A stretch of DNA of 64,000 nucleotides from Candidatus Latescibacterota bacterium (GTDB lineage Bacteria; Latescibacterota; UBA2968; SICM01), in NCBI GenBank assembly GCA_965217865.1, contig CBDCJO010000002.1, positions 1,632,001-1,696,000 of the forward strand, read 5' to 3'. Below the pieces are notes generated by a model. The model was not told where the DNA came from. It searched no databases and was given only the letters and a program-made list of their open reading frames with translations. Below are positions 1 to 64,000 of the stretch, piece by piece. Numbering within the stretch: the first letter of the stretch is position 1; every line of letters starts with the position of its first letter. A program made the position numbers and the translations under genes.

Positions 1-2
1 CC

Positions 3-1160
3 GTTGCGGAGTCTCACATCGGAGAACTCTCCTTCTTTCGAGTCTATTCCGGGACCCTCAAGCCGGGGGAAGAGATCCTCAACACGACCGCAGGTACATC
101 CGAACGGATCGGTCAGGTCTACACCCTGAACGGGAAGGATCGAAGCGAGGTGGGGCTGGTCTCTGCTGGTGATATGGCGGCGCTCGTCAAGCTGAAAAAC
201 ACCAAGACAGGGGATACCCTTTGCAGTAAGGCCAGGCAAGTGGTCCTGCCCGGGATTCAATTTCCAGAGCCCCTTATCCACACGGCGATCCTACCGAAGT
301 CGAAGGGGGACGAGGAGAAGATCAGCATAGGCCTTTCGCGGATCCACGAGGAAGATCCGAGCTTTACGGCGATGTTCGACCCGGAGGTCAAACAGGAGGT
401 CATATACGGACAAGGAGAGCTTCATCTTGAGGTGGTGATCGAAAAGCTGAAGAGCAAATTCGGGGTCGAGGTCGACACCATCGAACCGAAAATCCCATAT
501 CGGGAGACTATCGTTGGAAAGTCGGAGTCGAGCCACAGACATAAAAAGCAGACCGGAGGAAGGGGTCAGTTCGGAGAGGTGTTCATCAGGCTGGAGCCGA
601 ATCAAAGGGGAGAGGGGCTTGAGTTCATTAATCATATCGTAGGGGGGGCCATCCCGGGGAAATTTATCCCTTCTGCCGAGAAAGGTGTGAATGAGGCCAT
701 GACAGAAGGGGTCCTGGCCGGCTATCCGGTCGTGGATGTGAAGGTGGAGCTTTACGACGGCTCATTCCACCCCGTCGACTCTTCTGACCTGGCCTTCAAA
801 ATCGCCGGCTTGATGTCGTTCAAAAAAGGGTTTATGGGGGCAAAGCCGATCCTGTTGGAGCCGATCTACAGTGTCGAGGTCACCGTTCCTGAAGAATTTG
901 CGGGGGATGTGATGGGGGACCTGTCCGGGAGGCGGGGCAAGATTCAGGGTATGGAACCCATCGGGCATTTTCAATCTGTCAAGGCCGATGTTCCTTTGGC
1001 CGAACTACATCGTTATTCTACAACCCTTCGCTCGATGACCCAGGGGCGCGGAGGATTTCGGCGGGAATTTGCCCGGTATGAACCGGTGCCCGGTGATATC
1101 ACACAGAAGATCGTGACGGAGGCAGAGGAGTCGGGGCAGGTTCACCACGCAAAGGAGTGA
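3..1160 (+). CDS. fusA: Elongation factor G paralog (EF-G/EF-G2), 5'-truncated by the window edge
   Basis: Frame open from position 3 (FFRVYSGTL). Domain III-V motifs GQGELHLE, PKIPYRETI, KKQTGGRGQFG, DGSFHPVDSS, YSTTLRSMTQGRG. Confidence 0.93.
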   Translation, partial: VAESHIGELSFFRVYSGTLKPGEEILNTTAGTSERIGQVYTLNGKDRSEVGLVSAGDMAALVKLKNTKTGDTLCSKARQVVLPGIQFPEPLIHTAILPKSKGDEEKISIGLSRIHEEDPSFTAMFDPEVKQEVIYGQGELHLEVVIEKLKSKFGVEVDTIEPKIPYRETIVGKSESSHRHKKQTGGRGQFGEVFIRLEPNQRGEGLEFINHIVGGAIPGKFIPSAEKGVNEAMTEGVLAGYPVVDVKVELYDGSFHPVDSSDLAFKIAGLMSFKKGFMGAKPILLEPIYSVEVTVPEEFAGDVMGDLSGRRGKIQGMEPIGHFQSVKADVPLAELHRYSTTLRSMTQGRGGFRREFARYEPVPGDITQKIVTEAEESGQVHHAKE

Positions 1161-1349
1161 CAGGGCAAGAAGAAAACAGCTTCAAACATCTACGGATACG
1201 GGGAGAATCGGCTTGGCGGCGCTTGGATCAGAAGGCACCGCTTTATTTTTTCCAAGAACAGTCGTTTGGTCTGATCGTTCTCGTCCGAGTAAGATTTACT
1301 CTGAATCCTCCTGGAATCTGAACATTATGACCCGATCGATAAGGTTCGG

Positions 1350-2009
1350 TCACACCCCCCCTTTGACTTTTTCCAGCATGGCCGGTGGAAGGGGGAAGAC
1401 CCACCCCCGGTTCCGGATGATAGCCTTTGAAAGGTCGGTGGAGATGGCGACTATGATCTCGGGCTCCTGTGAGAAGTGTCCGTCAAATCCCCCCATCGCA
1501 CTTCGGGCATGAACGCCGGAATACCCGCCGGGGTCCAACCCCCCCTCAGCAAACTCGGAACAGCCTCCCCCGAAGACGGAGTGCCATCGGAATGAGTAGC
1601 CGTTTATGACAGCGGGGGCGCTCCCAAACGCACCGCCTCCCTGGGAGACGACCATGCCGAGGGCTTTTACAACGTAGAGGACATCGTTCAAGTCGCCACC
1701 TTCCCCGCCGCAAGTAAGCGCCCAGTGAAGGGTCCGGATGTGGTGATCCGCGGCATCCCTCCCCCCCCTTTGCCCGTGTTGGATCACCGCCTCGTCCTCG
1801 ATCATCGGGAGTTTTCCCCCTGCCATTCCGGACATATAAATCAAACCCGCTTCGGAAAAGATCACACTCGCTATCCCGGCGCCTTTAAGGGACTTCACGT
1901 TTTCGTCCCGAGATCCGAGTTCGATTTTGAGCTTCTCAATCCGCTCGTAGACATCAAAGTTTCGCCGAAGGTCTTCGGGGATGATGGATTCATCGTAATA
2001 GCGTCCCAC
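1350..2009 (-). CDS. Divergent RidA/YjgF-like protein
   Basis: GLIYMSG, VVKALGMV, PAVINGYS and HARSAMG motifs of the YjgF-like fold. GTG start at 2009 preceded by GGAGG. Confidence 0.65.
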   Translation of the reverse strand: MGRYYDESIIPEDLRRNFDVYERIEKLKIELGSRDENVKSLKGAGIASVIFSEAGLIYMSGMAGGKLPMIEDEAVIQHGQRGGRDAADHHIRTLHWALTCGGEGGDLNDVLYVVKALGMVVSQGGGAFGSAPAVINGYSFRWHSVFGGGCSEFAEGGLDPGGYSGVHARSAMGGFDGHFSQEPEIIVAISTDLSKAIIRNRGWVFPLPPAMLEKVKGGV

Positions 2010-2147
2010 TAATGTTCCTCCTGAAAAGGGTTCGATCCCGCCTGAATATCCCGAGATATAAGAGTTGTGTCGAATTTTATCAAACACACCAGCGCCTAGA
2101 GATCTCCCTCCCCCCATCGAAGGAAGAAGATTCGGCGTCAGGTTATT

Positions 2148-3134
2148 TCACGAGTCCTCTACGCCGCAGGCTCGGAGCAGGGTTTCCTGCATGGTAAAGT
2201 CGTGTTCCTTGGAATAAGGGAACTCCTTTTCACCCCGGATACACTGGGCGAGTTCTTCCAGATCGAGAACGTATCGAGGGATGTTGGGTATTGCCACGTT
2301 CTGCCAACCGACCTTGTAGCCCCCGTGGGGTTCGTTCAGGAAGAGGCGAACGTCAGGTGGTTCGAGGGGTTGGAGGATGATGCTTCCCCGACTTCCGCAA
2401 ACCTCGAAATGGCGCCTTTCAGAAGCTCCCATTTCTATTGCCCCACATTCGATGACTGCGATGCTCCGGTCGAATTCCATGACCGCCAGAGTGTTGTCAA
2501 CGAGGGCATCTTTGAATGAACCATCCTTCCTCAAAAACGGTGTCACCGTGTGAGGGCGTCCCATGATCAGGACGAGGATGTCCACGAGGTGGCCGGAAAG
2601 CTCGAACATAAACCCGCCGGGGTGGAACGCGAGGGGTTTGCGATTGGCCGGGGATATGTTCGAGTTGATGCTCCCGTGGAGGTAGTGAACCTCCCCCAAC
2701 CAGCTTTCGCTGACGGCCTTGCGGACAAGGTCGAAGCCTGGGTTGTAGCGAAACATGTAGCCCATCTGAAGGATAAGGCTCTGCCCCTCCGCTCGATCGA
2801 GTATGGCTTTGAACTGGGAAAGCGATGCCCCGGCGGGTTTGTCAAGGTGGATATGCTTTCCCGCGTCGACGACTTTGTCCGCCTGGTCCAGGAGGTGCGG
2901 AACGGCGCCTTCCACCGCGACCATCTTTAGTTCAGGGTCGTCCAGCAGTTCCGATTCGGTCAGCCAGCGCACATTCGCGAAGGCCTCCTCCCGTTCGCGT
3001 CTCGTTCGTAGGTTTGGGTCGGGCTCACAGACGCCTGCCAGGTCCCAGTCGGGAGAATCCTGCAGGACCTTCAGTTTTCCCACGGCGTGTCCGTGTCCCG
3101 TTCCCAGAATACCACAGCGAATTATCTCTTTCAT
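2148..3134 (-). CDS. Gfo/Idh/MocA family oxidoreductase
   Basis: GILGTGH Rossmann motif, GKHIHLDKP, GYMFRYNP, GHLVD. ATG at 3134 with GGAGG; TTG at 3161 is an alternative start. Confidence 0.9.
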   Translation of the reverse strand: MKEIIRCGILGTGHGHAVGKLKVLQDSPDWDLAGVCEPDPNLRTRREREEAFANVRWLTESELLDDPELKMVAVEGAVPHLLDQADKVVDAGKHIHLDKPAGASLSQFKAILDRAEGQSLILQMGYMFRYNPGFDLVRKAVSESWLGEVHYLHGSINSNISPANRKPLAFHPGGFMFELSGHLVDILVLIMGRPHTVTPFLRKDGSFKDALVDNTLAVMEFDRSIAVIECGAIEMGASERRHFEVCGSRGSIILQPLEPPDVRLFLNEPHGGYKVGWQNVAIPNIPRYVLDLEELAQCIRGEKEFPYSKEHDFTMQETLLRACGVEDS

Positions 3135-3165
3135 CTTGGGCTTTTCCTCCCTCTGAGTCAATGGA

Positions 3166-4698
3166 TCACTCAGTTTTATACTTCTCCTTGAATCGTTCCC
3201 GCAAGACCCCTTTCTGAACTTTCCCCGTTGCCGTGGTCACGGGCAGCTCGTCGATGAATTCAACGAATCGGGGTTTTTTGTATCCGGCCAGGCGCGATCC
3301 GATGAATTCAATGACATGCTGCGAGGATAGACAGGCCCCTTCTTCCGGGACAACCACGGCGAGTACGGATTCCCCCCATTCCGGGTCCGGGACACCTACG
3401 ATAGCGGCGTCCTTCACCCCGGAGATCTGCTTGAGGGTTCGTTCGATTTCAACCGGATAGACGTTCTCGCCCCCGGTGATGACCATGTCCTTGGTTCGCC
3501 CGGCGATGAAGATGTAGCCGTCTGAGTCGCTTCTTGCAAGATCCCCGCTGAATAACCACCCACGTCCCATCGCTTCCACCGTCTTTTCCGGCATGTTCCA
3601 GTAGCCTTTCATTATCATCGGGCCTCGTGCGACAACCTGACCCACCTTTCCGACCGGGACGTCGGCCATGGATTCATCCACTAACCGGATTTCGACAGCC
3701 GGCATAGGCCTTCCAACGGACCCGATCTTGGTCCGGTTTTCCCGCGTCAGTTTGCAGACGGTCAGGATACAACCGGCCTCTGTAAGCCCATATGTGACGT
3801 AGACATCTGCGTCGAACCGAGACAGGATATTATCCAGAAGGTCCGGAGGAAACGTATCGGAAGAGCCCAGACATCGTTTGACCGAGGAGACATTGTAGTC
3901 GGTTTTCTCCAGCGTCCGCAGGATACGGCGCCAGATCGTCGGTACGCAAAAGATGTTGGTAACGCTGTGGCGCTGTGTTGCCTCCAGGATGGCTTGGGGA
4001 TCGCCCCGGTCCAGGATCACCAGAGTTCCACCGACGAGAAAGTGGGGCAGCACCAGACAGTCAGGCCCTCCCGTATGGAAGAGCGGATAGACGACAACGC
4101 CGACATCAGCGGCCTCGGCTCCGGTCGACATCCCCACGCTCATTGCGTGGAGATAGTGATTTTTATGTGTCAGTGTGGCGCCTTTGGGTTGTCCCGTAGT
4201 GCCGCTCGTGTAGAGGATGATGTGGGGGTCATCTTCGTTCAATTCCAATTTGGGTTCGGATGGATCGGTTCCCCCCACCTGCTTAACGAATTCCGAAATA
4301 TCGGTCGTATCATCGTATGTGATGACACGGGCTTTGGGGTCCACCGCGGGATTCGCAATATCGACGAACCGGGTTTCGACGATCAGGACGGATGCGCCTG
4401 ATTGAGATAAGGTGTATTTAATTTCTTCGGTCCGGTACCAGAAATTGATCGGCACGATAATGGCACCGGCCTTGGCCAAGGCGAAATAGATTACGATATA
4501 GATATCGGAATTCCTGCCCAACAGAGCAACGCGATCTCCTTTTTGAACGCCCATGCAGACCAGAGCATTGGCGATCCGGTTTGCGAATTCGTTCAGTTGG
4601 GCATAGGTCACCTTTCGGTCGCTGAAGATGGTAGCCGTTTTCCCACCGAAGGCCTGCGATCGGGCGTTTCTTCGTAAGATATTTCCCAGGAGCAACAT
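3166..4698 (-). CDS. AMP-binding acyl-CoA synthetase (long-chain fatty acid-CoA ligase family)
   Basis: YTSGTTGQPKG, YGLTE, SGDLA and GGENVYPVEIE motifs. Confidence 0.92.
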   Translation of the reverse strand: MLLLGNILRRNARSQAFGGKTATIFSDRKVTYAQLNEFANRIANALVCMGVQKGDRVALLGRNSDIYIVIYFALAKAGAIIVPINFWYRTEEIKYTLSQSGASVLIVETRFVDIANPAVDPKARVITYDDTTDISEFVKQVGGTDPSEPKLELNEDDPHIILYTSGTTGQPKGATLTHKNHYLHAMSVGMSTGAEAADVGVVVYPLFHTGGPDCLVLPHFLVGGTLVILDRGDPQAILEATQRHSVTNIFCVPTIWRRILRTLEKTDYNVSSVKRCLGSSDTFPPDLLDNILSRFDADVYVTYGLTEAGCILTVCKLTRENRTKIGSVGRPMPAVEIRLVDESMADVPVGKVGQVVARGPMIMKGYWNMPEKTVEAMGRGWLFSGDLARSDSDGYIFIAGRTKDMVITGGENVYPVEIERTLKQISGVKDAAIVGVPDPEWGESVLAVVVPEEGACLSSQHVIEFIGSRLAGYKKPRFVEFIDELPVTTATGKVQKGVLRERFKEKYKTE

Positions 4699-4836
4699 GT
4701 CACGTAGGGCGTTTCTTCTCAGTGATGGCCGCCGGTCACAAACCGAGCGAACTTCGCCAATGAGAACTAAGGGTGTGCAATCCGAACGGTTTATTGTCGG
4801 GTGGAAGTATAGAAAACGGATGGGGGGAAGGAGCGC

Positions 4837-5598
4837 TTAGGTCGGCGGTCTGTTTTTCTTTTTCACGAAGTTCCTGATCCCCTCCCGGGCTTCTTTCGTG
4901 TCAAAACAGTTTCGAAAAGCCCGGGTTTCGGTGTCATCCGCCTCCTTGATCCCCATCCCTTCCTCCGCTTTCAGGACTGCTTTTATGGATCTGATGGCTG
5001 TTGGAGAATGGGAGGCAATTTCATCCCCTATGCGTTCGGCCGATTCCATAAGCTCGGGTTCAGGGACGATTTCGTCGACCAGTCCGATCCGGTGCGCTTC
5101 AGGGGCTTGTATGAAGTGACCTCGGAGGAGGAGTTCGAGCGCCTTGCCCCTGCCGACCAATCCCGTGAGCAGGGACATGCCGAATGGCATGTTCCATCCC
5201 AGTCCGATCTCCGGACAGCCGAATATTGCGGATTCCGATGCGATGCGGATGTCCAGGTAAACCGCGAGCGCGACTCCACCGCCCAGGGCGTATCCGTGAA
5301 TCGCAGCGATGGTTGGGATGGGCAGATCCGCCAGACGTTGACAGATGCCGGCCTCCCGCCTGATAATCCGCTCTGCATCGTTTGGGGAAACGTCCAGGAG
5401 ATCCACGATGTCGCTCCCGGCGCAGAATGCACGACCCGCGCCGGCTACGATCAAGGCGTGTAGTCCGACCCCGGCCTCAACCTCGTCGATAGCCTTCTCG
5501 AGGTCTGTCTGCAGCTGATGGTCCATCGCGTTCAAGGCCTCGGGTCGGTTCAGGGTCAGGATTCCGATGTGATTGCGAAATGTTAAATCGACAGGCAT
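4837..5598 (-). CDS. Enoyl-CoA hydratase/isomerase (crotonase family)
   Basis: LNRPEALNA, FCAGSD, GYALGGG, PEIGLG. Confidence 0.92.
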   Translation of the reverse strand: MPVDLTFRNHIGILTLNRPEALNAMDHQLQTDLEKAIDEVEAGVGLHALIVAGAGRAFCAGSDIVDLLDVSPNDAERIIRREAGICQRLADLPIPTIAAIHGYALGGGVALAVYLDIRIASESAIFGCPEIGLGWNMPFGMSLLTGLVGRGKALELLLRGHFIQAPEAHRIGLVDEIVPEPELMESAERIGDEIASHSPTAIRSIKAVLKAEEGMGIKEADDTETRAFRNCFDTKEAREGIRNFVKKKNRPPT

Positions 5599-5668
5599 AA
5601 GTCAGCAAGAGTCAGGCGTGGGGGGTGGGGTGAACTCATCCCTGATGCCTGATATCCGATCCTTTTGG

Positions 5669-7183
5669 TTACAGGTCGTGGATGGAATCAAGGCCTTGTG
5701 GCTCGGGGAGGACATATCGAATGGGTTGGATGCCCCCGTCCTTTTTTACGATTCGCTTCGCACGCTTTCGAATCAGGACCGAGTGTTCAACCAAAATATC
5801 ATCCTCTAGGACAGATCCGAAGATGTAGCTGGTCCCTTTGATGGTGACGCCGTTCCCGATTCGAGTCGGATGTTCATCGTTCCCCGTAATGCTCACCCGG
5901 GTTTCCACGCGGGTACCGGATCCGATCTCCAGATTCCCCTTGAGGATATTCCCCTCGAGGATCTGTGCCCCGTCACCGATTTTTATCGTCTGATGCGCAA
6001 AGGTGCTCAACGAGACATTTTCCCGAATCTGGACACCTGCCCCCAGGACGATGTTGCCGTCCAAGGTGCTCCGATGGCCGACGTGGACACCGCGATTGAT
6101 TCGGACACCGGTTCCGATCCACGCCCCCTGTCCGATGAAGATATCGAGCGGGCCACCGTTCCGGTCCATCTCCTCAATCTGATTCACCCCCTCATCGGCG
6201 ATGTAGAAGTCCTCCTCGTCCTGGATTGTGATCAAATCCTTGAGCCTTTCGTAGATTCTCCGGCGGGCGATGGACTGCATCTGTTTGAGGACGCTCTTGA
6301 CGTTGAACGCCAGGACCATGTTGTTGTCCGTGGCTCTGGCATCCTGGACGACGAGGCCGCGTTGATTAAAAAGTCGAATCAGATCGGTGAAATAGATCTC
6401 CCCCTGTACATTTTCTGCAGTCAGTTCATCGATGTGCTTTTTCAATAGGGGACCCTTGAAGGCATAAACCCCTGTGTTGAACTCACGGGTTTCGATCAAC
6501 TCCTGACGGGTGAAGCGGTGGATTTTTCCTCGATGCCCCACCTCGTAGGGAACCCCGTCAGGCAAATTCAGGATGTCCGCGTGTTCTTTGATCTCGATCA
6601 CCTGGCCAGAGTCCTCCGAAGTCTCCCCCGACTCGTCTTTCTCCGGGACCCTGATGATCCGACCATAATAGTTGTTGGCATGATCACCGTCGAAATAGCC
6701 TGTGAGGACCATCATATCGATCCCCTGGGCTTCAAACTGTTCCCGGAATCGACTTACGGCTTCCCCCGTCAGGAGCCCCATGTCCCCGGGGAAGATATAA
6801 ATATTCCCGTTGACAACCCCTTGAGGAAAGACTGTGAGGCCAACCCGAACCGCATCTCCCGTTCCGATCTGCTTGGCCTGGTAGGCGAAGGATCGGCGTA
6901 GCGTGCGACCTGCCGCTCGGGAGACATCAAGGGCCTGTATGCCCACGACGACGATCTGGTTCGATGAGGTTCCCAGTCCCGAAAGGGCGGCGTCCGCAAC
7001 ACGCAGCACCGTCGGCCGACCCCAGATCTGGTGTAACATCTTCGAGGTCTCGGACCGGATCCGCTTTCCGTGGCCTGCGGCAAGGATGATCGCCGTGCCA
7101 GGCGCGCCAGGATGAAGCGGAGCGCTCAGGGCTTCGAGGTGGTTAAGGATCTCGTCCTGAACGATCCCTTTCCGAATGGCCAA
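5669..7183 (-). CDS. glmU: GlmU-like nucleotidyltransferase with C-terminal left-handed beta-helix
   Basis: ILAAGHGKR..K.LH, QIGTGDAV, YGRIIR, EFNTGVY, QGEIYFTD, then hexapeptide repeats. TTG start at 7183 after AAGGAG. Confidence 0.7.
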   Translation of the reverse strand: MAIRKGIVQDEILNHLEALSAPLHPGAPGTAIILAAGHGKRIRSETSKMLHQIWGRPTVLRVADAALSGLGTSSNQIVVVGIQALDVSRAAGRTLRRSFAYQAKQIGTGDAVRVGLTVFPQGVVNGNIYIFPGDMGLLTGEAVSRFREQFEAQGIDMMVLTGYFDGDHANNYYGRIIRVPEKDESGETSEDSGQVIEIKEHADILNLPDGVPYEVGHRGKIHRFTRQELIETREFNTGVYAFKGPLLKKHIDELTAENVQGEIYFTDLIRLFNQRGLVVQDARATDNNMVLAFNVKSVLKQMQSIARRRIYERLKDLITIQDEEDFYIADEGVNQIEEMDRNGGPLDIFIGQGAWIGTGVRINRGVHVGHRSTLDGNIVLGAGVQIRENVSLSTFAHQTIKIGDGAQILEGNILKGNLEIGSGTRVETRVSITGNDEHPTRIGNGVTIKGTSYIFGSVLEDDILVEHSVLIRKRAKRIVKKDGGIQPIRYVLPEPQGLDSIHDL

Positions 7184-7185
7184 AT

Positions 7186-8313
7186 CTATCCGTCTCCTTG
7201 AACACAAAATCGGTAGATGAGCTTTGAGTAGATCTCGACCCCTTTTTTTAGCTGATCGATGTTCACCCACTCGTCGTGGGTGTGCGCCTGCTTGATGTCC
7301 CCGGGTCCGAGGACGACCGATTCGAGGTGTTTCCCGAACACCAGACCGTCGGTTCCGTAGGAGACGGTACGGGCTCTGGTTCGGCGGGTGACCGAGAGGG
7401 CCACTTTGACAATCCTGGAATTCAGCGGGGTGAAGAATGGATCGCCCCACTTCATACGCGTCAGTCGTACGCCGTGCTTTTTTGCAGAAGCCCTTACCCG
7501 ACCGATGATGGCATCGACATCCTGGCCTGGCATAGGCCGATAGTTGAGCGTTACTCGGCTGAGCGGGACGGTGACGTTTGATGCGGTGTTTCCATCGTTA
7601 ATGGTGAGGTTCCAATCCGAATATGGCGGATCGAACACCTTGTTCATGTATTTTGCCTTTGTCGTGATCTCGTAGTACATCTTTCTCATTTCGTGGAGGA
7701 ACGGGATCATCTTCAGATGTGCGTTTAATCCCTTTCCGGTGCTGCTGTGTGCAGCCTTTCCCTTTGCCGTTGCGACGATGCGCATGGCCCCCTTGTGGGC
7801 GTGGACGACGTTCAGCATGGTGGGTTCCGTGATGATCCCGAAACGGATCTTCGTCTCCCGAAACATCTCTGATGAAGTGGCAACCGCCCGGGCTCCGATG
7901 GCGCCGGTCTCCTCGTCCGAGGTGACCACAACCGTGATCGGTCCTTTAAGATCCGAGGCCCGGAATCGTTCGACCGCACAGAGGGTGGATGCGATCGGGC
8001 CCTTCATGTCAACGCTTCCCCGACCGTAGATGCGGCCGTTTTTCACCGTCGCCCTGAAGGGCCCCCCCGGCCCGGCCCAATCGTCTGCCGGCACGGTATC
8101 GGAATGGCAGAGCAAGGCAAGCCCTCCTTTTCCTCTCCCTTTTTTCGCGATCAGGCTGACCTTCATTACCCCGTTTTCGTCATAGGTGACCCGTTCGGTC
8201 CTGAACCCGGTCCGACGAAGCTGTTTCTGGATATAGTCCGATACCTCCGCGTTGCTCAGGGCGCTAACGGAGTTGAAGCTCACCATGTCCCGGGTCAATT
8301 TCAAGACGTCCAT
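7186..8313 (-). CDS. argE: M20 family acetylornithine deacetylase
   Basis: HSDTVP, GRGSVDMKG, DEE, ITEPT, GKAAHSS, YGTDG, GPGDIKQAHTHDE. ATG at 8313 after AAGGAG. Confidence 0.8.
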   Translation of the reverse strand: MDVLKLTRDMVSFNSVSALSNAEVSDYIQKQLRRTGFRTERVTYDENGVMKVSLIAKKGRGKGGLALLCHSDTVPADDWAGPGGPFRATVKNGRIYGRGSVDMKGPIASTLCAVERFRASDLKGPITVVVTSDEETGAIGARAVATSSEMFRETKIRFGIITEPTMLNVVHAHKGAMRIVATAKGKAAHSSTGKGLNAHLKMIPFLHEMRKMYYEITTKAKYMNKVFDPPYSDWNLTINDGNTASNVTVPLSRVTLNYRPMPGQDVDAIIGRVRASAKKHGVRLTRMKWGDPFFTPLNSRIVKVALSVTRRTRARTVSYGTDGLVFGKHLESVVLGPGDIKQAHTHDEWVNIDQLKKGVEIYSKLIYRFCVQGDG

Positions 8314-8454
8314 TCCGGGTCTCCTTTTTAATCGTTTCAGTGAAGTGTATTCTTGAATCGGCGTGATGTCTTCAAAAACGGGAGGCCTGGCAAACCTCAC
8401 CGGAAACTGCGTTAATAAAGATTGAAGGTGTGTGAAACCGGAAGGGCTTCCGGA

Positions 8455-9219
8455 TCAGTCCACGAGAAGCGTTGGTTCTCCCCATGAAAGTCTGTCGGGA
8501 TCATTCACGCGAGCGCCGCTCGGTGCAGGGACGGGGCCTAGGAGGAGGGGGACGTCTGTCTCTTCCATCCAGCGGGAGAGGCGGCTTCTCATCTCATCCA
8601 AAAGAGGGGATCTGAACGGTTCACCAATCAGGTTGTTTGTCTCATCGGGGTCAAAGATCTTGGGGGTATCGGGCAACGGCGGCGGGGGCTGACAATAGCG
8701 TGGATCTTCAGCAGGCTGACTCTGAGGATCAGGCTCGGGAAATGGAATATGGGTCTCGTGTAAGCCCACAGACATAAAGAAAGGCGGCTCTGGTTTACTC
8801 GCGAGGAAATCGACCACAGTAGGGCCCACTTGATCCGCGTGAGCCGATTCGACGGGAAGAACCCGATCGTAGCCGACGGGATCGGCGCGATTGTCACCGT
8901 GGGGGGCCGTATGTTCCACGCCACATAGAACGGTTGTGTAACCGGAGTTTCGGAGGGTGTGTGCGATATGCTGCTTTGTATCGGTAAGGCCCCAACCCCG
9001 GTGGGCAAGGCCGAGCATGCCGGAGACGTGGGGGTCCTGGCCGGTGAGGAACGAGGCCCTGCTCGGGGAGCAGGTGGGCGCAGCGGCAAAGGCGCGACGG
9101 AATAGGACGCCTTCCTCCGCCAACCTCTGGAGATTCGGTGCGGGGACCGCATGCCCGTATGGCTGTATGAAGCGTCCGGTGTTGTGCGAATGCAAAAAGA
9201 GGACGTTCGGCTTTGGCAT
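8455..9219 (-). pseudogene. Sulfatase (N-sulfoglucosamine sulfohydrolase-like) with apparent in-frame internal deletion
   Basis: PNVLF and CSPSRASFLTG (FGly motif) are present, but the protein is only 254 aa; PPPPLPDTP runs directly into the C-terminal FDPDETNNL motif. Confidence 0.7.
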
Positions 9220-9331
9220 TTTAGCGCCTCGGCAGACCCTCCCGGCATCGAACCACAATTCAAGTCCCGCTGCCATGAAACGAGGATCCGGCTTTCTTAC
9301 CCGGAATTGGGTTCAAAATCGGGGGCGGTCT

Positions 9332-10099
9332 CTACTGTGCCGTCAACCCTCCGTCCACGAGAAGCGTCGTGCCGGTCACGAAGCTGGAGGCGTCGGAGGC
9401 GAGAAAGACAATGGCCCCACCCAGTTCCTCCGGCTTTCCCCATCTGCCTAACGGCACCTTCGCTATGAAAGCCTTAAAGGCTTCGGGGTCTTTCATCACG
9501 GCGGTGTTGATCGGTGTCTCGAACGGGCCGGGACACAAGGCATTTACGGTGATGTTGTAAGGGGCCCATTCGAGGGCGATCGTCTTCGTCAACTGGACGA
9601 GCCCCCCTTTGCTGGATGCGTATGAGGTCCGGTTCGGGAGGCTCACGAAAGAGAGGATAGAGGCCACATTGATGATTCGTCCGTAACGACGCTTGATCAT
9701 GTGGGGTCCGACGGCCCGACAGTAGCGCATCGGACCGGTCATGTTGATTCCGATGACCTGATCCCAGGAGTCGTCTTTCAAATCGACGAGTGGTTCCCGG
9801 ATATTGATGCCCGCGTTGTTGACGAGGATGTCGATCTTCTCAAATTCGTTAAGTGCCCGTTTTACGGTTGTTCCTACATCCGACGACTTAGAGACATCGG
9901 CCTCAACGGCTACAATTTTTCGGCCCGATGCTGAGGCGATCTCCTCTGCCACCGGTTCGATCTCATCCTGGTTGCGGCTTGTGATCAGGAGATCTGCGCC
10001 CGCCTGGGCGAGGGCAAGGGCCATTGCGCGGCCAAGGCCTTTGCTGGCTCCGGTCACGATACCCGCCCGATCTTTCAGACTAAAAGCTTCGAGACCCAT
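9332..10099 (-). CDS. Short-chain dehydrogenase/reductase
   Basis: TGASKGLG, NNAG, YASSK, DGG. Confidence 0.93.
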   Translation of the reverse strand: MGLEAFSLKDRAGIVTGASKGLGRAMALALAQAGADLLITSRNQDEIEPVAEEIASASGRKIVAVEADVSKSSDVGTTVKRALNEFEKIDILVNNAGINIREPLVDLKDDSWDQVIGINMTGPMRYCRAVGPHMIKRRYGRIINVASILSFVSLPNRTSYASSKGGLVQLTKTIALEWAPYNITVNALCPGPFETPINTAVMKDPEAFKAFIAKVPLGRWGKPEELGGAIVFLASDASSFVTGTTLLVDGGLTAQ

Positions 10100-10129
10100 G
10101 ATCGCAGCGCTCTATCGCCATCATACGAA

Positions 10130-10969
10130 TCAATTTTTGGCAAACGAAAGGCCCGCGGGGTTTGGAACGAACCCGGCTTCGAATCCTCTTTGAAGAAAAA
10201 GCTCTACAGCCCTACGACCTTGTGGTCCGTAATCCAGCGTCATGTCGTTCACGTACATCCCAACGAACCGGTCCGCCAGCTCCCGATCGACCCCGCGGCC
10301 GAAGCCCAGGGCGTGGTCGAGGGCTTGTTCCCGGTGGGCCAATCCGTACTCAATGCTCCCTCGGATAATATCCGTGATCCGACGGATGTTGTCTGGACCC
10401 AGATCCTTCCTGATCACGTTTCCGCCCAAGGGCAGGGGAAGGCCGGTCTGGTCCCTCCACCAGGCACCCAGGTCAACGACAAGCTGGCAGCCGGAACCTC
10501 CGAACGTCAACTGTCCCTCGTGGATAATCAAACCCGCGTCGACCCTCCCTTCGACGACCGTTTGTATGATTTGATCGAAGGGTACTACCTGATAGTCGAA
10601 ATCACCGAGACAAAGTCTGAGGGCAAGATAAGCGCTCGTCAGGGTGCCGGGAATCGCGATGCGAACCCCGTGCAGGTCATCCAAAGTCATCGCGGTGCGA
10701 GCCACAACCATCGGACCGTACCCGTCGCCCATGCTCGCCCCAGAAGGGATCAGTGCATAATGTTCGAGGATGTGGGCATATGCGTGGATGGAGACGGCCG
10801 TGACTTCGAGCTCACCTTGAATCGCCCTGCGGTTGAGGGTCTCTATGTCTTGCAGGATATGGATAAATTCAAAATCTCCGGTGTCGACCAATCCCTTGGC
10901 GAGGGCATAAAACATGAAGGCATCGTCGGAATCCGGGCTGTGGCCGAGGCGAATGGTCTGTTTGGACAT
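10130..10969 (-). CDS. mqnD: 1,4-dihydroxy-6-naphthoate synthase (futalosine menaquinone pathway)
   Basis: GHSPDSDDAFMF, DIETLN, GDGYGP, IIHEGQLT, DLGAWW..TGLPLPLG, MYVN. Confidence 0.88.
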   Translation of the reverse strand: MSKQTIRLGHSPDSDDAFMFYALAKGLVDTGDFEFIHILQDIETLNRRAIQGELEVTAVSIHAYAHILEHYALIPSGASMGDGYGPMVVARTAMTLDDLHGVRIAIPGTLTSAYLALRLCLGDFDYQVVPFDQIIQTVVEGRVDAGLIIHEGQLTFGGSGCQLVVDLGAWWRDQTGLPLPLGGNVIRKDLGPDNIRRITDIIRGSIEYGLAHREQALDHALGFGRGVDRELADRFVGMYVNDMTLDYGPQGRRAVELFLQRGFEAGFVPNPAGLSFAKN

Positions 10970-11024
10970 AAAAACCCTCAATTTTAAAAATGGGCAACTA
11001 TTATACCCCGGGCCCTATGGTTTG

Positions 11025-11549
11025 TCAACCCTTATTCTCCAACGCTTCACCCATCCTCCGATAGGATTGGATTGTCGTGTCATCGAAACAGACAAAGACA
11101 ATTTTTTCGACCCCGGTATACTCAAAAAGGAATTTTCTCGCCTGGGTTAAAGCAATCCGAGTTGCCAGTTCCAACGGAAAACGATAAGCCCCCGTACTGA
11201 TAGCAGGGAATGCAACAGTCCTTATCTTGTACTTTTTGACCAACCGGAAGCAGTTGATGTAGCAGGACGCCAGCAGATTTTCCTCGTTGTTGTTTCCCCC
11301 TGCCCATACCGGACCTACGGTGTGGATAACCCACCCTGCTGAGAGATTATATCCACGTGTGATCTTCGCCTCTCCGGTGGGACATCCGTTTAGCGTTCGG
11401 CACTCATTCAGAAGTTCCGGACCGGCTGCCCTGTGGATGGCCCCGTCAACGCCTCCTCCTCCCAGAAGCGTTTGGTTCGCTGCGTTCACGATTGCGTCTA
11501 CATCCATGTGCGTGATGTCCCCCTTTACGATCTCGATTTCATGTTCCAT
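11025..11549 (-). CDS. Macro-domain O-acetyl-ADP-ribose deacetylase (YmdB-like)
   Basis: GDIT, IVNAAN, GGGGVDGAIH, IHTVGP, AFPAISTGAY. Confidence 0.93.
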   Translation of the reverse strand: MEHEIEIVKGDITHMDVDAIVNAANQTLLGGGGVDGAIHRAAGPELLNECRTLNGCPTGEAKITRGYNLSAGWVIHTVGPVWAGGNNNEENLLASCYINCFRLVKKYKIRTVAFPAISTGAYRFPLELATRIALTQARKFLFEYTGVEKIVFVCFDDTTIQSYRRMGEALENKG

Positions 11550-11960
11550 ATCCGGCTCCTCGTGTTATGGGTAATCCCTTATGAATACTGAGAAATAGAT
11601 ATATTTTGATCCGATCCGGAGCGGTATAAAATCCTTGACGTCAGGATACGGATGGCCTATCTTTCAGGTGATTAGAGTTGATCTAAGGTTCCCCACCCAA
11701 ATCAGCTGTATGGTCATATCGTCCGCACCCTGGGCGAATTTTCGATTTTCCCCACTACACTTCTCCCCTTCCCCACGAAGCGTAAATCAACTCCTTAATT
11801 CCCTCCGGTTCAATCCCCTACCGGTAGTCGTGTGCGAGTCTGCCCCCACGCGTTCATAAATCTAAAAACTCCCTTTCGTATCGGTCGTACCCTAATAACG
11901 TCTTCGGCTGTTCATTCAAATTTTGCAAGGGATTCTATCATCCTTTTTTTGAGGACTTTT

Positions 11961-14900
11961 ATGCTCTTCAGGCGTATCTCTATCTGCTGTGTCGTTGCCT
12001 TTATCGGCGTGCTGGTGTTTCCTGACGGGATCATCCGAGCCCAGGTAGGCGACGGAATCGACCTGAGCCAAGGTGGCGCGGATGTAGTGATATCCGGATT
12101 GCCTGAAGGAGCGAGTGCTGGGGAGGCTGTATCCGCGGGTGATCTCAACGGAGATGGATTCGAGGATCTGATCGTCGGAGCCCCAGGAAGCACACCTCAA
12201 GGCCGTGTGGGTGCAGGAGCGATCTACATCGTCTATGGCAGGTCAGGCAGCTTTCCCCCGAATTTCGACTTTACGAATCCCATCTTAAGCACGACGGTCA
12301 TCGATGGCGCGGACGCTGGGGCGGGGTTCGGTGCTTCAGTGGCCACGGGGGACCTGAACGGAGATGGATTTAAAGATCTTATCGCCGGCGCACCGGATTC
12401 CGATCCCGACGGAAAGTCAGATGCAGGATCAGTTTTTGTCGTTTATGGCGTCACGGGCAGTCTTCCCCAACACGTGGACCTCGCGGATCCGTCGAGCGGG
12501 GCTCTGCGTATAGATGGGGAAGCTCCGGGGGACAGGTTCGGGGCCTCGGTCAGCTCTGGAAATTCAAACGGGGACGGATTCGAGGACCTGGTCGTAGGTG
12601 CTCCAGGGGCGGATCCGAACGGCCGAATCGATGCGGGGCAAGCATATCTTTACTACGGTGGTCTGGTGTTGAGTGAATCTGTCCGACTGACGGGAAGCGC
12701 CACGAAGGACGGCCTCGGGAGTTCTGTGGCTGTGGGGGAACTGAACCGAGACGGTCTAGACGAATTGGTTCTTGGGGCCCCGTCCGCGACGCCGGTAGGC
12801 GGGACCGGAGCAGGAATCGTATACGTTGTATCCGGACAGTCTACGCCGCTTCCATCTCGGCTTGAATTGGGGACAAGCCCCGCCGGTGTCAGTCGGGTGA
12901 TGGGAGAGAGTCCACGAGATCGAACCGGGAGTTCGGTTGCCGTTGGGGATGTGGATGGCGACCAGATCGGAGACCTCATCATCGGGGCCCGATTGGCAGA
13001 TCCGCCAGGCGGATTCAACGCAGGGGCCGTCTTTATCGTGTATGGCCAGAATGGCGGAGACATTCCCGATATCGACTTGAGCGGTAACCCTCCGGGGGTC
13101 ACCCGGATCTTTGGAGAAGAGGCTAACGACCTGACGGGGCAATCCGTGGCCGCCGGGGACGTCAACGGAGATGGCGTGTCAGATCTGATCCTTGGAGCCC
13201 CCGGGTCTTTCCTGACGGACGACCGTGAGAGCGAAAGCCCGGGAAAGGTCTTCGTCGTATATGGTCGGGCCACCTTTCCGGGTGTGGTCGACCTCAACGC
13301 AAATCCCCCCATGGTCAGTCGGATCCTCGGGGCCAATGGCTACCTTCCCGATTCCGGTTTCAGCGACCGGACTGGGCAGTCGGTCGCATCGGGGGACTTG
13401 AACGGGGACGGCTTCGCCGACCCGATCACGGGTGCTCCGGGGGCGGATCCAAACGATCTGGTCGATGCCGGGAAGGCTTATCTGTTTTTTGCGGGCCCGA
13501 AGCCCGATCTGAGGGTTTCCTCCGGGGGCCTGGCGTTCGGAAACGTTGTGGTGGGACAATCGAAGCAGTCCGACGTGGTCGTTACCAACGGGGGAACGGC
13601 TCTCCTGTTGATCAACACGATCACGGTGAGCAACTCCAAGTTCAAGGCTCTTCCTCCCGGCCCTTACGCCCTCATTGCAGGGGACAGTCTGTTCGTTGGC
13701 GTTACTTTTTCGCCCACGGCCGCAGGGCCTCAGTCTGGCACCTTGACGATCACGACGAGCAACGACCCTGAAAAAGGGGCCGTGACCCTCCCCCTGTCGG
13801 GAACGGGGGCCCAACCCGATATCGACGTTCCGCCTTCGGTTTCGTTCGGGAGTGTCCCCCTGGGTTCCCCTGCGGTCTCCACCCTGTTGATATCCAACCT
13901 GGGCTCCTCAAGTCTCACCGTTCGGAAGATTACATCTTCTGATAATCAATTTGTCACTCAGCCCGACTCGCTGGTGGTGCCTTCCGGAGCCAAGTTGCGC
14001 GTGACGATCATCTTCACGCCGACTGTCCTCGGGGCCACATCCGCCACGCTGTCGCTTTTGAGCGATGACCCGGATGAGGGAAACGTAATCGTCGGGTTAT
14101 CGGGATCTGCGGCCACACCAAAGGTTTCCGCATCCGTGTCAAACCTGACTTTCGGTTCGGTGTTACTCGGTTCCTCGTTCGAATTAACCCTGACGGTCTC
14201 CAACCTGGGGGACGCCGATCTGAGCGTCAGCCAGGTGGCATCGGACAACCCGCAATTTACTGTGTTCCCGACCGCTTTCACCGTCGGCGGGAGCAAAGAC
14301 CAGGAGGTGACGGTCACCTTTACGCCATCGTTAACCGGTCCGCAGACCGTGACCCTCACGCTCAGCACAAACGATCCGATCACACCGACCCTGACCATTA
14401 GTGCAACGGGGGACGGAGGAAGGCAACCTGCGATCGAATTGTCCACATCTCAATTGAATTTCGGAACGGTGGATGTGGGCGCATCGCGTGATACGACCTT
14501 CTTCGTTCACAACCGGGGGGACGGTATCCTAGTGGTCCACTCGGTCGTTGCATCGGACACTCAGTTTGTGCCCCAGCCCGATTCATTCGCGGTGGCAAGT
14601 CAGGACAGCGTTCAGGTGACGCTGAGATTCTCCCCCCAATCGGACAAGGATCTATCGGCAGCCTTACTGATATCCAGCAACGACCTTGCCTCCAGAAATT
14701 CCGTCGTGACGCTTTCAGGCCGGGGGGCGATCCGGGTTGCTTCTGAGGTTTCGGTGGAATCCCTCGAGTTTGGAGAAGTGGAGGTGGGCACGGAAGACAC
14801 GTTGACCTTAACAATCTTCAGCAGCGGGAACGCTTCCCTCATCGTATTTTCGGCTGTCTCCAGCGATTCTCAGTTCGTGGCTGAGATTGATTCTTCAACA

Positions 14901-15756
14901 ATCGCGGGGGGGGGGGGGGGACAGCACCCAGGTGGAGGTGATATTTTCTCCCACCGCTCTCCGAGAGGTGTCCGCCACGCTGACGATTTTGACGAATGAC
15001 TTTATACGGGGGGTCATTCCGGTGGCTCTTGTCGGGAGCGGGGCAAGACCGATGCGCCTTTTTCTCGACCTCGATCCTGCCGTCGGCAATCAGGCGGCCA
15101 CAACAGATACCATACAGGTTAGCTCTTGTTCGGCTTCGATCGGACTCTATCTGGAAAACGCCCTCAACCTTTCCTCTTTCGAGCTCACGCTCAGGCTGGT
15201 TCCAGCAGCCAACCTCATGTTCAATTCGTTCTCGGATGGGGGGCCCGACGAGGAGAACTTTCTTCGCTCTGCTGGTGGTGGGCTTACCCTCTCGGCCGCA
15301 CAAACCGAAATCAATATCGTAAAGGTGAACGGGTCCATATCCAATCCGACTCTTGATACCGCCCCGGATGGGGATGGGTTGCTGGCTGTCCTGAATTTTC
15401 AGACATTCAACACCTCCAATGGATTTTCCGAGGGGGACAGCGCCATCGTTCAATTGGAACAAGCCATCCTAACCCGGCTTGTCAATACGGGTCCGGACAC
15501 CCTCAGCAGTTCCACGGCGGCCAAGCTGGTCTTCAGCAACATCCCGGGGGACTGTAACGCAGATGATATGATCGATATGGACGACTTTTTCCTACTTGCG
15601 GGCTCGTTCGGTGCAGATAAGGAAGCGGCGGCCTACGATCCGATCTGCGATATCAATCGAGACGAGGTAATCGATCTTAATGACTTTTTCCTCCTCGCCG
15701 ATCGGCTGGGAACGCGCGTCGAATCGTGTCGGCAACTGGGGACAGAAATTGAATAG
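11961..15756 (+). CDS. Large secreted protein: signal peptide, FG-GAP beta-propeller, about 5 Ig-like (choice-of-anchor D/ASH-like) repeats, C-terminal dockerin/EF-hand pair. Frameshifted at a G15 tract.
   Basis: Seven GDxNGDGxxDLxxGAP-type repeats and FG.V..G...NxG..L.V..SD..F repeats. ORF 11961-14999 continues in ORF 14887-15756 after the G run. It ends GDCNADDMIDMDDF...DINRDEVIDLNDF. Confidence 0.85.
14906..14920 (+). repeat. Poly-G homopolymer (G15) at the frameshift point
   Basis: ATCGC-G15-ACAGC; G14, G11 or G8 would restore the frame. Confidence 0.95.
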
Positions 15757-15948
15757 GCGGGTTGGGGAGAGGAAATAAACGGCCTTACGTGAATTCCGTC
15801 CGGGAACTCCTCCAGGGCATCCTTCATCGCCGGGTTATGGCGAGATGGGGTGCCCTTTACGTTTTTTAGCTGAAACGCGGATCCAAGGAAGGGTTAGATG
15901 GAAGCGAGGCTCTCAAACTCCGGAAGGACGGCCCAACTAGGCGAATGC

Positions 15949-16806
15949 CTACTTTCCTTTGTAGGCTTTTTTAAGAGCCTCTTTCTGACTCTCAGACAGG
16001 CCTTCGATCGCCTTGGCCCCTCGCCGGGTTTCAGCCTGAATGGACTTCTCGACGGCCTGCTCGAGTTTTGAGGACATCCATCCGGGAAGCTTTTGAAGGA
16101 GAACGACAACGATGGAAGCGACCAGGCAGACCAGCGAGATGACGACATAAAGCGAATAATTCTGAGATTTACGCGGTCGGCGAGGTCTGCGTCGGTGGGG
16201 TGTCAGGTGGGATGCGGCTTCGCCCGGAGCAGAGGCGGGGGGGGTTGGAATATCCTGATCTATTGCCGAGACAATCGGTATCGAGTCAGAATCCGATGGA
16301 ACCGGCTCCGGAGTGCCGACAGGGGGCCTGGAGGGTTCCGGGACTGGAGGGGGAGAGGGATCGGCTCTCGGGGTTTGCATGGCCTCCGCCGCCGCCTCCG
16401 AGGGGGTGGAGACTGGCGTCCCAGGGACGGATGGCCCCAGGACGCTGTTGACTGTATCGACCAGATCGTTCAGTCGAAATGGCTTGGCAACGAATGCGTT
16501 TGCGCCCTTTTTACCAAGTTCCTGTTTTTTCTCTTCGTTAAGGTATGCCGATATGATGATGACGGGCAGGGTATGTCCGTGTTCACGAATGAACTCCAGC
16601 ACCGACTCACCCTGGATGGTCTGCATATGGAGGTCAAGGAGGATCAGGTCCGGGGGGTTATGGGTGATCTGTTCGAGGGCTTCAGTCCATTGGGAGGTAG
16701 TCACGGGTTCGAAGTCCAGAGACCGAAAATAGTCGTCAAGCAACTCCAGGATCCCGGGTTCGTCATCGAGGATCAGGATTCGCCTGGATCGGATTTTGGT
16801 TTCCAT
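15949..16806 (-). CDS. Membrane-anchored response regulator (REC, Pro-rich linker, TM helix)
   Basis: ILILDDE, LLDLHM, IISA, AKPF; Pro-rich linker; hydrophobic LYVVISLVCLVASIVVVLL. Confidence 0.85.
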   Translation of the reverse strand: METKIRSRRILILDDEPGILELLDDYFRSLDFEPVTTSQWTEALEQITHNPPDLILLDLHMQTIQGESVLEFIREHGHTLPVIIISAYLNEEKKQELGKKGANAFVAKPFRLNDLVDTVNSVLGPSVPGTPVSTPSEAAAEAMQTPRADPSPPPVPEPSRPPVGTPEPVPSDSDSIPIVSAIDQDIPTPPASAPGEAASHLTPHRRRPRRPRKSQNYSLYVVISLVCLVASIVVVLLQKLPGWMSSKLEQAVEKSIQAETRRGAKAIEGLSESQKEALKKAYKGK

Positions 16807-17073
16807 AAACGTGAGAGTCTTTGAGAATTTAGATGGGATTCGATCCTTGAAATATTAATAAATCCGCCAAGTGTTGTCGACCGAAGATATTGGTCGGGAA
16901 ACGTGAAACGTGAGACGGGAAAGGCAGTGGCAGGTGGCTGTATCAGGAAAGCCAAAGGCAGGGAACGGAGGAAATTGAAGATCAAAGAGATCAAGAAGAC
17001 CACAATAAAGTTCTGGGTTGGTTAAATATTCAATATTTAATGAATTTGCCCTTGTGTTCCGATTAGTTTCACC

Positions 17074-17102
17074 TTGACAAAAACCCGAGTGTCTCTTATA
17101 AT
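17074..17102 (+). promoter_or_regulatory. Consensus sigma70 promoter of the hrcA operon
   Basis: TTGACA-17 bp-TATAAT, an exact consensus about 50 bp upstream of the ATG. Confidence 0.85.
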
Positions 17103-17151
17103 TTTCGTTAACTTATTCATCCAGTCCTTTCAGAAAAGGTTGAAGGATAAG

Positions 17152-18186
17152 ATGGATATCTCCGAACGTGAAAATATAATCCTTGGGGCCTTGGTGGATA
17201 CCCATATCGCCAATGGGGAGCCTGTGGGATCACGGACGATCTCAAAAACAGGCGTGGGGATCAGTCCGGCTACAATCCGAAATACGATGGTAGACCTGGA
17301 GGAGAAGGGGTTGATCTATCAACCGCATACTTCGGCCGGTCGGGTCCCGACGGATCAAGGCTATCGATGTTATGTCGATCATCTGATGCCCTCTGAGGCG
17401 CTTGAGGAAGCCCAAGCGAAGGGGATCCGGACAAAGCTGCTGGCGTCACTTCAGGATGAGGACGCGGAAGAAATCCTGGAACAGATCTCACGGATTATCG
17501 CCGACACCTCACTCCAGTTGGGTGTTGTCCTCTCCCCCCGATTTGAGCAAGGGGTTTTTCACAGGCTCGAACTGATTCCCCTGACAGAACGGCGGATTAT
17601 GGTCGTCCTGTCGATCGAATCTGGCCTGGTCAGGACGATGGTCATCGAAGTGGCCAGTCCGTTCGAGATTGCCCATTTGTCCCTCACAACCCAGGCGCTC
17701 AACGAAAGGCTCTCCGGTCTTACGATTGGAGAATTGCAAAAAGAAGCCCGGGAACGTCTTAGAGACGTCCCGCGTGGGGATCCCAAGTTGCTTCGGGTCA
17801 TCCTGGATGAGACTGCGTCGATGTTTTCCCACAGCCAAAGCGGAGACCTCCACTTAGGGGGAACCGGAAATATTTTCAGGCAGCCTGATTTTCAAGATCG
17901 CGAGGCCTTGGTCGGAATCTTTAACTTGTTGGAGGCCAGGGAACCGATAGTCGATGTCCTGGAAGGGCGAACGGAGAAAGAGGGTGTTACGATAACGATC
18001 GGCAACGAGAATTGTGGGCTTCCTGAAATCCGATCTTGCAGTGTCGTGACCTCCAGATACCGGGTTGGCGGCGCATCGGGCTTGGTGGGCATCATCGGCC
18101 CAAAGCGTATGCGTTATCCATTGATATCCTCTCTGGTTCGATTTGTCGCCCAGATTACCGAAGAGCTTTTCAATCAGAAGTCCTGA
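17152..18186 (+). CDS. hrcA: Heat-inducible transcription repressor HrcA
   Basis: EPVGS, SPATIRN, QPHTSAGRVPTDQGYR, IIGPKRMRY. Confidence 0.96.
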   Translation: MDISERENIILGALVDTHIANGEPVGSRTISKTGVGISPATIRNTMVDLEEKGLIYQPHTSAGRVPTDQGYRCYVDHLMPSEALEEAQAKGIRTKLLASLQDEDAEEILEQISRIIADTSLQLGVVLSPRFEQGVFHRLELIPLTERRIMVVLSIESGLVRTMVIEVASPFEIAHLSLTTQALNERLSGLTIGELQKEARERLRDVPRGDPKLLRVILDETASMFSHSQSGDLHLGGTGNIFRQPDFQDREALVGIFNLLEAREPIVDVLEGRTEKEGVTITIGNENCGLPEIRSCSVVTSRYRVGGASGLVGIIGPKRMRYPLISSLVRFVAQITEELFNQKS

Positions 18187-18292
18187 GGGAAGTCACCCCC
18201 CCGGCAATATATTGTTTCCATGTTCCGCGTCGGAAGTGAGGTTCTATGATACAATCCGACGCGGACGGCTTTTTTTTGGAGGAACATTACAG

Positions 18293-18985
18293 GTGAAGAA
18301 AGAGGTTGGAAAGCTGGAACAAGAAATGCCGGATGATAAAAAAACAGAAACCACCGAACTGGTCGTCAATCAGGCCGCAGATTCAAAAAAGGTGAAAGAA
18401 AAGGGACTGAACGATAAGGGGGGGAAAAAGACATCCGCATCCTCAGAGAATGAGCTGGATGCCAAGGTAGACCCGATCCCAGCGTTGGAGAGTGAGCTAG
18501 AGAGCGCTAAGGCGGAGTCCCTGGAGAATCATGACCGATACATCCGAAAGGTTGCTGAGTTCGAAAACTACCGTCGCAGAAAAGAGCGTGAGTTCGGGGA
18601 ATTGATCCGGTCATCGAATCGCGATTTAATCACGCGATTGCTGCCCGTCCTGGAGAATTTCGAACGTGCGATGAACCACACTGAAGTCGGCGGGAGTTTT
18701 GACAATTATCGAAAGGGTGTTGAGATGATCTTCACCCAGTTCAAAGATTTGCTCAGTGTTGAAGGCTTGGCGCCAATAGAATCCGTAGGCAAACCCTTTG
18801 ATCCCAACCTCCACGAAGCCCTTTTGCAGATCCCATCTGATGATTACGATGAAGGGGTCGTCTGCGAGGAAACCGAAAGGGGTTACCTTTTGGGGGATCG
18901 TGTGATCCGACATGCCAAGGTGGTTGTGAGCATCGGGGCTCAAACTGAAGAGTTGGGAGTTGAAAGCGCCAAACGGGACGAATAA
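18293..18985 (+). CDS. grpE: Nucleotide exchange factor GrpE
   Basis: AEFENYRRR, LLPVLENFERA, FDPNLHEA, GYLLGDRVIRHAKVVV. GTG start inferred from GGAGG. Confidence 0.95.
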   Translation: MKKEVGKLEQEMPDDKKTETTELVVNQAADSKKVKEKGLNDKGGKKTSASSENELDAKVDPIPALESELESAKAESLENHDRYIRKVAEFENYRRRKEREFGELIRSSNRDLITRLLPVLENFERAMNHTEVGGSFDNYRKGVEMIFTQFKDLLSVEGLAPIESVGKPFDPNLHEALLQIPSDDYDEGVVCEETERGYLLGDRVIRHAKVVVSIGAQTEELGVESAKRDE

Positions 18986-18990
18986 ATCTT

Positions 18991-20151
18991 ATGTCTTCAA
19001 AAAGAGATTATTACGAAGTCCTTGAATTAGATCGAAACGCCTCGGAAAGCGAGATCAAAAAGGCCTATCGTAAACAGGCGATGAGATATCACCCCGATCG
19101 AAATCTGGGGGACAAGGAAGCCGAGGCAAAATTCAAAGAGGGTGCCGAGGCTTTCGAGGTGTTAAGCAACCCCGATAAAAAGCAGACCTATGACCAATTC
19201 GGACACGCTGGGCTGGAAGGCGCATTCCGTGGCGGAGGGTTCCAGTGGACCGACTTCACCCACGCGGGCGACTTTAGCGATATCTTCGAAAATCTTGATA
19301 GTATATTTGGAGGCGGAATTTTCGGACATATTTTCGGGGGTGGAAAAAGCGCACGCCAGGGCCCTCCAAGGGGTGAGGATCTTCGAGTATCGTTGGAATT
19401 GACCTTGGAAGAGATCGCAAAAGGGGTTCAGAAGAAGATCAGGATCAATCGGCTCCAGGGTTGCGATCGCTGCGGGGGTACCGGCAGCGAAGGGGGGAAA
19501 GAACCTGAGACGTGCTCCACGTGCGGCGGGATAGGGCAAGTCCGGCAGGCAACACGATCTATTTTCGGACAGTCTATGGTCGTGACGACCTGTCCGACGT
19601 GCAGAGGGGAGGGGCGGGTCGTTGAGAGCCCGTGTGATTTATGCGGGGGAGAAGGGAGGGTTCGTGGCACCGCCACCCTGTCAGTTAATATCCCGGCAGG
19701 GGTCGCCTCGGGGAACTATTTGCCCATAAGGGGCCAAGGAAATGTGGGCCTTCGAGGGGGGCCTCCAGGGGATTGTATTATCTTCACAGAGGAGAAGCCA
19801 CACGATCTGTTTGAGCGACACGGCAACGATGTCATATATGACCTGGCGATCAGTTTCAGCCAGGCGGCTTTGGGTGATGAGACAGAGGTCCCGACCTTGA
19901 CGGGTCAGATGCGTCTAAAAATTCCTCCCGGCACGCAGTCTGGAAAGATTTTTCGCATCAGGGGGAAGGGGATTCCCGATGTCAATGGGTACCAGACCGG
20001 GGATGAGCTGGTGCGGGTGATGGTGTGGACGCCAACGAAGTTGTCTAAACGGGAAGAGGAGCTGTTTCAGGAATTGTCAGGACTTGATAATGGGAAAACG
20101 CCCGCGAGCGGGAAGGGCCTTTTTGAAAAGATGAAGGGTGTATTCGGGTAG
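18991..20151 (+). CDS. dnaJ: Chaperone DnaJ
   Basis: J-domain with HPD, G/F region, four CxxCxGxG zinc-finger repeats. Confidence 0.97.
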   Translation: MSSKRDYYEVLELDRNASESEIKKAYRKQAMRYHPDRNLGDKEAEAKFKEGAEAFEVLSNPDKKQTYDQFGHAGLEGAFRGGGFQWTDFTHAGDFSDIFENLDSIFGGGIFGHIFGGGKSARQGPPRGEDLRVSLELTLEEIAKGVQKKIRINRLQGCDRCGGTGSEGGKEPETCSTCGGIGQVRQATRSIFGQSMVVTTCPTCRGEGRVVESPCDLCGGEGRVRGTATLSVNIPAGVASGNYLPIRGQGNVGLRGGPPGDCIIFTEEKPHDLFERHGNDVIYDLAISFSQAALGDETEVPTLTGQMRLKIPPGTQSGKIFRIRGKGIPDVNGYQTGDELVRVMVWTPTKLSKREEELFQELSGLDNGKTPASGKGLFEKMKGVFG

Positions 20152-20199
20152 GCCTTCGAGCTCCAGCTTGGTTTCACGGTGGGCGGCGGATTCAGAACG

Positions 20200-20224
20200 G
20201 GCGACCAAGCGGTCGCCTTTTTTT
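20200..20224 (+). terminator. Rho-independent terminator after dnaJ
   Basis: GGCGACC-AAGC-GGTCGCC followed by T7. Confidence 0.8.
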
Positions 20225-20272
20225 ATAAAACACGGGTTCATCTGTAGTCCCTTTGCATTATGAGGGTCAAAC

Positions 20273-21265
20273 GTGGAACTTAACTGGTACTGGGGGGCGG
20301 CCATTCTCGGGTTGGGGGCGTTCTGGATCCAACTGATATTGTCTTTCCGTGCACGGGCAAACAAGATGAAGCCTCAGGGTGAAAAGATCAAGAAAGCTCT
20401 TTCAGAAATGGAGGCGAATACCCAAGAAGCCCGACAGGAAGCCGATGAGACCCGGAAGCGGATCGAAGAGATGGAGAAAGCGTTCGAGGTCGCAGATCAG
20501 AAACGCCTGGATGTGATAGGTAGGCTAGACCGTTATCAGATGGTCCTGATACCGGCCGGGGATTGTCGAATCGGGAGTTCTGACGGGCCGAAACACGAAC
20601 AACCTAACCATCATGTGCATCTCGATGGATTCCTTATCGACCGTTATCCCGTAACGAACGTCCAGTACAAACAATACTTAGACATTACCGGACAAAAGAC
20701 GCCGCCCCATTGGTTTGGGGGCACCTATCCGATAGAACAGGCCAACCACCCTGTTGTCAACGTGGGTTTTCAGGAAGCCCGCGACTTTGCGGAATGGATG
20801 GGGAAACGCCTTCCTACTGAGGCCGAGTGGGAGAAAGCCGCCCGAGGGCCGGACGGGCGGACTTATCCATGGGGGGTTGCTTTCCACAAGGAGCGCCTGA
20901 ATAGTGGGAACGATCCGGGTCAGACTACACCCGTTGATAAATACCGGGATGGAGGAAGCCAATATGGTGTGATGGACATGTGTGGAAATGTGTCGGAATG
21001 GACCGTAGATTGGTACGATGAGGAGTATTACAAGGAATCACCGTCTTCAAACCCGGAAGGACCCGAGACGGGGAAATTCAAAGTCATCAAGGGGGGATTT
21101 TTCGGTGAAACCATCATGGGTGTCAGGGCGGCCTGCCGTGCATTCTATCCACCCGCCAACGGTCGAGACAATCTGGGATTCAGATGCGCCAAAACCCCGG
21201 GCGAGAAACCTCCCAAACCTCAAGATAAAGAGAAATCTTCTTCCCAACCCGAAAAACGTGAATAA
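20273..21265 (+). CDS. SUMF1/EgtB/PvdO (FGE-like) domain protein with N-terminal TM and coiled coil
   Basis: PVTN.QY, HPVVNV, RLPTEAEWEKAARG, DMCGNVSEW, LGFRC. No catalytic FGE cysteine pair. Confidence 0.88.
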   Translation: MELNWYWGAAILGLGAFWIQLILSFRARANKMKPQGEKIKKALSEMEANTQEARQEADETRKRIEEMEKAFEVADQKRLDVIGRLDRYQMVLIPAGDCRIGSSDGPKHEQPNHHVHLDGFLIDRYPVTNVQYKQYLDITGQKTPPHWFGGTYPIEQANHPVVNVGFQEARDFAEWMGKRLPTEAEWEKAARGPDGRTYPWGVAFHKERLNSGNDPGQTTPVDKYRDGGSQYGVMDMCGNVSEWTVDWYDEEYYKESPSSNPEGPETGKFKVIKGGFFGETIMGVRAACRAFYPPANGRDNLGFRCAKTPGEKPPKPQDKEKSSSQPEKRE

Positions 21266-21315
21266 CGATATCGATTATCACCTCGCGAAAGGGATCGGTT
21301 CCTGTTATTTTCGGT

Positions 21316-21420
21316 TTAATCCATGGGGACCCGATCTCGAGCGCTCCCCTTTGCCTTATAGAGTTCCTCGTCGGCAAAACGAAGAAGCTCCTCAGGCGAA
21401 GTAACACCCTCTTCCTCTAG
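21316..21420 (-). pseudogene. C-terminal remnant of a GGDEF (diguanylate cyclase) domain
   Basis: Translates LEEEGVTSPEELLRFADEELYKAKGSARDRVPMD*, matching the GGDEF C-terminal consensus LL..AD.ALY.AK..GRNRV. Cut at the IS end. Confidence 0.7.
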
Positions 21421-22584
21421 TGTTATAACCCAGGAATAACTTGACAAAGTAATGGATTCGTCTTATGGTTCCTTATGCCCTTATCCAAGGAGGAACCGAT
21501 GAAAATGGGACGTCCATTGCAGCCATTGAACCTTAGTGATGAAGTCCGAAGTGAATTGAAGGCGATATCTGGTTCGCGGATCTTACCGCATTCTTTGGTG
21601 CGCCGTGCGAAGATCATACTGATGAGTGATATCGGACTCACGAATCTACAGATAGGCCAGAAGCTGGGACTGTCCTATGCCACGATTGGGAAATGGCGTA
21701 ATCGTTATTGTGCTCAAGGGCTGATGGGGCTTTACGACGAGATGCGTCCTGGAGGTCCACGTTCAATCTCCGACCAGAAGATTGCCAGGCTCATTGGCAA
21801 AACCTTGAAGACAAAGCCAAGGCATGCAACTCACTGGACCTGTCGGTCCATCGGAGCTGAGACTGGGCTCTCCAAGTCCACCGTTCAGCGAGTCTGGAAA
21901 GCCTTCGGACTTCAACCTCATCGACAGAAACACTTCAGACTCTCAAACGATCCCTTCTTTGTAGAGAAGGTCAGGGACGTTGTCGGGCTCTACCTCAACC
22001 CGCCAGACAATGCTATGGTGCTCTGTGTGGACGAGAAAAGCCAGGTCCAAGCATTAGATCGAACGCAACCGATTCTGCCACTGGGTTTGGGTTACGTCGA
22101 AGGCGTAACTCACAACTACATCAGACACGGGACAACGACGCTGTTTGCTGCTCTAGAGATCGCCTCGGGAAAAGTGTTAACACAATGTAAACCGAGACAC
22201 CGTCATCAGGAATTCCTTCAATTCCTAAAGCACATCGAGGCAAACGTCCCGGAGGATCTCGATATTCACCTGGTCTTGGACAACTATGGCACGCACAAGC
22301 ACCCTAAAACCAAACAATGGCTTGCAGCCCGGCCAAGATATCAGGTCCACTATACACCCACTTACGCGTCCTGGCTAAACCAAGTCGAGATCTGGTTCAA
22401 CATCATTACACAAAAGGCAATCCGCCGGGGTTCCTTTCGTAGCGTGAAAGATCTGGTCAATAACATCAAGAAATTCGCCGATCACTACAACTCAAATTCA
22501 AAACCCTTTGTGTGGACTGCCACCGCAGAATCCATCCTCGAAAAGATTAAGCGACTATTTGAACTTATTGGCGGGACACGACAC
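21420..22584 (+). mobile_element. IS630-family insertion sequence
   Basis: Imperfect terminal IRs (GTGTTATAACCCAGGAATAACTT / GTGTCGTGTCCCGCCAATAAGTT), CTAG/TA at both ends, intact transposase. Confidence 0.92.
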
Positions 22585-22587
22585 TAG
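21475..22587 (+). CDS. IS630 transposase
   Basis: HTH, then VDEKSQ, YIRHGT, LDNYGTH, WLNQVEIWF (DDE). Stop codon lies in the right end. Confidence 0.96.
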   Translation: MPLSKEEPMKMGRPLQPLNLSDEVRSELKAISGSRILPHSLVRRAKIILMSDIGLTNLQIGQKLGLSYATIGKWRNRYCAQGLMGLYDEMRPGGPRSISDQKIARLIGKTLKTKPRHATHWTCRSIGAETGLSKSTVQRVWKAFGLQPHRQKHFRLSNDPFFVEKVRDVVGLYLNPPDNAMVLCVDEKSQVQALDRTQPILPLGLGYVEGVTHNYIRHGTTTLFAALEIASGKVLTQCKPRHRHQEFLQFLKHIEANVPEDLDIHLVLDNYGTHKHPKTKQWLAARPRYQVHYTPTYASWLNQVEIWFNIITQKAIRRGSFRSVKDLVNNIKKFADHYNSNSKPFVWTATAESILEKIKRLFELIGGTRH

Positions 22588-22957
22588 CGTAGGCAGTCCA
22601 TGCAGCAGTCTCAGTTACACCGGTTAAATAGCCTCGGATGACCATCTCAACTGGAAATACCGTTAGTTTTTTTCCTACGACTACATTTGGATCTGGAACA
22701 TCAATTATGTGATTTTGGATAATATCTTTTGTGTGTTCAAACCAGAATGCAGATGTTTGAGTTATAACCTGTCCTTTAAATGGAATGTGAGCAAGGCTTC
22801 TATCAAAGGCAGACAGTCTGTCGGTTGATATGAGGAATACTTTACCTTTGTCCTCATAAACATCTCTAACCTTGCCTTTGTATTTCGTTCCTAGTTTTAG
22901 GTTCGTTCCTGTTAGGGTCTGTCCGATTTGTTTTTTGATTATTTCTTCCGCTATCAA
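22585..22957 (-). pseudogene. purC: SAICAR synthetase 5' fragment, truncated by IS630
   Basis: GKVRDVY, STDRLSAFD, IPFKGQV, PVEMVIRGYLTG. TTG start after GGAGG; AT-rich. Confidence 0.88.
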
Positions 22958-23085
22958 TTTTCTTCCTCCAAAAAATTAGTGGTTTATTCAACTTTATAAC
23001 TAGTGATTATACTGCAAAAATGCGATATATCTCCGTCTATTCTGGAAATATACCGAAACAATGTCCAACAGCCTCTTTCCATGTT

Positions 23086-23214
23086 GCCTAACGTTCCGTG
23101 CCCACGAAACCGCCCCCTCCTTCAGGGCGGTTTGGGTCGAGCACTGGCAGTCGGTTTGCGCTGTTGTTCTTTGCAGACCGGATGCCAGGCGCAGCCGTGG
23201 GCACTTTGTTATAT
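23086..23214 (-). other. attC-like recombination site 1 (129 bp, branched palindrome)
   Basis: Minus strand ATATAAC...GTTAGGC. Stems GTGCCCACG/CGTGGGCAC and AAACCGCCC/GGGCGGTTT. Confidence 0.75.
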
Positions 23215-23296
23215 GACGTGCCGCCTGGGTGGTTGTGTGGGCTTGCAGGATGCCAAGCCTCGCGAAACAGACTTTCTTCAAAGAACCTTATGAAAG

Positions 23297-24007
23297 CTAG
23301 CATGCCCTAGCTATCCAGGCTGGAAGAGAGCCCACCAATCGAGTTAAGATGATTCTGGCATTCTCCTCAAAAATCCGAATATTCCCCTCATAAGCTTCCC
23401 CTCCACTGCCACCAACAAGATCTGAAACACCTCGCAAAATTAGACATTTTGTATTGTTGTGAGCTGCTACCCAGGCAATTGCTCCTGACTCCCAATCTCC
23501 CGCAACTGCACCAAACTTTGCCGTCAATTCGGGAATATCTTCCACCATAAGATCACGATCCCCAGAAACCAGAAACGTGCGATTCACTTCTTGAGGATAG
23601 GGTGGCACCAGCCAGGAGAGATCTACTTCAGTTGTGTAATATTCAACCGCGTCCTCGGCGTCCAGCATCTGCTCGATGATGTCATAGACGATTGTCCGTT
23701 CAACCAAGATGATGGTCCCTTTCTCAATCTTCCCTTCAAAACCACCGCAAGTACCAAGATTGACCAAAAGCAAAGGGGACCAACGATCAATAACATATTG
23801 GGTTGATGCTGCTGCTGAGATTTTTCCCCATCCACCTTGAAAGAAGAGAACGGACATAATATCTCCACTGACATCTAAATCAACTGAGAACCACTGCCCA
23901 TAAGGAGAAACAACCTTTTCTGCGTCTGGATATATTTCAGTGATCGCATTCCATTCGACAGTGGCAGAAATGATCACAATGACCTTGGATTCAGATGACT
24001 CATGCAT
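23297..24007 (-). CDS. MTA/SAH nucleosidase-like (nucleoside phosphorylase family), cassette gene
   Basis: GGWGKISAA, NLGTCGG, SGD, DWESGAIA, LRGVSD. Confidence 0.85.
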   Translation of the reverse strand: MHESSESKVIVIISATVEWNAITEIYPDAEKVVSPYGQWFSVDLDVSGDIMSVLFFQGGWGKISAAASTQYVIDRWSPLLLVNLGTCGGFEGKIEKGTIILVERTIVYDIIEQMLDAEDAVEYYTTEVDLSWLVPPYPQEVNRTFLVSGDRDLMVEDIPELTAKFGAVAGDWESGAIAWVAAHNNTKCLILRGVSDLVGGSGGEAYEGNIRIFEENARIILTRLVGSLPAWIARAC

Positions 24008-24054
24008 GTTCAGGTCAAATCCACTCTCAGTATATGTTTCTTTTGCGGCATGTC

Positions 24055-24184
24055 ATATAACGTCCTGCAAGGCTCCCGAAATGGCCACGTCTGCAAAAGG
24101 ATTAATTGTTTCTCAATAAGCAAGAGTGGTAAACTCGTGGCCATTTGGGTCGAGTGTAAGCGAGCCGGGAGCGTGCTGTTATGC
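24055..24184 (-). other. attC-like recombination site 2 (130 bp, branched palindrome)
   Basis: Minus strand GCATAAC...GTTATAT. Stems GCTCCCG/CGGGAGC and AAATGGCCACG/CGTGGCCATTT. Shares TTTGGGTCGAG with site 1. Confidence 0.75.
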
Positions 24185-24343
24185 GAAGCTGGCGCGGCCC
24201 CCTTCACGCGAAGCCTTCAAGGGGGCCAACATACAGCGCACAACATAGGCAATGGTTTTTCTTTTCTTGTTTTGTTACACCCGGCGTCAACTGCAACGGC
24301 TTGATAGGAGAGCGATGGTTTGAATGGAACACGGATCATTCCA

Positions 24344-24898
24344 TTACGCATCAGAAGGTCCCGGTTCCCATCCAGTATTTGCAGCCCACTGATCAGCTCT
24401 CGCGATGATCTCCCAGAAAATGTCGCTCTTGGAATCGGTGTATTTCTCACGCTCGTCTCGATATCGTTGTGCCAGCTCTTTTTTCTCGGACTCGTATTTC
24501 TCACAATCTTGCTTGTGCACCCGCATGTAATCGCGAAATAAGAGTGGAAACTGCTGGTGCCAGCTGCCGAGTTTTCTGACATGGACGTGCGTTCTTTTCA
24601 TCCTCTGGGTCTCACGAAAATAACGCTTTGTCTTCTCGTATTTCTTTCCCTTTCGCCAGTAATATCCCAGTTTCTCGAGAGGAGTTAGAAATAGCTCAAC
24701 TGGCTCAAGACTCTCGACCGAAATCTGGATATCGATAATCGGTTTTGCAGCAAGGCCGGGTATAGAGGTTGACCCGATGTGATCAATCCTCAGTGCAATC
24801 TCACCCAGAGCGCTTCGCATCTTCTTTCCGATCTCCTCAAATTCCTGTGGCCATTGTGGAGTATAAGGATGGATTTCTATGGGCTCAGGGCATATCAT
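24344..24898 (-). CDS. GrpB/UPF0157 family nucleotidyltransferase-fold protein, cassette gene
   Basis: HIGSTSIPGLAAKPIIDI, HVHV, LLFRDY, Y...K. Confidence 0.9.
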   Translation of the reverse strand: MICPEPIEIHPYTPQWPQEFEEIGKKMRSALGEIALRIDHIGSTSIPGLAAKPIIDIQISVESLEPVELFLTPLEKLGYYWRKGKKYEKTKRYFRETQRMKRTHVHVRKLGSWHQQFPLLFRDYMRVHKQDCEKYESEKKELAQRYRDEREKYTDSKSDIFWEIIARADQWAANTGWEPGPSDA

Positions 24899-25012
24899 CT
24901 TGTTGTCTCTTAACTATTGCCTATGCGGAAGAGGCTCAGAATATATCAGTTCGCCGTAGAATAATTCAAGATGGGGTCGTTGGTTGTTGGGTTTTGCCTT
25001 TGCGCCAGTTTT

Positions 25013-25066
25013 GCATAACTTACGGTATTCCCGAACTTCTACGTAGATTCCTTAATTTCGGGATAT
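25013..25066 (-). other. attI-like site downstream of the integrase
   Basis: First cassette starts at GTTATGC (25019 on minus). Preceded by inverted repeat TCCCGAA/TTCGGGA and not by a full attC. Confidence 0.55.
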
Positions 25067-25171
25067 TCCCCGCCCTTCGCAGATACCTCCCCACGAAGAA
25101 GATACCGGTATATGTTCGTGAATGCCTTGCTATAGGAGAAATCGTTTTTAGGATGAACTCACCTTTGACGG

Positions 25172-26279
25172 TTACATTAAACTATCCAGAGGACTCTGAA
25201 TCTTACCGATATCTCGGGTTGTGACCCTGGTGTAGATTTCGGTGGTCTTAGAACTCTTATGTCCTAATAATTCTTGAATATAACGCAAATCCGTTCCCCG
25301 TTCAAGCAAATGAGTAGCGAAGGAATGCCGCAAGGTATGCACCGACACAGTCTTCTCTATTCCTGCCTTCACATATGCCCGTTGGAATATCTTTTGGACC
25401 GAACGCTCGTGGAGGTGCCGCCCTGGACGGAAACCCAGGGAAAAGCCAAAGCCTGGGTTGGTATTTCTTGACATATACTCGTAACGCCTCCAGCGCAACT
25501 CTGGAAAGCATGGTATAACGGCCCTTCCTTCTTTTGCCCTGCCGAATATGGATTAGATTTCGATTGGGATCTATGTCCTCTGACCTTAATCGGACCACCT
25601 CACCCAGACGAAGTCCACCGGAGTATGTCAACAACAAAATCGCCCGGTGTTTAGGGTTCCCGACTGCATCCAGGATTCGAATGACTTCTTCGCGACTCAT
25701 GATATTGGGCAATTTTCGTTCCTTTTTGGGACGAGGAAGATTTTCAACGGGAAATGGATACTTCAAGACTTTATTGTAGAGGAATTTCAATGCGCTCACG
25801 CATTGGTTAACATAGCTGTGTGAAGCACCTTTTTCGAGCAAATCATAAACATATTGTCGAACTTCATCCTCCCCCAGGGACTCGGTATCAATTTCATAAC
25901 ACCGAAAATACCTTTCTGCATGTCCAAGGTAAGATTTTCTCGTCTTTGCTCGGTAGCCTCGAAGCCTCAATTCCTGCGCCATTTTAATTAAATGGCCCAC
26001 TGGCTTCGCTGCTGGGATCCGCGAGAAATCCCCTGGATTGCGGAGCGATCTTTCAACCTGAATCCTCTCGCCCTCGAAAAGAATCAATAAGCTTTCCACA
26101 ATCCCCTCCGTGTGGGGCACAGTCCAACATTTTATGTCTGGATCCCAGCGCCGACCCGGGATGCTCTTAATCTTCAGCACACGGTCCGGGGTATAGGGTA
26201 GGTGAACCTTGAGATATCCATTACCTTGCGAACTGATGTAAATGGGTTCTTGGGATAGCCTGACCTGTTGCTTTTCCAT
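25172..26279 (-). pseudogene. Tyrosine recombinase/integrase (SAM-like N-domain plus catalytic domain), +1 frameshift near 25430-25433
   Basis: GLRLGE, HTLRHSFATHLLE, IQELLGH, TTEIYT split across ORFs 25302-26351 and 25172-25498. ATG at 26279 after AAGGAGG. Confidence 0.9.
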
Positions 26280-26547
26280 TGGACCTCCTTCGCGATGGGT
26301 TTTTGTTGATGAAGGCTTAACAAATCGCGTGCCTGGAGGCCATGGCTGCATTTGGTGCGACTACTCCGTTTATATACAGGTATTAACCGATCTGGGAATT
26401 TGGGAGGAATTCTCCGGTGGTGAACTCGATTTTCATTCAGGGGGTTGTTGGCGGGAATGATTCTTTCAGGGCTTCTTTCGAATCCGCTCCAGACGGTTTT
26501 TCAGCATATACAATACGTCATAATTAATTGCGCACACCGGAAGGGCC

Positions 26548-26828
26548 GTGAAACGTCAGACGGGAAAAGCAGTGGCAGTGGCAGGAAAAGGCAAAGGCAG
26601 AGGTCGGAGGTCAGAGGTCAGGGGAAAAGCAGTAGCAAGAAAGGCAAAGGCATCCCGAGCGTCAGGGGTCAGAGGTCAGAGGCCAGGGAAAAGAAAAACC
26701 GTGAAACGTGATACGGCAAAAAAGGCAGTAGCAGTAGCAGGAAAAGCGAAGGCAGAAGCAAGCAAGACCCTTTCGCCCCTCCCCACCGGAATACAGAATA
26801 CAGAAGAAGACATAAATTCAACTCAGCC
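26548..26828. repeat. Mosaic of short intergenic repeats (GAGGTCA/GGGGTCA, GCAGTR, GTGARAC, CAGAATA)
   Basis: The same motifs recur at about 16900, 40820-41080, 42830-43040, 44310-44400, 45690-45770, 48150-48250, 53960-54090 and 56160-56220. Confidence 0.85.
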
Positions 26829-26899
26829 TGCGAGCCCGTTGACGCGAAACTCTCCGGAAAATATGCGCAATTACTTATGTCGTTAATGAATATTAAAAA

Positions 26900-27029
26900 C
26901 CAGGGCAGCTGACACAAACTTAGGTAGGCGCTCCCTTATGGGATTAAATGGCTATAAGCCTTTGTCCTGACACCCCAGGCTTTCCCAACCTAATACCTGG
27001 TATTTGGACTCGGTGTTCAACTGCCCTGG
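26900..27029. mobile_element. Putative MITE (130 bp)
   Basis: Terminal inverted repeats CCAGGGCAGCTGACAC / GTGTTCAACTGCCCTGG. Confidence 0.5.
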
Positions 27030-27066
27030 CATTTACATTGGAGAGGACTTTGCATCCACCAATTTA

Positions 27067-27195
27067 TTACGGTTTCTTTATATGGCGAATGTTTTTCCTG
27101 CTGGTCGCCTTAAACCCTCTCTTATCAAACTGCTTTTGCTTCCTCTTTCCAACATCACTTGACGTGTGCCGCTTCTCCCTCTTTATGGCTGCCAT
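27067..27195 (-). CDS. Putative 42-aa highly basic small protein
   Basis: ATG preceded by GGAG. MAAIKREKRHTSSDVGKRKQKQFDKRGFKATSRKNIRHIKKP*. Confidence 0.45.
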   Translation of the reverse strand: MAAIKREKRHTSSDVGKRKQKQFDKRGFKATSRKNIRHIKKP

Positions 27196-27349
27196 AACGG
27201 ACTCCATTAGAAAATGGGTGGAAATTGAGTGTGGGCAGAACTTAATTCGATGACGCGAAGTATTCTCTTAGTTATCAGATTCAATGATCCTCTACTAAAG
27301 ATAAGGGTTTAGAGGAAAGGATAAAATAAAAATCCACGGCCATAAAGGC

Positions 27350-27655
27350 CGTGGATCGTGATTCGGGGATCTGGAAACCAGTGGATCAGAGAATCCGGGG
27401 TTCGTGGATCGTGATTCGGGGATCGGGAAGGCCGTGGTTCGTGGATCGTGATTCGGGAAACCAGGGGATCGGAGAATCCGGGGTTCGTGGATCGTGATTC
27501 GGGGTTCGAAAAGGCGACGGACAAGCTTTTTCATACAAGTGGAAAAATTGAATCGTAATACTGATACAGATAAGCGATAACGAGCAGGTGCGAATCACGA
27601 GAAGATTCGGGGATCGGGAAGGCCGTGGTTCATGGATCGTGATTCGTGATTCGGG
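27350..27655. repeat. Direct-repeat cluster CGTGGATCGTGATTCGGG (4 exact copies plus variants)
   Basis: Copies at 27350, 27403, 27440 and 27486. Related motifs at about 37180-37260, 43000-43035 and 56560-56590. Confidence 0.9.
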
Positions 27656-27686
27656 ATACCAGGGAGTCGTGTTCGGCCTTGAATCT

Positions 27687-28715
27687 TCAATACCTCTTTG
27701 CGTATCCCTTTTTCAGAAGCTCCCCGTTTAAAAACCGCCCGTTTCTCAGCGCATCTTCCGCCGCCCCTTTTCCCGGCAGGTAAAACAGGTCCGCCAGATA
27801 CCGGTCGTACTTGTCCGGCTTCGTCGTAGTGACTGCCACAGATGTATTTGCTGATAGCGCTGACGCCACGAATGCCCTGGCCTGCTGACCCTCCCTGGTC
27901 CGAAGTTCGGGCGTGTCGATCCCTCTAAGCCGCACTTTCTGTCGAGTCCAAACCTGGAATCCGCAGTCCACGTCCAGCCATATGGTGTCGCCGTCGATCA
28001 CGCGCTCCACGTACGCCAGGTAGGAGTAAAAGGCTGCCCGCGTATCGCTGACCTCCAGAAGCCTGAAAACCGGTTCGCCGTCACCCGGACCCCGAACCGC
28101 CTCCACGAGCGTGCCTTCTTGGGGATTATCGAGCCGATCCAGCGGCCTTTTTAGAAGGATTCCGAACCCCAGATCCAGGCGGAGGCCCCTTCCCCCCGGA
28201 GTTTCTATCAGTCGGTAGGTCCAGGGCTGTCCCCGCTTGGCCCGGAGTCGTGCCACCGGACTCTGTTGCGGTTGCTTAAGGCTCTTTGGGGGGAGAGAAC
28301 AAGCGTGGATCTGGGCGGCCAGTTCCCGGGTGCTCCAACCGTATCTATCTGCTTTCTGAGCAAGGAGATACCGTTCGTCATCAGACGGCAGTTTTATCAG
28401 TCTTCGGTAGTGCGTCCAGGTCAATTTTGAACGCGCGTGCAGAATTGGAAACGACCGGTGAAACCGAAGAGATTCATACAAAATCCTCTCGCTGATCCCC
28501 ACGTCCTTCGCCATCCTGGCAATCACCTGATCTCCGTAACCAGCCTTGGCCTTGATGGCAAGCAAATGCGCCTGGATCAATCCCCCAACCTCCCAGTAGG
28601 TCCTGACCTTTTCCCGTTCCACTGCCTGACGAGCCCGTTCCTTCCCCGCACTTAGAACCTTTGCGACTTCGCCGCGTAAGGCACTGTAGGTATTTACGAT
28701 AGGGAAATTAGGCAT
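27687..28715 (-). CDS. DUF1016 N-terminal (YhcG-like) domain fused to a thermonuclease (SNase) domain
   Basis: YWEVG, YGDQVI, LTWTHY, WSTREL in the N-terminus; VIDGDT, VRLRGIDTPE, DKYDRYLA, LLKKGYA in the C-terminus. Confidence 0.85.
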   Translation of the reverse strand: MPNFPIVNTYSALRGEVAKVLSAGKERARQAVEREKVRTYWEVGGLIQAHLLAIKAKAGYGDQVIARMAKDVGISERILYESLRFHRSFPILHARSKLTWTHYRRLIKLPSDDERYLLAQKADRYGWSTRELAAQIHACSLPPKSLKQPQQSPVARLRAKRGQPWTYRLIETPGGRGLRLDLGFGILLKRPLDRLDNPQEGTLVEAVRGPGDGEPVFRLLEVSDTRAAFYSYLAYVERVIDGDTIWLDVDCGFQVWTRQKVRLRGIDTPELRTREGQQARAFVASALSANTSVAVTTTKPDKYDRYLADLFYLPGKGAAEDALRNGRFLNGELLKKGYAKRY

Positions 28716-29195
28716 CGGGACAGAAGCAGAATAATATAGTGGTAGTAACCGCTCAGTTAAAGTGGTTCTTTCGGCGGTGCCAAGATGGGCCGCCGAACGG
28801 GACAGTGATGAGCGGTTAACGAGTTCAATGGCTCACGAACCCGCGTCTGACCCTTTCTTTGTCTCAGAATTACGCGCAGGACAAAATTCATCCCTCAGTT
28901 CCCGGTCCCTTTACCCTATTACGGGTTTCGCTTCGCCGCATCCAAAAAAAGATGTGCGGTTTTTGCGTAGAAGCATCGCGCGGGTAATGAATTCACGAAC
29001 TACGAATATAATGTCCCCCGCAGCCGGACTTTTTTCCCCAACCCATCTCCGTCCTTCGACTACGCAACGTTGACGCGCTGCTCCGCTCAGGATGTTTTCA
29101 TTATGGTTTATGATTCCCTTTACTAGCGGGGGGTCGCTTCGTCCAGACAAACCAAAAAATATATATGCTTTCCATTGAAGTTGTAAAGTAAGAAT

Positions 29196-30167
29196 CTACC
29201 CCCCGCCTTCCCCGAACATCATCAGTCCCGCCCCGATCGCTCCCGCGTCGTTTCCCAGTTGAGCCTTGACCATCCGTGTATGTTTCAACATGTGCGGGAT
29301 GGTGAGTTCCCCTACGGTCTGTTGAACGGGGTCGAACAGGACCGGACCGGCTTCGGAGATTCCCCCGCCGATGGCGATGACCTCCGGGCTGAGGAGGTGG
29401 ATGATATTGGTGACGGCGATTCCGAGGTGCTCCCCCGCGGTCGTGAGGACTTCACGGGCGAGGCCGTCACCCTCCCGGCCGGCACGGCAGATCATCTCGG
29501 GCGTGACGCTTCGGATCAGACCGTTCGCGAGTTCCGTGATTTTCGACAAACGACCCGCTTCGAGGGCGGCTCTTACGTCCCGGATCATCGCGGTTCCGGA
29601 CGAGAGGGCTTCCAGGCATCCCTTCCTTCCACATCTGCAGAGGGGGCCGTCCGGCCTGATCACGACGTGTCCGATCTCGCCCGCCGCGAAGGAGGCCCCG
29701 TGGTGGATCTTTCCACGAATCACGATGCCCCCTCCGATACCTGTTCCGAGGGTGATAAAGAAGAGGGAAGCTGCCCCGGCCCCGCTTCCGATGCGTGCTT
29801 CAGCCAGGGCCGCGACGCTGGCGTCGTTATCGACGGAAACCGGGACAGGAAGACGATCCTGGAGGATGGCACGGAGAGGGACGTCCTTCCAACCGAGGTT
29901 GGGGGCCAGACCGACGACTCCCTGATCGGGTGAAACAGCGGGTGCGCCGACCCCCACCCCAACCAGGTTCCTTACAGGAATCTCTCCTTGACCGGCCGTT
30001 GCCTCCACCGCATCAACGATTTCACGGACCACGGCCTGTACACCCTCTGACGAATCAGTAGGCGTGATATCCCTGGCTATGATATCTCCTTCTCGATCTA
30101 TCAAAGCGGTCTTGATGTTCGTGCCGCCCAGGTCGATGCCGATGGAACAGTCCGGATGATGAGACAT
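29196..30167 (-). CDS. ROK family sugar kinase (glucokinase-like)
   Basis: IDLGGT, DNDA, GTGIGGG, GEIGH, CRCGRKGCLE. Confidence 0.93.
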   Translation of the reverse strand: MSHHPDCSIGIDLGGTNIKTALIDREGDIIARDITPTDSSEGVQAVVREIVDAVEATAGQGEIPVRNLVGVGVGAPAVSPDQGVVGLAPNLGWKDVPLRAILQDRLPVPVSVDNDASVAALAEARIGSGAGAASLFFITLGTGIGGGIVIRGKIHHGASFAAGEIGHVVIRPDGPLCRCGRKGCLEALSSGTAMIRDVRAALEAGRLSKITELANGLIRSVTPEMICRAGREGDGLAREVLTTAGEHLGIAVTNIIHLLSPEVIAIGGGISEAGPVLFDPVQQTVGELTIPHMLKHTRMVKAQLGNDAGAIGAGLMMFGEGGG

Positions 30168-30325
30168 AAAGAAAGTTCCGTGAAGCGTATCTCCTATTGA
30201 TTTGGCTCTCTCCGCTTCACCTGTTGAGGGGTTGTTTGGGTTTGTATGATTTCATATATTCCCGTATCCATAATATAGGATAACCCCAATGGTTGACGTA
30301 CCCCTTTTTGAAGAAGGAGGTTGGG

Positions 30326-31099
30326 ATGAATCTCTTCTCTCTGGACGGACGGGTTGCCCTGGTGACGGGAGGCGGCAGGGGGATCGGCCGCGGCATCGCG
30401 GGGGGCCTGGCAGGTCACGGGGCAAAGGTCGCCTGTGCCGCACGCACACGTTCCCAGCTCGATGAGACGGTTGAAGCGATTCAGTCGGAAGGTGGAGACG
30501 CCTGGGCGGTTGAGATGGACCTGGAAGACCTGGAATCTGCAAAACAGGGGGTGGATGCTGTCCTGGAACACTATGGGAAGGTCGACATCCTGGTAAACAA
30601 CGCGGGGATGAATATCCGTGAACCGCTGGCAGATGTGAGCGAAGACAGTTACGACAGGATCATGAATGTGAATTTAAAGGGCCTTTATTTCCTTACGCAG
30701 ATCGTTGCAGGGAAGATGATCCCGAGGCGACAGGGTAAGATCATCAATATCGGTTCGCTGACAACAGGTATTTCCCTTCCGAGTGTCTCCGTTTATACGG
30801 CCACGAAGGGAGCGGTCGGACAGTTGACGAAGGCACAGGCCATCGAGCTGGGCCCTCACAACATCCAGGTAAACGGAATTTGTCCCGGGTTCGTTCTGAC
30901 CCCGCTGACGGAGAAGCTGTGGGCCAGGCCCGAGATGCGAAAATGGGGGGAAGGGAGGGTGGCGTTGAGGCGCCTTGCAACGCCGGAGGATATGGCGGGG
31001 ACAGCAGTTTTCCTGGCTTCGCCCGCATCCGATTATGTGACGGGTCAGTTGATCTATGCGGACGGGGGTTATATGGCGGGTGATTATTGGCCGATGTGA
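30326..31099 (+). CDS. Short-chain dehydrogenase/reductase (gluconate 5-dehydrogenase-like)
   Basis: TGGGRGIG, NNAG, YTATKG. ATG after AAGGAGG. Confidence 0.92.
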   Translation: MNLFSLDGRVALVTGGGRGIGRGIAGGLAGHGAKVACAARTRSQLDETVEAIQSEGGDAWAVEMDLEDLESAKQGVDAVLEHYGKVDILVNNAGMNIREPLADVSEDSYDRIMNVNLKGLYFLTQIVAGKMIPRRQGKIINIGSLTTGISLPSVSVYTATKGAVGQLTKAQAIELGPHNIQVNGICPGFVLTPLTEKLWARPEMRKWGEGRVALRRLATPEDMAGTAVFLASPASDYVTGQLIYADGGYMAGDYWPM

Positions 31100-31177
31100 G
31101 AAGCCCGGCCCTTCCTCCCCGCCCGGAATACAGAATATAGAATACAGAAGAAGATCGAAATCGAAAACCCTTTGTTC

Positions 31178-32929
31178 TCAATCCGCCTGTCCGATTTGCC
31201 AGGTCCGGGAGATGTCCTGGGCCCGAAACATGCCGGCGTAGATCCCGTTCTTTTCCATGAGTTGATCGTGTCCGCCGGTTTCGACGATCCGACCGTTCCC
31301 CAACACGATGATTCTGTCGGCGTTTCTGATGGTGGACAGGCGGTGGGCAATTACGAGGGAGGTGCGGTGACGGGCGAGGTTAGATACGGCTTCCTGGATG
31401 AGGGATTCCGTCCCCGCGTCCACGGAGGAGGTTGCCTCGTCCAGAATCAGTATGGGAGCGTCCTTGAGGAGCGCCCTGGCAATGGAAAGGCGCTGCTTCT
31501 CCCCTCCGGAGAGGCGGACACCCCGTTCGCCGACGAAGGTGTCGTACCCGGATGGGAGATCGAGGATGAATTCCTCGGCATTTGCGGCACGGGCTGCCTG
31601 GATGATCTCCGTTTCCCCGGCATCGGGTCGTCCAAACAGGATGTTGTCCCGGACGGTTCCGTGGAACAGGAAGACGTCCTGCAGGACCATCGCGATGTTC
31701 CGCCGTAGATCTGCAACGGGGAGCTTGCGTATATCGTGCCCTCCGATCAGAATGGCGCCTTTTTGAGGATCGTAGAACCGCGAAACCAGGTTGATTATGG
31801 TGGTTTTCCCGGAACCGGTGGAACCGACCAGGGCAACGATTTCTCCTTCCTCAACCCGGAAGTCGATGTCGTGAAGGACGGAGATTTCAGGGTCATAGCC
31901 GAACGTGACGTTCCGAAATTGGATGTCCCATTCAAGCCCATCGGGCATGGCCGCGTCAGGCGCATCCACGATGTCGGACTGGATCGAGAGGATCTCGAAG
32001 ACCCGGTTGGCGCTGGCGGCGGCCTTTTGAAGGTTGTCATTTATGGAAGCGAGCTGAAGGAAGGGCCGATAGATATATCCCAGATAAACGATGAACACAA
32101 ACAGGTCCGCCACCGAGATGGTCCCTCCCAGGGCCATCGACCCACCGTACCAGATAACCAGGACGATTCCGAGACCCCCACCGGCCTCAATGATGGCCAT
32201 TGGCAGGAGCGAGACGGTGTTGGCCTGGTTCATAACGTCCCGGAACTGCCCGCTGCGCGTTTCGATCTGTTTCGCACTGTGACGTTCCTGGACGAAGGAT
32301 TTGATGATCGTCACGCCCGAGAGGTTGTCCTGCACCTGCGCGGCCAACTCCGATAGCTTTTCCCTGACCGAGCCCCAGGTCCTGCGCACCCCGGAGACAA
32401 ACCTATATACCAGATAAGCGGTGATCGGAATCGGGATGAGGGTGATCAGGGCGAGCTTGGGGTTTATAAAGAAAAGGACAACGATCATCGAGGTCGGGAT
32501 GACCAGGGCTAGGAGGGTTTCGGGGATCCCGTGCGCGACGAAATCCTCGACGGCCTCGACGTCGTTGATGGAACGTGAGATGAGGGCGCCGGTCCGTTGA
32601 TTGTTGAAGAAGCGGTGCGGAAGGCCCTGGAGGTGGCGATAGACCCGGGTCATCAGATCGTGAAGGACCTGGTACGCGGCCACGTGGGAGAATCGTCCGT
32701 ACCAGTATCGGGCCGCACCCCGGAACAGGTAGAGTCCAAACAGGAGGACGCTGACTGTGAGGAGTTCGTAGGTGGTCCCCCCCCCTTCTGTTAGCCATTT
32801 GATGAGTTTCCGGATCAGGAGGGGAGGAAGCAGGTTGGTCGCAGCAAACAGAAGGCCGCAGCCGACAGATAGGGCTATCAGGTGGCGGCTGCCTTTCAAG
32901 AGGTTGTAGATTTGAGTCAGGAAAGCCAT
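31178..32929 (-). CDS. ABC exporter, fused permease/ATP-binding
   Basis: TM domain plus GSTGSGKT, LSGGEKQR, ILDEATS, IAHRLST. Confidence 0.95.
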   Translation of the reverse strand: MAFLTQIYNLLKGSRHLIALSVGCGLLFAATNLLPPLLIRKLIKWLTEGGGTTYELLTVSVLLFGLYLFRGAARYWYGRFSHVAAYQVLHDLMTRVYRHLQGLPHRFFNNQRTGALISRSINDVEAVEDFVAHGIPETLLALVIPTSMIVVLFFINPKLALITLIPIPITAYLVYRFVSGVRRTWGSVREKLSELAAQVQDNLSGVTIIKSFVQERHSAKQIETRSGQFRDVMNQANTVSLLPMAIIEAGGGLGIVLVIWYGGSMALGGTISVADLFVFIVYLGYIYRPFLQLASINDNLQKAAASANRVFEILSIQSDIVDAPDAAMPDGLEWDIQFRNVTFGYDPEISVLHDIDFRVEEGEIVALVGSTGSGKTTIINLVSRFYDPQKGAILIGGHDIRKLPVADLRRNIAMVLQDVFLFHGTVRDNILFGRPDAGETEIIQAARAANAEEFILDLPSGYDTFVGERGVRLSGGEKQRLSIARALLKDAPILILDEATSSVDAGTESLIQEAVSNLARHRTSLVIAHRLSTIRNADRIIVLGNGRIVETGGHDQLMEKNGIYAGMFRAQDISRTWQIGQAD

Positions 32930-33086
32930 TGGAAATGGAAAATGGAAAAGTCAGGGGTCGGAGGTCAGGGGTCGGGGATAAAAGCGTTGATTCCCCATTC
33001 AGAAATCAGACTGCGATGGATTTTCGTCGTTTCATTGCCGATATCTTTCAATAACCGTTTCATCCACCTCTGTTGGCGCGAAAAAA

Positions 33087-33206
33087 GAGATTCCCTTCGA
33101 CTCCGTGGCCAAAGAACGGCCACTCCGCTCAGGACAAGCTTCGCCGGAGTTTATCCTGAACGTAGTGAAGGGGATCAGAATGACATTTTTGATTTGAACT
33201 GTCTCA
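33087..33206. repeat. Palindromic repeat (GTCATYCTGA...GAAGGATCT family)
   Basis: About 33139-33206 is an imperfect inverted copy of 41198-41273. Confidence 0.7.
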
Positions 33207-33220
33207 AAGACGAATAGAAA

Positions 33221-34765
33221 TTGATAAACCTAGATTCTCTCAATTTGATCCGGAATAGGATCAAAGTCAACTTTAATTCGCAAATAAGAGTGTCTCCGAT
33301 CAAGGAAAAAGGAACAAAACGTTCAAGCAGGGGTAGGGGAAAGGCGGGCAAGGGAACGGGGGACCTTCTGGAGAAGGTTCGGTCTTACGTCACCAAGTAC
33401 CGGATGTTCGATCCCGGTGATATGATCGTCGTGGCGGTATCCGGGGGACCCGATTCTGTGTGCCTGTTGGATCTGTTATCCCGCCTTCGGAAGGTCTTTG
33501 GGTTTCGGCTGTGTGTGGCCCACCTCAACCACGAACTACGGGGAAGGGCTTCGGATGGAGATGCCCGGTTCGTATGCCGATTGGCGGGCAAGATGGACCT
33601 CCCCTTCCATTCCGGGCGTTGCGATGCCGAAACCCTGGCCAAGGCAGAGGGTCGTTCCGTGGAGGATGCATCCCGGCAAGCCCGTCTCCGTTTTCTGGAG
33701 GAGGTAAGGACCCGGGTGGGAGCCGCCCGCGTCGCGCTCGGACACACCCGTGGTGATCAGGCGGAGACGGTACTGCTCCGCCTCCTTCGAGGGAGCGGAC
33801 GGGGCGGGTTGGGTGCGATGCGCCCCGTGCGTGATGGGGTGTGGGTAAGACCCTTGCTCGAGGTCAGCCGGGAGGAGGTCTTGAGCTACCTGAATCTCAG
33901 GCAACTTCGATTTCGACGGGATGCCTCAAACCGGGATACCCGTTTTACCCGCAACCGAATCCGACTGGACCTGATTCCCAAGCTCCGGAGTGACTATAAT
34001 CCCGAGATCGAAGGCATTCTCGCCCGCACGGCTCTTCTCCTGGGAGAGGAGGAGGCATGGCTTGAGGAGGTCGTTCAAAGGGCATTTTCCCGCGCAAAAC
34101 GCCACGCGGCGCCAGGAAAGATAGTCCTTGATATTAAACGGGTTTTGGGTTATCATATTATTTTACAACGTCGAATCATTCGAAAGGCCCTGTTTGATTT
34201 GGGGTCTCCGGGTGACGGGCTGGCATTTGAGGCTGTCGAGCGGGTTGTGAACGCCCTGAATCGAACGTCTTTTGGCATCCGGTCATCCGAGCAGATCGGG
34301 ATTTTTCGAACGTCCGATGCCCTTATCTTTTCTCGGCCGCTCTCGCCCTTCGAGATTCCGGTGCGGATACCGGGCCGGACCCTGATTCCTCCTCTGGGCA
34401 TCACCCTATTCGCCCGCATCCATTCTGCATCAGGGATCCGGGCGTTTATTCGCTCCGCTAGTTCCGATGAGGCGTATCTGGATTTGAGCTCCGTCGAGCC
34501 GGGGGTGATTCTTCGTAACCAGCGGAGGGAAGATCGGGTCAGGCCCCTGGGGATGAGGGGGACCAAACGGGTGAACGATCTACTGGCGGACGCCAAGGTC
34601 CACCGTTCCCTTCGGGACAGCGTACCGATCCTGACCAGCGGCGGGGACATCATCTGGGTCGTGGGACATCGCCTTTCGCACGCCGCCCGTGTGACCGTCA
34701 GGACGCAGCGGGTCGTTCACTTTCGGGTGAAGCCTTCGCGGAAAAGTCGAACCCGGGATTCATGA
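33221..34765 (+). CDS. tilS: tRNA(Ile)-lysidine synthetase (start uncertain)
   Basis: AVSGGPDS, HLNHELRG, GHTRGDQAET, RPLL, DASN..RNRIR, TilS C-terminal domain. Confidence 0.95.
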   Translation: MINLDSLNLIRNRIKVNFNSQIRVSPIKEKGTKRSSRGRGKAGKGTGDLLEKVRSYVTKYRMFDPGDMIVVAVSGGPDSVCLLDLLSRLRKVFGFRLCVAHLNHELRGRASDGDARFVCRLAGKMDLPFHSGRCDAETLAKAEGRSVEDASRQARLRFLEEVRTRVGAARVALGHTRGDQAETVLLRLLRGSGRGGLGAMRPVRDGVWVRPLLEVSREEVLSYLNLRQLRFRRDASNRDTRFTRNRIRLDLIPKLRSDYNPEIEGILARTALLLGEEEAWLEEVVQRAFSRAKRHAAPGKIVLDIKRVLGYHIILQRRIIRKALFDLGSPGDGLAFEAVERVVNALNRTSFGIRSSEQIGIFRTSDALIFSRPLSPFEIPVRIPGRTLIPPLGITLFARIHSASGIRAFIRSASSDEAYLDLSSVEPGVILRNQRREDRVRPLGMRGTKRVNDLLADAKVHRSLRDSVPILTSGGDIIWVVGHRLSHAARVTVRTQRVVHFRVKPSRKSRTRDS

Positions 34766-34790
34766 TCGATAATCAAGGAAAACCTTATTT

Positions 34791-37022
34791 ATGAGTGATC
34801 CAGGCCCGGATAAGTCGGGATTTAAGAAATCGAAAGAGGAGAAGCGGGGTCGACCGTCGTCTCGACAGACTCCCACCGGTCGAGACAAAGACAAGGGTCC
34901 GATCGAATCGGACGGCAATCCACCGGGACGGGGTAAGCGGAAGGGTGGCGGAATCCCTCGCGGATTTCAATGGCGGCGCGCATCCAAGACGCTCGCCCTC
35001 TGGGTCTTTTTCATCCTCGTCGTGATCTTTCTTGCCAAGTTCTTCGGCAGCAACATCCCTTCGGATACGGCCATCATCAGTTACAAGTCCTATACCCAAC
35101 TCCTGAAGGACCGTAAGATCAGGAACGCAGAGATCGTGGAGACGGTGTTCCACGGGAGGTTGGTCGAGCCGGAGATTCTGGAAGACGAGACAGGGAGCGT
35201 CAAAGCCTTTGAGAAATTTATTGTCAACCTCGGGATTATCGACGCCCAGACCCGTGGTGATTGGGAAAAATACGGGGTAGACTTCAAATTCAAAACCAAA
35301 CCCTATAACTGGGTCAGCTTCCTGTTCAACCTGCTTCCCTGGATTCTGTTTATGGTTCTCTGGTTGTTCATCCTGCGTCAGATGCAAGGGGGGCCTAAAG
35401 GGGCTTTCACGTTCGGCAAGAGCAAGGCAAAGCTGATATCCGAAGATAAGCCCAAGGTGACGTTTAAGGATGTCGCAGGTGTGGAAGAGGCCAAACAGGA
35501 ACTTCAGGAAATCATCGAGATCTTGAAGGAGCCCGGGAAGTTTCAGAAGCTGGGGGGCCGAATTCCGAAAGGGGTCCTTCTTGTGGGGCCTCCCGGAACC
35601 GGAAAGACATACATCGCCAAGGCCGTGGCCGGTGAGGCCGAGGTGCCCTTTTTCAGCATGAGTGGCTCCGACTTCGTGGAGATGTTCGTCGGGGTGGGGG
35701 CCTCCCGGGTCAGGGATCTGTTCGAACAGGGAAAAAACCACGCCCCCTGTATCATTTTCATCGATGAGATCGACGCGGTAGGGAGGCACCGGGGAGCCGG
35801 GATCGGGGGTGGACACGATGAACGGGAGCAGACGCTCAACCAGCTCCTCGTCGAGATGGACGGGTTTGAATCCAATGAAGGGGTGATCTTGATTGCGGCC
35901 ACGAACCGACCGGACGTCCTTGACCCCGCCCTGCTTCGTCCAGGCCGATTTGATCGGCAGGTGGTTGTAGATCGGCCGGACATCAAGGGGCGGGAAGGAG
36001 TCCTGAGCGTCCATACCCGAAATATCCCATTGGCCAAGGGGGCCAATCTGAAGGTCCTCGCGCGCGCCACCCCGGGCCTGTCTCAGGCCGACTTGGCAAA
36101 CCTGGTTAATGAGGCCGCCTTGCTGGCCGCCCGGTTTAATCGAAACCGGGTAACGATGGGGGATATGGAGGCCGCCAAGGACAAGGTGATGATGGGGACG
36201 GAACGCAGGAGCCTGATCATCCCGGATGAGGAAAAGCGGCTGGTGGCCTACCATGAGATCGGGCATGCCCTGGTCTCCAAGCTCATCCCGGGCAGCGATC
36301 CGATCCACAAGGCGACGATCATTCCGATCGGAAGGGCTCTAGGCGTCACGCATTTTCTGCCCCAGGACGAGCGCCATGTTCATCCAAAGAGCTACTGGTA
36401 CGACCGCATCACTATGATGTTGGGGGGTCGCACGGCTGAAAATATCGTTTATGGAGAGACCGCGAACGGGGCTGCAGACGATTATGAAAAGGCCACTCAG
36501 ATCGCCCGGAGTATGGTATGTGAATGGGGGATGAGCGAGCGACTCGGTCCGATGACTTATGGAAAAAAAGAGGAAGAGATCTTTTTGGGCAGGGAGATCG
36601 CTAAACACAGAGACTACAGTGAGAAAACCGCACAGGTTATCGACGAAGAGATCGCGTTGATCGTCAGCGGTGCCGAGAAACGTGCAGACGATCTTCTTCG
36701 GTCCAATGAGGACAAGCTCCACACGCTGGTCGAAGCCCTTCTGGAATTTGAGGTCCTGGACGGGTCCCAGATGGACAGGGTCCTTGCCGGGGAGGTCCTC
36801 AAACGTCCGGGCAACAAGAAGGCCCGGTGGAACAGCCAGGAGGGGAACGGACGGAGCGGCAGGATAAGGAGGGGAGGCGAAGGTAAAGGGAGGCGAAGGG
36901 TTGAACCGGAGGCAGCGGATAATCTTCCGAAACCTGAAGCGTCTGAAAGCAGTGAAACCGCAAACGACAAACGGCAAACGGGAGATGGGGAAGAGCAGGG
37001 GCCAGGGGCAAGAGGAAATTGA
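34791..37022 (+). CDS. ftsH: ATP-dependent zinc metalloprotease FtsH
   Basis: Two TM helices, [26 protein letters not shown]. Confidence 0.97.
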
Positions 37023-37341
37023 AGATTGAAGATTGAAGATTGGGGGACCCCTGGCAATGGCAGAAGTCGGAGGTCAGAGGCTGGGGAAGGAAATTACAAA
37101 TCAAGGGTTTCATGATCACCCAGGCAAAGAAGGGCACGGGCACCGTGTCCTTCTTTTTTAATTCCGGTCGGAGAAGCCCGGGGTTCGTGGATCGAAAGGC
37201 CGTGGATCGTGGTTCGTGACTCGAAAAATCCGGGGATCGTGATTCGTGGATCGGGGTTCGGAAAAGCCACTAATCTGAATCCATTCAAAAACCTTTGACT
37301 ATTCCTCAAAAATTCGCATCGATTCTGAACGAATCACGACC

Positions 37342-38244
37342 ATGAACTCTCGTTCTCCAAGGGACTTGCATTGCGGGCGTAAAACCCTGAGGATCGGTGA
37401 GCGGACGCTGATCATGGGTATTCTGAACGTCACTCCGGATTCTTTCTTCGACGGAGGGATTTACCTTGACGGTGAAGCCGCTTATGCCCGGGCACAGACT
37501 ATGATCGATGAAGGGGTTGACCTGATCGACATCGGTGGGGAATCGACACGCCCGGCCGGCGCGTACGGCGCGGGATCCGAACAGGTCTCGGAAGCGGAGG
37601 AGATCAGACGCGTTGTCAGTGTCATAGAACGCGCTGCGAAAGACTCCCCCGTCCCGATCTCCGTGGACACCACGAAGGCCGAGGTTGCACGGCGGGCACT
37701 GGATGCAGGAGCGGAGATCGTAAACGACGTGAGTGCCCTTTCGTTCGACCCCGGGATGGCGGACTTGGTGGCGGATCGAGGTATCCCGGTGGTGCTGATG
37801 CACATGAAAGGAACACCAAGTACGATGCAACTGAATCCCACTTATGAGGATGTCGTCGGAGAGATATTGGCGTTCCTCCGCGAGCGTCAGGCCTTTGCAA
37901 GGCAGTCAGGGATCGGTCCGGATAAAATTCTGATCGATCCGGGACTTGGATTTGGAAAACGGATCCGGGATAATCTGGAGATCATCTCGCGCCTTGAAGA
38001 ATTCCGATCCCTCAAAGTTCCTTTGCTGATCGGTCCCTCCCGGAAGACTTTCCTGGGCGCCCCGGAAGTCCTGGCTGAGGAACAGTCCCTTCCCCCCGAG
38101 GAGCGATTAGAGGGGACCCTCGCTTCCCTGGCGCTCTGCATCGCAAATGGTGCCGACATCGTCAGGGTCCACGACGTCAAGGCGGCCGTGCGGGCCTGTC
38201 GAGTGGCGGATGCGATTGTAAAAGTTCCAGGTTCAAGTAAATGA
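37342..38244 (+). CDS. folP: Dihydropteroate synthase
   Basis: GILNVTPDSF, IGGESTRP, DPGLGFGK, SRK, RVHDV. Confidence 0.96.
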   Translation: MNSRSPRDLHCGRKTLRIGERTLIMGILNVTPDSFFDGGIYLDGEAAYARAQTMIDEGVDLIDIGGESTRPAGAYGAGSEQVSEAEEIRRVVSVIERAAKDSPVPISVDTTKAEVARRALDAGAEIVNDVSALSFDPGMADLVADRGIPVVLMHMKGTPSTMQLNPTYEDVVGEILAFLRERQAFARQSGIGPDKILIDPGLGFGKRIRDNLEIISRLEEFRSLKVPLLIGPSRKTFLGAPEVLAEEQSLPPEERLEGTLASLALCIANGADIVRVHDVKAAVRACRVADAIVKVPGSSK

Positions 38245-38406
38245 GTAAGTCGTTAATTGGTGAGGGGTGAGTGGAAGCGAAATGGTTCTCATTTAATACC
38301 CACCGATGCCAAGTTCCAAGATCCCGGTTATGATCTCGAAAAGCAGCCTCCCTCAATGCTCTGCGTGGATTCCAGTCCGTTCTTCTCCTAGAAATAATAA
38401 ATATTC

Positions 38407-38435
38407 TTGACAAATCGCCATAACACCCCTATATT
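38407..38435 (+). promoter_or_regulatory. Sigma70 promoter of the arg operon
   Basis: TTGACA-17 bp-TATATT. Confidence 0.8.
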
Positions 38436-38473
38436 AGGCATAATTATTCAATTATACTGCATAATTATGCAAA
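38435..38473 (+). promoter_or_regulatory. Tandem ARG boxes (ArgR operator)
   Basis: TAGGCATAATTATTCAAT-3 bp-ACTGCATAATTATGCAAA, the classic 18-3-18 geometry, just downstream of the -10. Confidence 0.85.
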
Positions 38474-38485
38474 TGGTGTGGTAGA

Positions 38486-38956
38486 ATGAAGGACAAACGG
38501 CTTCGCCAGACTGAAATCCTCGATCTGATCGCCGGCCAGCCCGTGCGCACACAGCAGGAACTGGCTGAGCTTCTCCGGAAACGGGGGATCCGGGCGACCC
38601 AATCCACGCTATCCAAGGACATCAAGGACCTTGGTCTGATCAAGGTTCCGGTCGGGGGAAACGGCGTTCGATACTGCGCGCCGGTCCATGGCTCGATACC
38701 TCACACGGAAGCCGTCATACGTCGGGAACTGATGGATTTCGTGATTGATTTCGAAACCGCGGGGAACCTGCTTGTCATCAAAACGACTGCGGGGAACGCC
38801 TCGGGGGTTTGTGCCGCAATCGATGGGATCAACTGGCCGGAAGCGGTCGGCACGGTTGCCGGGGACGATACGATTTTCGTCGCCTGCAAGGTCGCCGAAC
38901 ATGCTCGGGTCCTCCAGGGACGAATGAATGATATTGTCCGGGGACATAAGGCTTGA
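38486..38956 (+). CDS. argR: Arginine repressor
   Basis: TQQEL, TQSTLSKD, GTVAGDDTIF. Confidence 0.95.
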   Translation: MKDKRLRQTEILDLIAGQPVRTQQELAELLRKRGIRATQSTLSKDIKDLGLIKVPVGGNGVRYCAPVHGSIPHTEAVIRRELMDFVIDFETAGNLLVIKTTAGNASGVCAAIDGINWPEAVGTVAGDDTIFVACKVAEHARVLQGRMNDIVRGHKA

Positions 38957-38958
38957 CC

Positions 38959-39909
38959 ATGAGTCCTATTAAGGTTGGAATTTTCGGCGATACCGGAATG
39001 GTGGGACAGGAGATTGAGAGGGTACTGGACCATCATGACCTGGTACAGATCGGCTTCAGAAAAAACTCTGTGCGAGAAACGGGGGACCTGGAGGCATGCA
39101 AGATGGTTTTTCTGGCCACAAAGGACCCTGAATCCATGGCATTCGCACCCGCGTTGCTGGCCTCCGGGAAGAAGATCGTCGATATGAGCGGGGCCTTCAG
39201 GTTGACCAGGGAAAAATTCGAACGGTGGTACTCCATGGAACACACGGCACCGGATTGCCTGAATGAGGCGGTTTATGGATTGCCGGCCTATTTCAAGGAC
39301 CGGATCGCTAGAGCCAGGCTGGTCGCCAATCCCGGTTGTTATCCGACCAGTGTCAATCTGGCATTGCGACCTTTAAAGGGGCTTGTTCAGGGTCAGGCCA
39401 CGGTCGTGTCAACCTCGGGAAATTCGGGGGCGCGAAGAGAAGTGGAGGCAAGACCGAACGAGATCACATATGGCTATGGAACCCAACACAAACACGTGCC
39501 CGAGATGGAGGAATACTCAGGATTTCCAGTAAGTTTCACGCCAGTTGTCTTGAGGTCCGTTTTTCGAGGGATCAACACCAACATTCGGATCGAACTGTCA
39601 GAGGAATTAAAATCGGTTTCAGCAGAAGAGGCGTGTAAGAACCTGAGCAGCCAGATCGAAGGCAGTTATGAACCGGATGACCTCGTGATGGTTGTTAAAG
39701 ACACCGGGCAAAAAGAATGGGGAACGGGAGATGTGACGGAGACGCACAAGGCCCTGATTAAGGTATGGGTGGACGATGGGTCCGCGTACCTCTGCTCCAT
39801 GATCGATAACCTGGGAAAGGGGGCCGCAAGCCAGGCGGTTGAGAATATGAATATCGTTCAGGGGTTTCCCAGGTTATACGGCATCGACGCTGTTTACAGC
39901 ACGAATTGA
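38959..39909 (+). CDS. argC: N-acetyl-gamma-glutamyl-phosphate reductase
   Basis: GDTGMVG, DMSGAFR, YGLP, ANPGCYPT, HKHVPE, DNLGKGAA. Confidence 0.93.
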   Translation: MSPIKVGIFGDTGMVGQEIERVLDHHDLVQIGFRKNSVRETGDLEACKMVFLATKDPESMAFAPALLASGKKIVDMSGAFRLTREKFERWYSMEHTAPDCLNEAVYGLPAYFKDRIARARLVANPGCYPTSVNLALRPLKGLVQGQATVVSTSGNSGARREVEARPNEITYGYGTQHKHVPEMEEYSGFPVSFTPVVLRSVFRGINTNIRIELSEELKSVSAEEACKNLSSQIEGSYEPDDLVMVVKDTGQKEWGTGDVTETHKALIKVWVDDGSAYLCSMIDNLGKGAASQAVENMNIVQGFPRLYGIDAVYSTN

Positions 39910-39915
39910 GTCGTG

Positions 39916-40803
39916 ATGGAAGATATCATTCAGAAGGCCGCCGCCCTTGTGGAGGCGTTTCCCTACATCCGATCGTTCCGGGACCGGATTGTCGTGGTCA
40001 AGTACGGCGGGAGCACGCTGGCCGAGGAGGGCGGGTCTACGACCGTACTGGCCGACCTGGTTTTCATGGAGACCGTGGGTATGAAGCCGGTGGTGGTCCA
40101 CGGCGGGGGGAAGGAGATCAGCCGGCGGATGAAAGAGGCCGGTGTCGAGGCACGCTTCGTGGACGGGCTTCGGGTCACGGATGAGGATACTATGAAGATC
40201 GTTGAGGACACCCTTTTCGGGGTCGTCAACCGGGGGATCGCAGAGGGCATCGTTACCCTCGGGGGAAATGCCAGGGGTATGTCGGCCAAAGATGCGGGGA
40301 TTATGAGGGTCAAAAAGCACCGGGCTTCTGTGTCGGAGGAGGATGGCACAAGACAGGCGGTGGACATCGGTTTCGTCGGGGATGTGGAATCGATCGACCG
40401 GGATCCGATCATCCGGATCTGTGATGAGGCAACCATCCCCGTAATCGCTCCGATCGGGCTCGGTGAAGACGGGATGGGTTATAATGTCAATGCGGATACG
40501 GTGGCCGGAGAGATCGCAAGCGCTCTGAACGCCGAGAAGCTTGTGTTTTTGACGAATGTGACCGGAATCCTGAAAGATGCGAAGGACGAGAGGACCCTTC
40601 TGTCCTCTCTGCACGTTAATGACGTGGAGGACATGATCGAAAACGGGGGTGTTCAAGGCGGGATGATCCCGAAGGTGCGGGCCTGTGTCCGGTCGGTAAA
40701 AGGCGGAGTCCGAAAGACACACATCATAGACGGGCGAATTCCACACGCGCTTCTGCTCGAGATCTTTACAAAGGAAGGGATCGGGACGGAGATCGTAGCG
40801 TAA
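39916..40803 (+). CDS. argB: Acetylglutamate kinase
   Basis: VKYGG, VHGGG, GLRVTD, NVNAD, GGMIPK. Confidence 0.96.
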   Translation: MEDIIQKAAALVEAFPYIRSFRDRIVVVKYGGSTLAEEGGSTTVLADLVFMETVGMKPVVVHGGGKEISRRMKEAGVEARFVDGLRVTDEDTMKIVEDTLFGVVNRGIAEGIVTLGGNARGMSAKDAGIMRVKKHRASVSEEDGTRQAVDIGFVGDVESIDRDPIIRICDEATIPVIAPIGLGEDGMGYNVNADTVAGEIASALNAEKLVFLTNVTGILKDAKDERTLLSSLHVNDVEDMIENGGVQGGMIPKVRACVRSVKGGVRKTHIIDGRIPHALLLEIFTKEGIGTEIVA

Positions 40804-41197
40804 GACCCTTCCGCCATCCCCACTGGAATATAGAATACAGAAGACAGGAGTCAGAAGAAGACCTAATTCAACTCAGTCGGCTGGGTGTTAGAGGTGAGAC
40901 GGCAATCGGGGGCCAGAGGTCGGAGGTCAGGGATCGGGTCGGAGGTCAGGGAAAAGCAGTAGCAGTGGCAGTAGCAGGAAAGGCGAAGGCCAGGGGTCGG
41001 AGGTCAGTCCGTCAAACGTCAAATCGTGAGACGTGAGAAGGAGGTTGGGGGGCAAGAGGAAATGGAAGATTGAATATCGAAGAGATCCTTATGCCCACAA
41101 AAAAGTCCTGAGGTTTTCAAATATTCAATATTCAATGAATTTAGAGTCTTACATTACAACTTCTACGCAAGATGCGTACATCTTTTTGGTCCGTCTA

Positions 41198-41280
41198 TGA
41201 GACAATTCAAACCAAAAATGTCATCCTGAGCCCCTTCGGCTCACTTCGTTCGCTCAGGATATACTCCGGCGAAGGATCTC
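41198..41280. repeat. Palindromic repeat, second copy of the 33087-33206 family
   Basis: TGAGACAATTCAAACCAAAAATGTCATCCTGAG...CTCAGGATATACTCCGGCGAAGGATCTC. Confidence 0.7.
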
Positions 41281-41594
41281 GGTTTTAGGATCATACATCT
41301 CCGCGAGATATGTAAATATTTTTGGTTGCGGCTGAGTGGAGCGAAGGCAGCGTTAGGTGAGGGGTGCCGAGCTTGTGAGGCGGGGTGAGGGAGCACGACG
41401 GGGTTCCAAGGAAGTGCAAAATGAATAATGCAGAGCGCAAAACAAAAGGTTTCGGCCAAAAGCAATGGGTTCAGGTACTGATGATACAGTTTGACTTCCG
41501 AAAAAATCCACTTAGGATCGAAAAAAGACATGGTTTACCATTCCATAGAATGGTGAATTGGAAGCGGTGAATCGGAAACCTATGGAGGGAGCTT

Positions 41595-42812
41595 GTGAAA
41601 ACCGAAGAGATCATAGCGCTTGAGAACCAGTACATTCTTCAGACTTATGCACGTCCCCCGTTTGTGCTCGAGCGGGGCAGCGGGGTTTATCTTTACGACA
41701 TGGAAGGAAATCGCTATCTCGATTTCGTCAGCGGTCTCTCCGTCAACGCCCTGGGGTACGGGGATCCCGAGATTCTCAAGGTGATCAACCAACAGGCGGA
41801 AATGCTGATCCATGTTTCCAACCTCTACCACACCCTACCTGCCCCACAGCTTGCCCAGACGCTCGTTGAGAGCTCTTTCGCAGACCGGGTATTTTTCTGC
41901 AACAGCGGGACAGAGGCCTGGGAGGCGACCCTCAAGTTTTGCCGAAAGTGGGGGTATGAGAAGTTTTCGTCCAAGCCGAAATACAAATTCATCGCATTCC
42001 ACAATTCCTTCCACGGTCGGACCATGGCGTCGATCACGACGACCGGGCAGCCGAGGTACCATAAAGGATTCGAGCCGCTTCTTCCGGGCGTGGACTTCGC
42101 AACCCTGAACGATCTGGATTCGGTGAAATCATTGGTCACGGAAGAGACCTGCGCCATTCTCGTGGAGCCGCTGCAAGCGGAGGGTGGCATACATGCGTGC
42201 GACCAGGCTTTTCTGTCCGGCCTGCGAGAGTTGTGCGATGAGAAGGAGATTCTCCTGGTATTCGATGAGATTCAGAGCGGGCTGGGTCGTACAGGGACTC
42301 TGTTCTGTTATCAGCAGTATGAGGTAGAGCCGGATTTGATGACCCTGGCAAAGCCTCTGGCGGGAAGCCTTCCAATCGGGGTTTCTCTCCTCCGCCAGGA
42401 GGTTGCCGATTGCATCAAACCCGGTGACCACGCAGCCACCTTCGGGGCCAACGCGGTCACGTGCGCGGTTGCGATCAATGTGTTCAACCGTCTGGCCGAT
42501 CCGGCGTTCCTCGAGGTTGTCCGTGCGCGAAGCGAACGCCTTTTCGCGGGGCTACGGAGAGTTCAGGAGAAACATCCGGATAAGATCAAGGAGATCAGGG
42601 GACGGGGACTGATCGCAGGTGCGGTCACGACCCTGGCCGCGGGGGACATCCTGAAGGAGTTTCAGAAGCAAGATATCCTGGTCTGTACGGCCGGACCGGA
42701 TGTCGTGCGGTTTCTGCCTCCTCTGATCATCGAGGATGCGCACATCGACCACGCGGTGGATGTGCTTGACGCTGTATTGGCAGCGGGGATACCAGAGGAA
42801 AATGGAAAATGA
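41595..42812 (+). CDS. argD: Acetylornithine aminotransferase
   Basis: FCNSGTEA, SFHGRT, EPLQAEGG, DEIQSG, TLAK; arg operon context. Confidence 0.93.
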   Translation: MKTEEIIALENQYILQTYARPPFVLERGSGVYLYDMEGNRYLDFVSGLSVNALGYGDPEILKVINQQAEMLIHVSNLYHTLPAPQLAQTLVESSFADRVFFCNSGTEAWEATLKFCRKWGYEKFSSKPKYKFIAFHNSFHGRTMASITTTGQPRYHKGFEPLLPGVDFATLNDLDSVKSLVTEETCAILVEPLQAEGGIHACDQAFLSGLRELCDEKEILLVFDEIQSGLGRTGTLFCYQQYEVEPDLMTLAKPLAGSLPIGVSLLRQEVADCIKPGDHAATFGANAVTCAVAINVFNRLADPAFLEVVRARSERLFAGLRRVQEKHPDKIKEIRGRGLIAGAVTTLAAGDILKEFQKQDILVCTAGPDVVRFLPPLIIEDAHIDHAVDVLDAVLAAGIPEENGK

Positions 42813-43048
42813 CAGGCCCTACTGCCCATCCCCACCGGAATACAGAATACAGAAGTCAGAAGAAGACTTAAATTCAACTCAGTCGTCAGCCGTAAGCCAG
42901 CAGAAGGCAGTAGCAGGTGGCAGTGGCAGGAAAAAGCAAAGGCAGGAGTCGGAGGTCAGGGAAATTGAAGATCGAATATTGAAGAAGCGATCCACGGTTT
43001 TCCGATCCCCGATCCCCGAATCACGAATCACGGACTACTGGAGATGCT

Positions 43049-44350
43049 TTGACGGTTAGTGACTTAAAAGGAAGGACCGTGGCGATGGCCGTGTCCGGAG
43101 GTCTGGACAGCTGTACGGTCACGCGGTGGATGACTGATCACGGTGTCCGGGTGGCCTGTTTTACCGCGGACCTGGGACAGCCTGACGAGGACAATGTCCA
43201 GGACATTCGGGACAAGATGCTCGCCTGCGGCGCGGCCGAAGCGGTGATCGTGGATGCGAAAGATATGATCACTGCGGCGGGACTGGAGGTGGTGCGGGCA
43301 CAGGCGCGTTATGAAGGAGGATACTGGAACACCACGGGGATTGCCCGGTATGTCACGGTTGAGGCGATCCTCCCTGAACTTCGGACGCGGGGGATCCAGG
43401 TGGTCGGACACGGGTCCACCGGCCGGGGAAATGATCAGGTTCGATTTCAGATCGCCCCCAACATGCTTGCTCCGGAGATTGAAGTCTATGCGCCCTGGAG
43501 GGATCCTGAATTTCTGTCGGCTTTCGGGGGACGGAAGGAGATGATCGATTTTTGCACCCGCAAGGGCCTTCCGGTTGCCGCAACCCACGATAAGCCGTAT
43601 TCAACGGACGCCAACCTGCTCGGCCTCACCCACGAGGCCGGGATGCTCGAATCCCTTGGGACGCCGGCTCTGCTGATCACACCCGGGATGGGTGTCCATC
43701 CGCAAGAAGCCCCGGACGAAAATGAATCGTTCAGCGTTCGCTTTGAGGGGGGTGTCCCGACTTCGGTGAATGGGAAGGGGGTCTCCGTGCTGGAGGCCTT
43801 TCACGCGGCGAATGAGGCGGGCGGCCGGAACGGGGTCGGCATCGGTCTTCATACGGTCGAAAACCGGTTTGTCGGGATCAAGTCCCGTGGGGTCTACGAG
43901 GCACCCGGCATGGAACTCCTGGGTTGTTGTTATGAGTACCTTCTCCAACTGATTCTGGACCGTCGAGCCCGGAGGGTGTTCAACGATGCTTCCGCCACCC
44001 TGGCCGAACAGATCTATCAGGGATTCTGGTTCGACCCCGCATCGAGTGCGGCGCGAGCGGTGGCCGGGGGGTTCGCAAAGTTTGCCACGGGAACGATTTC
44101 GGTCGTCCTATACAAGGGCAATGTATCGTTCGAGTCCGCGCAGGATGTCCCCCATTCCCTCTATTCCGAAAGCACCGCGTCTATGGAGAAGATCGGCGAA
44201 TTCGACCATACCGATTCCGAAGGCTTCATCAGGGTACTGGGGGTGAGTGCGAAGGCGCTTAATGCCGCCGGGCAAATAGGGAAAATGAAAAGTGCAAAAC
44301 GCAAAATCAGGGGCCAGGGGTCGGAGGTCGGGGGAAGTCAAAACCGGTAG
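43049..44350 (+). CDS. argG: Argininosuccinate synthase
   Basis: SGGLDS, GSTGRGNDQVRF, YSTDANL, ENRFVGIKSRGVYEAPG. Confidence 0.95.
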   Translation: MTVSDLKGRTVAMAVSGGLDSCTVTRWMTDHGVRVACFTADLGQPDEDNVQDIRDKMLACGAAEAVIVDAKDMITAAGLEVVRAQARYEGGYWNTTGIARYVTVEAILPELRTRGIQVVGHGSTGRGNDQVRFQIAPNMLAPEIEVYAPWRDPEFLSAFGGRKEMIDFCTRKGLPVAATHDKPYSTDANLLGLTHEAGMLESLGTPALLITPGMGVHPQEAPDENESFSVRFEGGVPTSVNGKGVSVLEAFHAANEAGGRNGVGIGLHTVENRFVGIKSRGVYEAPGMELLGCCYEYLLQLILDRRARRVFNDASATLAEQIYQGFWFDPASSAARAVAGGFAKFATGTISVVLYKGNVSFESAQDVPHSLYSESTASMEKIGEFDHTDSEGFIRVLGVSAKALNAAGQIGKMKSAKRKIRGQGSEVGGSQNR

Positions 44351-44429
44351 TCAGGGGGCCAGGGAATGGCAGTAGCAGTGGCAGGGTAAGCAGGAGAGGA
44401 AAGTGCAAGGTGCAAATGGACTATAGACG

Positions 44430-45679
44430 ATGGACTTAACGGTAAAGCAAGTGGAGCGAATTCCGGTGGATGTCCCCTTTCGGGAGGTCCCGGCGCGGAA
44501 TATGATCCGGGAGCTTCCCCACTGGACGCTGTTTGAGATTTGTAAGGTGACGCTGGCCTGCGGTGTCACGGGTTTCGGCGAGACGATGGAGTATTACACC
44601 TGGGGTCAGGTGACCGATGAGGCTGTCGGGAAGGTCACGGGGAAGAATGCAGCCGAGATGATGTGGGAAGACTCCCTCGGCGCGGGTCTTCAGATGGCCC
44701 TGTTCGACGCGGTGGGGAAGGCGAACGACGTTCCGTGCTACCGTCTGATGGGGCCAAAACACCGGGACCGGCCGTTCATCAGCTGGTGGGACATCGATAT
44801 GCCCTGGGAAGACTGGGTTACCGAGTGCCGGGAGGCGAATTCGCTGGGTTATACGAACTTTAAGACCAAAGCCCGTCCCTGGTGGGACCTTGACGAGCAG
44901 TGCAGCCGGCTCTGTTCGACGCTTCCCTCGTGGTTCGATCTGGACCTGGACTTTAACGGGATGCTTTTGGATACGGCACACGGGACCCGGGTGTTGACGG
45001 AGATCGAGCAGTATTCCAACGTTAAGATTTTCGAGTCTCCTATTCCGCAATCGGATGTTGCGGGGAACAAATTCCTCCGGTCACAGACCAGGTGCCGATC
45101 GCTATGCATTTCGGCTCTCCGCCTGTTATGACCGCATTGAAGGAGGATGTGTGCGACGGATTTGTTATCGGGGGCGGGGCCACGGCCGTGATGTCACAGG
45201 GTCGTGTGGCAGCGGCCGCGGACAAGCCGTTTTTCCTTCAGCTTGTCGGGACAGGGATCACCTTCGCCCTCCATCTCGGTGCGGTCCTGTCTCACGCGCG
45301 GTGGCCTTCGGTAAACTGTCATCAGCTCTTCACACATCATATGATCCAGCCGAAGATCTCTGTGAAGAACGGAAGTTCGGCCGTTCCGGAAGGTCCGGGC
45401 CTGGGCGTGGAACTGGACGGGGATGCCCTGGAAAAGTTCAGGCTGGATTCGATGCCGGAGAAGACCTACCCCACATCGAACCTCCTCCTGGCCGTTCGCT
45501 GGGGGTCAGGGGCCACTATCTATTATGGCCACGCAAACCAGTACAAGCAAGATTTTCAAGCAGGACGGCTCCCGATCTTCAGCAAAGGGGTCCGAGTCGA
45601 AAGGATGATGGATGATGGGAGCCGGGAATGGAGAGAGCTATACGAAAGGGCAAAAAAGGGAGGGGTACATACAAATTGA
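44430..45679 (+). pseudogene. Mandelate racemase/muconate lactonizing (enolase superfamily) enzyme, -1 frameshift near 45090
   Basis: GFGE, ALFD, KTK, DFN, FESP in the first ORF; PIAMH and PEGPGLGVELD in the second. ACCAGGTGCCG lacks one G of AGG-GTG. Confidence 0.82.
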
Positions 45680-45938
45680 GGATCGAAAGACCGTCAAACG
45701 TGAGACGTGAAACGGAAAAGATTCCCCCTCAACACCCCCTCACCGGAATACAGAATACAGAAGTCAGGAGAAATCAAGTCATTTAAATTGAATATTGAAG
45801 ATTTCCATGAAACACCTCACCAGAATACAGAAGACAGAATATCACCCCCCTCGCCCTGTCGATAATCCTTCCGTTATATATTGATTTTCCTTTCTTGTAA
45901 ATTCTTACCGTTCTCTTCAGATTTCCCCTTTTTTACCC

Positions 45939-45967
45939 TTGCATGAAATGGGCATCTTTTATATATT
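45939..45967 (+). promoter_or_regulatory. Sigma70-type promoter of groESL
   Basis: TTGCAT-17 bp-TATATT just upstream of CIRCE. Confidence 0.6.
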
Positions 45968-45973
45968 TGTCTG

Positions 45974-46000
45974 TTAGCACTCTCCGCACGAGAGTGCTAA
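45974..46000 (+). promoter_or_regulatory. CIRCE element (HrcA operator)
   Basis: Perfect TTAGCACTC-N9-GAGTGCTAA. Confidence 0.97.
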
Positions 46001-46079
46001 CAACATACGCCAACTCGAATATTATTAGTGGATTAGTGTTCAAAAACCCTCGGTCGGTTATTCAAAAAGGAGGAGTGTG

Positions 46080-48069
<1,990 letters not shown>

Positions 48070-48106
48070 AACGATTATGGGACGGTGTTAGCCGTCTTTC
48101 TAGAAG

Positions 48107-48142
48107 AAAAGCCCGATCTCTCGATGAGGTCGGGCTTTTTTT
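48107..48142 (+). terminator. Rho-independent terminator after groEL
   Basis: AAAAGCCCGATCTC...GAGGTCGGGCTTTTTTT. Confidence 0.85.
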
Positions 48143-48450
48143 GTCGGGGGTCAGGGAAAAGAAAAAAAGTGAAACGTGAGACGGGAGACGGGAAAAAACA
48201 GTAGAAGTGGCAAGAAAAGCAAGGGGCCAGAGGTCGGAGGTCAGGGGTCGGGTAAGGCAAAGACAGCGGATTTAGGGAAGGGGGCATAGGGGTTAGGTCT
48301 GACAACGGATATCCCAGGAGATTGTCAGGACATTAACCCCTGGCTTTATGTGGCCAAAAGTTGTGGGACCGGTCTCCAGACCGGGAATTGGCTCAGTAGT
48401 GCCAGGATCAGTTAATTCGTGATTCGTCGTTCGTGACTCGGTGAACTATC

Positions 48451-48530
48451 GTAGGGGCGGACCTGTGTGTCCGCCCTAATCAGGAGGCCGCACATCCGAG
48501 GAAGGGCGCACAACTCAGGTGCGCCCCTAT
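48451..48530. repeat. REP doublet (GTAG family, REPIN-like)
   Basis: GTAGGGGCGGACCTGTGTGTCCGCCC ... GGGCGCACAACTCAGGTGCGCCCCTAT, in inverted arrangement. Confidence 0.75.
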
Positions 48531-48624
48531 CAGAAAATCGGGCAATGTCTGTTTGGGGATATTGAAGGCGGAATGCAGGTGAGATAACCAATCGCAGGTT
48601 TGATTAACCCTGATAACAAACCAT

Positions 48625-49368
48625 CTATCCAATATTCCGTCTCTCAAAAAATCTCCACACGCGCTCGAATACCTCCGGGGCATCGGGCTCCACGGTGAGG
48701 ATATGTTTTGAGTTTTCCGCGATGGTGAGTTCTTTTTGCTCGGCCGCGATTCGGGATAGGATTTTCCCTCCAGACTTCGGGTTGACGAGCCGGTCCTTTC
48801 CTCCCATGATGATCTGCGTCGGGACGACGACCTCCGAAAGTCTCCGGAAACCGATGCGCATCAACTTGCGAAGCTCGACGAGGGAGCGGGTGGGGCGGAC
48901 GGAGTAGCTGAAGATGCCGTGTTGTTCGTAGTAGTCCCGGGCGTTCTCTCCCTTGTGCAGTTCGGAGCGCAAGCAGGCGATGAGTGGGATGAGAAAGAAG
49001 AGTCTGTTCCGAACGAAAAAAGAGGGCGCAAGGAGGCTGATTCCGGCCACGTTTCCCGGATGATCAGCCGCCAGGATCCCGGCCAGCACCCCTCCCATGG
49101 AGACCCCCCCGATAAATACCTGATCGACCCTTCCCTGTAGTTCGATGAATCCTTCCTCTGCAGATCTAACCCAGTCCTGCCATCTGGTTCGCCTGAGGTC
49201 CTCGGGGTCTGTTCCGTGACCGGCCAATCGGACCCCCAAGACGGTAAACCCTCGTTGATTGAGGAATTCCCCCAGGGGACGCGTCTCGGTTGGGGATGCC
49301 GTGAATCCGTGGATGAGGAGAACGCCTCTACGGGTGCCGGGGAGGAAATAGGAATCTGCGTGGATCAT
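48625..49368 (-). CDS. Alpha/beta hydrolase (carboxylesterase)
   Basis: LIHGFT, LAGHGT, GVSMGG, catalytic D and H near the C-terminus. Confidence 0.92.
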   Translation of the reverse strand: MIHADSYFLPGTRRGVLLIHGFTASPTETRPLGEFLNQRGFTVLGVRLAGHGTDPEDLRRTRWQDWVRSAEEGFIELQGRVDQVFIGGVSMGGVLAGILAADHPGNVAGISLLAPSFFVRNRLFFLIPLIACLRSELHKGENARDYYEQHGIFSYSVRPTRSLVELRKLMRIGFRRLSEVVVPTQIIMGGKDRLVNPKSGGKILSRIAAEQKELTIAENSKHILTVEPDAPEVFERVWRFFERRNIG

Positions 49369-49442
49369 GGCTATGGAAATGGAAAATGTAAAGTGGAAAG
49401 GATCGGGTGTCAGGGGTCAGGGAAATGACGCATTTGGAAGTT

Positions 49443-50954
49443 TCAATTTTGAACTCGGCGGAGGGAGATGATGGACCAGGCCAGAGCGAATAGTGTCCCG
49501 GCCGCGCAAAGGACGACCAGGAGGTCGCCGTGTCGCGTGTAGAAGGTCAAGTCACGGCCGGGGACGATTTCGACGGTGATTGCTGCGGGTTCGAAAAGCT
49601 TGGTCGCTTCCAGGACCCGTCCCGAGGCATCGACCGCGCCGGAGATGCCGGTGTTGGCGGCCCTGATCAGGGGGCGGCCATTCTCCACCGCCCGGAAGAC
49701 CCCCATGGCGAAGTGCTGAAAGGGAGCGGCCGTGGTACCGAACCAGGCATCGTTCGTGACGTTTACGATGAAAGCGGCGCCGTTTTTTACGAAGTGTCGC
49801 GCAATTTCGGGGAAGATCGATTCGTAACAGATGAAGACACCGAAGGAAGCATTTCTACCCGGGAGATCCAGGATATCAGAGTGCTCACCTGGATTAAATC
49901 GGCCGCTTTCCCTCGTCAGGCCTTCCATGTAGCCGAAGATAAACTCCAGGGGGATATACTCACCGAATGGGACAAGGTGGACTTTGTCCTGATATCCGAC
50001 CACTTTCCCGGTTTTTGAGATAAGGAAGGCCCGGTTGTAGGTCTTCCCGTGGGTTCGTTCCAGGCTTCCGATCAACATGGGGACGTTCATCTCACGGGCC
50101 AACTCCATCGCCTGGTCATAGTGCGGTCGGTTTACGGCGTGATTGAGAAAGAAAGGGAAGGCGGTTTCCGGAAGGACGATAAAATCCAGATCTTTTCCGT
50201 CCAGTTGACGGATGAGGGTTGTGTATTTCTCCACGGTCATCTGGCGAACATCCTGGTGCCATTTCCGTCCTTGCGGGATGCTCCCTTGTGCGATTCCAAC
50301 CTTCAAGGCATGCTCCGGTGCTCCCGGGTTGAAGGTGATGCCATAACTTATTGAAATAATAAGGATAAGTGCCGGAGCGATCGTGCCGCGCCAGGATGCC
50401 TTTCCTGAGACCTGGAGGCTGACGATTGTTGCGTTCACCAGGACAATCAGGAAGCTGACGCCGTAGACGCCCCAGATTCGCGCGGTTGCCAGAATTGGGA
50501 GCATGCTGTGCTGGGTGTATCCTAGGAGCATCCAGGGAAATCCGGTAAGGAGGTGTGCCTGGAGCCATTCCAGCGTGACCCAGAGGGAGGCGCAGATCCA
50601 GGGGAAAAGGGGGAAGGCCGGGTTGAAACGAGCTGCCAGAACAAAAAAGGCCAGGATGTAAAGGCTCATGTAAAGGATCAGGAGGAGGGTTGTGAAGGCG
50701 CCGACTAACCAGGAGAGATGTCCATAATTGCTGAGGGTTTCTGCGAGCCAATAGACCTTCCCCGTGCAGGAGACCAGTCCCGCCATCCCCCCGATGCGGA
50801 AAGCCCTGTTGCTTCCTGGACCGTGAAGGAGGGCCAGGGCGGGAAGGAGGCAGATGAATGCCACGTAGCCCATGTCGGGTTTGGGCATGGCCAGGACGAT
50901 CAGGCCGCCGGATAAGGAACCTGCCAGCAATTGGATACGGGTTTGATTTAACAT
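49443..50954 (-). CDS. lnt: Apolipoprotein N-acyltransferase
   Basis: TGFPW..LGY, LPET, KVHLVPFGEY, ICYE, TNDAWFG, RAVE, NTGIS. Confidence 0.95.
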   Translation of the reverse strand: MLNQTRIQLLAGSLSGGLIVLAMPKPDMGYVAFICLLPALALLHGPGSNRAFRIGGMAGLVSCTGKVYWLAETLSNYGHLSWLVGAFTTLLLILYMSLYILAFFVLAARFNPAFPLFPWICASLWVTLEWLQAHLLTGFPWMLLGYTQHSMLPILATARIWGVYGVSFLIVLVNATIVSLQVSGKASWRGTIAPALILIISISYGITFNPGAPEHALKVGIAQGSIPQGRKWHQDVRQMTVEKYTTLIRQLDGKDLDFIVLPETAFPFFLNHAVNRPHYDQAMELAREMNVPMLIGSLERTHGKTYNRAFLISKTGKVVGYQDKVHLVPFGEYIPLEFIFGYMEGLTRESGRFNPGEHSDILDLPGRNASFGVFICYESIFPEIARHFVKNGAAFIVNVTNDAWFGTTAAPFQHFAMGVFRAVENGRPLIRAANTGISGAVDASGRVLEATKLFEPAAITVEIVPGRDLTFYTRHGDLLVVLCAAGTLFALAWSIISLRRVQN

Positions 50955-51190
50955 GGTTGGTTAAGGGGGAAATGGAAAGTGGAAAATGTAAAATGTAAAA
51001 TGAGAAAAGTCATTATTTTAGTTGAAAGCCGCTTATATGCTAAGATCCATTCTTTTTGAACCAGATTGTCAAGGGTGGTGTCCGCGGTGGGGTCAGGTCC
51101 AGGACAAAGGCATGCTGGGAATGACCCGTAGGGGGTGGGAGGGCTACGAACCACGATTCACGAGTCACGAACCACGGTTTTTTAAACAGA

Positions 51191-51220
51191 AACGCCACGG
51201 TAATCCCTGCCGTGGCGTTG
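51191..51220 (-). terminator. Hairpin downstream of the DEAD-box helicase gene
   Basis: AACGCCACGG/CCGTGGCGTT 10-bp stem, T-rich tail on minus strand. Confidence 0.6.
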
Positions 51221-51243
51221 AATTTTTGTTCTTTTTATTAACT

Positions 51244-52488
51244 TTACAAACGAATGCGGCGAGGGCTCTCCCGTTTTTTTCGTCCAAATGGTGTGGCCTT
51301 TCGCGTGGCTTTGGGCTTTTGAGTGGTGGTGGAACTCGCAGCCTGGGATTTGCTTCCTTTCAGGGGTTCGGTTGTATAATCGAAGCCTGGATGCATCGCC
51401 CAGATGAGGTTCCCGTCCAGGCGTTTCTCGATCGCCTTTATAAAATCTGCCTCCTCGGGGGACATCAGGATCAAGGCATCCCCTGTATTCTCAGCCCGTG
51501 CGGTACGCCCCACGCGATGGACGTAATCATCGGGATTTTGAGGGACATCGTAGTTGATGACGTGCGAGATATCATCGATGTCCAACCCCCTTGCGGCGAT
51601 GTTGGTGGCAACGAGAATTTTGGATATCCCCTGGCGAAATTCGTCCAAGGCTTTTTCCCGCTGGCCCTGGGTCCGATCTGCGTGGAGGCGCGTTACCCGC
51701 TGTCGCTTGCCTTGCAAGAGCTTGGCCAATTTCTCCACACCTCGTCGGGTCCTGGCAAAGATCAGGGCGGAATCGATCCGCTCCTTTTTGAGGAGGCTTA
51801 TGAGAAGCTTTCCCTTCAGGTGCCCCGGAACCGGGAAGACACGATGTGTAATGCCGTCGGCAGCCGAGGACGGGGGACCCGCCTCGACGGTAACCGGATC
51901 CCTGAGAATCTCTCGTGTAAGGGACCTGATTTCAGGAGGCATCGTTGCCGAAAACAACATGGTATGGCGCCTTCTGGGGAGCTTTCGAACAATTCGTCTA
52001 ATATCCGGAAGAAACCCCATGTCGAGCATCCTGTCCGCCTCATCGAGGACCAGGGTGGTCAAGGCGTTAAAGTTGACGTGTCCGCGTCCCATATGATCCA
52101 GAAGACGGCCCGGGGTCGCAACGATGATGTCGACACCCTTTCTCAGGCTCCTGGTCTGAGGCTCAATTTTTACGCCCCCGTATATCGTGGTCGACCGCAC
52201 ATCTGTGTGGCGACCGTAGGTTTTGATGCTCCCGCCGACCTGCAGAGCCAATTCACGTGTCGGAACCAGGATCAAAGCACGGATTAGGTGCTCCGGATTG
52301 ATCCGATGAAGAATTGGGAGCACGAAGGCCGCGGTTTTTCCAGTCCCGGTCTGGGCACATCCGATTATATCCCGTCCCTGGAGGACGATCGGGATGGCCT
52401 TTTGTTGGATTGGTGTGGGCACCTGGTATCCGGCATCCTCTATTCCCTTTAGGATCGTGGAAACCAGTCCGAATTTATCGAATGACAT
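51244..52488 (-). CDS. DEAD-box ATP-dependent RNA helicase (RhlE-like)
   Basis: AQTGTGKT, PTRELA, TPGR, DEAD, SAT, ARGLD, HRVGRTAR. Confidence 0.95.
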   Translation of the reverse strand: MSFDKFGLVSTILKGIEDAGYQVPTPIQQKAIPIVLQGRDIIGCAQTGTGKTAAFVLPILHRINPEHLIRALILVPTRELALQVGGSIKTYGRHTDVRSTTIYGGVKIEPQTRSLRKGVDIIVATPGRLLDHMGRGHVNFNALTTLVLDEADRMLDMGFLPDIRRIVRKLPRRRHTMLFSATMPPEIRSLTREILRDPVTVEAGPPSSAADGITHRVFPVPGHLKGKLLISLLKKERIDSALIFARTRRGVEKLAKLLQGKRQRVTRLHADRTQGQREKALDEFRQGISKILVATNIAARGLDIDDISHVINYDVPQNPDDYVHRVGRTARAENTGDALILMSPEEADFIKAIEKRLDGNLIWAMHPGFDYTTEPLKGSKSQAASSTTTQKPKATRKATPFGRKKRESPRRIRL

Positions 52489-52672
52489 TGTTGAATCTCT
52501 CCGAGCTATAAAAAAGCGGATGGGCCTCTTTTCGGGCCGATCCGCTTTTAAAAACGTGCACAATCTCTCCGTTTAGAGTCCTTTAACATACACTATAATA
52601 TAAACATAAGTTCCGTTATTGTCAACATAATTGTTGTTGACATCTCCACTTAAGGGAGGTAATTTGGTGATT

Positions 52673-54292
52673 ATGGAGTTTGTTATCGACATTCACCTTC
52701 ATTCCTCCTATTCTCGGGCAACCAGCCGGGAACTTACCCCCGAGAATCTACATCGGTGGTCTTCCCTGAAGGGGCTCACGGTTGTCGGCACGGGGGATTT
52801 CACCCATCCCGTGTGGTTGGAAGAGCTGAAAACAAAGCTAGAACCCGCGGAAGAGGGGTTGTACCGGTTGAAATCGAGTTTCCGTGCGCCGGTTGACCGC
52901 GAAATCCCCCCTCTTTGCCAGGGTGAGGTGCGGTTTCTGCTGTCGGTTGAGATCAGCTCTATTTATAAAAAAAACGATAAGGTTAGAAAAATTCATAACC
53001 TCGTTTTGATGCCGGACTTCGAGGCAGTTGACCGGTTGAACCAAAGACTGGAGGATATAGGCAACCTGAAATCTGACGGAAGGCCCATTCTTGGTCTCGA
53101 CAGCAGGGATCTTGCAGAGATCGTTCTGGAGGTATGCCCGGAAGCCCTGCTCATCCCGGCACATATCTGGACACCTCACTTTGCAATGTTCGGATCCAAA
53201 TCCGGATTTGACTCTTTCGAGGAATGCTTTGAGGATATGATGCCGTATATCTATGCGGTGGAGACGGGGCTTTCCTCCGACCCCCCTATGAACTGGCGGT
53301 TGTCGGTTTTGGATAAATTTTCCATTGTCTCTAATTCGGATGCCCATTCGCCTTCCAAACTCGCGCGGGAGGCGACTTGCTTCGATACGGACCTCTCGTT
53401 CCCTGCCATTCGATCCGCAATTAAGGATCGAGACCCCAATAGGCTTGTCGGCACTCTTGAGTTCTATCCCGAGGAGGGCAAATACCATTACGACGGCCAC
53501 AGGAATTGCGGGATCTGCTGGAAGCCCGAACAGACGCTTGCCTCAAGCGGGATCTGTACGGTTTGCGGAAAACCGGTTACGGTTGGGGTCCTCAACCGTG
53601 TGGATGTTCTTGCGGATCGCGAGGAAGGGACCCGGCCGGAGTCAAGGCGCCCCTATGAAAGCCTGATTCCATTGATCGAGATTATCGCATCCACCAGGGG
53701 GGTCGGATCGGGTTCGAAACGCGTCAAAGAGGCTTACGATGCACTGATTTTGGCTCTGGGGCCCGAGTTGAAGATCCTTCGAGAGATTTCCATCGAGGAG
53801 ATCGCCCGGTCCGGGGATTCTCTGGTGGCTGAGGGCATCCGTCGAATGCGCAGCGGGAATGTTGAAATCGAACCGGGTTTTGATGGAGAGTATGGGAAGA
53901 TCAGGGTATTTCAGGAGGGGGAGCGGGAGAAGTATGCCGGTCAGGGGGATATGTTTGAGAAGCGGAGGTCAGGGGTCGGGAAACGTGAGACGTCAGACGT
54001 GAGAAGTGAAACGGGAAAAGGCAGTAGTGGCAGTGGCAGGAAAAGGCAAAGGCAGAGGTCGGAAGTCAGGGGTCAGAGGTCGGAGAAAAGGGACAAACCG
54101 GAGGAGAAAGGGGGAAATGGAGAAGCTGAGGCAGAAATCTCCGGAGTTTTTCCCAAGGAAGGCCATGGGAATACAGGGAAACCGGTCATAGGTAATCTGC
54201 GTGCTCCGACAGAGAATGGCCTTCCCCTTTTCCCGCAATTTGGAGTCGGGAGCATTTTGGTTGTCGGGTGGGAGCTTGGCCAACCTTTTTGA
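52673..54292 (+). CDS. Endonuclease Q-family PHP-domain protein
   Basis: DIHLHS.YSRATS, GTGDFTHP, DGRPILG, PAHIWTP, ETGLSSD, SNSDAHS, GKYHYDGHR.C, zinc knuckle, PGFDGEYG. Confidence 0.9.
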   Translation: MEFVIDIHLHSSYSRATSRELTPENLHRWSSLKGLTVVGTGDFTHPVWLEELKTKLEPAEEGLYRLKSSFRAPVDREIPPLCQGEVRFLLSVEISSIYKKNDKVRKIHNLVLMPDFEAVDRLNQRLEDIGNLKSDGRPILGLDSRDLAEIVLEVCPEALLIPAHIWTPHFAMFGSKSGFDSFEECFEDMMPYIYAVETGLSSDPPMNWRLSVLDKFSIVSNSDAHSPSKLAREATCFDTDLSFPAIRSAIKDRDPNRLVGTLEFYPEEGKYHYDGHRNCGICWKPEQTLASSGICTVCGKPVTVGVLNRVDVLADREEGTRPESRRPYESLIPLIEIIASTRGVGSGSKRVKEAYDALILALGPELKILREISIEEIARSGDSLVAEGIRRMRSGNVEIEPGFDGEYGKIRVFQEGEREKYAGQGDMFEKRRSGVGKRETSDVRSETGKGSSGSGRKRQRQRSEVRGQRSEKRDKPEEKGGNGEAEAEISGVFPKEGHGNTGKPVIGNLRAPTENGLPLFPQFGVGSILVVGWELGQPF

Positions 54293-56153
54293 TTTGACTG
54301 GAGATCAGCAAAAGGCAGTTTTCGACCTGGATGGTCCCGTGGTAGTGGCAGCAGGACCGGGGACCGGCAAGACGCTGGTCCTGACTTGTCGTGTTTCTTA
54401 TCTTGTCAGGGAGCGCTCTATCAACCCCAGGTCGATGGTTGTCGTAACATTTACGAACAAAGCTGCGGAGGACATGCTCCGGAGATTTCGCGGCATGCTC
54501 CCGAAGATGGAAGATCTCCGGGATCTGCGCGTCGGAACCTTCCACGGGTTCTGTCTCGATCTGATCCGAAGTGAATTCGGAAAGGAGCAGCGGGTTCTGA
54601 TCGACCAGGTGGAGTCGCGTGCCCTGATTGAGACGGTGATCCGGGAGGGAAAATTCAGGGTCAGACTTGGCGATGCCTGCGATTTCATCTCCCGGACCAA
54701 AGGGGATGGGACCCTGAAGGCGGCGGTTGAGGGATCCTTCGAATTTGGCAGGATTTTAAAGGATTATCAGAATCGCCTTCGGGAGCTCCGACTTTGGGAC
54801 TTCGACGATATTCTCCTCGAAGCGGTCGCACTCCTCGAATCAGACCCATCTATTCTTAAAAGGTTAGAAGCAGACCATCTCTTGGTTGATGAATTTCAGG
54901 ATGTCAACGCGGTGCAGTATCGTCTGGTCAGGCTCCTTGCCGGTGAGGGTCAGAATCTGTTTGTGATCGGGGACCCTGACCAGGCGATCTACGGTTTCAG
55001 AGGGGGGGATCGCCGGTTCTTTGCAAAGCTTTTGGGTGACTTTTCAGGGGCTCATCTCATCCGGTTGGAGTCAAATCATCGCTCGACTGGAAATATACTG
55101 GATGCCGCCCACGGGGTCATCGCGGAGGATCCCGATCGAATCGACCTGAGGGTCACTCCGAGCCGGGACCCTGGAGTCCGGGTCCGATTGCTACTGTTGG
55201 AGAGCGAACTATCCGAGGGGATCGCTGTTGTCCAGGAGATTCTCGAGAGGGTCGGGGGTACGGACCTTACCCAGGCTGGAGAAGCCGAAAGAAGCTTCGA
55301 GGATTTCGCAGTCCTGTTCCGCACCGGACGACAGGCGGATGTCCTCGAGATATGTCTGAAAAAAGAGGGGCTGCCCCATCGAATCATCGGGCAGAAGGGC
55401 TTTATGGACTCCGGGGTGGTGAGGGATGTTCTTGCGTTCGCCCGTTGCCTTACGCCTCCAGATGAGGATTATCGGATCCAGTGTGCACTTCGACTGGAAC
55501 GATTCGATCCGGGTGAGGGTGTCTGGAAGAATATCCTGGCACGGCAAGCGGAAAAAGGTGGGTCTCTGTATGAAACATTGCAAGCTCTGTCCGGTGATTT
55601 CGATAAGGTTCGAGAATTTATCGATGTTGTGGAGCGATGTCGATCCCTCGTGGAGACCGCGCGTGCTGACAGCGTGATTCGAGCTTGTTGCGAGGGTTGC
55701 CGGGTTTCCGATGAAATAAATCTGGAGAGGCTTCTGAATGTTTGCAGCCGGTACGATACTTTTGAGGGCTTTTATCGGGATGTCTTGCTCGGAAAGGATG
55801 CGGACTGCGAGCAGGAGGGCAAAAGGACCGGTACCCGCGGAGAGGCCATCACCCTGATGACGCTTCACGCAGCGAAGGGGCTCGAATTCCCGGTTATCTT
55901 CATCGTAGGGGTTGAGGACGGCTTGATTCCCTTCCGGGAGCGAGATGCCGACCTATCTGAGGAGCGCCGCCTGCTCTACGTCGGTCTGACAAGAGCCCGA
56001 GACGAGGTCATCCTGACGGCCGTGAAGAGGCGGATTCGCTACGGAAAACGGATCAACCCGGAAATCTCCCCATTTTTAAAGGACCTTTGCGGGTCAAATA
56101 TCGAGGTGGAGGAACGGGTGCATTCGCGAAGCGCACAAATTTCGCTTTTTTAG
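54201..56153 (+). CDS. UvrD/Rep-family helicase (possibly the frameshifted C-terminal half of an EndoQ-UvrD fusion)
   Basis: AGPGTGKT, TFTNKAA, VDEFQD, GDPDQAIYGFRG, TLHAAKGLEF, EERRLLYVGLTRA. Confidence 0.92.
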   Translation: MLRQRMAFPFSRNLESGAFWLSGGSLANLFDLTGDQQKAVFDLDGPVVVAAGPGTGKTLVLTCRVSYLVRERSINPRSMVVVTFTNKAAEDMLRRFRGMLPKMEDLRDLRVGTFHGFCLDLIRSEFGKEQRVLIDQVESRALIETVIREGKFRVRLGDACDFISRTKGDGTLKAAVEGSFEFGRILKDYQNRLRELRLWDFDDILLEAVALLESDPSILKRLEADHLLVDEFQDVNAVQYRLVRLLAGEGQNLFVIGDPDQAIYGFRGGDRRFFAKLLGDFSGAHLIRLESNHRSTGNILDAAHGVIAEDPDRIDLRVTPSRDPGVRVRLLLLESELSEGIAVVQEILERVGGTDLTQAGEAERSFEDFAVLFRTGRQADVLEICLKKEGLPHRIIGQKGFMDSGVVRDVLAFARCLTPPDEDYRIQCALRLERFDPGEGVWKNILARQAEKGGSLYETLQALSGDFDKVREFIDVVERCRSLVETARADSVIRACCEGCRVSDEINLERLLNVCSRYDTFEGFYRDVLLGKDADCEQEGKRTGTRGEAITLMTLHAAKGLEFPVIFIVGVEDGLIPFRERDADLSEERRLLYVGLTRARDEVILTAVKRRIRYGKRINPEISPFLKDLCGSNIEVEERVHSRSAQISLF

Positions 56154-56395
56154 ATCATGAGACGGCAAAACGTGAGAAGTGAGAAGGAAAGTAGCAGTGG
56201 CAGTGGCAGGGGAAAAGAAAAGGCGGGGATCGTGGATCGTGATTCAGAAAATTAGTGACGGACATATAAAATTCGGTCAAGTGTCAGACCTAACCCCTAG
56301 CCCCTTCCCTAAAGGGAAGGGGAATAAAGGCTTAATTTAGCTAATCTTCAGTCACATGACCTCCACTCTATGTAATGGGATAATCCCTTAGATAT

Positions 56396-56499
56396 GTGGG
56401 ACCCGACTCCAGTCGGGGAATAAGGGCATCAGCCAAAGGAAAAATCCCCGATGATCTTGGCCATTCAGAGCCAGTTCCCGGTCTGGAGACCGGTCCCAC
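56396..56499. repeat. REP doublet (GTGGGA...TCCCAC)
   Basis: GTGGGACCCGACTCCAGTCGGG ... CCCGGTCTGGAGACCGGTCCCAC. Second unit plus flank is an inverted copy of about 48336-48395. Confidence 0.7.
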
Positions 56500-56608
56500 A
56501 ACATTTGGCCACATAAGGCCAGGGTTTACTACGGCTGAGCGAAGAGATCCACGGTTTTTCGAACCCCGAATCACGAATCACGAACCACGGTCACCTAAGG
56601 AGGTGGAC

Positions 56609-56806
56609 ATGAAAAAGGAGATCGGTGCTACGGCCGGTGAATTGTGGCATTTTCTGGACGCGCAGGGTGAGACGACATGGCGGCAGATCGAAAAGCGGGT
56701 CAACCGGCCACAACGCATGCTGGCTATGGGTATCGGCTGGTTGGCCAGGGAGAACAAGATTGATATCCGGAAAATGTCAGGGGTCTATTACGTAGGGTTA
56801 AAATAA
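56609..56806 (+). CDS. Small winged-helix protein (DUF2582-like)
   Basis: IGATAGELW.FL, MGIGWLARENKI. Strong AAGGAGG RBS. Confidence 0.85.
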   Translation: MKKEIGATAGELWHFLDAQGETTWRQIEKRVNRPQRMLAMGIGWLARENKIDIRKMSGVYYVGLK

Positions 56807-56835
56807 TCCCTTTAAAAAATCTTGTGGGAGGTCGT

Positions 56836-58401
56836 GTGGCCGGTTTGGTGGCTTTGATTATTCTGGACGGTTGGGGATTGAATCCCAGGAAAGACCACAA
56901 TGCGGTGGCGCTTGCCCGGACTCCGACGATGGACGGTTTGCGGAAGAACCATCTGCACACGACGCTGGTGACCTGCGGGACCCGCGTGGGATTGCCTGAG
57001 GGGCTGATGGGGAACTCGGAGGTTGGGCATCTCAACCTTGGGGCCGGTCGGATGGTGATACAGGCGATGACGCGGATCGACGGATGGGTGAAAGACGGGA
57101 ATCTGTTCCAGAATCCTGCACTCGTGGGGGCGATCGATCACGTGAAGGGGACGGAGCGGAAGCTGCACCTGATAGGTCTTGTATCGGACGGGGGTGTGCA
57201 CAGCTGGCCATCCCATTATCTGGGTCTCTTGAGGATGGCGAAGGCCCGGGAGTTGGACCCCGGGCAGGTTTATCTCCACGCGATGCTGGATGGGAGGGAT
57301 ACCCCGCCTCAGAGCGGAATCGATCATGTCAAAACCCTCGTCGATTTCATGGAAGAAATCGAGTTTGGCCATGTGGGTTCAATCGTGGGCCGATACTATG
57401 CGATGGACCGGGACAGGCGCTGGGAGCGTACGAAGATCGCCTATGACTGCTACACGATGGGGGCCGGGAGGAAGGAGACCGATCCGGTCGAAGCCGTGAA
57501 GAAGGCATACGAGAGGGATGAAACCGACGAGTTCGTCAAACCGATCGTGATCGCGGGTGATGACGGCGAGTCGACGGCCAGGTTTTCCGATGGAGACAGT
57601 GTCCTGTTCTTCAATTTCCGTGGGGACCGGCCGAGGCAGATCACAAAGGCTTTCGTGCTCCCGGGGTTCAAGGAATTCGAACGAAAGGAATCGCCGGATA
57701 TTCGGTTTACCTGCATGACCCGGTATGAGGAGGGGCTTCCGGTAGAGGTGGCCTATCCCCCGGATTCCCTGGAACAGGGAATGACGAACACTGTTGGGAA
57801 GGCTATAAGCGACCGGGGCATTCGACAACTGCGGATCGCCGAGACGGAGAAGTATGCACACGTGACTTTCTTTTTCAACGGACAGGAGGAGGCGCCCTAT
57901 CCGGGGGAAGAACGAATCCTTGTGCCCTCACCGAAGGTCGCGACTTACGATCTCCAACCGGAGATGAGCGCTCAGGGTGTCGCAGCCAACCTGGTCGAGA
58001 AGATTCGTGAGGGCTCGTTCGAAGCGGTGATTTGTAATTTCGCTAATCCGGACATGGTTGGACATACGGGGGACCTGGGGGGGGCGATCAAGGCCGTTGA
58101 GACGGTGGACCAATGCCTGGACGATTCCCTCGAAGCGATCCGTGACACAGGCGGGGCCGCGATCGTCACCGCGGATCATGGGAACGCGGAGCAGATGCTG
58201 CATTACGATTCAGGGGTTCCCCATACTGCGCATACGACGAACCCGGTTCCGCTGTTCGTCGTATATAACCGGTTCAACGAAAGCCTACGGAGCGGAGGCT
58301 CACTTGAGGATGTGGGGCCGACCATGCTTGGGATGCTGGGGATCGTAAAACCGGAAGGGATGACGGGAAGGGATTTGAGGGAAATGGAAAATGCAAAGTG
58401 A
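56836..58401 (+). CDS. gpmI: 2,3-bisphosphoglycerate-independent phosphoglycerate mutase
   Basis: ILDGWG, MGNSEVGH, DGGVHS, GRYYAMDRD, AETEKYAHVT, NPDMVGHTG, ADHGN. Confidence 0.97.
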   Translation: MAGLVALIILDGWGLNPRKDHNAVALARTPTMDGLRKNHLHTTLVTCGTRVGLPEGLMGNSEVGHLNLGAGRMVIQAMTRIDGWVKDGNLFQNPALVGAIDHVKGTERKLHLIGLVSDGGVHSWPSHYLGLLRMAKARELDPGQVYLHAMLDGRDTPPQSGIDHVKTLVDFMEEIEFGHVGSIVGRYYAMDRDRRWERTKIAYDCYTMGAGRKETDPVEAVKKAYERDETDEFVKPIVIAGDDGESTARFSDGDSVLFFNFRGDRPRQITKAFVLPGFKEFERKESPDIRFTCMTRYEEGLPVEVAYPPDSLEQGMTNTVGKAISDRGIRQLRIAETEKYAHVTFFFNGQEEAPYPGEERILVPSPKVATYDLQPEMSAQGVAANLVEKIREGSFEAVICNFANPDMVGHTGDLGGAIKAVETVDQCLDDSLEAIRDTGGAAIVTADHGNAEQMLHYDSGVPHTAHTTNPVPLFVVYNRFNESLRSGGSLEDVGPTMLGMLGIVKPEGMTGRDLREMENAK

Positions 58402-58806
58402 AAAATGGAAAAGTCGGGGGCCAGGGGTCGGAGGTCGGAGGTATGAGGCGACGCATCCGCGGGCCAACGGCTCGTGATTCCTTGGCCCAGCCCAACGGGC
58501 TGGGTTGGAATGTGGGCGAATCGAGCGGGCCAACGGTCCGCGATCCGGATCAATCCCACAGATGAATCAGGATGTGGAACAGGGATTGGGGGATGTGAGA
58601 TTATCGCGGCCTTTCAGGCCGCACGACGCTATTGATCCGCATGACCCAGGGCGATGCCCTGGGTTAAGGGACAACGCGCCGATGGCGCTAAAAGAAGGCC
58701 TTGACTTTAGTCTTGGCTTCTCAGTTAGCTCGAAGACCCGGGTGTCAATCGCGAAGACAGGATCCACAATATTCCACGGAAAGCCCAACTTCCCGATATT
58801 CAATAT

Positions 58807-59124
58807 TCAATGAAGTTTGGTGAATTCGCTCGGGGGAATCCCGAGCCAGTCCCGGCTCAGGAAATCGGTCATGGTCAAAGTGATCAGGATGATCAGCCAG
58901 AAGAATCCCGCTCCCGCAAAGACCCAGGTCAGTCGGCTGCTGTGTCGGAGGTGCATAAAATAGAGGACTACCAGGAGGGCTTTAAACACTGCGATGGAGA
59001 TCGCCGCGACCGTGTTCAGGGGGCCCAGGTTGAGAAAGGCGACCCATATCGTGATTCCGGTGAAGAGGAGGAGCGCAAAAAATATGAGGAGGTAGACGTA
59101 TAAGGGGGTCTTGTGCTGTGACAT
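58807..59124 (-). CDS. ctaF: Cytochrome c oxidase subunit IV (caa3-type)
   Basis: IAVFKALLVVLYFMHL; coupled to subunit III by TGATG overlap. Confidence 0.88.
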   Translation of the reverse strand: MSQHKTPLYVYLLIFFALLLFTGITIWVAFLNLGPLNTVAAISIAVFKALLVVLYFMHLRHSSRLTWVFAGAGFFWLIILITLTMTDFLSRDWLGIPPSEFTKLH

Positions 59125-59768
59125 CAATGCCGTCCGATCAGGTAAAGGAGAGGAAACAGAAAGATCCACACGATATCAACGAAGTGCCAGTAAAGTCCGA
59201 ACATCTCAACAGGACCATAGTATTCGGATGTAAAGCGATTGAGCAGGGTCTTCCCGATCAACCAGATCATCAGGCCCATGCCCACCAACATGTGGAGGGC
59301 ATGCATTCCTGTCATCGCAAAATAGAGAGAGAAAAAGATCTTCACGTTTGAAGCATGGTCCCCTTCGAAGAAGAAATATTTACCGGGCACGAGATGTTCG
59401 TGAAACTTGTGGGAGTACTCCACGAATTTTATTCCCAGAAAGACTCCACCCAGAAGCATGGTCGACACCAGATAAACCACAATCCCATTCCGTCGTCCAT
59501 ACTGCGCGGCGCGTACAGCCATGGCCATAGTCAGACTGCTGCCGATCAGGACGGCGGTGTTGATTCCACCCAGTGTGACATCCAGTTGATGGCTTGCGGC
59601 CATAAATGAAAGGTGATACTTGAACCGGTAAACGGTGTAGGCCGTGAAAAGACCGCCAAAGAAGAGGACCTCGGTGACAAGAAAAGCCCACATCCCGAGG
59701 GTCGCAGACTCCCGCTGCTGTTCCATGTCCTCAAAGTGGTGGGCAAGGCCGGTGTAATAGTCAGCCAA
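59124..59768 (-). CDS. ctaE: Cytochrome c oxidase subunit III
   Basis: GMWAFLVTE, NTAVLIGSS, TGMHALH, YWHFVD. Confidence 0.94.
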   Translation of the reverse strand: MADYYTGLAHHFEDMEQQRESATLGMWAFLVTEVLFFGGLFTAYTVYRFKYHLSFMAASHQLDVTLGGINTAVLIGSSLTMAMAVRAAQYGRRNGIVVYLVSTMLLGGVFLGIKFVEYSHKFHEHLVPGKYFFFEGDHASNVKIFFSLYFAMTGMHALHMLVGMGLMIWLIGKTLLNRFTSEYYGPVEMFGLYWHFVDIVWIFLFPLLYLIGRH

Positions 59769-59808
59769 CGGAAGTCTCCGAAGATCAGTGAAATGTGAGA
59801 CGGCAGAG

Positions 59809-59920
59809 GCAGTGGCAGTGGCAGTGGCAGTGGCAGTGGCAGTGGCAGGAAAAAAAGAAATGAAGAAGTTGCAGTAAAACTATAAAATAAACACTTTTCT
59901 GCTACTGCTACTGCTACTGC
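59809..59920. repeat. (GCAGTG)6 facing an inverted (CTGCTA)3 tract
   Basis: Tandem hexamers between ctaD and ctaE, able to form an imperfect hairpin. Confidence 0.85.
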
Positions 59921-59951
59921 CCCGGTTTTCCCATCCTAATATCCAATTCCC

Positions 59952-61607
59952 CTAACTTGCTTCTTCGGACCCATGAGACGATGGATGGGGTGCGTAGGCA
60001 TATGCCTCTTCAGTCACGACGGGTGTTCGGTCGAAGTTGAAGGTCGGCGGAGGTGAATGGGTCTGCCATTCCAGCCCCGCGGCTCCCCAGGGATTTTTCC
60101 CAGCGACTTTTCCGTATCGGAGGGACCAGACCAGATAGATCAACGGAATCAGGTATCCGACAGCCAGGATGGATGCGCCTGCAGTCGACAATACATTCAA
60201 TACCTGAAACTCATCCGGATAAGCGTGATACCGTCGGGGCATGCCGAGGTAGCCGAGGATGAATTGCGGAAAAAAGGTCAGATTAAATCCGACAAAGATC
60301 ATCAGGGCTGAGAATCGTGCCCAGGCTTCCGGATACATCCGGCCTGTAATCTTAGGCCACCAGAAGTGGATGCCGCCCAGATAGGCCATCACGGCGCCTC
60401 CGACCATGATGTAGTGGAAGTGTGCGACGATGAAATAGGTATCGTGGACGTGGATGTCGACGGCCAGGGAGGCCAGGAATAAACCGGTCAGTCCCCCGAT
60501 GGTAAACAGCCCGATAAACCCGAGGGCGTAGAGCATCGGCGCTGCGAAGGAGATGGACCCCTTGTAGAGGGTTGCGGTCCAGTTGAAGACTTTGATGGCC
60601 GAAGGGATGGCGACCAGGAAGCTGATGATCGAGAAGACCATTCCGGCATAGACGGACTGGCTGCTGACGAACATATGGTGACCCCAGACCAGGAATCCGA
60701 GCACGGCGATGGCAAGGCTGGAAAAGGCGACGAAGCCGTAGCCGAAGATTCGCTTTCGGGAAAAGCAGGTGATCAACTCGCTCACCACACCCATTCCCGG
60801 GAGGATCATAATGTATACCGCGGGGTGGGAGTAGAACCAGAAAAGGTGCTGGAAGAGCACCGGGTCCCCTCCCAGGGCGGGATCGAAGACCCCGATACGG
60901 AAAGCCCGCTCCAACCCCACCAGGAGGATCGTAATCGCAAGAACGGGTGTACCCAGGACCATGACCAGACTGGTGGCATAGTGCGCCCAGATGAAGAGGG
61001 GCATCCTGAGCCAGCTCATTCCAGGTGCCCGCATCTTATGAATGGTCACGATAAAGTTGAGCCCGGTTAAAATCGATGAGAACCCGGTGATGAAGACCCC
61101 TAGCGCGGTCAGGATGACGTGGGTGTTCGCATAGGTGCTGCTGTAGGGCGTGTAGAAGGTCCAGCCGGTGTCCACGCCCCCGGTCACCACGACCCAGAGG
61201 GTAAAGAGTCCGCCTGTGGTGTAAATATACCAACTGGCCAGGTTCAGACGAGGAAAGGCAACGTCCTTTGCGCCGATCATGATAGGCACCAGGAAATTTC
61301 CCAGGACCGCGGGGATTGAAGGGACCAGGAAGAAAAAGATCATGACGATCCCGTGCATGGTGAAGAACTTGTTGTAAGTCTCGGCCAGCAGGATGTCCCC
61401 TTCGGGGGTTACCAACTCCAGGCGGATCATGACCGCAAACAGCCCTCCGAGAACGAAAAAGAAGGTAATGGAAATCAGGTAGAGGATGGCGATTCGCTTG
61501 TGATCCGTGGTCAGGAGCCAGGACTTCACCCCGTAGTTCACGTTCAGATAGTGTGGGCGTGACCTGATGTCTCCCTCGAGATGTTCTCCGTTTACCGTGC
61601 TCATCAC
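59952..61607 (-). CDS. ctaD: Cytochrome c oxidase subunit I, A2-type
   Basis: [18 protein letters not shown] (YS motif indicates A2), WGHHM, AHFHY, GMPRR. Confidence 0.97.
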
Positions 61608-62554
61608 TCGGCCCCGATCCTTTCCGCGCTTTCGAGAGATTTGACGTAGGCGATTAGCTGTAAAATCCCCTCTTCGCTGATCTGGCCTTCGAAGGTCGGC
61701 ATGAGCGGTTTGTAACCTTCGAGCATTTTGGTTTTCGGTTTCAAGATCGACTCCCGGATATACGTTTCATCGGCGATTATGCTCTCCCCGCTTTTTAGCT
61801 TCACGGACTTTCCGAACAACCCGTCCAGCACAGGTCCACGTTCCTTCGAGTCCGGCTTGTGACACGTTGCACAACCGAGCTCCTGGAAGAGACGCTCCCC
61901 GGCGACTTCCAAGGATTCTCCCTTACGACCCCCGCTTAACCAGGTTTCATAATCTGCTGGAGTCATTACGATCACCCGCCCGATCATACGGGAATGTTTC
62001 GTCCCGCAATATTCCGCACAGAAGAGATGATATTCCCCGGCCCGGGTCGCTTCGAACCAGGCCGTGGTATAACGGCCGGGCACCACGTCCATTTTGATCC
62101 GAAAGGCCGGTATAAAGAAGCTGTGGATTACGTCTTCCGATGTCATCGTCAATCGGACCGGCTGTCCCACAGGGACGTGAAGCTCGTTGATCTCCCGGTT
62201 TCCCTCCGGATGCTGCAGCTTCCACATCCACTGCTTTCCCACAACAAAAACTTCCATGGCCTCGGGTGGGGGGCTGTACATCGTAAAGTAGAGGTCGGCG
62301 GCCCACGCAAAAACCCCTATGGAGAGGCCTAACGGTATCACCGACCACAAAAGCTCGAGGCGGAGATCCCCCAGGATCGCCCGGGGTCGTTCGTCTTCGG
62401 AACGACGACGGAACCGGATGGCAAAAATGAGGATCAATAGGAAAATCAGACCTGCAAATAAGCAGCTGAGTCCCACCAGGGAAAGGTAGAGGGTATCCAC
62501 CTTTCCTGCAAAGGTGGAGGCTTGATCCGGGAAGAGTGGGAAGTCGGTCCACAT
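61604..62554 (-). CDS. ctaC: Cytochrome c oxidase subunit II with fused cytochrome c (caa3)
   Basis: [23 protein letters not shown] (CuA), C-terminal CATCH. Confidence 0.95.
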
Positions 62555-62658
62555 GATGGAAATGAAAAATGAAAAATGCAATGAAATCGCGTCGCGGACT
62601 AACAATCCACTGACGTGTGATTTTTATGTAAATCGAAAGCCATTCTCCACCCCGCCTG

Positions 62659-63504
62659 TCATTGATTCTCCGGCGCCCCGTTTCGGGGTAGGGCCGAGGT
62701 TGGGGGCTCCCGCCGCAAGAGCACTGCGATCAAGGTCCCCAGTCCAAGGAGGGTCGCAATCCCCGCGATCCTGACGACGTTCAGGATCGCCAGGCTGTAT
62801 CGGCCGGTCGCAGGATCATACTGAAAGCAGTAGAGGAGAACCTGATCCACCGGAGATCCGATCTTTCCAGAGGAAGCCTCGACCAATCCCAGACGGAGGT
62901 CCCGGGGTGGGTACTCGATCCCAAGGTAATAGCGGGCGATCTTTCCCCCGGGCGTCAACACGATAATTCCACTTGCGTGGGCAAACTGCTGGGTTTCGGG
63001 ATTGTATTTGTAGCGGAATCCCACCGCATTCGTCAATCGATCGATCGCCGCCGGGGTTCCTGTCAGGAAGTGCCAGCCGTCCGCTGCCCCGACCCGGCCA
63101 TAACTTCGGATGTATTCGTCCTTTTTCGCGGCTGCAAGGATTGGGGTTTCCCCCGGGTCAAAACTAACGGCGAGTACTTCGAACTCGTCTCCCACGTCGA
63201 AGGAGAGCGCTCGAAGGCTGGACAGCAAACCGTTCAGGACCTGTGTGCAGAGCATCGGACACTGAAAGTAGACGAGGGCAAGGATCACGGGTTTCCCGTC
63301 AAAATAGACCCCCAGGCGGACCGGGTTTCCGGTCTCGTCTCTAAAAAATAGATCCCGGGGGACTTGGTCACCCAATCTCTGATCGATGCCGACCTCCTGC
63401 AAGTCAGGAGGAAGCCCGCTCTGAGCCCCGGCGGGAACTGGCCGGAGGTTGAACTGGAAGCTGATCGCCGAAAAGAGGGCCATCGGGAATAAAACGCGTC
63501 TCAT
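62659..63504 (-). CDS. SCO family copper chaperone
   Basis: CPMLC, VSFDP, WHFLTG, FAH. Confidence 0.92.
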   Translation of the reverse strand: MRRVLFPMALFSAISFQFNLRPVPAGAQSGLPPDLQEVGIDQRLGDQVPRDLFFRDETGNPVRLGVYFDGKPVILALVYFQCPMLCTQVLNGLLSSLRALSFDVGDEFEVLAVSFDPGETPILAAAKKDEYIRSYGRVGAADGWHFLTGTPAAIDRLTNAVGFRYKYNPETQQFAHASGIIVLTPGGKIARYYLGIEYPPRDLRLGLVEASSGKIGSPVDQVLLYCFQYDPATGRYSLAILNVVRIAGIATLLGLGTLIAVLLRREPPTSALPRNGAPENQ

Positions 63505-63911
63505 TCTGTAACTTCCCCCTGTTTTCTTACGGGCAAGCCTCTCTTCACGAGCAATTCCATTGCCTTTTCGACCGGAATCCTGACAATTCCACTGTCCCTT
63601 TCGACCCAGGTGTAGCGGCCAATCAACGCCTCCTCATATTCCCGAGCATCTGCCAGCTCCTTCGACGGGTCGGGCTGGAGAAGCGGCCCGGAAGGCGGTT
63701 TCCTTGAGTCTGCCATAGGGGACGACGAAGGGTGCTGGGCGGCATTGCGGCTTGCGAAGAAATTGAACATTCCTGACATCAGGAGGGTCGATATTCCCAC
63801 GATGACGGCCACGAGGAGCCCGGCCGCGATCAAAGGCCGAATCCGAACCTCGGAGGATTCGTAAGCCCTGCTGTCACCCTGGCCGGGGTTTTCTTGGGAC
63901 TTATCCATCAT
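63501..63911 (-). CDS. Single-TM protein typical of alternative complex III/caa3 operons (ActG-like)
   Basis: One TM, PLLQPDP, YTWVER..G.VRIPVEKAM; operon position. Confidence 0.65.
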   Translation of the reverse strand: MMDKSQENPGQGDSRAYESSEVRIRPLIAAGLLVAVIVGISTLLMSGMFNFFASRNAAQHPSSSPMADSRKPPSGPLLQPDPSKELADAREYEEALIGRYTWVERDSGIVRIPVEKAMELLVKRGLPVRKQGEVTE

Positions 63912-64000
63912 CCGTGATTACCTCCTGACGAAGCGAAGGCCTCTTCCATCCTGGGATCCTTGAGGGGAAGCAGCGACTTGCCTTCAAGCTCCCGGGCGAA
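63908..64000 (-). CDS. C-terminus of an upstream gene, probably alternative complex III subunit ActF
   Basis: FARELEGKSLLPLKDPRMEEAFASSGGNHG*, with LLP..DPR tail; TGA overlaps the next ATG. Confidence 0.55.
   Translation of the reverse strand, partial: FARELEGKSLLPLKDPRMEEAFASSGGNHG

Follow-up and report, generated by a model that had tools for sequence, protein, structure and literature searches.

Both the definition of integrons and the searches for them rely on the insertion in the integrase IntI and on models of the classical attC site. In Cury 2016 (PMC4889954), recombinases near attC sites that lack the IntI domain are concluded not to be IntI, 21 insertion-less integrases appear in supplementary figure S1, and complete integrons are on this basis reported missing from Firmicutes. 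Integrons with an inverted integrase (Treponema and others) and archaeal integrons have been published (Cury 2016, PMC4889954; Ghaly 2022, PMC9668308). An 'Integron-like' subgroup of tyrosine recombinases that includes IS91- and IS3-associated enzymes is set out by Smyshlyaev et al. (bioRxiv 10.1101/542381), according to whom the insertion is peculiar to IntI and, as a rule, not found in the subgroup.

We describe here a locus in a 64,000-nucleotide stretch of DNA (the window) for which a sequence-only reading had proposed a cassette-capture system driven by a non-IntI recombinase. All the parts that it had listed are found on the minus strand where it had placed them, and the variable arrays, the matched cassette ends and the absent insertion support the proposal. 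We put at roughly four in five the probability that recombinase, insertion site and cassette array form an integron-type capture platform that would work without the IntI insertion, a judgement drawn from comparison of sequences.

The recombinase and its relatives

The tyrosine recombinase gene (25172..26279, minus strand) is read in two frames, giving 368 aa on read-through with an X at the frameshift. A profile search identifies SAM_4 and Phage_integrase domains; the read-through protein keeps the catalytic R, K, H-x-x-R, H and Y, which do not vary among 52 homologs. It lacks about 41 residues of the IntI insertion near patch III: the motif spacing there is 59, compared with 99-100 in nine measurable IntIs, and residues 265-286 align over it with 176-239 of 2A3V. 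The short peptide previously quoted for this stretch, GKRRKGRYTMLSRVALEALRVYVKKYQPRLWLFP, is correct. The protein scores 218 bits with the integron integrase model TIGR02249, whose cut-off is 265, and in the phylogenetic comparison of the repaired protein with IntI that had been suggested (a quick tree of 66 rows) the 13 IntIs form one clade with an SH-aLRT of 100 and the window recombinase (P0001) lies outside it. Score, missing insertion and position in the tree agree with the earlier view that this is not a normal IntI. The further claim of a separate integrase clade stands only as regards IntI, in that IS91-associated recombinases, the nearest characterised kin of the window recombinase, group among the family in the same tree. 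Because these enzymes, with a transposase downstream, sit among the family, an array cannot be predicted from the sequence of the protein by itself. No IS91 transposase is found directly downstream of the window recombinase, where the leader, attI and GrpB stand instead, whereas it is present in the IS91 controls.

The window recombinase also scores below the cut-offs of the Xer models (XerC 176 against 335, XerD 174 against 330, and XerA 203 against 220), and two intact homologs narrowly pass that of XerA (NF040815). VchIntIA (PDB 2A3V) is the best match by sequence among solved structures, at 154 bits, and in fold it is tied with archaeal XerA (2a3v, Z 20.0, rmsd 4.0 over 255; 4a8e, Z 21.5, rmsd 9.8 over 259). 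The genome holds separate Xer-like genes.

The N-terminal segment encoded at 26043..26252 (minus strand) is predicted to fold as a HARP/UvsW-type domain, and such domains have a DNA-binding role. The Pfam HARP profile reaches E 0.008 on the window recombinase, under the cut-off, and 5 of 52 homologs have it at E<=0.01. The model of the domain (pLDDT 94.9) is structurally closest to the UvsW N-terminus (Z 8.3, rmsd 1.6 over 60 residues), with further matches to XPB (Z 6.0) and to the HARP domain of SMARCAL1 (Z 4.3, rmsd 1.7 over 47). We considered that this domain might be a required stand-in for the IntI insertion, but its W-x6-W motif is absent in 19 of 70 rows, including three members that head arrays (L045, L058 and L065), and the idea is not supported.

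The frameshift is caused by one real extra base near 25437. Sequencing error is rejected, since contigs of runs X1 and X2, possibly from the source population, match the window here without a gap; a programmed frameshift is unlikely, as the gene simply lacks the extra base in X8 and X10, runs that come from two further studies. Because the only full-length recombinase gene is frameshifted, the system is probably idle and decaying in this strain. The assembly has a contamination score of 9.3%, which may inflate copy counts.

Leader, cassettes and hairpins

The leader and attI-type site occupy 25019..25171 (minus strand), with the putative crossover G|TT between 25019 and 25018; the G of the attI-like site that had been noted at 25019 is in place. 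The leader has ten genomic copies, counted by BLAST and alignment (two attI pattern searches caught four and then nine), all of which diverge directly after GTAAG|TTA (GTAAGTTA), and a contig of run X8 departs from the window at 25016. New cassettes stand immediately downstream of the leader, which itself comes after the recombinase stop codon, and behind 7 of the 10 leaders the first cassette has ends matched at at least 9 of 12 positions, compared with 19 of 2000 in the null. One gene of this genome, behind a family-type cassette start, passes the NCBI model for DfrA1-like trimethoprim resistance. A promoter scan of the platform (Pc) gave five promoter-like sites with 4.6 expected, which is chance level, one of them (25305-25277) directed at the array; no terminator-like site was found in the platform scan and nothing relevant in an Rfam scan. 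Among 30 homolog leaders, 19 have direct repeats whose best period is 36-41 nt; in the window such repeats are weak, with 13/24 matches.

Three cassettes follow on the minus strand. The first (24061..25018) carries a GrpB gene (24898-24344) and closes in the 130-bp palindrome at 24055..24184 (TAAC 24181-24178, GTTA 24061-24058); the second (23092..24060) carries a PNP_UDP_1 nucleosidase/phosphorylase-family gene (24007-23297) and closes in the 129-bp palindrome at 23086..23214 (TAAC 23211-23208, GTTA 23092-23089); and the third is present as a 5' part (22586..23091) with the 5' half of purC (22957-22586). Both palindromes, which we regard as attC-type hairpins, read TAAC-A ... C-GTTA, as first described. 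In both complete cassettes the first bases match, at 12 of 14 positions, the reverse complement of the flank that precedes the cassette's own hairpin, as against 3 and 4 of 14 for the present neighbour. These matched ends establish how far a cassette unit extends and place the crossover at G|TT: a unit begins with the TT behind one crossover, stops at the G of the following one and closes in an oriented hairpin. The ends of a unit show about 18 bases of complementarity to each other, interrupted by a fixed mismatch at base 11. None of 200 shuffles folds as well as either hairpin, the z scores being -4.7 and -5.0 for the bottom strand and -4.2 and -3.7 for the top. The first palindrome is a slightly degenerate member that passed neither the family nor the classical geometry test, and the second passed the family test. 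A joint between cassette ends was not found among the contigs listed, which drop rare forms, so that this has no weight either way.

The 5' half of purC is in place as previously reported, but the gene is not a mere fragment that ends the array. An IS630 copy (21435..22585, plus strand) cuts it, and its 3' half lies with the hairpin of cassette 3 about 51 kb away (1603322-1604792 of contig C2, genome G000). The array resumes at C2:1603322 and is thus longer than in the window, where no continuation is found directly beyond the IS630 copy. We infer that purC was split by IS630 together with an inversion of about 51 kb, of which this copy marks one end. The region is rich in IS elements.

Homologous loci and alternative readings

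The same layout is found around homologs in Bacillota, Bacteroidota, Nitrospirota and archaea. At 48 of 64 loci the cassette-start (attI-type) motif lies within 230 nt of the stop codon and at the other 16 it is lacking; on the reverse strand it is there at six of 64, and in controls at 10 of 232. At 46 homolog loci there are 105 hairpins in 195.6 kb downstream and 21 in 205.8 kb upstream, counts limited to the TAAC...GTTR sites that the detector required; in polarity the downstream hairpins divide 79 against 1 of 105, the upstream figure being 1 of 21, and at seven loci no hairpin occurs in up to 5 kb. The 46 first genes behind the recombinases give four pairwise matches only. Homologs therefore head variable gene arrays with the same oriented palindromes, which the sequence-only reading had proposed to check, and their neighbours are not fixed. 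In 36 pairs of homolog cassette ends the match to the cassette's own flank averages 7.3 of 10 compared with 4.4, the own flank being better in 30 and worse in four, although the p of 2e-5 is overstated because the loci are partly kin.

The construction of the sites bears on how they would be recombined. Outer-stem positions 8-14 are paired in 66-97% of 29 cassettes, whereas in eight class 1 cassettes they are paired in 12-38%; an A/C mismatch stands at position 7 in 23 of the 29. Beside the phylum's true IntI the same control yielded no consecutive pairs (n=0). We think it improbable that the same system recombines its sites as ordinary double-stranded DNA in the manner of Xer, with the palindromes as paired binding arms, even though the enzyme is Xer-like where IntI carries its insertion and the sites, of which either strand folds, come close to symmetry. 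Arm sequences are free to vary among cassettes while their complementarity is kept, it takes the folded bottom strand to turn the A/C mismatches at position 7 and next to the core into G-T wobbles, and attI and attC have only GTT in common at the crossover, which is too little for Xer-type double-strand exchange.

Neither window site and none of 76 family sites pass a classical L-box test (a rule-based test of our own), in keeping with the earlier opinion that these are not standard attC. The arm offset is +3/+4 in 64 of 77 family sites as against 0/+1 in classical ones. None of 17 sites in a cleaner class 1 attC set passes the family rule, this failure being the informative result for a set picked by the classical rule. 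Less probable again is an explanation in which classical cassettes were moved here by a true IntI from elsewhere, the recombinase being a bystander and the array a CALIN. It would accord with the denial of IntI status to such recombinases in Cury 2016 (PMC4889954) and with a classical-looking attC within cassette 3. Since a few sites of classical geometry occur in this genome (four in a geometry scan) and true IntI in 15 of 151 genomes of the phylum, IntI cassettes do circulate there. However, no IntI was found in this genome, whose assembly is 96% complete, the insertion site is tied to the recombinase 3' end in those 48 of 64 loci across phyla, and the sites beside the phylum's true IntI are found on the opposite strand, upstream, with an offset of +1 in seven of the nine that could be measured. 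The remaining explanation, of a helper recombinase of an IS91-like rolling-circle element with palindromes that are small transposon or REP-type repeats in a decaying island, draws on the IS91-associated kin and the IS-rich surroundings but is the least probable and already largely refuted by the matched cassette ends and the leader cassettes, as the gene has no IS91 transposase after it and dispersed repeats would not yield cassette-specific matched ends, a single orientation and a fixed insertion point.

Proposed mechanism and relation to known systems

For the integron-type platform we propose that excision yields a circular cassette. Its bottom strand would form a long stem that has the crossover at mid-length, flanked by a one-sided bulge of 3-4 bases and by a G-T wobble. 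It is this folded shape that the recombinase would recognise, where IntI's extra segment reads flipped-out bases instead (the role given to the insertion in Cury 2016, PMC4889954). The folded strand would be joined to double-stranded attI at G|TT and the junction resolved by replication, as in classical integrons. Relative to the array site, folding is 13-15 kcal/mol more favourable in the free circle, and integration would thereby have the advantage over excision. The HARP-type domain may help to bind forked or part-single-stranded DNA, and would not be required, because members without it also head arrays.

The sequences compared make it likely that this is a second type of bacterial gene capture, widespread and of a sort that standard integron searches would overlook. 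On balance, and with less assurance than for the platform itself, we favour the fuller proposal of a second, undescribed integron class of active capture, with an insertion-less recombinase and a folded-DNA code of its own (a bulge on one side, an extended outer stem and a fixed G-T wobble), which would be widely distributed in Bacillota, Bacteroidota, further phyla and archaea, invisible to current searches, able to seed many insertion sites per genome and perhaps to carry resistance-type genes, and which could mark the ancestral state that gave rise to IntI. Our literature search, with most subscription papers and bioRxiv supplements outside it, found no description of the system. A parallel insertion-less system, if true, would change the census of gene capture, add another way of recombining folded single strands and make the origin of IntI testable, in terms of what the insertion added. 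It also points to an unmonitored pool of cassettes, to which the start before the DfrA1-like gene draws attention.

Xer acts on one fixed dif site, whereas the window recombinase heads a variable cassette array. Members of the Integron-like subgroup, as far as the available text on them goes, share its protein neighbourhood and a motif spacing of 58-59, but the IS91-associated ones are followed by a transposase and no cassette arrays are ascribed to insertion-less members. The array does lie 3' of a co-oriented gene, as the sequence-only reading held, but co-orientation alone is not new, given the inverted-integrase integrons; the integrases of these and of archaeal integrons were selected by and carry the IntI-specific domain, which the window recombinase does not. 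With classical integrons the system has in common a tyrosine recombinase beside an insertion site, the G|TT crossover, cassettes made of a gene and a hairpin, a G beside AAC on the bottom strand, and self-complementary cassette ends, which in classical cassettes extend over 9-11 nt (PMC2727003). Besides the missing insertion it differs in a one-sided bulge of the inner arm where classical attC has a near-symmetric spacer and flipped-out bases, in an outer stem of about 18 bases with its fixed mismatch, in an attI placed after the recombinase stop codon, in the HARP-type domain at the N-terminus of most members, and in being common in Bacillota, for which Cury 2016 found no complete integrons (PMC4889954).

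The recombinase and its frameshift

Every part listed by the sequence-only reading (an integrase gene, an attI-like site, genes for GrpB and a nucleosidase, purC and two palindromes) was found, all on the minus strand. The integrase gene runs from 26279 to 25172 in two frames and, read through, encodes 368 residues with an X at residue 282. Contigs from sequencing runs X1 and X2 cross the frameshift and match the window without gaps, and contigs from runs X8 and X10, which belong to two other studies, show three differences in 589 letters and two in 309 respectively and both lack one base at 25437; the frameshift is therefore genuine yet strain-specific. The system is broken in the source strain. 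One X8 contig follows the platform between 25274 and 25016 before running on into 26 letters of other sequence, and the nucleosidase gene is uncovered in the X8 and X10 contigs, which fits a shared platform with a different first cassette.

The proposed absence of the IntI insertion is borne out. The spacing between the K-x-x-K-x-R and H-x-x-R-H motifs is 59 residues in the window integrase and 58–62 in measurable homolog rows (two mis-matches and several unmeasurable rows left out), versus 99–100 in nine IntIs (one artefact and six unmeasurable left out), and the best solved match, VchIntIA, aligns in two pieces, with query 265–286 against 176–239. Nor is the protein a normal IntI: it scores 218 bits against TIGR02249, below the cut-off of 265, and in a quick 66-row tree (rooted on two Xer-like proteins of the source genome, with short and near-duplicate rows excluded) it lies outside the single clade formed by all 13 IntIs (support 100). 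The suggested separate integrase clade holds to that extent, but the 92-support group containing the window integrase and most homologs also includes three IS91-associated recombinases.

The structure modelled for an intact homolog (pLDDT 89) resembles the folds of XerA and of IntI to about the same degree. The N-terminal 70 residues have a confident predicted fold whose best structural match is the N-terminal domain of UvsW (Z 8.3, rmsd 1.6 over 60), followed by XPB (Z 6.0) and SMARCAL1 HARP (Z 4.3); HARP/UvsW-type domains bind forked DNA. The W-x6-W motif of this domain is present in 51 of 70 rows, some motif-less rows being fragments, and homolog loci L045, L058 and L065 head arrays though they lack it.

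Cassette units, the attI-type site and a proposed folded-strand mechanism

The two palindromes (hairpin 1, 24184–24055; hairpin 2, 23214–23086) are confirmed, and either strand folds much better than chance, with none of 200 shuffles as good. The 14 bases after the attI GTTA match the reverse complement of the flank before hairpin 1 at 12 positions, as against three of 14 for the present right neighbor of hairpin 1; the end of cassette 2 (nucleosidase) matches its own start at 12/14 and its present neighbor at 4/14. Among 36 consecutive site pairs in homolog arrays, the own start is better in 30 and worse in four (mean end match 7.3 versus 4.4 of 10; p 2e-5, a significance inflated by kinship), and first cassettes with ends matched at 9/12 or more lie behind seven of ten leaders, versus 19 of 2000 random starts. 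In 29 pairs kept for a three-base match, outer-stem positions 4–5 pair in 97–100% and positions 8–14 in 66–97%, with an A/C mismatch at position 7 in 23, whereas positions 8–14 pair in just 12–38% of class 1 cassettes (n=8). The ends of classical cassettes are described as self-pairing across 9–11 nt (PMC2727003); end pairing is thus a known principle, and what differs is that family-type pairing extends past a fixed mismatch. We also note a GC-rich hairpin at 24185–24215, just before hairpin 1, that recurs before several other genomic sites. In several arrays of the window's contig (C2), hairpins are often broken by IS110- and IS3-like elements at the R' half or immediately ahead of it, as though these sites were their targets.

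The gene end and 150-bp leader occur in ten copies in contig C2 (80–100% identity), all of which part directly after GTAAGTTA, and the integrase gene is full-length in the window copy alone. The cassette start at the window attI is found again behind a second leader, with similar starts at four other places, and two homolog loci in one genome (L068 and L069) have identical leaders and different first cassettes. Leader folding is not above chance (z −0.7), as expected for an attI-type site. Cassettes and IS elements lie in the 7.3 kb that separate two leader copies facing one another, at C2:1982755 and C2:1990097.

The sequence evidence shows where the units begin and end, where the crossover falls, the polarity and insertion site of the arrays, their variable cargo and the loss of the IntI segment. 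We put at roughly 0.8 the probability of the whole integron-type mechanism, in which cassettes would be excised as circles, the folded bottom strand would recombine with double-stranded attI through recognition of the bulge, wobble and outer stem, and the junction would be resolved by replication, as in classical integrons. We consider it unlikely that the family enzyme uses double-stranded chemistry. Both strands of each palindrome can fold, the bottom strand better, at −26.0 and −34.2 kcal/mol versus −21.6 and −31.0 for the top strand. Modelled circle junctions reach −43.7 and −50.8 kcal/mol versus −30.5 and −35.6 in the array.

Site geometry and arrays in other genomes

Sites were assessed by rules of our own, distinct from IntegronFinder's model, the classical rule being an L box plus one extrahelical base. 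None of 76 family sites passes the classical rule, and the family rule is passed by 61 of the 76 and by none of 17 classical sites. Of 77 family sites that could be measured, 64 have an inner arm with three to four extra bases on the R' side; the offset is +1 in seven of nine measurable sites of true-IntI arrays of the same phylum, which lie upstream on the other strand, and 0 in five of six measurable class 1 sites. The claim that the palindromes are not standard attC stands in that neither passes the classical rule, but the family rule is passed by hairpin 2 alone. An extra internal loop makes hairpin 1 fail both, although a close paralog of it at C2:4500793 passes. Genome-wide, four sites meet the classical rule only and 38 meet the family rule, and no protein in the source genome (96% complete, 9.3% contaminated) scores above the IntI cut-off. 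That a true IntI operating from elsewhere moves the cassettes we regard as more doubtful still than double-stranded chemistry. Three true IntI genes of the phylum (L089, L091 and L099) have an apparent cassette-type start soon after the stop codon.

A genome scan confirmed at least 586 relatives, the best 80 of which span Bacillota, Bacteroidota, Ignavibacteriota, Nitrospirota, Chloroflexota, Atribacterota, Latescibacterota and archaea. At the 46 loci among these 80 with at least 1.5 kb downstream, there are 105 hairpins in 195.6 kb downstream versus 21 in 205.8 kb upstream, with two or more downstream at 30 loci, one at nine and none at seven. The expectation that homologs precede variable arrays with the same palindromes is upheld: on the integrase strand 79 of the 105 have the orientation TAAC-A...C-GTT and one is reversed (upstream, 1 of 21), and the 46 first genes yield just four pairwise matches. 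At 48 of 64 loci a cassette-start motif is located no more than 230 nt from the stop codon (reverse strand, six; upstream control windows, 10 of 232). Set beside these arrays, a decayed IS-linked island, a reading in keeping with the IS91-associated relatives, is the least probable explanation of the region. At L123, on a mobilizable plasmid of Rufibacter tibetensis, eight short genes in one orientation follow a family member.

The split array and relation to known integrons

IS630 splits purC (cassette 3) at 22585, and the 3' half lies at C2:1603340–1603936 behind an inverted, identical IS630 copy. Ten of 12 positions agree between the cassette 3 start and the flank at C2:1604231, where the hairpin is broken by an IS110 remnant, and two cassettes (HIT-family and GNAT-family; ends matching at 10/12 and 11/12) and then another start lie beyond. 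The simplest reading is that IS630 entered purC and that a ~51 kb inversion between the two copies followed; with purC rejoined and the further cassettes counted, the original array would have held at least five whole cassettes.

Several other features were noted. A classical-looking attC, judged by eye, lies after purC inside cassette 3 (C2:1604055–1604174) with a candidate partner start, GTTGGAC, at window 23069, and a classical cassette may be nested within the family-type one. A second, full-length purC-like gene (C2:5499042–5499932) has one TGA inside the match. Downstream of the leader at C2:1990097, a family-type cassette start precedes a gene (C2:1987361–1986828, L167:129–602) that passes the NCBIfam model for DfrA1-like trimethoprim resistance (253.5 versus cut-off 250), and a similar copy is present from C2:345476; a family-type hairpin of the gene's own was looked for and not found. 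The non-coding DNA found upstream of the integrase at 26540–26840 and 27320–27530 is repetitive, with tandem GAATCACGATCCACG-type units and a high-copy CTGACCTCTGAC-type region of high contig depth; DNA resembling this region is also located ahead of the leader copy at C2:4999306. A 342-aa gene at 27687–28715 has DUF1016 N-terminal and staphylococcal-nuclease domains, and a strong hairpin comes after it (28743–28821).

We found no description of this system in the literature within search reach, which excluded subscription papers and some supplements; the available portions of PMC8618304 and bioRxiv 2024.07.02.601686 add nothing on insertion-less capture systems. Cury 2016 (PMC4889954) reports no more than 50 recombinases without the insertion close to modelled attC sites, judged not to be IntI, and, in its available text, no complete integrons in Firmicutes. 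Smyshlyaev (bioRxiv 10.1101/542381) places insertion-less IS91/IS3 enzymes and IntI in one 'Integron-like' subgroup, the available text attributing no arrays to the former. The archaeal integrons of Ghaly 2022 (PMC9668308) share a downstream attI with the system described here, although theirs retain the IntI domain that the window integrase lacks. The sequence comparisons strongly support a system that would operate as an integron without belonging to the IntI-defined family.

Follow-up and report, generated by a model that had tools for sequence, protein, structure and literature searches.

The window, a stretch of 64,000 nucleotides from a Candidatus Latescibacterota bacterium, contains a small gene array beside a tyrosine recombinase that is related to the integron integrases (IntI) and lacks the IntI-specific insertion. 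The sequence evidence supports reading the two units of this array as integron-type cassettes that recombine at G^TT. A previous sequence-only reading had emphasized the length of the outer stem, in which the two ends of each cassette pair with each other. More telling than this length are a wobble at one fixed position (position 11) of the stem, a short asymmetric spacer, and a recombinase without the IntI insertion.

All parts of the array lie on the minus strand, in the order recombinase, attI-like stretch, GrpB cassette, site, nucleosidase cassette, site, orphan start arm, and purC fragment. The recombinase gene (25172..26276) is transcribed towards the cassettes and overlaps an attI-like conserved region (25016..25203) with the crossover G^TT, the G being at 25019. 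Cassette 1 (24061..25018; 958 bp) opens with a start arm at 25002..25019 (A at position 11, 25009), carries a GrpB-family gene of 184 aa (24344..24898; PF04229, E 7.8e-50), and has its end arm, R'' included, at 24178..24195 (G at position 11, 24188). The inner hairpin of site 1 (24062..24177; 116 nt, predicted spacer 5 nt versus 1 nt) leads to R' (24045..24061; A at position 11, 24051), which is at the same time the start arm of cassette 2. This second cassette (23092..24060; 969 bp) contains an MTA/SAH-nucleosidase-like gene of 236 aa (23297..24007; PF01048, with NCBIfam matches below cut-off), an end arm, R'' included, at 23208..23224 (G at position 11, 23218), and, within site 2, an inner hairpin of 115 nt (23093..23207; predicted spacer 5 nt versus 3 nt). 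R' of site 2 (23075..23092) is the orphan start arm of a third unit. A search within the window found no partner for it; the start of this unit recurs in the same genome as an 83%-identical copy over 88 nt behind another site (C2:4502235). The purC fragment (22565-22957, minus strand; 130 codons) is interrupted by an IS630 element (21475-22587, plus strand) with nine near-identical full-length copies. The remainder of the interrupted gene was not seen, and another purC-like gene is located at C2:5499881. A scan of the region for Pc-type promoters gave 5 promoter-like sites compared with 4.9 expected; one sigma-70-like site (10/12) at 24029-24056 (minus strand) overlaps the start arm of cassette 2, with the regional count at chance level. 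An Rfam search of 21000-29000 returned nothing relevant.

The end matches described in the sequence-only reading were reproduced: 23208-23224 agrees with the reverse complement of 24045-24061 at 16/17 positions in the nucleosidase unit, and 24178-24195 with the reverse complement of 25002-25019 at 16/18 positions in the GrpB unit; in both units pairing ends after 17-18 bp. The cassette limits proposed there, 24061-25018 and 23092-24060, are correct, and the ends do pair within and not between cassettes, as the four non-cognate cross-pairings agree over the first 4-7 bases only. When circularized in silico, both junctions form the continuous outer stem of 17-18 bp that had been anticipated, on the bottom strand (the plus strand of the window), with folding energies of −41.5 and −50.1 kcal/mol compared with −29.5 and −34.7 kcal/mol in the linear context. 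Each of the three mismatches between the arms reads T·G in the bottom strand, which corresponds to A·C in the top strand. An insertion sequence with terminal inverted repeats was ruled out as an explanation of the units, whose cargo is GrpB and a nucleosidase and whose hairpin lies outside the paired arms. One strand of the genome was scanned for GTTA...TAAC pairs separated by 150-3000 nt; of the 37,871 pairs obtained, 21 reached at least 16/18, with 0.12 expected under a binomial model; five of the 21 were perfect (18/18), and among the pairs listed five such pairs continue to pair outward, like IS-type inverted repeats.

Unbiased cassette calling, based on the inner hairpin and the flanking tetramers alone and without use of the outer stem, yielded 35 sites and 10 attI-like copies in this genome. 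Twelve consecutive pairs served as the test set (one pair of 166 nt was dropped). At positions 8-18, cognate ends formed on average 7.92 of 11 possible Watson-Crick pairs (n = 12), compared with 4.03 for non-cognate ends, and none of 20,000 permutations attained the observed pairing sum. Position 11 was never Watson-Crick paired (0/12) and was G·T in 10/12, whereas positions 9 and 12 paired in 11/12. The cassette starts share the consensus GTTA-N3-G-M-M-A-T-G. Position 11 is an A in 41/45 starts and a G in 29/35 or a T in 6/35 ends, and positions 5-10 differ from cassette to cassette yet remain paired. Mean folding energies (n = 12) were −41.3 kcal/mol for the circular bottom strand, −36.8 kcal/mol for the circular top strand, and −31.6 kcal/mol for the linear bottom strand. 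Selection for pairing between neighbors was not seen, with 4.97 of 14 positions pairing in adjacent non-cognate ends and 4.68 in random ones (p = 0.18). In the array of a relative (G039; n = 9) the corresponding values for positions 8-18 were 6.22 of 11 and, for non-cognate ends, 3.67, and position 11 was G·T in 9/9. Other loci with short recombinases provided 31 consecutive pairs, of which 24 look cognate; A/G stands at position 11 in 21 of these 24. Such counts exceed the true number of events because related genomes are not independent.

The relatives' loci with canonical IntI gave too few sites for a control, and class 1/2 arrays from plasmids were used instead, for which automatic site calling was noisy. 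After removal of two near-duplicates from 15 rows, and with ends chosen for maximal match, this small control (n = 13, of which three or four rows are probably mis-assigned) paired at 4.08 of 11 positions 8-18, or at 4.5 of 11 without three rows (by hand). Position 11 was Watson-Crick paired in 6 of the cassettes, with no fixed wobble. Two of the 13 showed long contiguous pairing, over 12 bp in aac(6')-Ib and 13 bp in catB3. Hence, the outer stem called "unusually long" in the sequence-only reading does have 17-18 bp, but cognate pairing beyond 7 bp is in part ordinary. Because class 1 cassettes can also pair over 12-13 bp, stem length in itself is not new; what is new here is the regularity of the long pairing together with the fixed mismatch. 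Plain selection for folding could explain part of this pattern, since class 1 cassettes pair beyond 7 bp and attC bottom strands show a general excess of G:T pairs (1.24 vs 0.39 per site; PMC5027507).

The inner part of the sites has a geometry of its own. Bottom-strand folds were predicted for 47 sites, 35 from this genome and 12 from G039; in the former, but not in the latter, the first inner base was set by the filter. On the cleaved side, 28/47 predicted folds leave a spacer of 5 nt unpaired; on the opposite side, 38/47 leave 1-2 nt. Beyond the spacer, the predicted stem comprises ~10-11 bp, with bulges at varying places or absent and none at a fixed place. In classical attC sites, both arms have a spacer of 5-6 nt and the positions of the extrahelical bases are set (PMC5027507), a geometry from which the 47 predicted folds as a group depart. 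An 11-base motif is common to both inner hairpins of the window (24144-24154 and 23131-23141, minus strand). It is also present at several further sites in the genome, which points to inner frames that fall into families.

In the population sampled here, the recombinase gene of the window is frameshifted near 25425-25430. An assembly error was rejected as the cause, because contigs of four runs cross the site without gaps or indel. An intact allele (P0001) encodes 368 aa with 99% identity to the window copy. The protein has the Pfam domains PF13495 and PF00589, its best NCBIfam match is TIGR02249, far below cut-off, and its best solved relative is VchIntIA (2A3V). The IntI-specific insertion (I2 helix region) is absent, leaving about 41 residues fewer than in IntI1 and VchIntIA: the alignment has 41 gap residues relative to IntI1, query residues 265-287 span VchIntIA residues 176-240, and the motif spacing is 59 versus 100 residues. 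The missing region is the one that docks the extrahelical bases in IntI (PMC7790495). A structural model (pLDDT 90.4) had the archaeal Xer protein 4A8E as its top VIA-align match (Z 23.4, rmsd 10.3, 259 aligned), and model residues 11-81 matched the N-terminus of T4 UvsW (Z 8.1, rmsd 1.8, 62 aligned), which has been called a HARP domain (PMC4666394). For this N-terminal domain (26030-26250, minus strand) the Pfam HARP match is below cut-off (E 0.0018), and a single-sequence model (pLDDT 66.6; no match above Z 5.6) was uninformative. A HARP match at E 0.01 or better occurs in 21/108 relatives. The idea that this domain is the required reader of the wobble was rejected, because the wobble is also found beside HARP-less enzymes: among the cognate-looking pairs it is present in 17/19 next to HARP-bearing and in 4/5 next to HARP-less recombinases. 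Purine-rich short repeats lie 5' of the recombinase gene (26515-26900 and 27330-27670), and some of them recur at 16900, 31120, and 32940.

In a tree of 35 proteins, which included short enzymes, IntIs, and this genome's three Xer-like proteins, the short enzymes and the IntIs group apart from the Xer-like proteins (100/100). The IntI clade is placed inside the short type (92/91); monophyly of the short type is rejected with borderline significance (p-AU 0.044), and long branches are in play. Several short-type recombinases (L103, L106, and L119) have no sites nearby, and recombinase relatives are also encoded on plasmids of Bacteroidota and Clostridium. A Chryseobacterium plasmid carries two cassettes (L229 14449-16183) with end matches of 13/18 and A/G at position 11. 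No end match of this kind was seen in seven further intervals that were tested.

The claim that the units break at G^TT agrees with all ten attI-like copies in the genome, each of which diverges directly after ...GTAAG|TTA. For 8/10 copies, the first 18 bases after attI have a partner downstream that matches at 14-17/18, with the next best match at 10-11. No partner end was found for the first cassette of the copy at C2:4801588, and at C2:3803320 the ends of the first cassette match only with an offset of one base and enclose a long transposase-looking ORF. The nine further copies (C2 4999632, 4801588, 4235055, 3803320, 3496376, 2034718, 1990097, 1982755, and 1789439) each head a small array of their own, with recombinase fragments or none upstream, and two of the nine have the same internal deletion. 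This pattern suggests duplication and dispersal of the platform itself within the genome. Gene order is likewise not fixed, as homologous nucleosidase and GrpB cassettes have other neighbors in other genomes. A 52%-identical nucleosidase cassette (L223/L074) has near-identical ends and is flanked by HAD-like and methyltransferase-like genes (names by reading of the sequences), and a 59%-identical GrpB cassette (L209) lies behind an attC-like site, not behind attI. Most GrpB and nucleosidase homologues are ordinary genes and not cassettes: one of 80 nucleosidase loci reached 13/18, and wider searches added one of 10 nucleosidase loci, probably from the same genome as the former, and one of 8 GrpB loci, which is cassette-like with an offset missed by the ungapped score. 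Circle or reshuffling joints were not found in the contigs of four runs from two studies, a result that bears neither way because contigs drop rare forms; a loose contig end at 25014 belongs to a different attI copy within this genome.

Judged from its sequence, the system works like an integron and departs from the canonical family in two defining features, the insertion of the enzyme and the spacer with its extrahelical bases. As in the classical integrons of IntI1 and VchIntIA, a related tyrosine recombinase lies beside an attI-like site with a G^TT crossover; cassettes hold one gene, share one orientation, and are shuffled between arrays; and R'' (..AAC) and R' (GTT..) enclose a hairpin, with complementary cognate R' and R'' and a predicted bottom-strand bias. 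Unlike them, the enzyme lacks ~41 residues including the IntI insertion and in many members has a HARP-like extra domain, the outer stem of 14-18 bp has its G·T fixed at position 11, and in the predicted folds the spacer is 5 nt versus 1-2 nt without a fixed extrahelical base. Treponema-type integrons resemble the locus in a recombinase that is co-directional with the cassettes and an attI behind the 3' end of its gene, but the sites here lack the R/L-box and protruding-G geometry of that type, compared by its description (PMC3607928). XerC/XerD-dif shares the insertion-less catalytic domain, and the 11-base arm resembles the XerD arm of dif. In contrast to Xer/dif, the substrate here is predicted to be single-stranded and folded, with spacers of unequal length; there is one enzyme, cassettes form arrays, and the family groups with IntI. 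With regard to the two 11-bp arms around a 6-bp center of Xer/dif, one XerD-like arm and no matching second arm were seen. Recombinases without the (full) insertion have been reported before: one survey found 21 without the IntI domain near attC sites and judged them not to be IntI, four of them falling between IntI and Xer (PMC4889954), and in an "integron-like" subgroup the insertion was "not fully conserved" (PMC8138268). The accessible descriptions in both sources do not include arrays, long stems, or the wobble.

We consider it reasonably probable, on the basis of the sequence patterns, that the outer stem is a binding arm of Xer length and that its wobble selects the strand in place of the I2 helix and the extrahelical bases. 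Paired in a single-stranded cassette circle, the two ends would probably offer the insertion-less recombinase a double-stranded arm of full length to bind. The outer stem of the folded bottom strand would provide the arm of the cleaving subunit (~11 bp, TTA-N3-G-M-M-A-T, resembling Xer arms), and the inner stem of 10-11 bp would carry a second recombinase subunit. The A/G asymmetry at position 11 would select strand and direction: the bottom-strand hairpin (T·G) and the double-stranded arm of attI plus first cassette (A:T) retain a T at this position, which is missing from the top-strand hairpin (A·C) and the double-stranded far end (G:C). This asymmetry would thus do the job of extrahelical bases and I2 helix in classical integrons. 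Neighboring ends in a linear array tend to pair at positions 1-4, 8, and 11-13 only, and therefore insertion of circles would be favored over excision. The HARP-like domain may help to bind the junction of single and double strand, although the signature does not require it. When the 1980 11-mers of a 1-kb E. coli stretch were scored with a weight matrix of cassette-start positions 2-12, the XerD arm of dif had rank 1 and the XerC arm rank 3 (dif position from PMC2731167), a weak test with one stretch chosen for holding dif and a score driven partly by the invariant TTA. By eye, no motif matching the Xer-like arm was seen in the inner arm or the left arm of attI. Several points count against the proposal: the recombinase of the window is frameshifted, no more than fragments of it accompany the remaining nine attI copies, sites are missing near several short-type recombinases, and canonical IntIs are encoded in G039 and G011 as well.

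The first alternative is that these are ordinary attC sites served by a canonical IntI in trans, with the stem and wobble merely stabilizing the bottom-strand fold and the short recombinase being a bystander. The cognate extension of 8-13 bp in class 1 cassettes and the known bottom-strand G:T skew (PMC5027507) fit this explanation. Also in its favor, the completeness of the genome is 96%, and canonical IntIs were found in 7/41 genomes searched, two of which also encode a short one. However, this genome has no canonical IntI, the highest TIGR02249 score being 117.7 bits against a cut-off of 265. The short recombinase or its fragments run at their 3' end into attI-like DNA, and in many loci the arrays follow short recombinases, with arrays on the upstream side being rare. 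The wobble at one fixed position and a spacer geometry unlike that of canonical sites also speak against it, and we regard it as unlikely. The ends could instead pair across the gene in a linear single strand, so that a long-range stem, and not a local hairpin, defines the excised unit. In favor of this, the ends are private to each cassette, and pairing between adjacent non-cognate ends does not exceed that between random ends, so that the local linear site is without the full arm. Classical linear attC sites, however, excise despite mismatches beyond the core, pairing over ~900 nt competes with local folding, and selection on circles alone gives the same statistics, which makes the long-range stem distinctly improbable. 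That the pairing is a by-product of cassette birth without a role in recombination, one end being copied from the other or genes being placed in a reusable empty frame, accords with related start arms before different genes (the GrpB start arm recurs ahead of another gene at C2:1789439), but copying predicts perfect complementarity and not a one-position A/G mismatch across many genomes including a Bacteroidota plasmid, and positions 5-10 vary and stay paired, so that we give this idea very little credence.

There may be earlier work on "short" integron integrases, although our search did not find it. This search, mainly of open-access papers without supplements, found no wobble-marked long stems or arrays of insertion-less integrases, of which a description may nevertheless exist; the accessible text of PMC8618304 likewise contains nothing on such stems or arrays. 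Directly behind a truncated relative of the recombinase on an Acinetobacter plasmid lies tet(X3) (L230 6922-8131), in an interval with cassette-like ends (12/18) and A/G at position 11. Its placement may bear on where such resistance genes came from.

According to the accepted account, gain of the I2 helix let integrases recombine folded single strands, and intermediates are lacking (PMC7790495). In the standard survey, recombinases that lack the insertion and lie beside attC sites are not counted as IntI, and no complete integrons are reported from Firmicutes (PMC4889954). Returning to the wobble-marked binding arm, we tentatively suggest, at somewhat less than even confidence, that the locus represents a distinct and widespread class of integrons that needs no I2 helix, in which a Xer-like enzyme reads an 11-bp arm rebuilt from both cassette ends while strand and orientation depend on a single G·T wobble, and which is the living grade from which the classical IntIs arose. 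If this is true, current screens overlook a class of gene-capture platforms, and cassette arrays served by an insertion-less enzyme would be the missing intermediate, by which the origin of integrons would become testable.

Follow-up and report, generated by a model that had tools for sequence, protein, structure and literature searches.

Branched attC-like sites and an insertion-less tyrosine recombinase in a likely gene cassette array of a Candidatus Latescibacterota bacterium

Integron chemistry is thought to need an insertion specific to the integrase IntI together with extrahelical bases in the folded attC site, and it is this insertion that grips the extrahelical G. IntI is defined, in the accessible text of PMC9668308, as a tyrosine recombinase with an IntI-specific additional domain. 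The extrahelical bases of the VCR site are G16, T20 and T24, the first being the main strand determinant (accessible part of PMC2727003), and the branched tips of long attC sites stand at the end of a longer stem (PMC2727003 and PMC5027507, in the portions available). The first-pass annotation of the DNA studied here had taken canonical attC sites to be unbranched; this was too strong, since the available part of PMC2727003 describes a branched terminal structure for VCR.

The closest described system is rAID-1 of Bacteroidales, which is defined, in the available portions of its descriptions (bioRxiv 10.1101/471110; PMC12247911), by a Bacteroidales host, low-GC immunity genes and more than 44% identity to BF9343_RS08045. 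Judged from those portions, it shares with the present locus an XerD-like recombinase placed 5' of two or more short co-directional genes, a conserved motif directly behind that recombinase, and repeated integron-like intergenic motifs. The same portions, which were compared by text, describe no fold, crossover point or missing insertion, and the motif figure of that work (fig. S4) may bear on novelty. The cargo differs: in the available text that of rAID-1 has a GC content of 41% or lower and serves immunity, whereas the region analysed here is about 48% GC and carries GrpB and nucleosidase-like genes. Bacteroidota-like loci in our comparison held mostly unbranched sites. As in XerC/XerD-dif and archaeal XerA, the enzyme has an insertion-less catalytic domain (about 30-40% identity), but the sites are not the 28-bp dif-like duplexes of XerC/XerD. 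In the literature covered, which excluded most subscription journals, no description of branched sites together with an insertion-less enzyme was found.

In the window, that is, the whole 64,000-nt stretch of DNA analysed here, the minus strand holds a tyrosine recombinase gene (26279-25172) and, behind it, a conserved stretch of 165 nt with GTTA at its end; next come a GrpB-family gene followed by site 2, then a nucleosidase-like gene followed by site 1, and lastly a purC fragment and an IS630 element. Given this gene order, the plus strand corresponds to what is called the bottom strand in integrons. The recombinase gene (25172-26279, minus strand), which is co-directional with the cassettes and encodes no IntI insertion, is a pseudogene frameshifted near 25430-25440, a place covered gap-free by contigs of two public runs, either of which may be the source sample. 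Because the local enzyme is a pseudogene, the window array is probably frozen and the local copy inactive, as far as sequence can tell. The first cassette gene (24344-24898, minus strand) encodes a GrpB-family protein of 184 aa, and its cassette ends (24178-24195 and 25002-25019) are inverted repeats; the second (23297-24007, minus strand) encodes a nucleoside phosphorylase or MTA-SAH nucleosidase-like protein of 236 aa, with near-perfect inverted repeats at the cassette ends (23208-23224 and 24045-24061). Both sites sit at the 3' ends of the cassette genes, with the exchange point at AAC/GTT, and they likely close two gene cassettes of an integron-like array.

Between the recombinase and the first cassette lies the attI-like stretch (25016-25180, minus strand), of which nhmmer listed 11 copies in the own genome (as well as 4 rows like site 1 and 8 like site 2). 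Ten of the 11 are strong, and all start at TAAC (25016-25019 in the window), where the similarity always ends and the sequence beyond differs. A conserved stretch ending in GTT beside a recombinase gene, followed by different first cassettes, is what is expected of attI, although the function is putative. Together with a 3' recombinase stub, the stretch is scattered over ten places in the genome, each with a different first cassette: the window and positions 1789434, 1982594, 1990092, 2034713, 3496223, 3803316, 4235050, 4801583 and 4999472 of contig C2. No intact copy of the enzyme was found in this genome.

Several further features were seen around the array. The IS630 element adjoins a 5' purC fragment just past site 1 (21475-22957), and the array stops there. 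Upstream of the recombinase, a fragment like the long arm of one site subtype (27296-27343) was not scored by site model R1 and is directly followed by a region of 37/83-bp tandem repeats (27344-27515). The leader (24900-25019) and the trailer (24185-24340) of the GrpB cassette, both non-coding, recur around other genes in loci L061, L048 and L114 and at two contig joints; such cassettes look built on a shared chassis, which may bear on cassette formation.

Site 1 (23086-23214, 129 nt) and site 2 (24055-24184, 130 nt), both on the plus strand, were delimited by sequence parse and fold, their lengths being measured from the RYYYAAC box (R') to the GTTRRRY box (R''); as in canonical attC, these boxes flank a hairpin. 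Site 1 consists of the R' box 23086-23092, an outer stem P1 (23098-23106 with 23196-23204), a short P2 arm (23107-23133), a long side arm P3 (23134-23195) and the R'' box 23208-23214; at its junction core, GGGTCGAG (23134-23141) stands opposite GCGCAGC (23189-23195) with a 47-nt hairpin between. In site 2 the R' box lies at 24055-24061, P1 at 24072-24078 with 24166-24172, a long P2 arm at 24079-24146, a short side arm P3 at 24147-24165 and the R'' box at 24178-24184; in its side arm, GGGTCGAG stands opposite GCGAGC, and two unpaired nucleotides, one unpaired pyrimidine, tandem G.A/A.G pairs and a small loop are predicted.

The skeleton that the first-pass annotation had ascribed to both sites is present, with TAACGT at 23089 and 24058 and GTTAT at 23208 and 24178, as is the identical 11-mer, TTTGGGTCGAG, at 23131 and 24144. 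An 11-mer common to two 130-nt segments has a chance of about 0.003, and this one occurs 10 times in the genome against 3.2 expected, seven of the copies lying inside such sites. The 12-nt spacing from CG to GTT likewise holds for the two window sites and recurs in 19 of the 20 sites that were parsed. With DNA parameters, the plus strands of sites 1 and 2 fold, as had been proposed, into three-way junctions of -34.2 and -26.0 kcal/mol (z of -5.6 and -4.4), and the minus strands reach -31.0 and -21.6 kcal/mol, making the plus strand stabler by 3-4 kcal/mol. The nearly equal lengths with the long arm switching sides are real for these two sites (129 versus 130 nt) but incidental, and equal length as a ruler was rejected, since 59 sites range over 76-166 nt. 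Rfam covariance models gave four weak matches in 21000-28000, none near its gathering score. A hammerhead reading of CGAAA was also rejected; no CUGANGA-like core was seen by eye, and Rfam returned no match.

Covariation of the stems, claimed at first from two sites, extends to alignment A1 of 17 sites, in which 90.7% of cells were paired versus 77.1% after shuffling, 16 of 29 pairs change on both sides, and the covariation score was 0.407 versus 0.150 shuffled (at most 0.118 in slid registers); the sequences are related and were partly picked for pairing, and kinship inflates the shuffle control, so these figures are not probabilities. All seven variable pairs of P1 covary. RNAalifold, unaided, returned the same three-way junction from 14 short-arm sites. 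When 20 sites of the window subtype were parsed, P1 closed with C-G and G-C, P2 adjoined it without a gap and began with AA/TT, and two unpaired bases preceded the side arm. The latter consists of a covarying G-C/A-T pair, one unpaired pyrimidine, C-G, invariant G.A and A.G, G-C (once A-T), C-G and a small loop, with a register that is ambiguous as to which of two pyrimidines is unpaired. The junction letters CG-AA..TT and the G.A core were invariant in 20/20 sites, so covariation says nothing on the G.A core. P1 was ungapped in the 20 parsed sites and in both window sites, lacking the extrahelical base that marks canonical attC. Tandem sheared G.A pairs, like GNA triloops, form very stable structures in DNA, and coaxial stacking is seen in junctions that have two unpaired bases. 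The purine-rich side arm likely forms sheared G.A pairs and GNA loops.

To judge how general this plan is, 59 sites were gathered by AAC, GTTA and the outer stem only; 22 of them came from loci found with the side-arm pattern, and an unbranched 55-nt offset site of the own genome (C2:800315), which ends in GTTG, stands outside the set. Outer-stem pairing stopped at +12 (39 sites) or +13 (20 sites) and never beyond, that is, 12-13 nt from GTT, where pairing to +12 was itself a selection criterion. A second stem of at least 6 bp was present in 54/59 sites versus 16% of shuffled interiors (15/18 from the own genome, 18/19 from other relatives, and 21/22 from the loci found by side-arm pattern). 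On the bottom strand the purine-pair motif occurred in 46 of 56 side arms (shuffled mean, 6), on the top strand in none; among the 18 own-genome sites, only 9 had it. As in canonical attC, the bottom strand was the stabler one, in 52/59 sites and by a mean of -2.9 kcal/mol; the canonical value is -2.12 in the available part of PMC5027507. The R' arm was about 2-5 nt longer (offset of 2 in 7 sites, 3 in 27, 4 in 24 and 7 in 1), which differs from the canonical 5-6-nt unpaired central spacer per arm. Mismatches in P1 were 20 G.T versus 5 A.C. Side arms measured 16-62 nt and were widely variable in sequence, and the arrays of relatives held many site types on the same plan, some of them four-way. 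G-tract side arms without a predicted hairpin were seen at C2:3784521, 3800691, 4231441 and 345469 and at L114:7495-7631; one of six checked fits a four-G3-tract quadruplex pattern. Twelve offset-register sites turned up in 82 distant loci from phages and plasmids; just two of them scored as branched. Insertion-less enzymes can thus apparently work without a side arm, and the missing extrahelical base would be general for such enzymes, the branch being a sub-lineage trait.

A search for further instances in this genome and its relatives was successful. A covariance model built from the 17 sites gave at least 30 matches at E 0.1 in the own genome, with 150 of 1228 candidates scored, and matched 21/61 phylum genomes. 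The own genome held 19 perfect offset-register sites versus 0 and 0 in two shuffles of C2, and 1 canonical-register site versus 1 and 1. In GTDB genomes, a right-half pattern matched 22 times across 21 stretches; these matches were read manually as 12 complete sites, 2 without a left arm, 1 degenerate site, 6 half-sites and 1 chance match. The long-side-arm type was seen only in four own-genome copies, three of them damaged, and in one copy in L038; a scan of metagenome contigs with its pattern returned 10 stretches, none with the skeleton, which were taken as chance, and a scan of viral contigs for the short-side-arm type returned none.

Sequence exchange falls on AAC/GTT, which speaks against the possibility, raised at the outset, that the repeats are unrelated to cassette boundaries. 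A 1.2-kb unit shared by L022 and L115 at 99.7% identity has TAACGTT at its end, after which the sites differ. In two genome pairs the similarity of recombinase plus attI-like stretch stops at TAAC, and the other block ends in that comparison are off sites. Public contigs from two runs depart from the window sequence right after 25019 and continue into another site-like sequence. In the same contigs, which show presence only, no joint at the site cores indicated excision of a window cassette; two joints skip 736-777 nt with unknown letters between. Moreover, both window cassettes have complementary ends, with 13 of 17 positions beyond GTT pairing. Over 41 neighbouring pairs, some of which span undetected sites, pairing of cassette ends at positions 12-17 was 0.59 for cognate versus 0.33 for non-cognate ends, and over 8 canonical pairs it was 0.23 versus 0.26. 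At positions 8-11, G.T pairs raise the paired fraction to 0.77 on the bottom strand, against 0.46 on the top strand.

Site type followed enzyme type. Loci (110) were classified by a strict 9-of-9 rule, at which most had no site at all. The 42 IntI-only loci gave 16 canonical-register sites and 1 offset site, and the 53 insertion-less loci gave 0 canonical and 17 offset sites, the canonical controls being few (16 sites, 8 cassettes); two offset sites came from 2 mixed loci and two more from 13 unclassified loci. Site model R1 matched 0/16 canonical-IntI stretches and 11/25 insertion-less loci, one match being a training sequence. In many genomes the attI-like stretch is found together with the 3' end of the insertion-less gene. 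We consider it highly probable that window-type sites are the cassette sites of the insertion-less enzyme family.

The window recombinase matched TIGR02249 at 3-180 and 235-315 only, without the IntI-specific additional domain. When intact homologues and three canonical IntI were aligned, two segments (about 31 and 10 residues) were absent from every non-IntI row spanning the region, the intact homologues included. Canonical integrons thus differ both in these two insertions and in orientation, the enzyme here pointing toward the array. By sequence and by fold, the window enzyme matches VchIntIA best. Among 12 matches in the own genome no IntI was over cut-off; in the phylum, IntI was over cut-off in 17/168 genomes and the insertion-less enzyme was present in 32/168. 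The family counts 3527 proteins at E 1e-60 among 7999 scored. In a tree of 32 rows, rooted at its midpoint only, 8 of 9 enzymes of branched arrays cluster with modest support (88/92), IntI is separate (100/100), and the own genome's separate Xer-like genes fall on another branch than the array recombinase. These insertion-less enzymes make up an as yet undescribed sister group of enzymes. Recombinases related to them, insertion-less as well and about 42% identical, also occur in another setting, coupled to IS91-family transposases, in L133 and plasmid hits H2-H8.

The N-terminal domain of the recombinase (about 70 aa) is weakly HARP-like. Pfam HARP matched it at E 0.0016, below cut-off in the window copy, and over cut-off in homologue P0089; a fold search returned 4o66 as a weak match (E 0.28), and with a low-confidence model UvsW and MotA came up amid unrelated entries, at no more than Z 3.8-4.3. 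We rejected this domain as a required junction reader, because it is missing from some branched-site enzymes (L025, L121).

Like canonical attC (VCR/VchIntIA, PDB 2a3v; attCaadA7/IntI1), the sites have both boxes, a G after AAC, a gene-site-gene array, exchange at AAC/GTT and GAA-type loops. They differ in having no extrahelical G in the L stem, in carrying the extra bases on the R' arm (canonical, R'' arm), in branching at +12/+13 rather than after a 31-34 nt stem, and in cassette ends that pair over about 17 nt rather than 7. If R'' is assumed to be counted as 1-7, G16, T20 and T24 of VCR fall at +9, +13 and +17; the branch would then stand at the T20 position, and an equivalent of G16 is missing. 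The proposal of a distinct structured site therefore holds for the architecture of these attC-like sites at cassette boundaries, but not for branching itself, which VCR and other long attC already show. What is distinctive is a branch fixed 12-13 nt from GTT, in the region expected to be covered by a recombinase, with the extrahelical G lost and the bulge on the opposite arm. As the system has neither the IntI domain nor the extrahelical bases, we do not file it as an integron, though it is integron-like in its working.

At the sequence level, boundaries in these arrays fall at AAC/GTT, the stems covary, the outer stem is free of extrahelical bases and gives way to a branch 12-13 nt from GTT, the R' arm carries 2-5 additional nt, and the ends of a cassette are complementary over about 17 nt. 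Our preferred reading, to which we give a probability of roughly 0.6, is an integron-like array behind an insertion-less recombinase in which the bottom-strand fold recombines and the purine-rich side arm replaces the extrahelical G as strand mark. By analogy with IntI, the sites would recombine as a folded single bottom strand at AA/C. In a cassette circle, the two ends would pair to form a long Xer-like arm outside the cut, complete only in the circle. P1 stacked on P2 would give the partner subunit a single continuous helix, and the side arm, with its G.A pairs, GNA loops and G.T pairs on the bottom strand only, would make that strand the substrate. The cassette may then enter beside the recombinase through the exchange of one strand at AA/C with an attI-like site that is double-stranded. 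That the window repeats are a variant of the integron cassette site, real as a structure, is well supported; that the side arm selects the strand, we infer.

The same integron-like system could also run with a side arm that the enzyme does not read, a lineage-specific terminal structure aiding stability or extrusion, strand choice coming from the R'-arm bulge and the G.T bias. Arm sequences that vary widely over 16-62 nt would suit this, as would the distant insertion-less arrays, which are mostly plain hairpins in the same offset register, and the clustering of branched-array enzymes (8/9 rows) means that shared ancestry can explain a shared branch; in the accessible part of PMC5027507, moreover, unpaired tips and nucleotide skew act indirectly, via folding stability. 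However, the branch point stays at +12/+13 in 59/59 sites while arm lengths and stem sequences vary, and the CG-AA..TT letters with the G.A core are invariant in 20/20 parsed sites of the subtype. We regard a purely stabilising arm as unlikely, while giving it real weight.

Action on duplex DNA, in which the inverted repeats would serve as ordinary binding arms and the fold would be incidental, would accord with an enzyme that is insertion-less like the double-strand recombinases of XerA/XerC type. It is very improbable in view of stem sequences that change freely while pairing is kept, a box-to-box distance of 76-166 nt, and mismatches that favour G.T on one strand (at positions 8-11 and in P1 alike). 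A slimmer chance still attaches to ordinary attC sites with a branched tip, moved in trans by a canonical IntI, with the neighbouring Xer-like gene a bystander. The G after AAC in all 59 sites (a selection criterion), both boxes, the canonical-like bottom-strand bias, the branched VCR tip (PMC2727003, available part), the phylum genomes with IntI and the one canonical-register site of the own genome would suit it; against it stand the lack of an extrahelical base at +9, the R'-ward spacer asymmetry, a branch after about 12 bp instead of 31-34, the absence of IntI from the own genome's matches, the correspondence of site type with enzyme type, and an attI-like stretch tied to the insertion-less gene in many genomes. 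Least probable of all, and already largely refuted, is the view that the repeats act as RNA (a terminator, an mRNA stabiliser or a ribozyme) or are dispersed palindromes of REP/MITE type that have nothing to do with cassette ends. Although about 30 copies are scattered over the genome, both strands fold well as RNA and CUUCGG-type loops occur 35 times on the transcribed strand, Rfam gave no match near a gathering score, 22900-26600 contains no terminator-like site, the non-standard pairs that are conserved belong to the non-transcribed strand, the loops have the geometry of a DNA triloop alone in 33 cases, of an RNA UNCG loop alone in 12 and of both in 3, and exchange points fall on AAC/GTT.

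Returning to the integron-like array with a strand-marking side arm, its IntI insertion and extrahelical bases are missing together while another strand-specific structure stands at a fixed place, which makes it a test case for Xer-like single-strand recombination, strand choice and the origin of integrons. Tentatively, one could go further and see here a second kind of integron beside the IntI clade, in which Xer-like insertion-less enzymes use a sheared-G.A side arm (perhaps a G-quadruplex in some) at a fixed three- or four-way junction to select the strand, and in which the long, self-complementary ends of the cassettes favour insertion of circles. If true, a tyrosine recombinase that reads a branched, non-Watson-Crick DNA fold would be on record from nature for the first time, and the system would serve as a living model of the stage that preceded the evolution of IntI. 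Such an enzyme, a second structure-specific recombinase, would be useful as a tool too. Since the enzyme family is large and the IntI domain profile misses insertion-less enzymes, many cassette arrays may be uncounted.

Reduced forms of the sites were also seen. Half-sites, reduced to the side arm, the 12-nt arm and GTTA and preceded by an A-run, occur in archaeal and small-genome records (L031, L032, L033, L037, L040 and L041); two of these half-sites are close to minimal insertion-less recombinases. In L035 (3615-4164), three branched sites stand 230 nt apart with no gene between, delimiting near-identical ORF-less cassettes.

The sites are themselves targets of a mobile element. A 1.9-kb IS110-family element (DEDD_Tnp_IS110), which has an extended non-coding part at its 3' side, is inserted directly behind TAAC, at the end of the sites that bears the crossover point; copies lie, for example, on C2 at 199954-201860, 1987361, 3240551, 4979665 and 5005141. 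IS1111-attC elements (ISKpn4, ISPst6) likewise target one end of attC, as cited in the accessible part of PMC11187229; the element of this genome targets the R' end and, unlike them, a branched offset-register site. Nine of 10 left ends follow TAAC, and five of six complete copies, when removed by eye, rebuild a site.
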